The notes under the pieces: generated by a model | Told to the model about the DNA's origin: nothing | Databases searched by the model: none | The model's input: the letters and a program-made list of their open reading frames with translations, nothing else | Made by a program: the position numbers and the translations under genes | Shown here: piece after piece, positions 1-64,000 of the stretch | Layout of the letters: the number at the start of each line of letters is the position of its first letter | Position numbering within the stretch: position 1 is the first letter of the stretch | Source of the DNA: Octopus vulgaris | Taxonomy: Eukaryota | Assembly: GCA_951406725.2 (NCBI GenBank) | Contig: OX597817.1 | Coordinates: forward strand, 66,402,001-66,466,000 | Direction of reading: 5' to 3' | DNA: 64,000 nt

Positions 1-344
1 TAACTTTGAAATGAACCATGTAATAAACAATTTGATCGGTCTTTGGCCATATACTCAGTTCTGATGATTGATGCGAGGATTGGCTAGGACTTCACACTGG
101 AGAATTTTAAATATTTTATTGAAAACTATCCTGTTGCAGCTGCTATCATGTTAGAATAATGTATCACTACATGTATACATCATCAACAGTGTGATGATTA
201 TGATGGAATACTTATAATTTTTAACAATTTTCGAAATGAAACAAGAACTTCTTTTATTTGCTAGATAGAAATACTTGAAACTGAATAGAAAAACTGAGTG
301 AACACTTGGTTGAATATCACATAAATGTGAAAGATTATTTGCTA

Positions 345-514
345 TTAGTGACAGAAGCAGTATGGTTCAGAATAGCATTCTTTTCAGCGCTAAATGTCAA
401 AATGAGAAGCCTTCTTTAAATGAATACTGCAATATTGTAGCTTTCTTACAGTATATCTACATTAAGTAAGATACATAGAATGCTATTCTAAACTAATACT
501 GCCTCTGTCACTAA
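345..514. mobile_element. MITE-like element with about 37-bp imperfect terminal inverted repeats
   Basis: 345-381 TTAGTGACAGAAGCAGTATGGTTCAGAATAGCATTCT is the near reverse complement of 477-514. No coding capacity and no clear TSD. Confidence 0.55.
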
Positions 515-1799
515 GCCTGCCAGCAATTTGTAACTCCAGTGATTTGTTAATCACGGTTTTTCTACATAAGTAGAGGCTAAATTTGTCTAAGCATGTTTGT
601 TGTCAGCGTATACCTGCTACTGATGACATGCAAAGATGCAAAAATCCAGATTTAGCAACTCTACTGCTGCTGCTGGATGCTTTTCATCTGGTACTGATTC
701 TGTGCTTTCCAGCTTCTACATCTATACAAGATGCTTTCTCAAGATGAATACTGCAGTTTTGAGACTTTCTGCAGTATATCAACATTGAGTAAGATATACA
801 GAAAGCTATTGCAAAATGTAGCAATTTTAGGAAATATCAGTGGAATTAATGAACTAGAGAACATACTGCAAAGATTGGATAAATGTGGTGAAGAATGGGG
901 GTGGGATAGTTCAACAATTTTATGTAACAGTAATGAAACAACTAGCAAATGAATATTTTCAAAGATCTAATACAAATTTATGAACTATATTGAATTTTGA
1001 GCTTAAAAAAATAATCCAAATGCTAAATTGCAATTTTCTTTTTTCTCTTAATTACGAAATCATATAGTTAACATTGTAGTCAGTTATAAATCAGTGTCTT
1101 CAATATGCTTCATTGGTATATCCATATTTCTTATATCTATCAAGAAATAAAAATGAAATAGAAAATTTACTTTATACTCAATGGAAAACTGATTCAGTGT
1201 AGTGAAATATGAAACAAAGAGACCCCAAAACACCCACAAAATCCCATGATAGAAAGCAACAACAATAACAACAACACACAACAGGAATAATACTTTTCAA
1301 AAATTATAACTGGAGGAAGACACCCCCCACCCCAACAAAAAAACCCAAAGAATTATATAATAGCTACTATGGCTATTACTTCTGTAAAGCAATTCCTCTC
1401 AGAATTAATTTTAGAAAAAAAGATAATTTCCATTTGATTTTATAAGTTTCTAGAAAGTAATAAAATACATCTGCTGAAACAGTGCTGCTATCACACAATG
1501 TCAAGACAGAGACACAAACATATAAACCTGTCTATAAAATACCTCCCTCATCTGTAGTCATTGTGACAAATCAAAAGAGATCATTATTGCTATCATTAAT
1601 AATTATGTCTTATTATTGTATCTTGAACACTTTGGAATTAGTTGTACCCAAATATGATGATCTAAATTAGTAAGGAAGAGTAAACAGTTAAAATGACAGA
1701 AACAATAATTTTTTTCAACAGCCTGCCTAAAACTTTATGAAAGATTGAAAACAAATAACAATAAAACATCAAGAATAGTGAATTAAATAAACTCATGGA

Positions 1800-1831
1800 G
1801 ACAGACGTTTCAGCAAATCCTTCTCAATGCC
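1800..1831 (-). ncRNA. Candidate minimal type I hammerhead ribozyme (U3-A8 core variant)
   Basis: Minus strand GGCA-UUGAGAA-GG AUUUG CU-GAAA-C-GUC-UGUC. Stem I GGCA/UGUC, compensated U3:A8 core, palindromic ACGU stem III, GUC site. Only 32 nt. Confidence 0.5.
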
Positions 1832-3129
1832 AAAGAATTGAGGATGAATAAAAAAAATCATTTTTTAAAAAGGAGAATACCCCGCCACTTGAGGAGTTAA
1901 TGTTTTGCCTATGAATCGTTGTCAAATATGATATTACTGCCCTATTTCCTTGAGAATGTAATTTTTAAACTTCCTTTAAATGAAAGATTCTCTGGTGGTG
2001 GTGATGATGTTGATGATGATGAAAACAATAACAATAAATTTTACAATTGTGCTTTTGTTTGGTATTTATTTGTATCTATCTACATATATTTTCTGCTAAC
2101 GGGAAAGACTTTAGTAACATCTGGTTACATAGTATGCATTTAATATTTATATAAAATTGGTGTTAAGTAGAAGTTAACAATTTGTGGCGTAGATGAAACC
2201 AGAGTGGAACAAAAAGGTGACAGATACACACACCACACTGCTTCCTACATAACATGTTGCAATTAAACTTACCAAAAAAAAAAAATCCTTCATTTCAAAA
2301 GGCAACGTGTAACTATTGAAATCTCTCTAGCTGAATACTTGGGGATTCTCTCTCTCCAAAGCAATTGCATCTTAAGAATTCCTAATATCCCAAACAATAC
2401 TGAAAAAAATTACATGAGACACACTGTGAACACTTTCAAGTTTTGTTGCTAACAGGATCTTCACACATTCAGAACAGGAATATAGAAAACTCCAAATCCC
2501 TGTCCAATTCATATGGAGACTCAATGACTGAGGATCCAAGAGCCTTCAAACAATAGATCAATAAAGCTACTTCATACTTCAATGGATCAACAAAACTACT
2601 TTATACATCAAATCAATAAACCCTCAAACATAGGTGGATCATGAAACTGCAAGTTTTCGTTATGAGAAAAGTTTCAGAAATTAAAGTAGTCAGTGAAGGT
2701 CAAAGATATTATCCAACTGTCATCACCAACATTCCTACAGGACAGCTTCAAAATGTCTGAAAACTCCAGGATCACTAATTCAAATTGGATTTGATAAGTT
2801 TCACAAAGTAGTTACCTTTGATGATCACAGGCTTGATAACCACTCAGCAGCCTCCCATTACAACACAATAGTTTAGTCATCTTCAACCTGAACATTATCA
2901 TCAGCTTTGACCACAGAGAATTGGTCAATTTAGTACTTTGCATACTTTGCAGACATGACTCTAATCACTACCGATTATCTAACCAATTAAATGTATACTT
3001 TACGTGTAACTATGAATAACAATGGTGTAAGTCACCAACTGTTTCCCAACATACACATGCACATACACATATCTAGGGAAAACAATATTCTGCTATGACC
3101 TAGGTTTAATAATTACAATAATAAATATG

Positions 3130-3177
<48 letters not shown>

Positions 3178-6100
3178 TATTTATGTAAAGAATATTAGTT
3201 GTTATCTACATATTAGGTTAGGATATGAAAAAAGAAATTCAGAAATAAATAAGAGTATGGCTTAATGATAGTTTGACCACATGTTTCACTTCTACTACCC
3301 AGTTAATAGTTCCTTCTCCACATTTCAGAGGAAGTTAAAAATAAGTACTATTAAGATATAGATATCAGTAAGTTTAAAAGATATTAACCATCAGTGTGAC
3401 ATCATGAAGTAGGAGAATAACATAGAATACATCAGAACAAGTGGTATATCCATGGTTATCCAAACTGAGGTGTAAATGGTGAGTTAATTTCAATTATGGA
3501 AGAAATACTTGAGTAAATAAAAGTGAATAATCTCCAACATACATGATTGTAATGGAATATAATTCATGCAATGAAATATAGACTCTATATTCTAGCTTGG
3601 AACCTGATCCACTAAATTACATTTTACAGTTTAAAACAATCTTCTCTCAAAAAACAATAGAAGTCCTTCATTTGTTCAATGCATTCAACCAAATCCTCCT
3701 CAATAAACTCCTTGACACCATTAGAAATATTAGTGATCACTTCTTTTAAATTCTGAAATCTAAAACATCATGGCTATAATGTAGATATATGGACTAGTTT
3801 GTTCAAATAGCTATTTCAATGTCATTGATCTGATGAAATGGCAACAAGACTATGTTCTAAAACTATTAATCCCATCTGAGTGAATCTATTACAACATTTA
3901 TATCAATATGTTTCAACAGATTTGATCTTTGATCATAATCAGACGTCTCATTACAACATAAAGTAGAGGGTCTGATCCCAGATAGGATGGAATCTAGGAA
4001 CCTTTATTTTAAAATCTAGTATAATAATGGCCTTATCTACTATGCACATACATCATTGATTTAATTCATAAAGACATTACTATCTGTATTTATGCTATTC
4101 AAAAAAGCCATTACTATCTGATGGCAACTCAAATCAACTGAAACTTAGTATAGATACTTTAAATATATGATCTAAAAATGAGGTTAACAAAGACTATATA
4201 ATCTCAATTAAGTTGCTGCTTAAGCAAGGCTGATGGGATCACACAACAATTACCATGACAATGTCCTAACTGACTATACAAATAGATGTTTGATTGAATT
4301 CAGTTCATGTAAAGTTTTTGTTTAGCTCTTTTTAAGTTGCTTTGGTTTTTTATTTAGTTCCAGAAAACTAGCATAATGCAATATTTTGTAAAAGAAAAAC
4401 ACAAAAAATAAACCATCAGCCATAACTGAATTCTGTGAGTGCTACCAATTATATTACTTACATGCCTGAATATAGCATAGGTAAATCTATAAATCAATTG
4501 CTATGAATTACTAATCAATTACTACAGCTAAAATCAGTTACTTTTTATTTGTGGTATTTTATACTGGTTTTTAACAAAGGTATAAGGCTATCACAAAGGA
4601 GAGAGGATGGGCTAAAGTAATATAAATTGACCTTAGTATTTGATTAATGTTTTATTTTCTAATTTGAACTCAGAAATTAAAATGTAAAGAGACATAAACT
4701 ATATACAACAAAGCATTTTATCTAACACTCTATGCACCACACAACCAATAATAATAATTACAACAACAATGTTTTCTAATATGGATAGAAGGCCATACAT
4801 TTTGGGAGAAGACTAAGTACAGTTAATTAGATTACATCAGTACTTGACTGATATTTGTTTTATTGATTGTTGAAGTATGAAGGGCAAAATTGATCTTGTA
4901 GGGATAACACATTTTAAAATGATGTAATATTGAGTCACAAAGTTACCTCAGTTTGATGTTCATCAGCAGCCAAAAAATCAATGGTTCACATCTTGTCATT
5001 TGTAATGTAGTGTTTCTATAGAAAACAGTTGCCATTCAACTTACAATGTTAACATTTAAATCCCTTAACTGCCCTGAGCAAGATATTAAACAACAACTAG
5101 TGGTGAGGATCCAGCTCAGGAGTTTTGGAGAGTGTAGAGTTGCCATTTAGTCACCACTTCTCTGTGTGATAGTACTTACCAAGAAACTTAGTTATGGGTC
5201 AAATAGCAGATGGCCTTGTGGATAAAGTATACAAGACTTTGAGGAGGGCTGGCCCCTAGACATGTGTCACATAGACCCACAGGTGTGTGGACAAGCCCTG
5301 ATGTCACATGTACCAGCCCCCACCCTGCCTGTAGGGGAACTAGCAGAGTAAACTGGCAAAAAAAAAAAGGTAATGGGAAATTGCTGAAGTATCTAGAACA
5401 AGAAAATTCACGAATCCTCAGGCTTTGTCATGTAGGTTCATGATCGCCACTGCTTGTAAGTATGGCACATGAAGAGAATGAGAAGTTTAAATTTGCATCT
5501 CAAGTAGATATATGTATTATTTTAAGCCACAGCAGCCCTATATAATTGATAAGTGAAAAGGGAAAAGAAACATACATACTTGCACTCACAAACATGCACA
5601 TATACAAAACAACTTTCTATGTACTCCAGGGAAAGTGTATAAAATAGAATGTTGGAGTATCATGAAGAAAAGAAATTCAATAGTTTCAGTAATGCTGATC
5701 ACAAAAAATATGTATAATAGTTGATATTTGGAAGAACATGTCACTGTCAAGTTGAAAATCTCAAGTAAACTTTGATGTATGAAAGCATTTCTAAACCGGA
5801 GATGAAACTAGAGTTAAATGTATTGCCCAGGAGTACATAACTCAAAGGTTTAAGTAGGACACAAAACAAACAAAGAACCAGGATTTCCCAAAGTTTATCC
5901 ACTCTGGATAAAGTACAATAGAACCTTCACTTCACTCAATGTTACCTACTGTATGGTTCTATAACAGTGAATATCTTGAAATATACACCCAAACAGATAC
6001 ATTTAACATGAGAGGTCTAGTAACTAGAATGATGGAAATATTCTTCAGGCTGATATGATTGTTCCCTACATATTGATGAATAACAGTAAGAAGAAAGGAG

Positions 6101-7377
6101 GATATGAGAAAAATCTGAATAACTTAATAATCTTATAATATATTACTGAATATTCAGAATATATTGTTAGCTAGAAGTAGTTAACCCACAAAAATTTGAT
6201 ATGTAATAACTACATGAAATAACTATTTAATGATTATTCATGATCCTATAAAAGAAATCCTTGATATACATAGATGTTTTTAGTTTAAATATTTGTGAGA
6301 GCTCCCCTGTTTACCAAATTACACACTAAATACCATATCAGCAACACTTGTTGAAATTTAGTATCTACTTAACTAAAACTTTACTTGATGATGCTATTCA
6401 TTCTAAAGCACTACAAACGTCAGTTTTAATAATAGAATATTAAAATACGAAAGCTATAACATTGCCGCATGATATCCTTTCGATATTCCTTTCACAGTTT
6501 TAATGATAATTTCTTGTAAAAATGTTGATGGATTCCAGTTGAAAGACCTTCAGAAACCTATTAATGAACCTCTGATTTTACTGTTAAAAAAAACATAAGA
6601 TGATAATAGTAATAATAATGGTAATAAAAATAATAATGTTGATAATAATAGTATACAATGATAATGATAGTTACAGTAATCATAAAAAGGCAGTGTTAAA
6701 TGTGAATAACACTAATTATAATAGTTTTTCACTTTATAAATCACACAATCTTTGTAATATATTCGCAATAATTATTTATCACCCCGTTTCACAATAAATA
6801 GATAAATAAATAAATTTCATTTTATTTTTTAAATGATAAATCTTAAAACATTTTATTTTGAATAAAACATTATTTTTTTTTGTTTTAATTTTCTTATTTT
6901 TTCGATTTCAAAATATTATTTTCATTATCAAACTAAAGATATTTAACATTTTTATTTATTTTTAACTTTAATATTCTTTATACTGTTAATTTTTTAATGC
7001 ATTTATCTATTAATATATGTTTTATTTTGATTTTTTTTATTATGGCTTCTGCTTTTTTCCTCTTTATATTCTTGCACAGTTCTATATGAATGTTACCACC
7101 ATTTGCTTATAACAAAGCAAAATTTTCAAATTTTTACTTATAATGAAGAATAAAATCTAAGATGTATGCTTTACCTTATGAAGATCACAAAAATATTCAA
7201 TCTGATAACCAGAATAAGTTGAGTTATATTTACTGATGAATTTACATATATCTGATCATGCATACATGCATGCACACACATACAACATCACAAGGACATA
7301 CATTAATGTACATGCACTCATATATGTATGCATATACACACATACACATATTCATATCATACACACACATATATATG

Positions 7378-7414
<37 letters not shown>

Positions 7415-7501
7415 ATAATATGTGTATATAAATATATATACCTTTTTCATGTACATACAATATTTATATACATACATGCATGCATATACATTTTTATGTA
7501 A

Positions 7502-7545
<44 letters not shown>

Positions 7546-7709
7546 GTATATATATATATAAAGAAAAATTATATAACATACCATAGAGCATATAAAGTAA
7601 TTTTATATAAAACATCTGTTTCTAGTCTTGCTTTAAAATAATTTAAAATAATTTTGGGAGTTATAAACTCAAAGTTATTTTATGGCAAGGGCTTTAATAA
7701 AATTTCCTT

Positions 7710-7747
<38 letters not shown>

Positions 7748-8014
7748 GTTGTGTGTATAGATATATGAGAGTACATTTCCCAGGTATTGCCTCCATTTTG
7801 TCAATCATCAAAAAAAAAAAAAAACTAAATACAAAAGACCAGTGAAATGAGTCAATGGTGTAAAAAAAAAAACAACAAAGAATAATAATTTTAACAACAA
7901 CAATAATAATAATAATAATAATAATAATTATTATTATTATTGAGATAAATACTATAAAAACCCACCCACCCAAACCTTCGGAGGGTAAATATGAAAAATT
8001 CTTATTGTACAATT

Positions 8015-8449
<435 letters not shown>

Positions 8450-8575
8450 CATTCTTTTAAGATCAAACTCAGATGAAAATAAAATATGTGAAAAGAATGT
8501 AAAAAAAGAGACAAAAACAACAACCCAAAATCAAATGGGGAACGGGGGAATTTTCTGGTTCGTATTTGCCTGTAA

Positions 8576-8806
8576 TTAGTCCACAAAGCGCGAACATGCT
8601 TTTTTCCATTTACACTGAGTGCACCACATGTCTCTGTTTTCCATACCGTAAACCTTGCGACACTTGCGCACTTCACTACGAGATTTCTTATGTGTCACTG
8701 TACATTTCTGTGGTGATGTTAGCATATGACATTTTGGTGACTGACTTTGATGCTGATGCAATCTCTCCTGTGGACTTGGTTTGCTCATACGAATTGGAGC
8801 AGATGC
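8576..8806 (-). CDS. ZNF704: ZNF704/ZNF395-family TF, last coding exon with C-clamp DNA-binding domain and TAA stop
   Basis: Acceptor ttcttacttgtag|GCA. Encodes [10 protein letters not shown]...[37 protein letters not shown], the basic plus four-Cys C-clamp shared by ZNF704/ZNF395/SLC2A4RG and TCF E-tails. Confidence 0.95.
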
Positions 8807-9084
8807 CTACAAGTAAGAAACAAAACAAATGAGATAGGGTATACATATATACACAGAACGTTCAGGCTACACATGATGTATTGGTGAATAGTCAATGGTG
8901 TTGGAAAGCATAAAGATTAAAGTTGTAATTGAGAAAAAGCTGATGTTGAAGACTGGAAGCAATCTGAATATTAGAAAAAGTGTTACCAGTATCATGATGA
9001 TTTGCATTGGTATCAGAATGCTAACATCATGATTGCAGCTCAATGGCCTGTGAACACTGTAAAGGATGTAAGATATGATGTGGA

Positions 9085-9710
9085 CACCATGTAAAATAAG
9101 TTCCCCCAAACTTTGATGGATTTTGGGTGTCTTTCTAGTGAGGGTGATATCATGTCACTCTACATCTTTGAAAGGGCCTCAGGCTCAAATGAGACAGCTT
9201 TGTGAAGTTGCTGAAGACTGTAGTCAAAACCTGTTTGGGGAGGGTTACTAATAGAAGGGCATATGTGTGGTATCAGGATTCAGCTCCTGCCATACCTCTG
9301 GAAAGAGTCAGAAAAGGTTGTTGGAGAATTTCTACAACTTCACCAGCCTCATTTTCTGGATTCTTAATTACCCCAACTGTAATCCATGAATTACAATGTG
9401 CAGGGCAGGTTAAGAAAGACACCAACTGCTCTGCCTGTAACAACAAGTCTGAGTTAGTAGTCAAGATCAAAGAGGTGTTCGAAGATCTTACTAGAGACAC
9501 AGAGAGGAATGCATTCATCAGTTTTTGGAGCTATCTTGAGGCTATGGAGGAAGATGAAGGCAGCTACTTTCAGTAAACTATTAACCCACAGCAATAATCT
9601 AGTTGATATTTTTTCATATTTTAAAATACTTTCTTTTTTTTTTTTTGATAGGATACTGTACTTTCTTTTTCTTTTATGCAAACTGTCAAATTTAGCCTGA
9701 ACACCCCTTG
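9085..9710 (+). mobile_element. Degenerate Tc1/mariner-superfamily transposon, 3' part
   Basis: Frameshifted transposase remnants including YVWYQDSAP, a decayed W-P-x-S-P-D-x-N-P-like segment and QVKKDTN...KSELVVKIKEVF. TIR-like end near 9685-9710. Confidence 0.7.
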
Positions 9711-10380
9711 CCTGCATGCATATGTTCGTACATACGTATGTATGTATATATGTATGTATGTATATGTATGCATGCATGTATATACACACATGCGCATATG
9801 TATGTATTATATGCATGTATGTGACTCTAGCATAATGTTTGCAGACAGATTGAAAAGCACATTTCAAAAATCCTACACTAACATGTAATCAGTTTACGGG
9901 TGATCTGCATGGAACTGATCAGATGAAAATGCTTGCTTGCAGCTAAATAACTAATCAAGTGTGAATTACAGTTGTGATTATTCTTTTATTCTTTTATTTG
10001 TTTCAGTCACATGACTGCAGCCATGCTGGAGCACCGCCTTAAGAATATAAGCAACATTAATCGATTTTATAATCTTACTGGATTCCCATCAGAGGTGTCT
10101 ACATCAATTTGATTTGTTATATTAGCTGTAAAATAATAAAAAGCAAACTAATCTAACAATACTGTTTTTTTTTACTAGCTTGAGTCATTGGGTTATGGCC
10201 ATGCTGGAGGACACAATATTCATATTGAAAATATAAACATGGATATTTTTTATTTATATAAGGCTTTTTTATCTGCTCAGAACCAGAGAATGTTCTCAGG
10301 AGTATTGTACTTCTTTTTAACATTTAAAATAATTTGATAAATTAAAAAATAAAGCAAAATTTATAAAGCATTTTACGTAC

Positions 10381-10542
10381 AGACTGTCCAGGAGATGTTG
10401 TCATGTTGACACGGTTTTGCCAGGAAAGTGACTTCTTGATCTGTGGCATATTGATGGGTATTGGGGTTGATGGACCTTCTTTTAAATAATTGCCTGAACC
10501 ACTTACAGAAGAATCAAGAGATTGGCTCAAGTATTGGTGTTC
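10381..10542 (-). CDS. ZNF704: ZNF704/ZNF395-family TF, internal exon (54 aa)
   Basis: Acceptor ttaatccag|GAA and donor TCT|gtacgt. 162 nt, open, phase 0/0: EHQYLSQSLD...KKSLSWQNRVNMTTSPGQS. Fits in frame between the flanking exons. Confidence 0.8.
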
Positions 10543-11986
10543 CTGGATTAAATATGAAATCAACAACAATAACAACAGCAAAAATAAAAGCAACTGGAAT
10601 TGTAAGAAGAGTTTATTGGCATTTGTCATATGAAGGGATGACCTTCCAAATATTAAATAATCAGCTATAATACAGATAGAGAAAACTGATGTGCAGTAAA
10701 ATGAAGGGCATAAATATTTCATGTCTTTGCTAGGATTATTTGTAATGTATATAATGTGCATATAAACTTGGAATTTTTGTAAACATCAATTCAGTTCAAA
10801 CTAGTCTTAGTTCTGCTGCAGTATATGAATGGATTTTTTTTAATAAGTTAAAATAAGTTAAGCAAAAGAAATGTGTTGCCTATAATCATTTCAGAGATTA
10901 TAGACACTACATGGTGAGATCAAAGCAGTTGGTGTCCAGCTTAAATATTGCTCTATAGTGCCTACTTGAGAATACTTATAATCATGTTACATGTTAACAC
11001 TTTTCCTGCCTGTCCATCCAAATTGGTTCCAAGGCCATGATACTTAACTATATCTATTTGATATAGTTCATTGCTGTAAACAACAGAATTACTGAAGATT
11101 GATCAAGTTTTTGTCAGCTGACAACACGAATTCAACTCATTTTGTGTGTCCAGAAAAGACATGCAAAAGACTGGGTTTACAAAATATCTCAATAACTCAA
11201 TATGTTATAAAATTAATTATCACCCCACCACCACTGTCTTAATTTATAAAAGAAGAAACTGGATGGCAAATGAGAGCAATAATGAAACTGGAGCACCTCT
11301 GCTGCTATACAACAAACCATTGCTTGCAGAATGTAGCAGAATCTGTTGCATAATCCCAAACGAGACTGGAATAGGAGCACACAACATGTGCAAGATTATT
11401 GGTTGTTTCTAAGTATTTAATAGACAAATTCTGCATCATAGGTATGTGCAGACATGCTGACCATCTCTGAGGGAGGTAGTGCATGCCAACAAGGGAGCTT
11501 ATATGTTGTTACTCAGTCTCATACAAATAGCAGCAAAATCTTCTTCAAATCCAAATGTATTATCTTAAATAAGGAAAAGTAATATTCAATGGAGTCCTAC
11601 ATAGTACAAAAAAGGCAGGATATTGGATTTAATACCTTTAATTATAGTTCAGCTCAACCAGAGTTGATGTAGGACTTGACAAGTACTAAGTCTATTGCTC
11701 ACAGAAGGTTCAAAAGATAAGACTAAGATGAAACAACAGTGAAAAATCTTCAATCAAAAATAAGTATTCTGTGATGTAATAACAATGATAAAATAAAGAA
11801 TATCTTATTTTATTCACTCTCAGACATATCTTTCAGTACTTTATTTTAAGTAACTGGACATAGATTTTTTGTAATGTGTCATCCCCTGGAATATTAAAAA
11901 TGACACATATATATAGAAAAAATATTCAAACAAAACTTGTACCTGAAAAAAATGTAGCTTTAACTAATCTCTTGACTTGATCTTAC

Positions 11987-12308
11987 CTTCTTTTGATAGT
12001 CATGGTCTGGAATCCCAAACACCCCTTTTGATGAAACCACATTCTTGGAAGTTGGTAGATTTATTGCAATGGGTGTGTTAGTCACCACAGGGATGTTAGC
12101 TGGTGTGGTTGTGGTTGTGGATGCACTACTTGATGAGAAGGCTTTGGTCGAAGATAGAGAAGTACTACCAGTAGCAGTAGGAACTAATGGGTCAACATAT
12201 TCAATGACATTATCTGTGTGACCACTATTACCACTACTACCGTCATCTGTAACTTCAATTTCTGTATAGTAGAATTCTTCTTCTCCATCCAGTTCTGAAT
12301 CCTCTCTT
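11987..12308 (-). CDS. ZNF704: ZNF704/ZNF395-family TF, internal exon (acidic GEEEFYYTEI motif plus Ser/Thr-rich region)
   Basis: Acceptor tttttgcag|A completes AG|A (Arg) from the upstream exon. Encodes REDSELDGEEEFYYTEIEV...PDHDYQKK, the family motif that follows the finger. Donor AAG|gtaaga, phase 0. Confidence 0.92.
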
Positions 12309-12599
12309 CTGCAAAAAAAAAAAAAATAACATATGTATATATGCGAGATAGAGAGTGAGATGTAGTGGTGTTGCATCAGGATTCAAGTCACAGATGTGCA
12401 ATACAATTTGACAATTTATAAAGCACAATACTATTAAGAAATAAACAAAAATGAATATAAGCAATATATGTTTTAAGAAATGGTTAGCAAAGCTCTTCTG
12501 CAAGGTGACTGTTTCAGTTTCAACCTATGAAGCCACTTAACAAACAAATACAACTTTTTGGTGTATGATTGTGTATGTGTGCATGAGTGAAGAGTTTAA

Positions 12600-12895
12600 T
12601 TGATCAAATCAAACCCAGTACTTATTAATAAGTTTTGTACTTGTTCTATCAGTGTCTTTTTGTCAAAGTGTGAGACTATAGGGAAATGAACATACACCCA
12701 CAGTCAAGTAGTGAAAGATAAATACAGTGACACATATATGCACATGGCAGGCTTCCACAGAGTTCCCACTCACTCCATTAATTCACAAGACATTGGTCAA
12801 CACATAGCTATAGTAGAAAACAATTGCCCAAGGAGCTGTGCAGTGGGACAGGACACAAAACCATATCATTACAAAGTGAATGACTATGTCTCTGC
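12600..12895 (-). mobile_element. tRNA-derived SINE (family A), degenerate
   Basis: Reverse-complement similarity to the SINE copies at 21596, 23625 and 40622. Confidence 0.6.
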
Positions 12896-12942
12896 AAAAT
12901 TTATATATATATATGTGCATATATATATATACATATATACAC

Positions 12943-12979
<37 letters not shown>

Positions 12980-13047
12980 AGTATATATGTTTCTATATAT
13001 GTATACATACATCTGTATAACCACACACATATATATATATAAGTGTG

Positions 13048-13079
<32 letters not shown>

Positions 13080-13081
<2 letters not shown>

Positions 13082-13367
13082 AAAAAATACAAAATGGGAC
13101 AAGAACGCAAAACATCCAAAAAGACGATACAAAAAACACGGACGGGTCATTCGAAGCCTTTAATCTTCAGTCAAGAACCGGATCATCCTCGCAATTTCAG
13201 CTGATTAATCTTGAGATTGCTCCAGTCTGGCCAACCCCAAGGAAAATCTAAGCTTAGAGCATTAGATTCTTTGAAAAAAGGATCGAGTGTATACGAAACA
13301 AGGAAGGAAAATGGACGATGTTACACGAATATAAATACAAAAATAATACAGAAAAACAATAATAATA
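13080..13367 (-). mobile_element. Insertion within (TA)n microsatellite, probably a retroelement terminal-repeat remnant
   Basis: About 285-bp CpG-retaining unique sequence flanked on both sides by TA/CA repeats. Contains the structured RNA motif at 13157-13242. Confidence 0.6.
13157..13242 (-). ncRNA. Candidate non-circularly permuted hammerhead-like ribozyme (copy 1)
   Basis: Minus strand CCUUGG|GGUUGG|CCAG|ACUGGA|GCAAU-C|UCAAGA|UUAA|UCAGCU|GAAA-UUGC|GAGGAUGA|UCCGGU|UCUUGA|CUGAAGA|UUAAAGG. Five helices pair, and all hammerhead core nucleotides sit in register with stems I and III. Confidence 0.6.
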
Positions 13368-13516
13368 CATATATATATACACACACATATATATATATAT
13401 ATTTCAACAGGTTTTGTCTTTAATTCTGCTGGGTTTCTAGCAACCCTCCTCAGCAGGGTAGCCTGGTGGGGGTGCCGGTTTAGTTACTGACAGTACAACC
13501 TGTTGCATGGATATAC

Positions 13517-13560
<44 letters not shown>

Positions 13561-13815
13561 CACGGAGTAGTTAAAACAGGGGACAACTGATGAAGGGAAT
13601 GCACTTTATGTGGCATGTCTTGTTTCTCTGTTTCCTTTTTCGTTGTTTGAAAAAAAGTTCGTTTTTATGTTTTCATTTCTCATTGTGTCTACGTTTTTTT
13701 GATGTCCTGTATCCATATATGCATGTATATATACATATATATGTAGGTATGTACATATATGTATGTATATATGCATGTATTTATATATTATTTATATTAT
13801 TACATATATATATAC

Positions 13816-13860
<45 letters not shown>

Positions 13861-14779
13861 TACTCACACACACGTGTATATAAATACACACACACACACA
13901 CACATAAAAGTTTCTTTCACTTAGGTGTCAGAAGAATTTCATTTTTACTTCTTCCGAAAATTAGAATAACTGATTGAAGTGAAATGGCTTGAACACTATT
14001 ATCAGAATGTAATGTAGTGAGCATTAAATATGGTTGGTCTGTTAAATAAGCAGTACAATTGGGTTAATGGTTAATAACAAAATATAGTCTTCATTAAGAT
14101 AATTGAGATAACGATTAGAATATTCGATGGTTATCATTCATCATTATCATCATCATCAACTATTTCATTGTCTTTATTGTTATTATAAATCATTATTTCA
14201 GTTTGTGATCTGTATTTGCATAACTGAAATAAGTTTGCTCAATCAGTGGTAACTAGTGTACAAAGATTTTACAGCTTGATACCTTCCCCATAAATGAATG
14301 AAAATATAAAACAAGAAGAAACAAATGAAAGAAAATATTATGGAAATAAGAAACCTGTCAGTCAAACATGAAGTAACAATGCTACAATGTGTGATACCAT
14401 TAAGGCTAGCCATAACTGTCAATAACATTGTTTTAATTTATATAAATATATGCCACAGCTTAGTCTGGTAGTTTGATTTGTTGGAGTTAAAGCAAGTGCA
14501 GCAGAGTTCATGATCTGATACATCCTTTTTGAACTGAAGGTGTTTGCTAAGGTTAACTAAGTTGGTGATGTCTATGCATTACTGATGAGCTCCCATTAGA
14601 CTGAAATATGATCAGAGTTATCTCCTGTACTGGTTGAAAGTTGAAAATAATGGTCAATTACTGATACTGTATTTTCCCTTCATGATATATATATTTCTAA
14701 TTTTCCTTTCTGATGTTCCCTGCATTAAATATGATAATATCACTTCAGCAAGCTAATTCTGATTTTTTTCTTTTTATTG

Positions 14780-15330
14780 GTTGATCTGAAGAATGAGATC
14801 TACCTGTGGACTTTGCAGGTTTTCTAAAATAAATGAGACTGATGCCATTAATGTAGAATGATAGATTGGTAATAGTGGTTAATGTTGGTCTTAGGAAAGT
14901 GGACACAATTCAGATGATGATAGGAGAGGAGATGAGTGAATTGGGAGTGCCTGAATAGAGATGGCACAACTTCAGCTAAGTATAAGTAGCTGGGACCACA
15001 GCAGCAACAGTAGAAAAGGCAGAGAGAAGAGCAGCACATCTGTGGACAAGAGGTTGAAGTCCTTTTGAGTCTGTTAATCAGTTAAATAGTTTTTCTCTGA
15101 ATGCTATCTACAAGGTCTGTGTATAGCAGCAACACCAGCTTAGATTTGGTGAGAAGAGATGGGCAGGTGAGGAAAGAAGAAATTGCTAAAATAAGAGTTT
15201 AGAGATACAAGAAAGATATGATGGGGGTAAACTGCAGGTTGAGTTAAAGAACAAATGTCTATTGATGTAATAGTTTTAAGGAGAAAATGGTTGTAATAGA
15301 GAAAAGAGAAGAGTTTTAATTGGATATTGT
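14780..15330 (-). mobile_element. Degenerate CR1/L2-group LINE 3' fragment
   Basis: SSLCLFY...LAEVVPSLFRHSQFTHLLSYHHLNCVHFPKTNINHY resembles the C-terminus of an L2/CR1-group ORF2. A related copy lies at about 51020-51250. Confidence 0.55.
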
Positions 15331-15369
15331 GATTTGACATACATCAAAAATTTCATATGGAATAATTTG

Positions 15370-15616
15370 GTTTGGCACTTGTAAAAACATTTGAGCGAGG
15401 TCGTTGCCAGTACCGCCTGACTGGCCCCCGCGCAGGTGGCACATAAAAGCACCCACTACACTCTTGGAGTGGTTGACGTTAGGAAGGGCATCCAGCTGTA
15501 GAAACTCTGCCAGATCATGATTGGAGCCTGGTGCTGCCATCTGGTTCGCCAGCCCTCAGTCAAATCGTCCAACCCATGCTAGCATGGAAAGCGGATGTTA
15601 AATGATGATGATGATG
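15370..15616 (+). mobile_element. Short retroposon (family C) ending in a (GAT)n tail
   Basis: Shares AGGAAGGGCATCCAGCTGTAGAAA...CAACCCATGCTAGCATGGAAA..GTTAAATGATGATG with the copies at 18990, 25918 and 51441. Confidence 0.75.
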
Positions 15617-16619
15617 AGACAAGATAGAGAAAGAAGCAATAATCCATGATGGGATAACACACAGGTGCTGCAAAGACTCAAGTCTTCAGAGTTAAAGAAA
15701 ACTTAAATACACTACTGTTGTTTAAGCTATGTTAAAGAATATAATCTTTGAACAAGAGTTTAAAAGTGACATTTATAACTTAAATCTATAGAGATTACAA
15801 ATATTTCACTTGAGACAATTGTTGTTATTTTTAGCACAAGACAGTCCTAATCAAGCAACTATTTGGTCAACAGTATTCCAGCCATGACCATCCTGTCTAC
15901 TTTTCAAATACAATATATCTGTCACTGTTATCATTTTAAGTTTCTTTTTCTCAACCATGCTTGCATTGGTTTGACAGGTCATCTCAGATGAAATCAGCCT
16001 TCACCATTTCTTACCATGATTTTACCCTGATTTTCCTCTTCTCTAGGTTCCTTCCATTTTGATCGCTTGGTACAAAGTTGTAAAAAATTATAATATTTTT
16101 AAAAACTAATAACAAAGTCTTGACATTGATAAAAACAAAAGTGTTTTATTTATAGTGTGCTATCAGTACACTTCAGCACTATTTCTGGTTGACATTTCTG
16201 CACTATTTATAAACATAGTACATACAATCATTAAAATCTCACTCACACACACAGAACATAAAACAATGTTCAACTTTATCTGAATACAATGTTCATCATG
16301 CTTTAAGTACTCGTGATACAGCAGTAAATATGCTGTATCATTAAATTAAATTCTGCTTGTTTTTGACGGAATTCATTTTCAGAAAGTGCTAGAGGACTTT
16401 AATTAATGGAGAATATTTAAGAAACGTCAGGAGCTATTAAACTAGCAGGTGGTTAATGTATTGGTTGAATGAAGGATGGACATTGGGGTTTCAGAAATGT
16501 ACAATGTTCTTACAGTACCACTTCATGCTATCAATTTTTAGTAAGATGAACAAATGGACTAAGAATTAACGTCAAGGAGACAATTTTTAGTTAGGAATAA
16601 AATCACAAACTCATCAATT

Positions 16620-17402
16620 CTGTCGGGAAATGAATGTAGCTAAGAGTAAGGTGATGAGATGTTTGAGAGATGAAATGGCTGGTACGATGGATGTGAGTAT
16701 AAATGGTGAGATGTTAGAGGATGTGAGTTTTTAAGTATCTAGGATCACATGTGACAGTGAGAGGTGTGTATCAGGGCATGATTGTGCTGACAATGTTATA
16801 TGGCACAGAGATATGGGAGCTGAGAGAGGCAGAAAGGAAGCGACTAGATGTGTTTGAGATGTGATGTTTCAGGGCTATGGTTGGTGTGACAGATGGACAG
16901 GATGAGGAATAAGGAGGTGTGAAAGCGAGCAGGAATGAAAGAAAAACTAACAACCAAATTGGATAGATGAATGTTGAAGTGGTTTGGCCACATGGAGAGG
17001 ATGGATGAGGAGTGGATGGTAAGGAGGGTGATGAAAGTTGAAGTGGTAGGCAGCAGAATCAGAAGCAAACCTCAATTTGTGTGGATGGATGGAGTGAGGA
17101 AAGCTTTAGTTGCTAGAGGTGTTGGAGTGAGAGAGGCAAGAGAGTTTATAAATGATAAGAATGGTTGGAGAGTGTTTGTGGATAGATGAGTGAATTTTGA
17201 TGTTGCTCAAAGGGATATGGAACCAGAATGATGCAGTGGGGATAAACCAGCATATTCTGTTGAGTCCCACTACTGATAGTGGGGGTTGCGTTCTATGTTT
17301 TGACCCGAGCATAGAATGGGGCTCGCCTCTTTGAGCTGGGAAATGAATGGAATGCCTGGTGTGTGGCTTGCTGTGGCTACCCCCTCAAAAAAAGAAGAAA
17401 AA
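16620..17402 (+). mobile_element. RTE-clade LINE 3' fragment (disrupted)
   Basis: NVAKSKVMRC..., then LKWFGHMERMDEEWMVRRVMKVEVVGSRIRSKPQFVWMDGV, the typical RTE ORF C-terminus, followed by a 3' UTR and an A-rich end. Confidence 0.8.
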
Positions 17403-17574
17403 ATGGGGAATAGGCCTGGGTATATGTATATGTATGTATTTCACTATGTTGATAACTTCACCATCTTTGACTCTGATAGAAACTATATAATCACAGACAT
17501 GATTTTTTATATGAATAGTTAATACTACTCTTCTTCATCTTCATTTTAAGCAGCAGCTACCTCCTCTACCACCA

Positions 17575-18390
17575 CCATTATCATCATCATTTTATGTTCA
17601 ATTTTCCATGTTTGCAAGGGTTGGATAGGTTTTCTTAAGAACAATATCTCACTACTTGTGGCAGTCTTTTCTTGTTTCCTACAAAATATTCAGCCTCTTA
17701 AGATCAGTCTTACCCAATTCCTCTATTCCTCTTATGTCATACATACTTTCCTCTTCTGCAGGTTCCTTCCGCTTAAATTATTTTGGCACTACTTCAAACC
17801 CATTTGTTGTCCTCCATATACATCACATGTCCATACCAGTGCAGTTACCTTTCTTGCAAGCTACTGTCAATTCCTCTTATATTTAGCTTGTTTTTTTTTT
17901 TTAGCAGTCTCTTTGTGCTTGGTTATTCAATCATGCTAACATTATATAATACATCAAGTAGGGCATGTATGCCTTATTTCTTTCTGGCCTTGTTTTACTA
18001 CCATTGTATTATCACACTTTGTACACAAACTCTGTACAATCTGCTCTTTACTCAAGCAAAACTAAGAGCAGCTTGAACATCAGCTCACTTAATAGCTAAC
18101 AAAAGCTACCAACTACTTCTAGAGAAACTTCCATGCATTTAAAAGAATTCATTTCATGGGTGTGCTTCCTGCAAATCATTCTGGTGCATCATCTACATAT
18201 AAAGACCTTCTCTGTCAGTCAGATTTTGATTTCACTACACCTCTTCTGTACCAGTAGTTTACATTGGATACACCTTATAGAATTCCTACCTACTCCATTT
18301 TTACACACTAAGCATGGCCACTTTCCACATGACAGTAAAGTTGTGTCTTTTTTCTTGCTAACTAAGGATTTCTATAGCAATAGCTGAATA
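17575..18390 (-). mobile_element. RTE-clade LINE fragment (disrupted)
   Basis: Minus strand shows a WYGHVM motif (about 17820-17840) and a Cys-rich CKNGVGRNSIRCIQCKL segment (about 18240-18310). Ends in a family-C-like (GAT)n tail. Confidence 0.6.
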
Positions 18391-18559
18391 ATGTAGTCCT
18401 ACACATATATATATATATACATATAAAGAAATGATGGTTGGTTGAAGTCCTTTTCATCATTAAGCAAGCATCCTAGAATCTTAGTAATCCTTGACTCATA
18501 CACCCTATATTAACAAATTACACTTTCTGATACAATCTATACAATTAATGGTTTGTTTT

Positions 18560-18965
18560 TAAGTTAGGTACAAGGCTAGCAATTTTGAGGGCAAGGGATT
18601 AGTCAATATTATCTCCCCCAGTACTTGATTAGTATTTATTTTATGAACCCCCACAGGATGAAAGGTAGGATTTAAATTCCTTGGTAGGTTTTGAATTCAG
18701 AACACTAAGCCAGAATAAATGTTGCAAAGCATTTTCTATGATGCACTAAGGATTCAGATACCTCTGCATTAATAATACAAGAGAAATTGTTTCTAATATA
18801 AGCACAAGGCCCAAAATTTGGGAGGAAGGAATTGATTACATTGATCTTAATATATGATTGGTTTCTTATTTTATTGACCCTGGAAGGATGAAATGCAAAG
18901 TCGATCTTGGAAGGATTTGAATTTAGAACATAGAGAACCAGAAAAATATCACATGGCATTCTCTG
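18560..18965 (-). mobile_element. Two tandem SINE (family B) copies
   Basis: Reverse-complement similarity to the element at 33253-33462. Confidence 0.6.
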
Positions 18966-18989
18966 CTTCACATAGCAGCCCCAGCCCAT

Positions 18990-19452
18990 CCAAAGTACCT
19001 TGGATTGCAGGAAAGCCTGCTGTGCTTACCTTGGATCATAGAGCAACCTGCTGTGTTTGAGGAGACCTAGTGATTCAAGTACATCAACATCAAAATAAAA
19101 ATCAAATGGAAATTGTAGTTGTGATGCCCGTGCCAGTGGCATGTAAAAAGCACCATCTGAACGTGACTGATGCCAACGCGCCTTGACTGGCTCCCGTGCC
19201 GGTGGCATGTAAAAAGCACCAACTGATCATGGCCATTGCCAGCCTCTCCTGGCACCTGTGCCGGTGGCACATAAAAAGCACCCACTACACTCATGGAGTG
19301 GTTGGCATTAGGAAGGGCATCCAGCTGTAGAAACACTGCCAGATCAGACTGGAGCCTGGTGCAGCCTCCTGGCTTCCCAGACCCCGGTCAAACTGTCCAA
19401 CCCATGCTAGCATGGAAAACGGACGTTAAATGATGATGATGATAATAATGAT
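18990..19452 (+). mobile_element. Short retroposon (family C) with internal tandem units of about 60 bp and a (GAT)n tail
   Basis: Three GTGCC(A/G)GTGGCA..TAAAAAGCACC units followed by the family-C 3' end. Confidence 0.8.
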
Positions 19453-20356
19453 GAATTCTAAAATTAAAACACTCCAACACCATTCTTATACCCTTCATAC
19501 CATCAACACATACCCAAACCATCACCACATTATTATACTAGTGAAAAGCTCTTATAAAAATCCCTATACTTTCATACCATCTTAATGATTCAAAACCATA
19601 GATCATTATCATACTCTCAAACTGTCATCATATTCCACCAACTGATTTCAGAACAGAAGTAAACAATTAAGACTAACTGACCAGATGTTAATAAGCTTGT
19701 ATTGGCAGAAGTTGGGAGTAGAGGATGTCAAAAGGTGGCTAACATACAAATTTAATAAAATTATACAGGCCAATGAAGGAGCCCTTATATGGTTGCTCAA
19801 CATGCTAAAAATAGCAGTCAAATCTCTCTCAAGAACAAAATAAAAATGACAAGATTATTCTAGTCCTAAACACAATATGCCTTCAAATAAGGTAGGAGGA
19901 CCACAGCATGAATACTTTTCAATCATGCGTCACTTTGATCAGGTGTAAACTGGGACTAAACAATTACATAAAAAATTTATATTTACTCAGCAAATTAGTT
20001 CATTAATGAACATCAGGAAGCCCTTTGTATAATAAACATTCAGTAAATTTATTTATTGCTCAGCACTAGAAATATAAAATAGTTGCAGATGAGAAAATAT
20101 TAAACAAGCAAATTTGATTCTTTTCTCTCTTTTATTTTATGTTTTAGCTTTTACTATTTAATCTTTATTATTTATTTATTTATTTTCTTGGCAAATTTTC
20201 ATACAATTGAGAGCAACGACCACAAGAGCAGTCAAACACAAACACATCTGTGGGTGGATATGTGTTTATTTATATTTCTATGTATATTCCCTCTCTCTAT
20301 CATATATGTATAGGTAAGATTTTTTGATTTGTATGAACTCTTAAGCACTTTTCAAC

Positions 20357-20390
<34 letters not shown>

Positions 20391-20579
20391 TATATATATA
20401 CATACATATATATACACACATATATATATATATATACATATATACATATATATACACATATATATATATATACATATATATACACATATATATATACTTA
20501 CACATATATTTACATATAAATATATATATATGGCGATTTTTTTTCCTCTGTCTTCCCTCCTCTGGATCTTTCCTTCTAT

Positions 20580-20614
20580 GTTTCTGACGAAGAGCTCCGC
20601 TCGAAACGTTAAAC
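20580..20614 (+). ncRNA. Minimal type I hammerhead ribozyme motif in a (TA)n-embedded insertion (20532-20705)
   Basis: GUUU-CUGACGA-A-GAGC UCC GCUC-GAAA-C-GUU-AAAC. Stem I GUUU/AAAC, stem II GAGC/GCUC, extra A after A9, palindromic ACGU stem III. Confidence 0.7.
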
Positions 20615-20782
20615 CCTCCTTCTTTCCTGAGCGTCCAATAATACTATATTTGTTCCACGTCCTCGCGTTGTTGTGTTTTTTTTGTGTTATCTTGTTTGGA
20701 TTAACTATATATATATATATATATATATATAGATAGATAGATAGATACATACATACATACATACATACATATACATACATCT

Positions 20783-20856
<74 letters not shown>

Positions 20857-20954
20857 ATATATATATCATCATCATTTAAAGCGGACGTTAAATGATGATA
20901 TATATATATATAAATAGATACATACATATATAAACATATAGATACATATATACT

Positions 20955-21510
20955 TGGAGATTATGAGAGGTAGTGGTGTCAATAAAACCCAAAGGTGTCA
21001 GGTAATGCTAAGTAAGTGCTATAGACAGACCATAGTTAAGTTCCAGGTTAAGTGACAATGCCAATAAGGAGTCCAACGTAGGTCATATATCAACATGTGT
21101 ATATATAAAAAAACCAAGGCTGTGAAGATTTTAGAACATTTATAAATAGGTCTTACAGCTGTTTCCAGGATATTTTTTTATATCCCTTCATTGGAGACGG
21201 TATGAGAAAATGGTTAAGCAATAGTTAATTTAGATAAGATATGAAATAGAGAGTGAAGTGGAGGAATGAAAATAGATGTGAGATATGCAGGGATATTGCA
21301 GTTGTAGATCCATTATTTAGGCAGAATGGTATACATATAAGATTACAATAGTATTTAAAATTGGTCATTCCATGTATAGAGTTTGTACACAGTGCTAATT
21401 AAAGTGACCTAAAAAAAATATCCTGGAAACAGCTGTAAGACCCATTTATAAATGTTCTAAAATCTTTACAGCCTTGGTTTTTTAATCTTATTCTGCAAAA
21501 AATTTTTTTT
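20955..21510. mobile_element. PLE-like remnant with 73-bp inverted repeats (21108-21180 / 21411-21483) and a decayed hammerhead motif
   Basis: Inverted repeat visible directly and flanked by TA repeats. Minus strand 21149-21198 reads GUCU-CCAAUGA-A-GGGAUAU..AUAUCCU-G-GAAA-CAGCUG-UA-AGAC. Confidence 0.65.
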
Positions 21511-21541
21511 TATATATACATATATACATACACACACACAC

Positions 21542-21572
<31 letters not shown>

Positions 21573-21595
21573 CATATGCATACATATATATACAT

Positions 21596-21745
21596 AGGAG
21601 TGGCTGTGTGGTAAGTAGCTTGCTTACCAACTACATGGTTCTGGGTTCAGTCCCACTGCATGGCATCATGTGCAAGTGTCTTCTACTAGAGCCTCGACCA
21701 AAGCCTTGTGAGTGGATTTGGTAAACAGAAACTGAAAGAAGCCCA
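21596..21745 (+). mobile_element. tRNA-derived SINE (family A) head
   Basis: A-box-like TGGCTGTGTGG and B-box-like GGTTCAGTCCC. More than eight related copies occur in the window. Confidence 0.8.
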
Positions 21746-21879
21746 CCACATATATCTATATATCTATATATATGTATGTCTTTTAAGGTACACACTCATA
21801 TAGAAAATGTGACGCCGTCATTGTGGTATAAAATGTTGTTTAGAGTAGTTGAATTAGAGAAAGATTATCATGTTAAATT

Positions 21880-22420
21880 TTTGTAATACAAATATGTAAA
21901 TAAAAATAAAGTTTATTTGTTAGGCGAAAGATTACTGAATCTTTTGATATCCCATACATCAAAATCGGCCACTCAGTTTTCAAATGTCAACTGCTTTGTA
22001 ATAAAAATAAAGTTTATCTGATAGTCGTAAGATTACTGAACCTTTTGATACTCCATAAGTCAAAATTGGCAACTCACTTTTTGAATGCATAAGGAAGATA
22101 CACACACAAACTCTCCTTTATATATATGGAAGTGTCCCTGTCTGTTGTTCTCTCTGTCTGTCTCTCACACTCCCTGTGCATCTATCTCTTCCTGTCTTCT
22201 CCCCTTCCCTGATATCAGCCACCCTCACTTTGCCACATTTCCTTGAACTTATCATGTAATAGCCCAACTCCATTATCGATTTTTATTGAAATCCATAAGC
22301 CTATAATTGAAGTGGGTGTTAGTTCAACATGTGTACAAAGAAGTTTGGTGAAGATTGGTTCCCTGGTTTGGGCATTAAGATGGTAACAGACAGAAATTGC
22401 TATTTATATATAAGATGTAT
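21880..22420 (+). mobile_element. Possible Helentron/DINE-1-like non-autonomous elements with a tandem duplication of about 102-bp period
   Basis: Two diverged copies starting near 21900 and 22002. Segments end in ACACACAAAC..TTTATATATA and AAGTTTGGTGAAGATTGG..ACAGACAG..TTTATATATAAGAT, reminiscent of HINE ends. Confidence 0.4.
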
Positions 22421-22515
22421 ATATATTATTTATAATAAAAGGGAAAAATCATTAATGATTTTATAAAAGGGTCAGCATGGAAATAAAAACCTTATAGGTG
22501 AATTTTACAAATATC

Positions 22516-22686
22516 ATAATAATTATACACATAATTATAACAAGAGATTGGCTATAAGCCTCTCCACGTGCTAGAAACAGATGCCAAAAGACACTAAGGT
22601 GGTATTAGCATCTTTTGGCATCTATTTCTAGCATGTGGAAAGGCTTACAACCAATCCCTTATTATAATTATGTATATAATTATTAT
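22516..22686. repeat. Near-palindrome with arms of about 82 bp and a 7-nt spacer, adjacent to (TA)n
   Basis: 22516-22597 is the imperfect reverse complement of 22605-22686. Confidence 0.85.
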
Positions 22687-22690
22687 AATA

Positions 22691-22743
<53 letters not shown>

Positions 22744-22787
22744 TCCTCAGCATGACCACAATCTAATGACTGAAAAAGAGTAAAAGA

Positions 22788-22829
<42 letters not shown>

Positions 22830-23624
22830 ATGGGTACATTTAGTCTACAAAGAGGAAAAGTACTCAGTACAGAAGTAGAGTGTGATTATTTATTGTAGGG
22901 TTGAGATTACTCTATTACAAGTCTTACAAACATAAATGATGATAGATGTGCACAAGTATGTAACAGGAGGTGAAATAAACACAGTAGAGGTAGGGGTGAT
23001 GGAAGAGTTGAATGATAGTTTCATTTCACCTCATAACCAGATACTTGTTTACTGAATAAAGTCATTTTGTCAAGATAGTCCCATTTCTAATAGAATCAAA
23101 ATACTTGCCAAGTTCTGCCCTGGCAATACAATAGATGCATACAATGAGAAAGTTTACAATGTGAGTAGAGTGAGGGAGATGGGGTGGCTTGTTAAGAAGG
23201 TCAAATCTAGCTTCAGGTTTTATCTTGCTATTTCTCACCCTAACTGGTAGTCATTCAAACAGAAACTACCCTATATATCACTATGTACTGTATGTTCTGC
23301 ACATATATGTAAAAAGAAAATAACAGCCACCATGTTACTTCTCAGTATAGTTACTGCTTTAATCTCATATAGAGATTTTCTAAATTAACAAACTATACAC
23401 ACACACATACATATACACATACAGTGGGCTTCTGCACAGTTTTTTACCTACCAAATTCAATTAATAGGATACAGTTCAATCTAATTTTATAGAAGTCACT
23501 TACTCAAGTTGCTATGCAGTAAAATTGAACCTGGAATCACATGATTGAAGAGAAGTTAACTAACTCCACAAGCATTCCTGTGTCTAATACATACACACAC
23601 ACACACACAAGCTCATATATATGC

Positions 23625-23940
23625 ATGACACCTTGGTCAAGTGTCTTCTACTATAGTCTTGTAAGTGGATTTGGTAGATGAAAACTGAAAGAAATTGCCG
23701 TATATATGTATATATCTATGTGTGTGTCTTTGTGTCTGCGTTTGTCCCCTCACCCCATCACTGTTTGACAACCAGTGTTGGTGTGTTTACATCCTTGTAA
23801 CTTAGCAGTTTGGCAAAAGAGACTGATAGAATAAGTACCAGGCTTAAAGAAATAAGTCCTGGGGTCGATTTGTTCAGCTAAAACCATTCAAGGCGGTGCT
23901 CCAGCATGGCTACAGTCAAATGATGGAAGCAAGTAAAAGA
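23625..23940 (+). mobile_element. tRNA-derived SINE (family A), body and tail
   Basis: Matches the 21596 head region, then GATAGAATAAGTACCAGG...GGCGGTGCTCCAGCATGGC...AAGTAAAAGA tail shared with other copies. Confidence 0.75.
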
Positions 23941-24699
23941 ACACACACACACATATCCATTTATATATGTGTGTGTGTTAATTCTAAATATTGCATACAC
24001 ATGACAAATATATTATATATACATGCATACTCTTTCTTGCTCCTTTTTACACAGATAAAAAAATCATTCTTGCTGAAATGTTTCCTCTCAATAGTCTGTA
24101 GGTCTTTTAGCATTTAAAGAGATGAGGAGTACTAGAGGTGGTAAATTAGGAAGTGGGAATGTATTAGAAGTGTGAGTAGCAAATAAGCGAATGAAAAGCA
24201 GTGTGTGAGAGGGGCAGAAAGAGGAATGAAAGGAAGAGAGTAAAATAGGGTGAAAAAGAAGAAGGGGTAGATTAGGGGACAAAGATAAGGAGGAGGTGAC
24301 AATTAACAAGGTTATTCACCTCCCTTGCTGTATAGTACCATATACAAGTTAGTAAACACTGTCTCTAAGGAGAAGGAAAATAAGAGCACCCAACTAATAT
24401 AAAAACCTGTCAGCCTCTTCAACCAAAACATTTTTGAAAACAACCACTGCTGCCACCATCTATGAGGGAGCCTCCTCATGGTCATTTGATACACTAGAAA
24501 TAACAGCTGTTGAATTGCACCTTACTGATTTAAAGTGTTTGGAGGTGGGGGACTCAGAACAATGTTCTGGACTATTTAAATTTAATCCTGGATGTATGAA
24601 AAGACCTGATGGTTGTGGCCGGAATGCATTTCATCCAAGGAGCCATGCTGAGGAGCCATATATACTTTAGGACTGAATTGGGGTATACAAAAGCAATCT

Positions 24700-25048
24700 T
24701 AACCACCCATGCCACCACCACCGCTGCTGCTGCTGCCACATCCATCACCATCTCCACCACCACCACCACAACCACCACCACTGACGCCACCTCCACCACC
24801 ACCACCACCACCACCATTGTCGACGTCATCACCCATGTGTATAGCTGGCCAGGCAATGTAATCAAGAAGTATAAATCACAATCAACATAACTATAACCAC
24901 TCACCATCCCAACATAAATTGCTGTACTGTATCTACTGCTAATACAAACATTGATGCTGATGCTGAAACTACTGCTGCTGCTGCTACTACTACAAGCTAC
25001 TTTTATCTTTAATAAAAAAACAACATTTAGCAGCAGTACCACCACCAT

Positions 25049-25084
<36 letters not shown>

Positions 25085-25364
25085 AGTAGAATCATCATTC
25101 CAAGTAGCTGTTGCCAATAGTAGTACTTTTATAGAGTAATTTCATCAACTACTACTAATACAACCTCCCCCACCCCCACCACCATCACGAAAAAAAAAAC
25201 ACTGCTCAAATACTGCTGCTACAGTCACTACTTTAAAAAAAGACAAACAAATAGACCCCTCTCACCCACCCACTAAAGGAGCACCACCATCACCACTACT
25301 GGAAACACCACTCCAAAACTGCTTTTACTACTTTTACAAAGACTAAACACATCATCACCACTGA

Positions 25365-25396
<32 letters not shown>

Positions 25397-25400
25397 ATTT
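24700..25400. repeat. Low-complexity (ACC)n/(ACT)n/(GCT)n trinucleotide region
   Basis: Direct inspection. It explains the poly-Thr/Val/Leu ORFs here. Confidence 0.85.
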
Positions 25401-25917
25401 GGTTCTAAGCAATAATGCACACGCACACATGCATCACACTAAACAAATAGTTGGCATAGCATCTGCCATCCTCCACGCTTCTCCATCCCTGCGATCATGG
25501 GTTGCTGTTGTTTTTTGTTGCAGTGGGTGTTGTATGCGTTGTGCTAGCTTGTTGTTACTGCTGATGGTGTCGCAAGTATACTAGCAGTAACTAGTACATT
25601 TACTTCAGCTATTGCCACTTTTATCCACAGCACCATCACCATCATTTGCTTTGTCAGTCCAGTGGCGACTCTACCGCCCCTACCACACTCTATATATATT
25701 CGTTTTTCATCTCTTCTTAAAGGCCAATTCATATCTGAAAGAATTGTAGACGCACGCACGCGCACATGCACACACACACACACATGTAAGTTATGAAGAA
25801 GCGACTGCACTCCATGGAAACTCCAGAGTAACATTCTACTAGATTGGCCTAAATAAACTACTGTAATCTATGTTGGTACTGAGTCCTTCACTGTACTGTT
25901 ACTTAACAACTTTAAAT

Positions 25918-26620
25918 CATCATCATCATTTAACGTCTGTTTTCCATGCTGGCATGGGTTGGACAGTTTGACTGATGCTGGCAAGCTGGAAAGCTGCACC
26001 AGGCTCCAGTCATCTGTTTTGGCTTTGTTTCTGTGGCTTGATGCCCTTCCAAATGCCAACAACTTTACAGAGTATACTGGTGCTTTTTATGTGGCACTGG
26101 TACAGGTGCTTGTTACATAGCACCAGCACCAGTGGTGTTGCCAAGTAAATTTGCAAAACAAAGACCCCTTAGCTGAGAGTGAGAGTGGAACTGAAGGAAG
26201 TGGGTGGTGTCAGAGCACCAAGTGAGAGGTTAGAGTATGATAGAGGGACATCTATCATAGATGTCTTACTGCAGAGGAGATACTTGGTTACCCCAGTAGG
26301 ACAAAGAAGGAAGATGTGTGTGAGGTGGGGCATGGCTGAAAAGGATATGCATGTATGTGTGGATGGCCACAATTTCACTTATCTTGACGTGTCTTTACAA
26401 GCACAGAAAATCACCTGCTATCTCGATCATTTGTCATCTCCTCCCAAAGATCATATCTCACCACTTCATCTCATATCTTCCTGGGGCTACCCCTTCCACA
26501 GGTTCTCTGCTCAATTAGAGATCAGCACTTCTCCATGTAGCTTTCCTCATCCATACACATTACATGACCATGCCAACTCAGTCTTCTCTCTTGGACACTA
26601 CATATGATGTCTCTTATACC
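25918..26620 (-). mobile_element. RTE-type 3' fragment plus family-C tail
   Basis: Minus strand WHGHVMCMDE motif near 26550-26575, with family-C 3' end and (GAT)n at 25918-26060. Confidence 0.6.
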
Positions 26621-28109
26621 CAATTTTTCTCCACATAAAACAACTCAACTACCAGTTTATTTGTTAATGCAGGGCATAAGCACATCACTCCTGCCCAAGC
26701 ACTGTCAGTGTAAAGACACACACTCACATTTACTACAGGCCTCTATAAAGTTATCTGTCACTCACAAGACATTGGTCAACCCAAGGCTACAGTGGAAGAC
26801 ACTTGTTCAAGGTACCATGCAATAAGATCCAATCTTGAACTGTGTTTAGGAAGCAAACTTTTTAACCACACTGCCATATTTGTACACACACACACACACA
26901 CACATTTAAGTGTATGTAACCTTTTTATTATACTTGTTTCAGTCATTGTACACCAGTCATGCTAAAGCAGCACAGTGATGGGCTTAACTGAAGAAATCGA
27001 TCCCAATATTTATTTCTAAGTCTGGTATTTATTCTATCAGTCTCTTTTGCTGAACAGCTAGGTTGTTAAGCAGTTGAACAGGAAGTGGTCAAAGATAGCC
27101 AAAAAGACACACACACACACACACACACATATTCACATATATATTCCTGTTCACTAAATTCACTTATAAGTCTTTGGTCGGGTCAGGGCTATAGTAGAAG
27201 ATTTGTCCAATGTGCCAGCCTTTTAATCACAAAATATTTATTGCACATATGCATAATTAATATTACTATTACACACAAACAAATGTTTATAAATATATAT
27301 ACATAAACACACACTGAATATTTTCATAACACCCACACAATGAATATTCACTTTATACATACACATACAAGAATACACATGCATGGATATACATTCACAA
27401 TATACTTTGTGGAACCCTCACTTCATCAACTGCCAACTTGAGATCCTTACAATTTCAGTATCCTCTAACGACATTGGCTCCTCTTGTGGTGCCAGGCAGC
27501 TTTGATGACACTCGGAAATGTCCAGGTTCTTTTGTATTATGCTGTTAGCCATGCAGCTATCACACCAGACTTAGTGCAGCTGCACCTACTCCAACCATGC
27601 TGCCACCAGATCAAAGTTAGTGCAGCTGTACCAATTCTAACTGCACAGTAACTATTTTGTTTTACAGCATGCTGAGTATTTGTTCTTAGCTCTCAGCTTT
27701 GGTCTTTCTCTCACATGCCTCTGACTTAGCCAAGATGAAAGAAACCATCTCAGATTCTCTTTGCAGTTTACTAATCACTGGTCTGCTCTAAGTCCAATGC
27801 CAGCTAGGCATTGGGTATTTAGCTGCATAATACCTCAACTGGCAATACTGTAAACTACCATCTTACCCCACATAATTCTGTAGGCCATTCCATATTTTAG
27901 GCCCTACTTATGTTCCCACTTCATGTTGCTATCCAAAGACACAGTCAACTAAAGAATCAGGATTTTTTTTTTGTCAAGTCAGCCCATATGATAAGGTTCA
28001 TTATTTCATTATTGTGAAATTGCTTGTAAACTCTTTTCTTCAAATTCACCAATCTCTTCATAATCCACTGAAAGTTACAGATTAGTTCAGTGGCTGGAGC
28101 CAGGTACTA

Positions 28110-28700
28110 GTCAGGTGTAAGGGAGAACAGCAGTGGTGTATCACTAGACAGAGCCATTAGAGCTAAAAGACAGGCCCTGAAAGACTGGAAGGAAAGGCAC
28201 AGGAAAGAACTATATGCTATGACTGGTTAAGAGAGAATCTAGACAAAAAGTGTGTGTAGCTTGAACAGAAGTAGAGAGCAGGAGATTAGCAAGTCTTCTG
28301 GGACAAGAGGTTAGAAGTGTGAGGTGATCTGGATTGCAAAGCATTGTCAGACATTGCTGAGGAGAAGTTTGTTTGAAATGACAGTAGTTTACTGTCACTA
28401 CCAATGAAAAGCATGAGGAAAGGCTGTTGAATGTGGAATATGTGTGTGCAGGAAAGAGAAAGAGAGAGCAACTTTTGAAGTGGACATAAATGAGGAAGAC
28501 AGCAGGTCCATCAGACATAGTCGCTGAGATGCTGAAAGTATCTGTAAAAAAATAGGGCTCAAGCCAATCGCTCATATAATTGACCAGGTAACACAGGGTG
28601 GTGTCATACCCAATGATTGAAATCACAGTAAAATTTTCAATAATTGCCAAATGCTTTAGAAAAAAAGCAATTACAGAAGCATATGTACACAGCTGTCCTC
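28110..28700 (+). mobile_element. RTE-clade LINE internal fragment (decayed)
   Basis: ERLLNVE.. and RKTAGPSDIVAEMLKVS resemble the K-A-x-G-x-D/S motif preceding the RT domain. Many disruptions. Confidence 0.55.
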
Positions 28701-28984
28701 TTGTCTCCAGATAAACTGTCTTACCCTTAATGGCATATCAATTTTGTAGAATTCTTGATTCTTGAGATTATCCCACTTCTCACTTAGAGTTGATCTCAAT
28801 TGCTACCAAGCAATTGTTCTATCTTATCTAGAACTGGAGATAATTTCTATAAATCAAAAATTTATCTTGTGTGGTATTTATTATATCCTTATTTGTCTTT
28901 GTTGTTCAAATATATGCCACAGGCTACTGTGTTATTCTCTTTACATATTTCTAATTCATGTGTGTGTGTGTGTATCATCTTTTG

Positions 28985-29388
28985 TCTCTTATCTTTTATG
29001 CGTTCAATCATTGGACTGTGGCCATACTGGGGCACCTCCTTGAAGGGTTCATCAAACAAATTGACCATAGTCCTTAATTTTTCAAGGTTGGTACTTATTC
29101 TATTAGTCTTTTTTTTTTGTTGAACTATAAGGTTACATGAATGTAAACAAATCAACACCAGTTGTCAAATGGTATTGGGGAACTAACATAAACACACACA
29201 GATGTACATTTATATGTATGTATAATGCACTTTCACACAATTTCCATCTACCAAATTCACTGACAAGGCATTGGTCAGCCTGAAGCTATTGTAGAAAACA
29301 CTTGCCCAAGGTGCTGCATAGTGAGACTGAACCTGAAATCACTTAGTTGCAAAGCAATCTTCTTAACCACACAGCCATGCTTGTGCCC
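28985..29388 (-). mobile_element. Near-complete tRNA-derived SINE (family A)
   Basis: Reverse complement shows head (GGCTGTGTGGTTAAG..GGTTCAGTCTC), body and tail as in the other copies. Confidence 0.75.
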
Positions 29389-29499
29389 ATCACACACAAA
29401 TAGTTCTACTATATACCAGTCCTAAACCCTGCCACACACACACACACACACACACACATCCACCATAAACAACAGCCTCTCCTGCCTTTTCCCCTTATT

Positions 29500-29995
29500 C
29501 TACTACTACTGCTTACCACCACCGCCACCTTCAGTATTACTACCAGTAACTATCAATAATACAACTATATTAACTTCACCACCAACCACTGCCACTATTA
29601 TTTGTTTTACCAGTACTTTTATAACTACTTGCTATCAATACCATTACATCATAAACACTACCAATAATACACAACATCACCACCACCACCTTCAGTGCTG
29701 CTACTGTTCATACCAATACTAATACCACTACTTGCTACCAATACTATCACACAGTCACAACAGCAACCACCACCACCACCACCATTTCTACTTACTTTAT
29801 CAATGCTGATACTGCTACTTTTACTTAGTGCCAATACTATTACATCACCAACACCACTGTAACTTCTAATACTGCTTCTAGTTCTACTGCTTTTACTAAT
29901 ACTATTGCCATTACTTGCTACCAATAGTATTGCACCACCACCACCACCTCCTTCCTCTCCTCTTCCTCCTCCTACTACTACAACTACTAACAGTA
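29500..29995. repeat. Low-complexity degenerate (ACC/ACT)n region
   Basis: Direct inspection. Confidence 0.8.
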
Positions 29996-30808
29996 CTTGA
30001 ATTGGAAGGTTCTGTTCAAGAGAGGGGTGATGGTGTTTGTTCTCTTTTCTACTTGTTTTCCTTAGTTTTCATTTTAATTTCTTCAGTAGTTTTCTAATTT
30101 TTTTCCCCATTTTTTGTTTTTCAGTGAAGGTGGAAGGGTGTTGTGGGTTATATTTATCGTCCATCACCCCCTCCACCTTCTTCTTCTGTAAGCAAACTAA
30201 CAATTTCGTTTTATGGCAGACAATCAACAACAGAACCCAGATGATATATCAAACTAGAGAGAGGGAGAGAGTGAGGGAGGGGGAGAAAAAAATCTAGAAC
30301 AATCTAACGTAGTAAACACCCAGCTAACTGCTACTGCTGGTGTTGCCGGGGGGGGGGGGGGGATTGGGTGTACTGGTGGTGGGGAGAAATGGTAGAATTT
30401 TCGAGGTAGTTGATGGTGATGATGAGATGATGATGTATATACAAAAACAATGAATAACTGAACAGAAGTAAACTACTATATCAAAAGGCCATTTTTGTTC
30501 ATATGAATTCAATCACCCTTAATCATATACATTCTTTCTTTCTCTCTCTCTCTCTCTCTCTCTGTATATACACACACACACACACATACATACATATCAC
30601 CCTCAGCCACACAAGCATACACATCATTGATAAATCATAAATCCGAAAAAGAAGCACTCTCTAAGTTATAGAGCAGTAGAGTACATAGATGAAGATAGAT
30701 ATGGCCGGTCTATGGGGTTACCTGGGTTTCACATCCATAAAGTACTTAGCTTTACAACATTCCTTCAGATCCTAAGCCTACAGCCTCCCTAGCAAGTGGC
30801 CTCACTAG

Positions 30809-30845
<37 letters not shown>

Positions 30846-33252
30846 CTGTGTTTCAAAGTGCACTGCAAAGCTTACTCATATATATAATAATATATTCATG
30901 TGTGTGTGTGTGTGTGAGTGTGAGAGAGAGAGTGGTAAGAAATCTTGAGTTACCTGCTCAGAGGGATCAAGTTAGAGTCACTTAGAATAAAATGTTCAAA
31001 GTATTAACACTGAGTGTGGACATATTTTATTAAAACAGTGAGCTCAGTAAAACTTTTTAGGCTTGATTAATTCCAATGTTTTTCAAGATCAGAAATAACT
31101 ATTGTAAGGTTAAATACAGGGGTTTGCTGCTTCCTATTTGGCTGGGCAATGAAGGAAGACAATAATAACCATTTCTGGTTTCCTAGATTTTAACAGCAGA
31201 AGCATATAGCTGTTGTCATTGCTTCTTAGCCTCAAGGAATTAGCTACAGAACTGTTTGTAGAAAAACATTGAATGAGAAAAGATGAGATTAATTCATAAT
31301 CTAATTATAAAATGGTGCTAACCATACAGTTAAGTAATAAAAAGGTGGATTTCATTATTTTTAATGCTTTCATTAAATTATCAATAAATTTAATTTCTTG
31401 ACACCGTTCAATGCGTCTTTACAAATATTTCTATAAAGTAATCAAAGCTAGTAAGCAGTGGTGTTGGTTATATTTCTGACTAAACATTTGAAGTTGTCTC
31501 CCCTGGCTGCCTGAAAATAAAATAGTGTTTGTTAATCCCCAATATATTTATCGAAATCACTGCTTTTCAGATTACTGTGAGTATTTTAAAATGTTGGAAA
31601 TAACCAAGTTCACATTTTTCCTACTTAGTTATGTGGTCAACTTCGTTTTATAATTAAATAGTCAATTAATTCCAATTCTTGGCACCACAATTTCCCCCAA
31701 AATTTTTACAAAGGAAACAATAGTGAAGACTATTTCTGTTGATAAAGGTTAAGAAGCCAGATCCAGTTGGGTTCTTTCTTTTATTTGTGTGATCAAAGAA
31801 TAAAGTTAGCTAAATCCAAATATTTTCCCCCTGTTCACAATATTTAACCATACTGCGGTTTTCTATGTTGAAAACGAGAAATAATCAAACCTATCATTTA
31901 TTATACAAAGGTACAGTCAGTACCCTTTTGTAATTGTGTGTGTATATGGTGGTGGGGAGCTTGATTCCTGATAGATATGTAAAGGCATTTTTATAACATA
32001 TAGAGTGTCTTGGGTATTTTAAACTAGCTGAGCCCAACTTTCTATAATATGAACACAATCAATTTCTTCTAGAGAATAAAAGAGAAAATGAAATGTCAAC
32101 TCCAGTATTAGTTTGGTACTTTATTGGTCCTAAAGGGATGAAACGCAAAGTTGACATCAATAGGATTTAAGCTCAAAGTATAGAGAGCAGGGAACAAATA
32201 TTGCAAGGCATTCTTTGTGCTAATAACTCAGCTCACTCTACTTATATATGTGTGTGTATGTATATATATAATTGTTAAACAGGATGTCAAGCCTTAAGAC
32301 AAGGAAAACATCTCAAGTCATATACAATATTATTATAGGAAGAAATTCAAAATTTTACAGCTGTTTCTGGGATATCCCTGAGTATAGAGACAAATAGGGG
32401 TGAAAATATGGAAAATGAGAATGCTATATATCAATAAGATGACAACACAGAGGAACAGAGCAAAAGAATAAGGAAATCGAAAGAAAGAAGAAAAAAGAAG
32501 CATAAAAAAAGCATTGTGTTATTGAATGCTGATATGTTCGTGTCTTTTTCTTGGGATGTCTACTATATCAGGACTTTAGCCCACATGGATCTACGCAGGA
32601 TTGCACCTAAATACTTACACTCATGGATCTATGCAGGATTGCACCTAAGGACTCATGCTCTGTTTCCTATAATTTCGGAAAGTTGAACTATGAATTTCTA
32701 TGCTTCTTTTTCCTTGTCTCTTTCCATCTTTTTATTCTTTTATTCTTGATTGAACAGCTAAATTGTTGTCATCAAAACTCAGAGCAAATCCATTCATAAG
32801 CTGTGTTACAAACTTTGCTGCTTCTTGGTAGTCTTTGTTGTTGTTTAGCTCCAAGTCAATGCTGGTGATCAAAGCCTAAATGTGATCAATCTATCTTTTA
32901 TTTTTTCTGTCAGATATTAAAAAAAAAAAGTTATGACAGACTCATAAGAGAAAGGGAAATGCTCTGGCACCTTTACAGCACCTCCAATATTGGTGAGAGA
33001 AAAAGGGAAGTCATTCTCAGATCAGAGCCCTAAACCAAATACTTGTAGTAAAATGTATCCAGTTACAGAAATCCAAGGACAAGATGGTGAATTTAAACAC
33101 AACATTATCTGATGTGCTCTTCCATTTTTGAGATAGTAGTGTGTAATTTAAAGGAAACTTGGCTGCTATTTCTATAAGGTGAAGCTATAAATGTAAATTC
33201 CTGCTTTTCCAGTTCATGGCCATATTTGTTGTGATATTATATAGCCACCAAA

Positions 33253-33462
33253 GGCAGTGAGCTGGCAGAAATGTTAGCACGCCAGGCGAAATGTTTAGCA
33301 GTATTTCATCTTTCTTTACATTGAGTTCAAATTCCACTGAGGTTGACTTTGCCTTTCATCTTTTTGGGGTCGATAAATTAAGTACCAATTGCGTACTGGA
33401 GTCAATCTAATTGACTGGTCCCCTCCCCCAAAATTTTGGGCCTTGTGCCTAGAGTAGAAAAG
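33253..33462 (+). mobile_element. tRNA-derived SINE (family B)
   Basis: GGCAGTGAGCTGGCAGAA head, GAGTTCAAATTCC B-box-like motif and GGCCTTGTGCCTA tail. Related copies at 18560, 50478, 63712 and 63950. Confidence 0.75.
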
Positions 33463-34482
33463 TTTATATAGCCATCACTAAATCTTTGTTCATCATGGGC
33501 CTAAACATACATGAACATTTGAACCTCTTATATCAATTCTTCATCCATTAAATATTTCTTGTTGTGTTTGGTTCCAATCAATCACATACAAATTTGCTGT
33601 CACAGTTTTAAGTAGTGGGCAAAGTTCAGTCTCATTACAGAACAGGAATGGAGACATACTGTCCTGAGTCATGCCTCAACTACTGTGGAATCAATCTGAG
33701 ATTTCCATGTTTGATATACTGTAGACAAAGTTTGGCACTGGCATCCTGACTCTCATCTGTTGACATATAAGACTTTATTTGAAGCTACTAAGTATAATAT
33801 CTTGTCTCCTTCCCTGTGGCCTATATATACATCCTGAACAGAACTGGGGACACTTCAACCTTTGGTTGAACCAGTTTGAGACTTTGATGCTTTTAATCAC
33901 TGATTATTTACACTTTAGATAGCCAAGAAAATGTTGGTGCTGCTAGTGGTTTATACATGTGTCTCTCTTCCACTCTTCTTTCTTTCTGTATTTGCGATGA
34001 TGATGATGATATCAAGAAAAATATGCACTTATGTACATAAGTGGGTTGGGTCTCTCATACACGAGTGTATGTGTGCAGAGGATGTTCCAAAGTAATGAAT
34101 ACCAAACTTTCAATGCCAACAGTGAGAGCAGATGCAAAACTATTATGAAAGAAGATAATAGGAAGCATGACTACTCAAATACACACATATACATGCACAC
34201 AATTAAGCCCTTGCTTTCTGTTATACACAAGCAACAAGTATGAAATAGAAGTATTTGTATGTGAGCATTATTAAATTTTTAAATATTTGAAATTGTATAG
34301 CAGGTGACATAAAAGAAAAAAGCACAATAAATCTATATGTTTCTACATGAGGTTCTGTAAACAAAGAAATGTTGCATAAATTATGGGCATGTATATGTTA
34401 GTGTCTATATATACATATAAATAATATAAATGCACATATATATATATTATTTGATTGAATGCCATGCATCCATTTCCAAGTA

Positions 34483-34514
<32 letters not shown>

Positions 34515-34736
34515 CTGGAGTAAGCACATAAATGTAAAACAAGGTGGAAAAAGAGTACTCAAATACCAGAGGTAGAGTAATATGCTTTATTTAAAAGCAG
34601 CAGAAATATAACAAAAGCTGTTACTCAGTGTTTCACGTTCCCGTTCGTCGGACAGTTTTGTTAAAATTGTAACAAAACTGTCTGATGAACGGGAACGTGA
34701 AACTCTGAGTAACAGCTTTTGTTATATTTAAATAAA

Positions 34737-34740
<4 letters not shown>
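34515..34740. mobile_element. PLE-type inverted terminal-repeat remnant inside (TA)n, carrying two inverted hammerhead motifs
   Basis: 34580-34663 and 34670-34742 are reverse complements, with TA runs on both sides. Confidence 0.75.
34670..34724 (+). ncRNA. Type I hammerhead ribozyme motif (intact core)
   Basis: UAACAAAACUGU-CUGAUGA-ACG GGAA CGU-GAAA-CUC U GAG-UA-ACAG C UUUUGUUA. 12-bp stem I with one bulge and a GUA site (predicted cut 3' of 34711). Confidence 0.8.
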
Positions 34741-34784
<44 letters not shown>

Positions 34785-35571
34785 TTGACAGATGAAAATG
34801 TCTGCTGGAACTGTCAGATCATGTGATTTTGCCCTTCCTTGGGTTCCTCAGTTACAGACGTCTAGTGGCAACATGGTGCTCCAGTCCACTCAGCTGTGAA
34901 TGGGTAACCCTACAATGGAGTTGCTTTCAGATCAGGGATATTGTTTGCCTAGCCAGCAGAGTAGCATCATTTGAAAGCTAAAACAATGCGAAGCACATTG
35001 TGACCAGCAATGTATAACAACATCCAATAGTTTGGTCGATGCCATGCTACCATGATTTGATATATAGGAGCATATACTCTGGGTGTGCTAGGTGTGCACT
35101 GCATACTCATTGGAAATGGCAAATTCATTATAAATCATAATGGAAAACTTTTGCTATACCCCTGTTTGGCACATCTCACAGCACATTGTATCATAATATG
35201 GTTCCAGGTGTATTGTAGGATAATGGGAGAATGGCAAAAAATTTATGGTGAAGGGTGAACAACAGCTTTGACAACACAGTCACATGTTTGTTTCATGACG
35301 AGAAGTTGTAAGTTTAATTTAAAATTCCTAAACTAAAACTAACTGTTTTACAATAATTTTGTCTTACAATATCATCATATAACTTTGATCTTAATTTCTT
35401 TCCAAAACTAATAATAAGGTGGTTCATTGTACAATGAGGTTATCAAATATTTTATGTCTGAAAAAAGACTAGAACTTACATATTTATATATTTTTATATT
35501 TTATATTTTATCTAGTTTCAGCTCATGAGCTGTGGCCATGCTGGGGCACTGCCATTAAAAAGAAGACTTTT

Positions 35572-35644
35572 CTATCCATGTGGGAGTCGAACCCACATCC
35601 CTTTGTAAATGTGACCAAGTGTGTTACTTCTACACCAGCGAACC
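35572..35644 (-). pseudogene. tRNA-like pseudogene or isolated SINE head
   Basis: GGTTCGC TGGTGTAGAAGTAACACA...GTGGG TTCGACT CCCAC: A box, perfect T-arm and B box. Acceptor stem does not pair and the anticodon loop is oversized. Confidence 0.6.
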
Positions 35645-35993
35645 AACCTTCGTAATTTAAATAAATTTATATAATTTCTGATTTTTCAGTGTGTGTATAT
35701 TAGAAAATTATGGTATATTTTAGAATGCTTACAATTTATAGGGAATTATTAATTCAGTTTAGTGTCATATATCTGTATCACAATTGAATTAAGTTTCCAT
35801 TATTTACATTTTGGATCCCATACTCTGAGTAAAGAAACACAGCTTATAAGCCTAATTTGAGTAATACTAATATTAGTCATAGTATGGACAGAGTGGCAGC
35901 ACACCCAATGACAACAACCAACTTATGCCACTGATATATATATATATATATGTGTGTGTGTGAGTATAGATTATATATATATGTATATATGTG

Positions 35994-36026
<33 letters not shown>

Positions 36027-36069
36027 ATATATACATATATGTATGTATGTCTGTCTGTCTGTATGTATG

Positions 36070-36111
<42 letters not shown>

Positions 36112-36119
36112 TACATATA

Positions 36120-37540
36120 GAAAACGAAGTTATTTTATTCTACACAGGTAGAAATATGGGAAAAATAGAAGCTGAAAGTGCACTGAGGATAGTTAAAATA
36201 TTTTTTATTAATATATTTAAAGCTTTAACTGGTTTCATAGTTTACACTGATTTTCAAAAGGTTCAAGCAGAAAGACGTAGCTAATGTCACGGCTGTCTTG
36301 CTTCTGACTTGTATTTGAAGCTTGCCCTATTTTTATAGGGATTTCATGGCTTAAATTAGTATATATTTTGAATAGGATTTGATTGGTAGAGGATAGTCAC
36401 ATGATTGGTCTTAGAAATTTTTATAGGTTCCCCCGCTATGTCCATGTGTCAGTATCAAGTGACAATGTTTTGCATCATAAGTTAAGGCTGACATAGTTGA
36501 CTGAACATGTCCATACAATCAATGCTCTGAATGTTTTCTGTCATGTGTTTATAGAGAACGAACGCATGATTAAGTTTATAACCTTTTGTATGTTTCCGCT
36601 AATTAAAGTTTATCCTTGAAAACAACCTATTTAACTTTGATGGTAATATTTACAAGCAAATAGAAGTTTACAATATTATCCATCAGAACTGACCATTCAC
36701 TGACAACAAATACGAGACCCCAGTACTAGACAGATTCCACTGAGTGGACACATAGACATATGTGCAAAAAGTAAGTTACCCAAAATCCAGGTCTTCCCAC
36801 TTTATGTTCAGCAAATACTACAGACGAAGCACAGATAAGTATTTTTGTAAGAAAACAAAAGTACAAACCAAGACTTTAACAGAGTACATACAAAACTAAC
36901 TATTCGCACTAAATTTATTCTGCCATTTATCATGAGGAAGCTCCACAGCTAACAACCTAAACTTTAGCCTCTGGACTACTTACAAAAGTCACCAGATAGA
37001 TTAAATTTGGAGTGCCCTGATTATAACTAAACATATTCACTCATCTGTGACGTCCTTCTTTTTAGGTGCAAAATATACTGTCACATGACACTAATGCACA
37101 TGCACTAATGCACATGATTATAAACTTAATCATGTGTTCATTCTCTATAAATAATTGACAGAAAGCATTCAGAGCATTGATTGTTTGGACATGTTCATTC
37201 AACCATGTCAGCCTTAACTTACCATGCCAAACATTGTCACTTGATACTAACACATGGCCGTAGCAGGGAACCTACAAAAATTTCTAAGACCAGTCATGTG
37301 ACTATCCTCTACCAATCAAATCCTATTCAAAACATATACTAATTTTACCCATGATCTCCCTATTAAAATATGGTAAGCTTCAAACACTAGTCAGAAGCAA
37401 GACAGCTGCAACATAAGCAACGTCTTTCTATTTGAACCTCTTGAAAATCAGTGTAAACTGTGAAACTGGTTAAAGCTTTAAACATATTAATAAAAGATAT
37501 TTTAACTATTCTCAGTGCATTTTCAACTTCTATTTTACAT
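36120..37540 (+). mobile_element. Internally deleted Penelope-like retroelement with inverted pLTRs of about 420 bp
   Basis: Inverted repeats at 36162-36581 and 37118-37536. Between them are LKFILENNLFNFDGNIYKQIE (36603-36665, PLE RT-like) and IH*QQIRDPSTRQIPLSGHIDICAK...KYKPRL (36695-36880, GIY-YIG C-terminal-like). Flanked by microsatellites. Confidence 0.8.
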
Positions 37541-37570
37541 ACATGCATGCATGCATATATGTATATAAGC

Positions 37571-37715
37571 ATGGCTATGTGGTAAGAAGTTTACTTCCCA
37601 ACCACATGGTTTTGGGGTCAGTTCCACTGTGTAGCATCCTGGGCAAATGTCTTCTACTACAACCCAGAGCTAACCAAAGTCTTGTGGGTGGAATTTTGTA
37701 GACAGAAACTGAAAT
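37571..37715 (+). mobile_element. tRNA-derived SINE (family A) head
   Basis: Aligns by eye with 21596-21745. Confidence 0.7.
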
Positions 37716-40621
37716 ATGCTTGTTGAGGCAGAGGGACAGCAACACATACACACAACTACACACATAATGCATACACATATTCATGCATGTGCATGCAACA
37801 AGCATCATTTATCTGGCCATAAAAAACCTGCCACAACAAATTCTGTCAGACCCATGCAAGCATGAAAAAGTGCATGTTAAAAGTATGATGTTGATATTTT
37901 TTATTCCAATCTAAATATATAGGCAATGAAGATGAAGCTATTAAGAACAGATTAAACTCTTCAAGAAAAAAGCAAGTTTTCCTTCTTATTTCTGAGTGAA
38001 TTTTATTAACTAATCTCAATCTTATAGCAAAGCTACAAAACAGAATCAACATCATCATGAAAAAGACTGATCTGATATTGTCATCATCATCATGGTCATT
38101 ATTATTATTATTATTATATGTAGTGTTATATTCTTAACAAACAAAAGTTGGTGACCTTATTTTTATTTTCTCTTTATATTTACATGGCTAATACACTTGA
38201 GAAATGTATTAAACAAACAATTTTTTTTCACCCTGCTCCAATATGAATAAAACCAAGGTTTAATGCCTATGTAAGAAAAAAATGATCTTCTAACTATCAT
38301 CATTGTCATCGTTAATAATTAGACCTCAATTACTATAGTATCATTGATAAATAGTTCTGACTAAAAGCCATTCTGCTATATGTATTATTCTGACTGGAAT
38401 AATACATATAATACAAAAACTGGAATTTGAAGATCCCATATTTCAATAGTATCTTCAATACGTCAGAGTTGAGAGAGCTGTCTACAAGGTAGCGTCTATA
38501 AATCAAATCTTTAATGCTTAACTGAAAGTGCTTATACCACTTTATACTAAAATGGTAGATATGTTTACAGGAGAAGAAAAATAAATAAAATACAGGAACT
38601 ATTAGGACAGGGAGATGAATTAAGAGTGACTTGATATTACTAGTGAATTATTACAATTTTAAATGCTTACAAACTCTGGAAGAATTTCAGAAATCTAAAG
38701 GAAAGAGGTATCTTCTTTCATATCAATTCATTTTAGAAGGACCACTTCTACTGACAGGTATTATCATAACATCAAGCAAAATAATTCATACCATATGTTT
38801 AAGGGTCTTACTCCAGTTTGTATTTGTCACTCAGTATATCTGTTCTAAGAACAATCATAACATTTATCTAAATAGAGATTATGGTTTTTAATTTTGTTTA
38901 TTGTTGCATGCAATGAAGATGGATATTACTCTTAGCTCATGGGAATCTCTGTGCTATGGTTGAGTGAAATTTATATAGTTAATGTTGTGTTTCAGTGTGA
39001 GTCTATCTATCATTGGAATACATGAAAGGAAGTGTGTGGGGTGTTCTATACAGCAATAGTGCTTGAAATGAGAAGTTGAATATAGAGATGCATGCAGTTT
39101 CAGAAGGGAAGCTGATCATTACAAGAAGTAGTGGAACATAGCAAACAAGATGAGAAGTAAAAGACTTATTACAATAGAGATGAGATACCAGTAATAATTC
39201 ATACTCTCATATACCAGCAAATAGCTAACCAAAAATGCAAATTAAGTAACTTCTTTTTCATTTTGCAACTGATAATTTATAGCCAAAACATTCTATGAAT
39301 AACCCTATTAACTGAACCATGCAAACAATAAAAATACTTTTAGAACATTCCTTGTTAAAAAAAAAAAAGGAAACTTGGTAGTATTTATGTGGCTGTTCAA
39401 CCTGCTAGAAATAACAATCAAATCTCCTACTAATTACAATTGCATTAGAAAGTGAAGGAAACCTTGAATTATGTAGTCCTAGATACAACATTCCTGAGAA
39501 TAGGATACATTGGTCATGGCCAGAAAGTCTTTGGTCATAGGTGTATTCAATCATCAGTGAATACACCTCTGACCAAATTATTATCTGATCTTGGACTAAA
39601 CAACAACAATTCTCAAAGGCTGCTTCTTCACAGCTTTAAGTAAATGAGGGATAAATCTATATCTGAAGAGATTCAATAAAACTGAAACATATCCAGAGTT
39701 GTCTGCTGCACTTGTTGAAATAATCAAAACTAATATTAGTTTAATATCTTACTACAAAAGTAGGTTTAATAGCTTTTAGACATTCATAGTAACAAATATC
39801 TTAATAGTAACTAAACTATGTGAGTGAATAGGATGCCAGCTAACTGCACATACCATCAGCAAATAATCTCAACAGCTAAATAAAGTGACAGCCACAATAA
39901 GTCATCCGACACTATAAACTGATATGTTTACAATTGCTAAAACACACAACTTGACTGCAAATGGAATTAAACTCACAACTTAAGAATTGGTAATTTGATA
40001 CCTTACTTGCTAAGTCATATCCACTTGTACATTAAATGAATTTAAACAACAGTCACAAATCCACATAAACAAAGGCATGTTGCTGTTGTTCAACTCCAAG
40101 TCAGCCCTGTTCCAGTAGACCTATGATGAAAGTCATTCATCGATGACCAACATGTATTTTTGTGTATCATTGCTCAATGTTTCAATGTATCTTTCTTTAT
40201 GAACTGTTGTTTCTAGGAGGTCGAGTGACCTTGTAGAGGCTCTCTCATTGATATAAAATATTGATTTAATGACATGAGATAATCATTGGTAATGGAAACC
40301 AGATCTTTATACATGTGTTTAAATGATTTTTCAAACGACGGTGGGGAGAGCTGAAATAATCTATAAAAAAAATATTAAAAAACTGAAAGATGCATTAAAA
40401 CAAATTAGTCAAATATTGCATTATTAGGGACATTTCTTTAGATTATGATGACCTGTTTCAGAACTCTAATATAAAATTTAACTGTAATATATGGCTGATA
40501 TCTTAAAAGAACTAAAATATCTCCAAAATATTTTTGAGTCAGTGACTCAGTTCACTTCATTGATATTTGTAATTGTTTTCTAAATCACAAAAATCTCAGG
40601 GGTTATAACTTATATTCTATA

Positions 40622-40978
40622 CATCTTTTATCTTTTACTTGTTTCAGTCATTGGACTGCAGCCATGCTGATGTACTGCCTTGAAGGGTTTAGTCAACCAA
40701 ACTGTTCCTAGTACTTTTTTTTTAAAGTCTGGTACTTATGCTATCAGTTTCTTTTTGCCAAACTGCTAAGTTACAGAGAAGGTGAACAAACACAAAGACA
40801 CACACACCTTTATGTATACAGGCTGGGATTCTTTCAGTTTCCATTTACCAAATACATTCACAAGGCTTTGGTCAACCTGGGACTGTAGTAGACAACACTT
40901 GTCCAAGGTGCCATGCAGTGGGACTGACCTTGGAACCATGTGGTCGAGAAGCAAACTTCTTACCACACATCCACACTT
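40622..40978 (-). mobile_element. tRNA-derived SINE (family A), near complete
   Basis: Reverse complement shows the head, body and tail seen in the other family-A copies. Confidence 0.75.
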
Positions 40979-42944
40979 GTGCCTATATTATTTTTTTAAT
41001 GGTCTAGTGAGAAGAGAAAGGACAAATACTATAATTGTTTTTAGAGTGACCATGACTGGTAGAAGTAAGAGAAAGGTTATTCTCAGACAAGAGGCCAGAT
41101 TCAAATACTTGCAATATAGCTGATTCACTAAAGGTACCCAAGGTAGTGGTATAACACATGCTGACAGCTTAAGCCTATCTCCCATGAATATGAAGGTCCT
41201 TCCAATGGGTTTCCACACAGTTTCCTTCATTCACTTTCCCTTCACAAAGCTCTGGCTAACCAGAGGCTAGGATAGAAAATACCTTTCCAAGGTGGCATGC
41301 AGTGGAATAGAATCTAAAACCATGTAGTTGTAAGCAAACCTCTTAAACACATCTATTCAGCTTATGTAGAAATGATACAACTGTTACTACAATATTGCAA
41401 TAAATGTGGCTACCTAACAAATTCATTGTATGTAACTAAGTAGTTCAGCAAAAAAGACTGATAGAATAAGAATTAGGCTTAAAAAAAGTCTTGGGGTCAA
41501 TTTGTTTGACTAAAGTCATTCAAGGTGGTGTCTCAGTATGGCCTCAGTCAAGTGACTAAAACAAGTAAAAGATAAAAGATAAGTATAGCTAAGTTACAAA
41601 GTCTATCACTAGTTTTGGTTTATTGGTACTGAATAGATGACTAGTAGTCAATGAAACGACAATGTGACTATGGCCACTTTCCACATTTCTGGTGTGGAAA
41701 CTGGCAGAAAATATTGCTAAGCAATCCAAGTTCTAGGAGCACATCATATCAATGACGTGCTGCCTGGTCATCTTCTCAGATTCCACCAATCATGTAAAAA
41801 CTGACTATGTCCTAGGAAGAATACAGAAGAAACTCATGAGAAAAAGCTTGCAGAAGCTTGTAGAGCAGTGCAGAAGCCAAGTAGGTTGCCAGTGTTTTGT
41901 GGGGAAGTCATTCTGCAAAACTCTAAGTACATTTGAAGTGCTGCAATGAGGTGGTTGGGGGTATACATTCCATTGCAGAAATTACAGAAAAAGTTACTAG
42001 ATAGCTTTGGATAAAGTGAGCAGAGTTATGACTTATTACTGTTAGGATTCAAGTTGGGACTAGATCAATCCTGGTTAGGTCAACTGGGTGAGAGGGACTG
42101 ATGTTAGAAGACACTACAAGCCCAAGAACATCCTAGTTGATACATCCTAGAGCATCAGTAAAATATATCTTGGAATTTATTGTGTATAACGAATAGAACA
42201 GTGAAGAAAATTAGTGTATCACTAGTTTTGATTTATTAGGCATTTAACAGGTAAGTGATAGGATAGTTAGCAGGTCATTGTACTGTTACACAACTGGAAA
42301 CAATTTTCTCGTAGATAAGAACACAAGTTTATCACAGATGCAGGTAACTTTTCATATAGTAGTAATTACACTCAGCACCGCAAGCTAATGCATTACTTAC
42401 CATTACCATAATATTGCTGCTGCTGCTATTACATATAGCAGTGAATTATGCTACCTGTGGTACCCACTTAGAGGTAGAATCAGCTGTTGAGAGTTAAGTA
42501 TGTTGATCAAAGATAACAGTGATAGTAACATAAATCACTGACCTCTGTAGGTTACACGGTAACCAACCGGTTCAACTCTCAATATCTCAAACTATCTAAA
42601 TAGCTGATATTTTTTTTTAAGAAAGTATTTTTACACTGATCACCCTCTACTTGGTAACATAGGCTTTAGGTTTTATTTTGCAAATTTTCAAGTTTTATAA
42701 ATTGCTAAAGCAAGTGTTTCAGATCTGTATTTTTATCCCAATGCTAACAATTTAATTGATATAAAGTACTAGGAGTTTTGGAGTCAATTGGTTGCTGCAG
42801 GATGCCAAGCATTTTGGTTTAGGTTCAAACTTAAGTCATTTGAGTAATTTTATTGCCATGATCATTCTACATCTATTGAGATCATTCTGTTCTAAAATTC
42901 AAAGCTGAAACATATTATTGTAAAAATATGAGGATGTGTGATAT

Positions 42945-43544
42945 TAGTTCTGCTCTTCAGCTATCTATTTAAGGCTGTATATGGCTATGGTGCAGTCACA
43001 CTTGGAATTTGCATCACCAGTCTGGAACCCCTATTTTGTTCAGGACATTGACCTCCTGGAAACTGTTCAGAGACATGCAACCAAGTGAATACCCTCCATC
43101 AGGCATGTACCATACTCTGAATGCCTTCCTTCCCTGGCCATAGATACATTGACATTCCAACATCTGGCAAATGACTTGGTAAACACCCACATAATTATTA
43201 ATCATCATGCCAACAACCACCTTCAACACCTACAAAGTCAAAAAACAGAACAGCACCCATGACTTTTGGAAACATTTTTTCACACTCAGAGTTTCTGAAG
43301 CATGGAACAAGCTACCTGCATCAGTTGTTAGTTGCTGAGACATTGTATCCTTTAAAACCTCCATGCTTCCTGAAATTCACCAACACTACACCTGATATCC
43401 CCTGCTCCGTACACATGTGCATCATGACTTATACAATGTTCACTTTCCTGACTTTTGTACATAATTCTATGTACTATACATGCACTTTTGATGGGTTGTA
43501 GTGCACCTGAGCACTATACACAATAATTTCATTATTATGTTATT
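42945..43544 (+). mobile_element. Old degenerate CR1 LINE 3' fragment
   Basis: Colinear with 46340-46900 of the neighbouring CR1, including the 3' end GTTGTAGTGCACCTGAGCACT.TACACAAT plus (ATT)n. Frameshifted. Confidence 0.85.
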
Positions 43545-44964
43545 AAAAAATTGAATAAGTATCTCCTAAATTAGGCAGATCATAGATAATTTTATATTAG
43601 CCAAAGAGGAAGTTTCTATGTGGGTGCTCGTTTTGCTAGAAATAGCAGCTCTAAATCTGCCTGAAATCAAACATTACCATCTCAAAAATAGAAAAAGAGA
43701 GAAACCACATTGAATTATGCAGTCTGGGGTTCACAATGCCTGAAAAATGAAATGGAATAATCATAGCTGGAATGTTTTTGACCATGAGTCTGCTAAATCA
43801 AGACCAAAATTGGACTAAATAACTACATAGATATTTGAATGCAGGATCAAAGAGGAGACTCTCTTTCAGTTAAGTAACCAGAACAATAAGATTTGTCTAA
43901 AGAGAACAAAATATTACACATAATCATTTTGATCATTTCAGCTTTAATTTAGTAGACTGGAAACCCAACCATTTAGCCACTTAGAGTGGTGTTGTCCTCT
44001 GAAAGATAATAACTATGTGTTGTAGTGTCAATAAAATCTATTAAACAACATTTCAGAGCCACAGAAATAAATTAGAAATTTTTTAACATGAGAAAAGATA
44101 TCAGCAAACACTTGACAGCATTTTGTTTTTGTTCTTCAAAGTGTTACTTTTTAATAGTAGTTTTTTTTTCCTCTTTAATTAGTAATTTGTTAATTAAAAC
44201 AAAAGTAGTAACTCTGTAAATCAATACCAAACAATTGCTTTTTTTTTTTTGTTGTACACAAAGCAAATTAAATACTTGATTGTAACATTCCCTCTATGTG
44301 TTGAGTTGCAACTTTTTGCCAAAAGGAAAATGTCACATGCAGCATGAAACACAGGAATTGTTGGTCTTTCCTGCAAGTTATTGTTTGCTTTTAATTTATT
44401 TTTTTCATGTTTTGTAATGAAACACAAAAAATAAAAAAATAAAGTAATATGAAAATATGACATTTCCCAATGTTGAAAAATATCTAAATGCTGGGGAACT
44501 TATTAAAAATGTCCATCAGAAAGTAGGTCAGCAAAAGTTTTATAGGAAAGAGCAAATGTGTGCTGGAAACAAAAATTTTCAATTATCATTCTTCAAATAC
44601 TTATACTATGTGTAAGTGACTGAGTTTGTTGAACTTCAAAACTTGTAACAATCTTTCTGGTGCCATAATCTCACTCTTATCAGTTAAAAACCACAGCAGT
44701 TAACCTGGATAGCATTTAGCTTTAATTCCTGTCATACTAAGTAAGAAAGAAAAAATATAACCCAAATTAGAAGAAACTAGTCTATTACAGGTAGATTTTT
44801 CTAGTAGTTCCAACAGATATTCTCCAGCTTGTTCAATCGTAGTAAACTAATCTTAAGGGTCAGATCAAAACACCTTCAGAGAGATAATGAAATAATAATC
44901 TAAGTCTGTTGCTTTATCCACTTATCTGTTTCCATTCCACATATGTGAAAACATAGGAATTGTC

Positions 44965-45180
44965 ATTTATGGGTTATAACTAAACATAAAAACCTACACT
45001 CATTGATTATGACTAAACATAGACATCTTCTTTCATAGATTATCTCAAACAGAAATTTTTACTCATAAATCATTACTAAAGATGGAAATATTCATTCAGG
45101 GATTATGACTAAACAAGGAAAGCTACATTCATGGATTATGACAATATAGATGTAATTCACAGATTATCGATAAACACCAG
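44965..45180. repeat. Degenerate minisatellite, about 7 units of 30-35 bp (core TTCATGGATTATGACTAAAC)
   Basis: Recurrent units such as CTCATTGATTATGACTAAACATA, TTCAGGGATTATGACTAAACAAG and TTCATGGATTATGACAATA. Confidence 0.6.
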
Positions 45181-45310
45181 TAAACTACTACTATCTTGGA
45201 ACAGACTTCTAGAAAGATTTTACAATAATGTATAGCATATTTTAGATGAGTTTTAGTAGAATAGGATATGTGGTGCATCTGTCATCATACCTAATGCAAA
45301 TACAAGTACT

Positions 45311-46905
45311 AGCTGACACCTGCAATGCTGCGACGTCACCTTCAAAATAAGCGCAACTATGCCTCCCCTGGTCTCGATGGAGTTACATACCTGCTTCTCA
45401 AACGTGGCAGGCACTTCCTTTTACACCAGCTTTCTATTTTCTTCCAGTACTGTCTCAACAATGGTGCTACTCCGGAGCAGTGGAAAACTGCCAGTGTCAT
45501 TCCTCTGTTCAAAAAGGGCGACCGCACATCACCTGTCAACTATCGCCCAGTCAGTCTCACTAGCTGTATTGCAAAACTGATGGAATCGTGTGTCAGAGAA
45601 ACACTCTGGAACTTCTGGAGCTCTCACAGTCTCATCCGACCCTCACAATATGGATTTGTCCCTAACTCCAGCTGCAGTGACCAGCTTGTCGAGTTCCTTG
45701 AGGACATTACTCAGATTACTGACAGTGGCTCATGGGTGGATGTTGTCTACCTTGACTTTGCTAAGGCTTTCAACTCTGTGCCACACAAAAGGCTTATGGT
45801 GAAACTCTCTGCAATGGGTGTGGGGGATGACCTTTTTAACTGGTTGAAATCCTTCATCCTCAGCCGAAAGGAGGTAGTCACAGTTCTAGGACAGCACTCT
45901 ACACCATATGAGATGTCATCGGGTGTACCACAGGGATCTGTCCTTGGTCCCCTCTTGTTTGTGGCATACATTAACGACATAGATGCCAATTTAAAGAATG
46001 CCACAGTATTGAAATATGCAGACGACATCAAGCTGTACCTTGAAATCAAGAGGACAGATCCTGATGTCTACAACTCTTTCCTGCAATCAGACCTAGACAC
46101 AATGCAGCAATGGATCACAGACTGGCAACTGAAACTGGCTGTGGACAAGTGTACCACCATGCATTTTGGGAGAAAAAACCCTGCGTTCACATACTCCCTC
46201 CACAACACTGATATCAAGAAATCCTCTTGCGAGCGTGACCTAGGCATCACTGTCAGCAGTGATTTGCGTTGGTCAAAGCATATCTCTAAGATTGTCAGGA
46301 AGGCCGAGGGTGTCTTGGCATCACTCAGCAGGTCTTTTGTTAGCCGCTCTCCAGCCATCTATTTAAAACTGTATACAGCTATGGTACGACCACACTTGGA
46401 ATTCGCATCATCAGTTTGGAACCCCTATCTTGCACAGAACATTGACCTCCTGGAATCTGTCCAGAGACGTGCAACCAAACGCATACCCTCCATCAGACAC
46501 CTACCATATTCTGAGTGCCTTGTTTCCCTGGGCATGGATTCACTGAAGCTCCGGCGTTTGGCGACGGACTTGGTAAACACCCACAAAGTTATCAACCACC
46601 TCACCAACAACAACACTGAACACCTTTTTGATCTCCATGTGTCTAACACACGTGGACATGCCTACAAAGTCAGAAAACAATACAGCTCCCATGACTTTCG
46701 GAAACATTTTTTCACGCTCAGAGTTGCTGAAGCATGGAATAAACTGCCTGCGTCAGTTGTTGACTGCCATGACACTGCATCTTTTAAGGCCCTCATGCTT
46801 TCCGAAATCCGCCGAAACTACACCTGATTATATATACACTTTAGATGAGTTGTAGTGCACCTGAGCACTGTACACAATTATTATTATTATTATTATTTTA
46901 TTATT
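45311..46905 (+). mobile_element. 5'-truncated CR1-clade LINE with open RT frame (ORF 45325-46827, 500 aa) and (ATT)n tail
   Basis: RT motifs NYRPVSLTS, QYGF, VYLDFAKAFNSV, SGVPQGSVLGPLLF and YADD, plus CR1-type C-terminus (VRPHLEFASSVWNP, VQRRATK, FFTLRVAEAWNKLP). No endonuclease domain or ORF1. Confidence 0.95.
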
Positions 46906-48768
46906 TTATAATGGTAATGATTGGATTTCTAACACTGCCACAAAGCCACAAATTAGCAAGGGTTGGGAGAGATACTGCTACCTGAATATATCCCCAGAAG
47001 ACAACTGATAGATATTTCATTAATTCCAGAGGTATGAAATGAATGAATGGCAAGATAAAAAAAATAAAACTATATAATGTTAAAATCGTTTAGACTATAA
47101 AGTTTAAAGATTTCTGTCTATTCATTACATTGGTTTTAGCTTAATTGTAGGTTAGCCAAATTTTTTAAGTTGGCTAAAGTATCAGTAGAATATGATGAGA
47201 ATATTTTGGATATTTACAAAATTAATAACTTACTTGGCTTATGATAAACGTACACATGATATGGTTAAACACCCTAATAAAATGAATGTAGTTAAAAAGT
47301 ATGGTGTAGTCATCAGAAGTATTGCAGGTGTAGTAAGCAAGATACAAATAAATTAAAGCAAGTTATCCATCAAATTACAGGTAAGAAAACAAAAATTTTC
47401 CAGCAGACTTTGACAAAGAATGTTGGATAGGAAGAGTATACCAGTGGTGGTTTGTATGAGAAAACTATTCAGTGAAATTTGTATGCCACAGAGAGATGAG
47501 AACCCTAATAGTTGTAGAGTTTCAAGCAAAGTCTTTTATTGGAGTGATAACTTTTTTTTTTTCTCTTTCATAATGAGCCTTGCTTAAAGTGCCAGTATTC
47601 TCTCTCACCATGGATTACAAACTCCACTACATATAACATAGACTTCTTGAGTGGAATATGGAATATTGCAACTAGAACTGTTAAAGTTGCTTCATTTATC
47701 TTGATTGTACAAGCTACATGAAGCAGAGAAAATAATCAAACCATTTATTAGTCAAAAGGAAAGAAACATTTCAGACTTGGCAAAGTCTATTATCAAAACT
47801 CATTTCTATGCACTGATGTCAAGTTATTGTAAGGATAACAGCCAGCTATTTCCAGCTAAAAAATCAATTAACTTTTTTAATAAGCAACACAAAGGGTTTT
47901 GACCCAAGCCATTCATCTGATATATAATTTATAAATATTCTTAAATTGTGAAGAATGACAATAAAGATAAAACAGTATAAACATTTTGCAAACTATTTTG
48001 TAAAATACATTGCATTAATATTTCTACTGAAAAAACTTGCTACTTACAAAGCTAAAAAGCATGTTTGTCAGAGCTATTTTCTTAACCAAACATTGTGACA
48101 GTATACATAGTTAATTTTTTTTCCTAAATAGAAATGTATAGTGAAATCCTTTATATCCTCTCCTCTAAATGCTCCTTCTAAAGTAATCCTCAACTCTTAA
48201 GCAGAAACCTAGATAGATGATTTCATAGTAGATTTATCTTTAGAATTCACAAATTTCATGTGTAAAAAATACTTTTACAAACTAATGGTGAAATAAGCAT
48301 TAGAACCTTCCAGTCAAAGAATAACAGCAAAATAGTATTTTATACTTAAAGCATGTTGAATTCTTATACCAGGATAGTTGTAGATCTTTTAATCTTAAAT
48401 AAGTATCCAGCCAATTCATGCAGTATAGAAAAAAAACAAAAAACGAAAAACAAATGAACAAGATCCATCAGAGGGCTTGTTAGTTTGACCTGAGCCCCAG
48501 GTAGAAAACATTTTTTTTATTGCTTTCATCTGGCAGAAGGGGCAGGTCCTCTGACACCAGACCTCAGTATGGCTGCAGCCTAATGATAAACACGTAAAAG
48601 AATATTATATTCTTTTCTCTCTCACCTCACTTCTCTTATCAGTTCTATTCACATACACACACACAGTTGGGAATCATTTGTACATGAGAAGGGGTCTTGT
48701 TGTGGAAACTGAATACAGGATGGTTAAATAAAAACAAAAATAATATTCTAAAGAACCACATAACTAAC

Positions 48769-48869
48769 CTGAGATGTTTTATCCGTACGTGTTTCTCAAT
48801 ACCAGCACATGTACTGTGTGTTTTACAACAGCCTGGCCATGTACACTGAAACACTGTTCGTACTTGAAC
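48769..48869 (-). CDS. ZNF704: ZNF704/ZNF395/SLC2A4RG-family TF, internal exon encoding the C2H2 zinc finger (5' exons not identified)
   Basis: Translates VQVRTVFQCTWPGCCKTHSTCAGIEKHVRIKHL (C-x4-C-x12-H-x4-H finger typical of this family). Acceptor ttctattgcag|GTT and donor CTCAG|gttagt. The 101-nt exon ends in phase 2, matching the next exon. Symbol is family-level; orthology to a single vertebrate paralogue is not resolved. Confidence 0.9.
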
Positions 48870-50477
48870 CTGCAATAGAAGAGAAACATATTCAATAGTT
48901 AATATTTTCATAAATACATACCAAAATAAGCATAGTGAACTGATGTGGGAAATATCTATATGATTACTTGACCTGCTAGCAATAGGAGCAAATCTCCTTC
49001 AAATCACATCTTACCATCTTAGAAAAGAATACATTGGAAAACATGATCTTGAATTCTCTGAACACTGGAAAAAGATGGGATGCTATGGAATGATTTGAAT
49101 GCTTTTAGTCATAGGTCTGCTAGATCAGCACTCACCAGAGACTAAAGATCAACAACAGCATCATGTTAGAATGTCAATAGAATGTAGGGCTCACAAATAA
49201 AAGAAAACCGAGTTATATTCTTGCTCTTAGTGAAGAGAGACCTAATATTATAAAGGTATCTAACACTTGTCTAAAGGATGACATCAACTAACATAGATTT
49301 ATTTTAAAGTCTGTCTTAGAAAAGATATTTCAATATCAAATATTGTATCAATTATGATAGAGTATATACTTATAAGTAATATCTTTAACAAAATCAGTAG
49401 AAGTAAATGTTGTAAATATTAATTTGCCTTATTTATTCAATAATTCAATAGATAAGAAACAACAACAACAACAAAAACAAAAGACTTTGTTGAATATGAA
49501 TAACTGTTGATTTTGGTTATGAAACAAAATCTCAAGTTAATCAGTAACATAAGCAATTAAAGTAGTGGAAGCAGGAACTGATAAAACTAAGTCAGAGAAA
49601 GGTTTTAATTATTACTTGGGCAATGTATCAAAATTATATGAAATACAGAGCAGAGGATATATTTTGATGGGAAAAATCACGGCACAAGACTCTTCATTAT
49701 TAGAGACTACATTAAAATAAGGGATATATTATTTTCTCATTTGATAAGCAATAGAAACAGCTGATACACTGCATACCACAATAGATGTTTTAATGAATTT
49801 TGTTTGGGGAGTTCAATCTGTGACAAGATTGAATTTGTTCTCCATTTCTCTGTAGTCAATAAAGCATATACCAGCCAAGCCAATGTGGTACACTCTATAT
49901 GGTTGTTTGACAGAAATAGCAACCGAATTTCCTTCAAATTCTATCTATTCATCTTAAATAAAGGAAGGTACATTACACAGTATAGTTCCTGGTACACAGA
50001 AAAAGATGGAATGGTCAAAGCTAGTATGTTGATTATAGGTCAGCTTGAACATGACTAATCTGGACTAAACAGCATAAACAACAAATGTATATACCAGTAA
50101 TATATCAAAGTTAATTTACTTTTGATTTAATCACTTACAGTTGTTTCTTTATAATACCTAGCTTTAGGCTTTAAAAAGACATCCTTATTTCATTTAGCAG
50201 ACTCATCAGCCAATCTCTGATAATTCATAAACATATTAAATTATGGTAATAGATATTGTGTACATAGAATGTATGATAAGTAATTCTCAGATAAGCACTT
50301 TTTTTTAGACATTTACCCACAGATTTATGAGAAGGAGAAGATGTAGACATAGAATACGCATATCTTGGCACAAAGAAAATAAAATGCAAGTGAAGTGTTT
50401 CCAATTTAGATGTAAAACTAGGTCACAAAGAAAATGCTGTTTTTTCATTTTCTCCTAACTATCTGAAGTCAGTGAAT

Positions 50478-50695
50478 ATTGGTTTCAAATTTTGGTACAA
50501 GGCTAGCAAGTTTGGAGTAAGAGGCTAGTCAATTACATCGACTGGTATTTATTTTATTAACTGTTATTTATTTTATTGACCTTGAAAGAATGAAAAAGTT
50601 GATCTTGATGGAATTTCAATTCATAATGTAGACAGACAAAATGTCATTAAGCATTTTGCCCAGCTTAGTAATGATTCTGCCAGCTCACCATCTTA
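50478..50695 (-). mobile_element. SINE (family B)
   Basis: Reverse-complement similarity to 33253-33462. Confidence 0.65.
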
Positions 50696-51019
50696 AAGCC
50701 AGTGAATATTGAAAACTGTCTTTAAGAGGTAGATTAAGCTTAATATCAGAGATTCCAAATTCAAGTAAAGGACAAATAAGAGCTAAGTTATAATAAAAGA
50801 TATGACATAACTCAGTGAAATTAGAGCTGCGATATTTATACATTTTATTTAGTTGAAGGAAAGCTAGCATCCATAACCTTTGCAAACCAAACCAGACTGG
50901 TGAGATGGACGAGATTAATGTTCAAATTGACCTTATGGATGTTTGATCCCTGTAGAATAAAATGTGGACAAAGAAGATAATTTCAAATGGCTATAATCTG
51001 GTGTGGAGTGATTGTAAAA

Positions 51020-51250
51020 TTGTCAAATATAAAGTTTAATGGGTGGGGTGATGAGAGGAGAAGAAACAAATGTATTAAGTGGGCCTGGAGTAGTAGACAG
51101 CCAGTTAGTTCATAAGAGCAGAAACCATTGCAGTAGTGATACAAGGTGCAAAGAAAAGAAAAACATGGTATAACCACTGCTATCAGCAAATGGTCGTAGA
51201 GCATTGGCAAGTGAATCTTTGTCAATAAGCTGAATGGCTTCATTTGAATG
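51020..51250 (-). mobile_element. Degenerate CR1/L2-group LINE fragment
   Basis: FSFLCTLYHYCNGFCSYELTG resembles the fragment at 14780-15330. Confidence 0.5.
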
Positions 51251-51440
51251 TATTTTAGAATGTTTGTGAATGTAGCAGCATCACTATATCAGTATGTGAA
51301 GGGTACTCTAAAGTGGATTGGTCACACTTGATCCTTGTAGAAGATCAGTAAGTGATCAGAGCTCAAGTTTTTCTGTTCATGATGAGGACCGTCAGGGTAA
51401 TTTTTTCTTTTTTTTGTGATGCAGTTTGGGTAATATTGTA

Positions 51441-51737
51441 CATCATCATCATCATTTAACGTCCGTTCTCCATGCTAGCATGGGTTGGATGGTTCGACCG
51501 GGGATCTGGGAAGCCAGAAGGCTGCACCAGGCTCCAGTCTGATCTGGCAGTGTTTCTACAGCTGGATGCCCTTCCTAACGCCAATCACTCCATGAGTGTA
51601 GTGGGTGCTTTTTATGTGCCAGGCGAGGCTGGCAATGGCCACAATCGGATTGGTGCTTTTTACGTGCCACCGGCATGGAAGCCAGTCAAGGCGGCGCTGG
51701 CATTGGCCATGTTCGGATGGTGCTTTTTACGTGCCCT
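51441..51737 (-). mobile_element. Short retroposon (family C), relatively young
   Basis: Near-identical reverse complement of 19150-19445; CpGs retained. Confidence 0.8.
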
Positions 51738-53446
51738 GTGTGAGCATTCATCAAAGATTATGAGTTTTATCATTTGCTACTTACCACAAAGCAATTAGGC
51801 CAATCTTTTTGCATAAGCATTATCATTTTGAGGGTTAGATAAACAAAAACAAACATTCTCGACAGATATAAATTTCCAAACACCAAAGGAAAAAACTCAA
51901 GAAATATATAACACAAAGAGGAGAAGCCATAAAAACAAAAATATTTAAAGTTAAGTGTTTAAAAATAAATTTATGTTCAAGAAAAAAAACAACAACACAC
52001 ATTCATATTACCCTCACACAACCTTTTCGACTGTCTGAACCACTATGCTGCAGCAGAACAACAGATGACATTTCAATTGTCTAGAGGTGTGTCTGTGAGA
52101 TGTTTGTCCTGGTGGCTGTAATGTTTTTTTTTTTTATAGTTTCCATTTCTTTTAATCTGTTACAGATGTTAGAGAAAGTGTTAAAAACTACCATAGGGAG
52201 TAACATTAAGTGGGAGGGGATATGGAAATAAATAAATAGTTAAGGGAGGAGAAAAAGGATTTGATGGCTATATATTTGTTTGTTTTATTCAAAAAATTTA
52301 ATTTGTTTTTTAATTATAGCATAATTTACAAGAGGATGAAATTTACTGCTTGGGTGGTTTCAAGGTTAAGCAATAACACATAAATAGTGCCTGCATGTGT
52401 CTATGTGCATGTGAGAGTGTGTGTGAAAGAGAGAGAGAGAGAGAATGTGTGTATGTCTATTGCAGACAGAACAGTTATTGCAGTTAACAACCAACCACAA
52501 CAAATGATAATGCACATAAAACATATTGCACCACTTCCATCTAACATGAAAAAAAAAGCAATCTTAATTCATCAAGTAAATAAATAAATATGTAAAAAAT
52601 AAGAAAGAAAAAGAAAAGCAAAAGCAGATCCACCCACCCTAAAAACTAGAGTTTTTGTTTAACCCCAGGTCAACCTTGATTATGTTAAAAGCATTCTAGC
52701 AGTGGGCATCCTGTCATTTTAAGGATATGTATGATTATATTATCTAATGAGTTGTGTCATATATGAAAAAATAGGGTGTGATATGAAGGAAATTTAACTG
52801 CTACTTCCAGCAAGTCAAGGTATCCTTGCTTGGCTAATAATACAAGAGAATTCTGAAGGAGTGAGGGATGTAAACTTTGATGATTATTGTATCACAACAG
52901 TCTTCAACACTGATCCACAGAATCCAAATTAACCAATCAACAAACCCTAGATCAAATTCCTTGTCTATGATTGATGAGACTTTAAACAGAAAGCAACAGA
53001 GATTTTGAAACCAGCTTCATTCACAACTAAGAAAATCATCAGTCAATGAAACAAAAATTCAAACAGGACTTGAGAATGATGGGTATCTGCTATATGACTT
53101 AAGAATATCTGTAATAGGTTATGTGGTATGGTTCAATTTTCCATGCTCACATAGGTGAGATGGAATTTGTTGAGGTTCAGTTTTCTACAGCTGGATGCCC
53201 TTCCTATTGCCAACCCTCATCTGTTTTCAAGTAAGGTAAATATTTCCCCATGATAAGATATGTTTACACTCATAAGCCTTTAGCCAGTCCAGGATTATAA
53301 AAGGTACTTGCCCAAGGTAACATGCAGTGGGATTAAACCTGAAACTATGTAGTTGGGAAGCAAACACCTATGTGATATATTGATAAATAATAAAGAGGTA
53401 CATTACAGAGATAAAACACTAAACTGGATTATGTTGCTGTTGGAAT

Positions 53447-53831
53447 CAGTGGCACAGCTAGGGTAAACCGTGCCTAGGAGAAGCTGCAAAAATGCACTCC
53501 CTCCCATTACAAAATCCACAATATTATATAGTACTTATTTGTTACAAGTAATTAATGTTTTAAAGCAATATTTTAAGAATAAATACTTTACCAGGGTTCA
53601 TTTATCTGCCAGTTCAGTACAGCTTGTAATTCAAAATACGAAACCTTATTTTAATCATTTAATGCACCAGCTTCCCTGATTGAATCATTAAAAAACCTAA
53701 TGTGTGAAATGAGATGTAATAAAAAAATACAATTGTTTAAAGTCTCATCTTTCTTGCTTTTGATGAGGCACTACCCTTGAATCAGCACCTGGGGCATGTA
53801 CCCCCCTTGCTCCCACCTAGTTACACTACTG
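53447..53831. mobile_element. hAT-superfamily MITE with 8-bp TSD
   Basis: Perfect TSD GTTGGAAT at 53439-53446 and 53832-53839. Imperfect TIRs CAGTGGCACAGCTAGG / CCTAGTTACACTACTG. Confidence 0.8.
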
Positions 53832-54324
53832 GTTGGAATTTAGCCCTGATCAAGTAGACCTATGATCAAAGACATATCAATTGTGATCATCATATTCTAG
53901 TATATCTGTGATTTATTCATTGGTTAGCTCAAAGCTATGGTAGAAGACACTTGCCCAGGATACTGAGAGTGAAATTGAATCCAGAACAACAAAACTGAAA
54001 AGAGAACATATTAATTACATAACCACATTTACACCACTGATAACACAATCTCATCTTGTTCCAGTTATTATAAGATCTTCATGACTGACTGTCCAGTGGG
54101 CTACCATGACCAATTGCCATGACAGATGCATCTAGCAACAATTTACAACAACTAGTTTTTGACTGCCATTATAGGAATACAGTTGTACAACAAAAAGGAA
54201 TCCTTGTAAGTATGTATTCTGCACTGTTCTTGGCTGACATATTTCTCAAGACTTTTGAACATGTTTATATTTTGAACTTATTAAATTAGACAAGATTAAT
54301 GCAAGATATTTACTCTCCAAGAAA

Positions 54325-54908
54325 ACCATCGTCTTTTGTCAGAGCTGGGAAACAGCTAACCCCAGCCAGAAAAACATTGGTGGGCATCCTAACATCTGCA
54401 AGAGACAGGCAGCTATTGGTGGATCTTGAGCATCAGCTGAAGTTCCCTGGCCACATTGTGGTCACCACCCTGCGACCAGACACTGTCCTCGTGTCTGAGT
54501 CCACCAAGCAAGTGGTGCTGCTGGAGCTGACTGTCCCATGGGAAGATCACCTGGAAGAAGCTTTTGAGAGAAAGCTCTTCAAGTACACGGGTTTGGTTGG
54601 AGAGCACGGAATCTCCCACTGGAGGTTGGATGCAGGGGTTTCTCAGCCTGTTCCCTTCAAGAGTTTGGACATCGAGGGAGTGAGAAGGAGGAAGGCCATC
54701 CGCAGTACCACTGATGCAGCAGAGAGAGCCTCACGATGGCTGTGGATCAAAAGAGGAGAGCTATGGGGTAGCTAGTTGGTCATCTGGACACAAGCTGGGG
54801 TCTGATCAGCCCCAGCTGGGTCACCTGGAGGAGGGTGTATGATGTTGAAAGACCCGAAAGACCCAATGATGCCAGGCACATCACTGAAGATATGTCCAGA
54901 TGCATCAG
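54325..54908 (+). mobile_element. 3' fragment of an RLE-type (HERO-like) non-LTR retrotransposon
   Basis: Restriction-like endonuclease motifs TTLRPDTVLVS, VVLLELTVPWED, EEAFERKLFKY, (shifted frame) LPLEVGCRGF and AAERASRWLWIKR, followed by a GC-rich structured 3' UTR. Confidence 0.8.
54781..54902 (+). ncRNA. Candidate non-circularly permuted hammerhead-like ribozyme (copy 2) in the HERO-like 3' UTR
   Basis: CAUCUGGACACA|9-bp hairpin|GGGUC|A|CCUGG|AGGA|GGGUGU-A|UGAUGU|UGAAA|GACCC|GAAA-GACCC|AAUGAUG|CCAGG|C|ACAUCA|CUGAAGA|UAUGUCCAGAUG. Same helix order as 13157-13242. Confidence 0.6.
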
Positions 54909-57223
54909 TCATTCATGTATGCATACAACACTTTATATTGTGTATACCATAAAAGGCACTCCTCCTACATTTATTGAGCAATTAAATTGTAAACCTACCA
55001 TGCTAACAATTCATAATAAAAATATATGAATTTATAGACCTATTCAACATATACTGGTTAAGGAAAAATGATATCCTTAGTTTGAATATACTACCTCTAA
55101 GTAACAGCATTTATGTTAGTGGAAAACAATGATTTTAGAACAAAGAGAAAATTGTTTGTAGAATGCAATCTTCATGCACAATGGCACCAGGCCAACTATT
55201 GACATTAGAAATAAATATTTCTGTCTAAGGTTGGCATACTGACATATTGAATAAGCACTTCATAATTGAAATTCAGTTCCCAAATGAATAGATTTGTTTT
55301 ATTTCAAATTTTATTGTTATGTTCAGATTTGTATTATTTTTTAGTTAAAAGTCCTGATTTTGGCTTCAATTCAGCCATGTTTGACTTAGTTATGAAATAC
55401 TAAAATGATATCTATATTATTAATACTTTAAGCATTTATTTATTTATGTTTCCACTTTAGTTCAAATAGTAGATAAATAAAGCTTTATTTTAATTTTCTA
55501 TTTTAGTAACCATCATCAGAGATAAAAAAAAATTGCTAAGAAGTTCTGTGTGAGATAATTTTGAAAATGGTGCTAGTATAATAAAGTACATTAAGTGACT
55601 ACGCTTGAAGTAGTCCTGCTGAGAATAGATTCTCATTGAAAAAGAAAAACAACCCTGAGACTGTATTAATGCTTGTAAAGGGTTTATCTAACCTACTGAT
55701 GGAATGAGTCAAGTTTTATATTGGTATTGTAATAACTGTCACATTTTCAACACAGGTTCAAAATACAACAGCCACCTCTGTCATGATATCATTCAATATA
55801 TAATACTTAAATACCTAGCTCATCTCAGCTTAATCTATCAAGCTAATGAGGAAGCCGCTACATGATTACTCAAGCTGCTAGAAATAACGACCAAAAGCCC
55901 CTCAAATCACACACTACCATCTTAGAAAAAGATAGATACTTTGGATAAAGTAGTTCTAAAGTTTAAAAAGATGACTCATTGGTCGTGAATTGAACATTTT
56001 GGAATATAGGAATGACCTGGAGCTAAACAACAACACAGTCTATTTCCCAGGTTCAGATCACACATTAAGAGAATCAAGGTTAATTAGGCATTTTGTGAAT
56101 CAGTGATAATCTGTTACATCACTACCTTATGGCTAACTGCTAAAACATCATGTTTATGATAAATGTTTTACATAGACAACTTTGTTTAGTCTATTTACAA
56201 CAAAAGAATGAAATATTATTTATTCACTGCATGGTTATGTCAAATAATATTAAAAATAATTCAATGACTTCCATTTAAAAGTAAAGTTCTTTGGTAAAGT
56301 CCTATACCTGTTACAAAGTATTTACTTTGTGAACAAACAGCATTGTTGTTTACAATTTTCCAAATGCCATGAAAAGGAAGTATCTATGAAACTTAAGTAG
56401 AACACATATTTTCATTTCAAAGCATCAGTTTAGTGGTTTTCTGCACAACAAAATTCCACACAGAAGGTAAGCTCCAACACAGTGAGTTTGAACCCAAAAC
56501 AGCATGTTAACTACACAGCCATGCATGCATCAATAGTTGAGAAGTTATTCATTTTTTTCATAACCTAAATAATTTATATATCATGGGACCCACATCAAAG
56601 AGCCATCAATAATTTGTCTTAGAGAATGTTTTTACAGATAATTATTCTAGCTACTTAAATAGTTTCGAATGACCTTTAATCAATTCTTGATATCAATCTG
56701 TTTAAAATAACCTTTTATAAAAGAGAGAATAATATGAAAGGTACAGTCAGACATAATTGAAAAAGGTGACAGCAACATTATTATCAGTCACAATATTAAG
56801 AAAATCAATGAGCTAATTTTTTTTTTCATAAATACTTATATTTGTAAATGTCAAAAATCAAAATGATGGGAAGCAAGGCAACTGGTAAAAATTGATGATG
56901 AGAGTTTGATTTATGATGTTTTAGATGTTCCCTTATTAAACTACATTTCTGAAACACTGAAATGTTATATCTGAACAGCAGTTGTCTCTGATCACAGGAT
57001 ATTTCAAAGATTTAAATAACAGTAATTTAAGATCAATTACTCTAATTATTAATTTGAAATATTTCACTGGAATATAAGATTACACTTCAGATTTATAGAA
57101 CAGAGACAAAGGAGAAACAGAACAGAATTTTAACGGACAACTCTTGACTGATTGTAAAGGATTAACATATCCAAAATTTCACTGGTTTAATCCACAACTC
57201 ATTCAAGTTAATTTATAGAATGA

Positions 57224-57271
<48 letters not shown>

Positions 57272-57402
57272 AGGTATATTTTCACACATGTATAAGTATA
57301 TTTTCAACAGGTGTCGCTATTAAGTTAGATATGGCCTAGGCCTATATTAACTGAAACCTTTCTAAGTTATATAAGGCAAATACACTCATATGCATGTACA
57401 TA

Positions 57403-58464
57403 CAAGGGTTGAACAAAATAATGGAAGCATCCTAAAATTTCAAACAAATTTATTTTAATATGGGGTAGGACCACCTTTGGCAGTAATTACAACTTGAATT
57501 CTAAGAAGTATGGACTTGTACAAAGTCTGAATTGTTTCCAAAGCAATTTTTGTCTATTCTTCAGCTAAAACAGTCTCCAGTTACTGTAGTGATGATGGTG
57601 GAAGATTTCGACTCCTTACTTGTTTTTATAAAATGCACCATAAATGTTTGATAATATTGGGATCTGGGGACTGTGGTAGCCACATAAGATGTTCAACTTC
57701 AGTAGAATGTTCCTTGTGCCATTCAATAACAACTTTAGCTGTGTGAATTGGTGCATTATCATCCTGAAAGATTGTGTTTCCCTCCAGAAACAGTTCCACA
57801 ACCATAGGATGAATTTGATCATATAAAATGCTTAAATAGTCTTGACTATTAATTCTGCTATGAAGGGAAACTATTGGGCCAGCAGATTTCCAAGATATAG
57901 CCCCTCCAGATCATCACAGATCCTCCTTCATGTTTAACAGTTGGAAGAAGGCAATCTGGGTCAAATGCTTCTTTTGGCTGTCTCCACATGTATACTTGGC
58001 CGGTGGTCAAAAATAAGGTAATGGATGACTCATCTGAGAAAATAGCATTCTTCAACTGCTCTAGGGGCAAATTCTGTAGGTTTTTACTCAACTCTAAACA
58101 CTTTGCAGCGTTTGTTTTTGAAAGTAGTGGTTTTCTGATTGCAGCCCGCCTCTGAAATCTGGCTTTGTGCAGCACTTGGCAAACAATTTTTGTGGAAACT
58201 GGGTTCTTGAGGTGGTCATTAAGCTCTGCAGTAACCAACAATTTGACCTCTTTGAAAGTCTGATAGATCTGTCATTTTAATGAATTTTAATTACCTTTTT
58301 CTGATGATATCCGGAAAGAAAAGCAATTTTAGCAAAACATATTAAGCAACATTAATAATAAATCAAAAATACATAAAAATAAAGAAGCTTTTGATGGTTT
58401 TATAGATATTTCAAAATTATGATGCTATGATGCAAGGTATTTCCATTATTTTGTCCAACCCCTG
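57403..58464 (-). mobile_element. Tc1-family DNA transposon, internally deleted and frameshifted
   Basis: TA-flanked TIRs CAAGGGTTGAACAAAATAATGGAA / TTCCATTATTTTGTCCAACCCCTG. Transposase remnants RKPLLSK, IFSDES, PTVKHEGGSVMIW, FQDDNAPIHTA and WLPQSPDPNII. Confidence 0.9.
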
Positions 58465-58984
58465 TATAGCCATAATATAAATAAACACACATACATACGA
58501 TAATAGTTTATGAGTATATATATATAAAAAGGAAATGATGCATTTCTGAATGGCTATACAATTCAAATTTGACTACACACTAATATACAGGAATAAATAA
58601 ATTTGATACAATAGGATTTTATGGCTACTGACACTTTGGTCAAGAGTTTATATTGACTATGTAAACCAATTGTAATTTAAACAGATAATGGTTTTATTTT
58701 TATTTATTTCTATTACATATTTATTACTATGTTTTTATTTTATTTTTGCGATTATAATACATCTTTATTTCTATCTGGCAATACTTTTTTATTGTATTAT
58801 TTTTTATATTTTTAATTATTTTTACCTTTATGCTTATTTTTATACATTTATATTTTTTGTTTATTTGAATGATATTCTTAGCATATTCATACACTCTATA
58901 TATAAGATATTTCCTTCCTTCCCTAGTATATTAACTTAATCCCTTTCATAAGTTTGTAACCTTCATTTCTTTTAAAAGAACCAA

Positions 58985-59111
58985 AAAAACCCTGAAGAGA
59001 TTCTACGCTACATTTTTCAAAATGATAATTAATTCTCATCATTGGATTTAATCCAACTCATGAAATTATGTATTTATCTATAAGCTGGAATCGAAACGTA
59101 CATAGGTTTTT
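58985..59111 (+). ncRNA. Type I hammerhead motif with a long loop-II insertion, in a (TA)n-flanked PLE-like remnant (about 58525-59195)
   Basis: AAAAACC-CUGAAGA-GAUUCUA(C)GCU..73 nt..AGCUGGAAUC-GAAA-CGUACA-UA-GGUUUUU. 7-bp stem I, 10-bp stem II and near-palindromic stem III. Confidence 0.7.
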
Positions 59112-59189
59112 AAAAAATTTATTTGTAGTCAGTTTTTTCCTTGGAACTATTTTAATAAATTAATTTAAATCTTTACCAACTCTCTATTT

Positions 59190-59247
<58 letters not shown>

Positions 59248-59464
59248 CCAATTTATATTTCTGTATGTTATAGTTTAATAATTACTGGTATCAATATATT
59301 TATATATGTAAAGCATAACATGTTATACATGTATGTATATTCTTGTAATTGTCATTTTAGTAAATAAATAAGTTGACACAATAAAATGTCTAAAAGTTGA
59401 TGAACCACCTATTGATCACCTCCATCTTCTTATTGGTCTCTCTCTCTCTTTCTCTCTCTCACTC

Positions 59465-59524
<60 letters not shown>

Positions 59525-59528
<4 letters not shown>

Positions 59529-60365
59529 GTCTGATCAATAAGTATCTAGACTGTTGCCATAGTAACTTAGTAACAAAGCTAAAGCACACAGAATGAAGCT
59601 GCTTTGCAAAGATTGACTATGAATTCTACTGTGCATGTGCACTTAGTTTTAACTTTTTAACTTACTTCCACTGTTTACAGCAGTGCTTGGAAGGAAGGTG
59701 TGTAGCATGTGATTGATGCATTGACTATGACAAAGAAAATTGCCATGGCAATATCTGCTCAGGGGCTTATGCAAAGTTGCAGAAAGGGTATGGAGAGGAG
59801 TGTATGAGCTGCACACAAGTGTATGAGTGGTTCAGACGTTTCTAAGATGGCTGAAAAAATGTCGATATTAACGAACATTCTAGGAGACCCACAACCAGCA
59901 GAACTGATAAAAACATTGCAGATGTGCATGCAGCTATGAGAGAAAGTCATTGAATCACCATCTGTGAGTTATCAGAGGATGTGCAGATTAGTTACGGTTC
60001 AGTTACTTTCAGCTGACCAAAAAGACACTCGGGTTTCAGTTGCACAAGATTTCCTTGATTGTGTTGAGAATGGTGAAAACTTTTTGAAACCTTTGTGTAG
60101 GCTTCTGAGCAGGTATTGCCAAGCTTTTGGCAAAATTTGATGCAGATTCTCTGCTCAGTTTTCTCTGTCATGGTCAAAGCAATGATCACATGCTTACACA
60201 CCTTCATTCCAAACACTTCTGTAAACAGCAAAGTGAGCTAGAACATTAAAACTTAGTGAGCATGCACTGCAGAGTACCAGGTAGATCTGTGCCAAGCAGC
60301 TTCACTCTGTGTGTTTTAGCTTCATTACTATGGCAACAGTCCAGGTACTTATTGATCAGACCATG
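59525..60365. mobile_element. Non-autonomous mariner derivative made of two inverted 5' ends
   Basis: TA-flanked TIRs GGTCTGATCAATAAGTA..GACTGTTGCCATAGTAA extended to inverted arms of about 220 bp. Mariner N-terminal HTH remnants on both strands (MTEKTEQRICIKFCQKLGNT; YGEECMSCTQVYEWFRRF). Confidence 0.85.
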
Positions 60366-60406
60366 TATATATATGTATGTGCACACACACACACACACAC
60401 ACATAA

Positions 60407-60549
60407 TTATTAGCTTACAGCTGTTTCTGCTATAAGATGTAATGCACTTCACTTCATGTTTGAAGCTACAATGAAGCTATTTACTGATACTTGAACATTC
60501 AACTATGAGTGCATTGCATATTATAGCAGAAATGGCTGTAAGCTAATAA
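60407..60549. mobile_element. PLE-like inverted-repeat remnant with a decayed hammerhead motif
   Basis: 42-bp inverted repeat (60407-60448 / 60508-60549). Plus strand 60464-60544 reads AGCU-ACAAUGA-A-GCUAU..AUAGC-A-GAAA-UGGCUG-UA-AGCU. Confidence 0.55.
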
Positions 60550-60689
60550 AGTTCATAACAATTGTTTATTCCTTTGTCATTTTGATTTGTTATTACTGCT
60601 CTGTACTCAACTGATGTTTCATTCTAAAGCATATGTATATCAAGTTCTAACACCAGGTTATTAGCATTATATGCCTAAGCAAAATATCA

Positions 60690-60867
60690 AAATACACACA
60701 CACACACATATATACAAACAAACACATGTAGATATACATACAAACATATGTGTGTGTGTGTGTGTGTATATATATATTATATATATATTTATGTGCATAT
60801 ATATGTATATATATATATGTGTGTGTATATATATATATGTATATATATATATATGTATATATATGTA

Positions 60868-60906
<39 letters not shown>

Positions 60907-60938
60907 GTATGTATATATATATATATGTGTATATATAT

Positions 60939-60982
<44 letters not shown>

Positions 60983-60994
60983 TATATATATATG

Positions 60995-61070
<76 letters not shown>

Positions 61071-61076
61071 TATATG

Positions 61077-61122
<46 letters not shown>

Positions 61123-61200
61123 AATATACATATGTGTTTACATACACATACAGATATGTGCGTGTGTGTACATATACACATATACATATATATCTGTTAT
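60690..61200. repeat. Compound (TA)n/(TG)n/(CA)n microsatellite block
   Basis: Direct inspection. Confidence 0.9.
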
Positions 61201-62516
61201 ATGTACTAGAAGCAGTATTACATTAAAATAGTCAACTATGTATCATAATGTAAATATACTGTAACAGTCAAATGTAGTAGTAGTACTAGTAGTATGTATG
61301 TATGTAAACTAGTAATAAGGGGCTAGTAGTAGCAGTAATAATAGTTGTTGTTGCCTGACGATAGCAGAACAGTAAGTTGTAGAAGCAGTAGTAATTCTTT
61401 CATGGTCGTAGTGGTGTAAGATAAGAGGTGACGAAGGGAATGGGTGATGGTGAATAAAAGGAAGAGTAAGAGGTTGATTATGGAGGGGTCAATGTCCTAT
61501 TTCAGTTCACTTCCAACCGAGATATCAGCCAATCAGCTTTCAATACAGTGAAATATCGATCAAGTTATCACCATCCCGATCATCATCATCAATATCCTCA
61601 TCATCATCAGTAGGTGTTCTTCTCCCAGTGATTGAGAAGAGAATTTAAAGAGAGGCAGGTGTGGTGGTAAGAGCAGTAGTTGTAGGAAGAGGAGAAAATG
61701 TGTGTTTGTTTGTGTGTGCGCATGTAGTTGTAAATGGGGGAGGTGGTGGAGGGGGGAGGTGGAAATAGGTGTGTGTTTGTTGGCAGGAGGTGCATGTAGT
61801 GTCATTTACCTCTCTTCTGTATACATTGTACATTTAACCTTAAATATGTGTATGTGTGTGTTTTACTGTGTATCAAATCTTTTACCAATCTGTGTATTAC
61901 TGATTGCAAAATCGATTGACTGAATGGTTGTGTGTGTATGTATTTGTGTGTGTGCGTGTAATTGTGTGACTGTGTGCATGTATTTGTGTGTGTGTGCGCC
62001 TGCATCCTGTTGCCAATCCCTTACACAATGTGTTACAGATTGCAAAATCGATTGATTGAATGTTTATGTATGTGTATGTGTGTGTGTACATGTACTTGTG
62101 TGTATTTCGATGTATGCATGCACAAGAATACAATTAGATCTGAGGAGTTGTAGCCCTTATTTGTTGTTACACTTATCACAGATCAATGAAGTGTGAGAGA
62201 CAGGTAGAAAGAAAGTGAGAGAGAGGGGGGAGATAGGGAGAGGAAGTGGGAGGAGAGAGAGTGTGTGTGTATGTGCATACACACCAAATAAGAAAGAAAG
62301 AGGGGAAGAGACATTAGAAGCAAAAAAATAATAAGAAAGAGAGCATGTGTATGAATGCATATGTGCATGCATCACACACAAACGCATCCACAGACACACT
62401 ACATATAGGAAAGAGAATGAGTGAGAGAAAGTGAAAAAGGGGAAGAGAGAGAGATAGAAAATAAGTGAATGTGTGTATTTGTGTGGGTGCATATCTATTT
62501 ATATATATAAATAGGT

Positions 62517-62561
<45 letters not shown>

Positions 62562-63711
62562 TGTGCAGCAAATATTTGCAACTCGGTGCAGTTTTAATAC
62601 AATTCAATGACACAAAACAGGTGTGTGCATGCTGGTGATGGCACAACACCATAATATGTGCACATGTCAGTGTGTTGTTCATGCACACACAATATAATGC
62701 AGCTGTACACAGTGCTACTGAGCAGGATCCTTAACACACCCACCAATATACTTATATACAACTGTGTGCGCATGTGTGAACGCTGATATGCACTGCTACA
62801 CACAGTTCAATGTTTTCTATACAAATCAATAGGATCAACTCAGTGCACCAACGTCAGAAAATTTGCTTGTATGTATGTAAATATATATATGTGTGTTCAT
62901 GTATGAATGCATGTAAATGTACACACAAATGCATGTGTGTGTATGTGTACATATTTATATACATATGTATATAAGTATGGAAGTATCTATGTGTGGATGC
63001 ACCCACATATATACAGATACACACACACAATTGTGCTTGTCAGAAATTAGGTGATCCTACATTGGCATCAACAGAATCATCAGGTGTGGCTGTGCTCACG
63101 TGAATTTTTATGTATTTTCATAAATTTCATAAAAACCTAGTTGTTCACAAAACCATCACAATGCTTTTTGAAAATGAAGCATATCATTTATAACTCCAGA
63201 AACTCTTCCACTTTCTCTCTCTAAATATCTTATTCTATCTTTTTCTCACCTTCACAACGCTTACCTTTTTTTCATTTTCACTATCACTCTCTAAATTATA
63301 TACTTTACCTACCTATTATTTATGAAGTGTATATAGGAAGGAGTTAACACATAGGAAGAGGCATTGAATTAGTTCTCGTGAAATTATGTGAGATGCTATT
63401 CATTATGAGATGCTATTTTTGTTTGTTTTATAATTGCTGTTGCTTTATACGAACCTCTATACAGGGAACCTCTATACAGCTGTTTAACCTGCTTGAAACA
63501 GCAGCCAAATATTGTTCATATCACACACTGCATCATGAACAAAAAATGGAAGAGCACTACTGAACAACAAAGTTCCCAATATAGGGTGAGAAGGGCATGG
63601 CTGGTATGATTTTAATAACAGACCTGCTCAATCATAGATGATCCTTTATAAAAAACAACAGTTAGGTTAGATGATGATCTTAACATTTACCATATAAAAA
63701 CTATCTTAATA

Positions 63712-63930
63712 TCGATTTCAAATTTTGGTACAAGGCCAGCAATTTCAGGGGAGCTGGGTAAGTCAATTACATTGACTTCAGTGTTCAACTGGTTTTTATT
63801 TTATTGACCCTGAAAGGATGAAAGGCAAAGGCGACCTTAGTGGAATTTGAATTCAGAACATAAAGGTAGACAAAATACTACTAAACATTTTGCTTGGTGT
63901 TCTAACTTTTCTGCCAGCTCACCACCTTAA
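63712..63930 (-). mobile_element. SINE (family B)
   Basis: Reverse-complement similarity to 33253-33462. Confidence 0.7.
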
Positions 63931-64000
63931 ACTGTCCTAATATTGAAAACACTTTATCTTTACGTTCTGAGTTCAAATTCCACTGAGGTCAACTTTGCCT

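Follow-up and report, generated by a model that had tools for sequence, protein, structure and literature searches.

A conserved, pseudoknotted hammerhead-like fold with an interrupted block C in the 3′ untranslated regions of HERO-like retrotransposons

Introduction

Published hammerhead ribozymes have been ordered into a scheme of six permutations which takes block C as uninterruptible (Eckert et al. 2023, PMC10085705). The non-circularly permuted members have so far been backed only by metatranscriptomes and metagenomes, and that study found none of the type-SGC RNAs (HRIMA-1 and variants) in the genomes of known organisms. These RNAs present their blocks in the order S-G-C with the hammerhead core, a short linker between stems I and II, and an additional helix beside the free sides of those two stems. 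Their stem II strand directly follows CUGANGA, so that block C is whole with the termini outside it, and their cleavage has been demonstrated (PMC10085705). A different variant, the PK hammerhead (PDB 8YDC; Zhan et al. 2024, PMC11300833), has an extra helix and a pseudoknot around stem II; there, the sheared A9.G12 pair and G10.1-C11.1 make up the short stem of a single pseudoknot-making loop, with a pistol-like connectivity.

Self-cleaving RNAs have also been described in retroelements. Penelope-like elements, which are of the GIY-YIG kind, and metazoan retrozymes, which are short non-autonomous repeats, carry type I hammerheads and occur in complete or partial tandems. The cutting of tandem transcripts into units was proposed for the former and shown for the latter, circular intermediates were proposed, and palindromic loops and dimers were described (PMC6765202, PMC7229834, bioRxiv 2021.04.23.441226). 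R2 is an RLE-type non-LTR element whose self-cleaving RNA allows it to leave a co-transcript. Its ribozyme is of the HDV-like class and sits at the 5′ end, while the structured 3′ UTR is described as an RT-binding element (PMC7650587, PMC13580325, PMC12222951).

Here, we analyze an RNA motif encoded in a 64,000-nucleotide stretch of DNA (hereafter, the window). Judged from its sequence, this HERO motif is hammerhead-like on each testable feature, yet it lacks the contiguity of block C that defines the published types. Further features that are new here are a covarying palindrome in a hairpin loop, a separate 3′-terminal hairpin, and head-to-tail arrays of the element. Our search of the open literature, which included PMC3088659, PMC13725137, PMC10162972, PMC6155905, PMC4640811 and PMC2684134, turned up neither a description of a ribozyme in HERO/Zebulon nor a hammerhead interrupted at A9|G10.1, and no tested precedent for two helices inserted at that point; Repbase, Dfam, Bouneau 2003 and Weinberg et al. 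2015 (cited for hammerheads with additional helices), which lay outside its scope, could lower the novelty.

The element copy in the window and its family

The motif belongs to an RLE non-LTR retrotransposon of the HERO/Zebulon-like kind, present at positions 54312–54929 as a decayed, 5′-truncated copy (all features lie on the + strand unless indicated otherwise). This 3′ portion of ~620 bp has 81% DNA identity to a related locus, L001, and contains internal deletions; run contigs of the HERO-like family that were matched to the window stop at 54927–54930. The copy is a dead, 5′-truncated insertion. No convincing target-site duplication was found.

Most of the copy (54312–54775) is the remnant of a C-terminal restriction-like endonuclease that has suffered deletions, still bears an LRPD..ELTVPWE motif, and ends at a TAG stop (54773–54775). 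A sequence-only reading of this DNA had placed the RNA fold directly after the stop of the RLE ORF, and this stop is indeed the family's own. The frame ending at 54775 had no match in Pfam. It did match 155 longer proteins at their C-terminal ends. Among the 120 matches listed, many have an RT domain, and those with a named source were mostly from fish, with some from amphioxus. PF00078 lies upstream of the matched C-terminus in these relatives, which thus have a single ORF with RT and a C-terminal restriction-like endonuclease, and the RPD..E..K motif is invariant in their alignment (A1). Despite the damaged frame, the closest named proteins, from marine fish, are 60–70% identical to the translation of 54312–54775. 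In a host other than a fish, such similarity would point to horizontal transfer, a claim that we do not make.

The HERO label rests on similarity to two Tetraodon polyproteins (AAN12398.1 and BAC82599.1, which fall into one 90% cluster) and on the names Zebulon and HEROTn, which we presume to be theirs. These two are 52–54% identical to the window element over the RLE end. Their C-terminal residues read into the first helix of the motif, as they do in other relatives; indeed, the ORF extends into the RNA motif in many of them. Zebulon and HEROTn reportedly occur in partial tandem arrays (Bouneau et al. 2003; Kojima & Fujiwara 2004). When viral contigs were scanned at the protein level, no relative turned up. 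Fragments of RLE retrotransposons were seen in tiny contigs within bacterial genome records (L081–L083), and are likely eukaryotic contamination of those records.

The fold of the window copy

The sequence-only reading had described a permuted, pseudoknotted hammerhead-like fold in this 3′ UTR, and the positions that it gave for every helix and motif agree with the sequence. The closing helix, P0 (54781–54792 with 54891–54902), forms 11 of 12 base pairs, with a mismatch of C54791 and A54892; its 3′ strand follows directly on A9, where the strand of a canonical stem II would be. At the position of A54892, G makes up 97–98% of the family's depth in three genomic-type runs (X17–X19). Between P0 and stem II lies a hairpin (54793–54817; 88% paired), in whose loop a palindrome occupies 54803–54808. 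It had been called a 9-bp hairpin. The minimum-free-energy structure does contain eight Watson-Crick pairs and one GU pair, but the comparative data favor 8 bp and a loop of 2+6+1.

Stem II pairs 54818–54822 with 54851–54855, G54818 being G10.1, upstream of and detached from A9. The pseudoknot helix PK follows (CCUGG/CCAGG, 54824–54828 with 54872–54876). The 3′ strand of stem III and the GUH triplet occupy 54833–54839, with the GUA site at 54837–54839 and the predicted cut 3′ of A54839 (position 17). Stem III pairs 54833–54838 with 54859–54864 and has one mismatch, G54837 with G54860. Stem I (54840–54845 with 54878–54883) abuts CUGAAGA at 54884–54890 (C3 to A9), the two together spanning 54878–54890 on the 3′ side. 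Block G (54851–54864) is made of the stem II 3′ strand, GAAA (G12 to A15.1, 54856–54859), and the stem III 5′ strand. A further, 3′-terminal hairpin (GCA..loop..UGU, 54902–54918), decayed in the window copy, was absent from the sequence-only reading.

That reading had also treated G54860 as a lesion of this copy. In accord with this, C accounts for 78–91% of the depth at this position in runs X17–X19, in which the flanks are also covered, the depth fractions being taken at 80% likeness, which mixes subfamilies. C15.2 is present in 46 of 47 aligned family members, and the window copy, with G54860, is the sole exception. The window copy is a decayed relic in which the 15.2–16.2 pair is broken. 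When its 122 nt were folded alone, P0 and the hairpin formed and the pseudoknots did not (z = -2.63; 2 of 200 shuffles). Folding of this single sequence is only suggestive of the motif.

Conservation and covariation across related loci

Relatives were gathered by a protein-based scan that was blind to the RNA. The best 80 of 200 were kept and three further loci were taken from genome contigs; 81 loci (L001–L080 and L083) were examined, of which 65 had at least 150 nt after the ORF. A covariance model located the motif downstream of the ORF in 58 of these 65 (E ≤ 0.005), and 15 of the 22 loci outside its training set carried the motif there. It missed L046, L063, L065, L067, L078, L079 and L083, although L078 passes a strict descriptor. 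That descriptor was passed by 30 of the 65 HERO loci and by none of their reverse strands. Nor did any of 120 viral loci pass it, although these had been chosen for containing GAAAC..CUGAWGA in a pattern scan of ~4/64 parts of a viral contig collection, and the covariance model, run on 100 of these 120, gave two weak, poorly paired matches. In distant relatives (29–40% protein identity), the motif or a variant of it stands 150–380 nt after the end of the ORF (L047:2373–2496, L078:1770–1880, L083:1000–1250); CCCTAA-like repeats occur near it in L078, and (GTA)n repeats occur in L083.

For counting, 47 rows were aligned with MAFFT, blind to structure, with a mean identity of 56%; they had been picked by an nhmmer profile seeded on parsed copies, which introduces a mild bias towards the motif. 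Omitted were near-duplicates (L022, L062, L066), copies with internal deletions or cut off by a contig end (L002, L009, L025, L028, L030, L037, L043, L060), and a divergent group (L023, L024, L031/L056, L035, L040, L041, L047, L078, L080). In this alignment, 88.1% of 1998 cells were paired, compared with 61.9% when shuffled and 34–43% when slid. Two-sided, compensatory changes occurred in 37 of the 44 model pairs. When all 7140 column pairs were ranked by MI-APC, a calculation in which the model was not used, 22 of the top 23 were model pairs.

Two-sided events that kept the pair were counted on a tree of 46 rows for which coding DNA alone was used. P0 had 50 such events over 10 pairs (1–3 in slid controls), and two-sided changes affected all 12 of its pairs. 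PK had 23 over six pairs (1–6 slid), stem I 20 over five pairs (0–3 slid), stem III 20 (0–3 slid), stem II 13 (0–3 slid), and the hairpin 14 over five pairs, slid controls overall giving 0–6. Stem I was 94.5% paired, with two-sided changes in 6 of 6 pairs. All six helices covary. The covariation and the slid, shuffled and descriptor controls rule out chance folding. The UGAUG..CUGA sequence might also be read as that of a box C/D snoRNA, and SNORD78 did give a match, at 16.6 bits against a cut-off of 38; however, the RUGAUGA of box C is not conserved, and the C-box-like bases are those of stem I, which vary freely with compensation. We therefore assign chance folding or snoRNA-like sequence a negligible probability, and it is virtually certain that the clade-wide RNA structure is real. 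The earlier reading had staked itself on the conservation of the core nucleotides and pseudoknotted helices among HERO 3′ UTRs; the comparison was carried out and found them conserved, with the permuted fold in 58 of 65 loci and covariation in every helix.

The hammerhead core

The hammerhead core is nearly invariant. C3, G5, A9, A13 and A14 are invariant in the 47 rows; U4, A6, A15.1 and C15.2 each occur in 46, G8, G10.1, G16.2 and U16.1 each in 45, and G12 in 40. The G10.1:C11.1 pair is kept in 43 rows (39 GC and 4 GU), A15.1:U16.1 in 45, and C15.2:G16.2 in 44. At N7, all four bases were seen, and position 17 is A in 11 rows, C in 22, U in 13 and G in 1, that is, non-G in 46 of 47. A free N7, a non-G at 17 and an otherwise fixed core are the pattern of an active hammerhead core. 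Because N7 is free, 17 avoids G, and G10.1 is kept, the conservation fits catalysis and goes beyond shape, and we think it probable that the HERO-like family is catalytically active. The core is fully intact in only 34 of the 47 rows, as expected of dead copies and equally of relaxed selection. Rfam models gave no matches at the gathering threshold in the window or in seven intact loci, and no hammerhead even at E values up to 10.

Topology compared with published hammerheads

From 5′ to 3′, the motif comprises P0, the palindromic hairpin, the stem II 5′ strand, the PK 5′ strand, block S, block G, the PK 3′ strand, the stem I 3′ strand with CUGANGA, and P0. It thus shares with type-SGC RNAs the S-G-C order, the short linker between stems I and II, the core, and an extra helix beside stems I/II. 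The two part at block C. In types I–III and in the six-block scheme, A9 is joined to G10.1 with at most 1–2 inserted nucleotides, and a viroid hammerhead tolerates one extra base at A9|G10.1. In the HERO motif, the nucleotide that follows A9 covaries as part of P0 and can pair with C11.1 in just 2 of 47 rows; the strand that covaries as stem II, G10.1 included, is found ~70 nt upstream, past the hairpin. Because A9 runs into P0 and the G10.1 strand lies upstream, the two ends of the chain fall inside block C, and the motif is not one of the six published permutations, its block C being split at A9|G10.1. Where A9 and G10.1 meet, a four-way junction of the core, P0, the hairpin and stem II is probable, in which A9.G12 would stack on G10.1-C11.1 and P0 on the hairpin.

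Two further points separate the HERO motif from the type-SGC RNAs: its cleavage is predicted from sequence, whereas theirs was demonstrated, and it sits in an animal retrotransposon clade (PMC10085705). With 8YDC it has in common the extra helix and pseudoknot around stem II and, if the stacking proposed above is correct, the A9.G12 sheared pair on G10.1-C11.1. In contrast, the PK hammerhead has neither the S-G-C order nor a closing helix between A9 and G10.1, going by the text excerpted (PMC11300833). Membership of the HERO motif in that group was considered and rejected, its helix II not being replaced by a pseudoknot to the loop of a helix IV; since A9.G12 and G10.1-C11.1 stay in one stem in the PK hammerhead, the latter is a different variant.

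The palindromic loop and the terminal hairpin

The hairpin between P0 and stem II had been viewed as an insertion tolerated at a junction where another motif in the window, termed copy 1, has two abutting helices. This view was not confirmed, as the hairpin is present in 47 of 47 aligned rows; the sequences indicate that it is a fixed part of the motif with a covarying palindrome. L078 was considered as an example without the insert and set aside, because its parse with P0 abutting stem II has an alternative with a hairpin.

The loop of the hairpin contains a Watson-Crick hexamer palindrome of one of four types in 37 of 47 rows. Its two central, adjacent columns covary (MI-APC rank 19 of 7140), and its three pairs have six two-sided events against 0–1 in slid controls. 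Adjacent covarying bases cannot pair in cis, so pairing between two RNAs is indicated, and the palindrome is a candidate kissing-dimer element on these comparative grounds. A divergent clade (L023, L024, L030, L031/L056, L040, L041) has a GAYG tetraloop in place of the palindrome, which counts against a general role for it.

The terminal hairpin, 3′ of P0, forms five or more base pairs in 33 of the 55 copies of the motif, compared with 62 of 2750 shuffles. Its inner pairs vary (TC/GA, GT/AC, GC/GC, CC/GG), and in the window it ends ~11 nt before the end of the element. The sequence-only reading had offered the hammerhead-like fold itself as a possible RT-recognition structure; this hairpin is the more plausible candidate for the signal at which RT recognizes the RNA and starts.

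HERO units in tandem arrays

HERO units occur in head-to-tail arrays. Of the 57 motif copies that are followed by 250 nt or more, 17 run into a conserved 5′ UTR 30–85 nt later, 13 of these 17 having helped to seed the profile; the N-terminus of the next ORF begins downstream of the motif in 11 loci. A less biased test is the count upstream of the fetched ORFs: sequence of the 3′ end precedes the 5′ UTR start in 7 of 7 loci (L003, L014, L031, L054, L058, L068, L070), three of these being contig starts inside the motif that may be collapsed arrays. L001 is truncated within its 5′ UTR. The “3′ ribozyme” is thus also positioned just 5′ of the next unit, which makes the contrast with the 5′ ribozyme of R2 smaller than the earlier reading supposed.

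Several observations accompany the arrays. The conserved 5′ UTR has about four short subrepeats with small hairpins (L003, L014, L017, L039, L044, L052, L054, L058 and others) and is a candidate internal promoter or RNA structure. L054 contains a tandem of two subfamilies (760–882 and 4484–4604) that have the same loop palindrome; the partners are 72% identical, which shows that some arrays arise by successive insertion or template switching. L046 and L079 are tandem junctions without a recognizable motif, the former with a long U-rich UTR and the latter with an apparent deletion relative to L080. Among the loose ends listed, no pile-up of element ends at the predicted cut site was found. Three contig termini are nonetheless recorded here, all of which may be assembly effects: L037 ends exactly at the GUC site of the predicted cut (1279), L014 starts 1 nt after its predicted cut (position 1), and L031 has a 55-nt terminal overlap (1–55/3837–3891) that tandem DNA or a circle would give equally.

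What the ribozyme might do

We lean towards a reading in which a HERO-like ribozyme cuts tandem transcripts to unit length, the template being rejoined or else protected and left uncut. Read-through transcripts of an array would be cut after GUH by the intact copies, yielding permuted unit-length RNAs whose cut ends would be held together by the four helices that span the cut (P0, II, PK and III). The template for reverse transcription would then be re-ligated, or a terminal copy shielded from cutting, and RT would start at the separate terminal hairpin. One or the other is needed because genomic copies are continuous across the site and for ~90 nt beyond; were the terminal copy cut, the last 90 nt that insertions carry would be lost, so that the reading calls for a further step of either ligation or blocking. 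Other points against this reading are the absence of a pile-up of ends at the site among the loose ends listed, the loci in which the covariance model detects no motif, tandem L046 among them, and the joining of different subfamilies in some tandems, such as L054. The upstream copy in L068 starts at P0, immediately behind an AT-rich flank and ~65 nt 5′ of the cut, and this start favors rejoining; the upstream starts in L070 and L014 fit plain 5′ trimming.

Cutting and rejoining might go further and make circles. The cut tandem transcripts, with their ends still paired, would be re-ligated into a circular RNA intermediate by which this RLE clade moves; circles could pair through the DIS-like palindromic loop, and RT from the terminal hairpin could run past a full turn or switch to the partner RNA, leaving the partial, mixed tandem arrays of HERO/Zebulon. 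We offer this elaboration tentatively, as a possibility of the lesser kind. Precedent for parts of it comes from the Penelope-like elements and retrozymes described above, with which HERO shares a retroelement ribozyme, partial tandems and a palindromic loop; HERO differs from them as a non-LTR clade that encodes an RLE and whose motif has six helices in a pseudoknotted arrangement.

A role solely as a 5′-end trimmer, as in R2 and the Penelope pLTRs, seems to us rather unlikely. Here, the cut in an upstream array copy would set the 5′ end of the RNA and may aid translation, the terminal copy would be held uncut by the RT protein, and the template would stay linear. The finding of 3′-end sequence before all seven upstream 5′ UTR starts speaks for it, as do the L070 upstream piece, which begins downstream of the cut, the L014 contig, which begins 1 nt after it, and the HDV-like ribozymes of R2, which free the RNA from a co-transcript. 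Yet an RNA that starts at the cut cannot template the upstream copy of L068 (a single case), and the same sequence would need to be active at one end yet inactive at the other. Lower still do we rate a catalytically silent, hammerhead-derived scaffold that RT binds for target-primed reverse transcription. The location in the 3′ UTR and the continuity of genomic copies across the site would suit such a scaffold, and R2Tg is described as binding a 3′ UTR pseudoknot to begin TPRT. On the other hand, all 13 core bases are kept, with N7 free and position 17 varying among A, C and U to the avoidance of G, which is the signature of catalysis, and the separate conserved terminal hairpin could itself serve RT binding.

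The palindromic loop raises the prospect that the ribozyme is active only as a dimer, by way of a kissing complex that couples cutting to RNA pairing. The four Watson-Crick palindromes in 37 of 47 loops, with covarying adjacent bases that are unable to pair within one molecule, agree with this; so does the palindrome shared by both partners of the heterologous tandem in L054. Dimer-dependent hammerheads with palindromic loops are described for Penelope-like elements. Nevertheless, the divergent clade has its GAYG tetraloop, L078 is without the palindrome, all of the stems are long enough for a monomer, and the palindrome may have its function in packaging or in the pairing of templates instead of in catalysis. 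We consider strict dimer dependence very improbable.

Of the features weighed here, several recall R2, which is likewise an RLE-type non-LTR element with a structured 3′ UTR and an RNA that cleaves itself; its ribozyme, however, belongs to another class and lies at the other end of the element (PMC7650587, PMC13580325, PMC12222951). If the predicted cutting is true, the HERO motif extends the hammerheads by a wiring which, under the published permutation scheme, was taken to be impossible, and places a non-circularly permuted hammerhead in a widespread clade of animal retrotransposons, with dozens of natural covariants. The motif gives a testable handle on the partial tandem arrays of HERO/Zebulon. 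It also bears on the way in which RNA ends are set in an RLE element that is not R2, which matters for current efforts to employ RLE elements in gene insertion. As Rfam models miss it, ribozymes with comparable rewiring may be going unnoticed in other repeats.

Other motifs and repeats in the window

A second, older and degraded HERO 3′ end was located by tblastn at 41677–42157, with a decayed copy of the motif at 42036–42152 (covariance model, 27 bits, E 7e-6). On the - strand, positions 13152–13290 have the same topology in an unrelated sequence, within an ORF-less repeat of ~310 bp between (TA)n runs; the cut is predicted 3′ of C13215. This is the only site in the window that passes the strict descriptor, and it scores 21.5 bits (E 3.5e-4) with the covariance model, outside whose training set it lies. 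It is probably the copy 1 of the sequence-only reading. The abutting helices ascribed to copy 1 were not confirmed there: a constrained fold gives a hairpin of ~28 nt within the 35-nt segment that separates P0 from stem II, and the abutting register needs a bulge. This single sequence, of which no homologues were obtained, may mean that another repeat family uses the rewired hammerhead wiring.

The ORF at 45313–46827 was also considered as copy 1 and rejected, as it encodes an unrelated RT; it is an open frame of 504 aa (PF00078, + strand) from an unrelated non-LTR family, of which a fragment, a second, decayed copy, lies nearby at 42954–43392. Finally, minimal hammerhead-like motifs of classical order (CUGANGA, a short stem II, and GAAAC) stand near (TA)n at 20584–20605 and 34682–34702, both on the + strand. 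We take them to be Penelope-like; in the one at 20584–20605, an additional A is inserted after A9, ahead of stem II.
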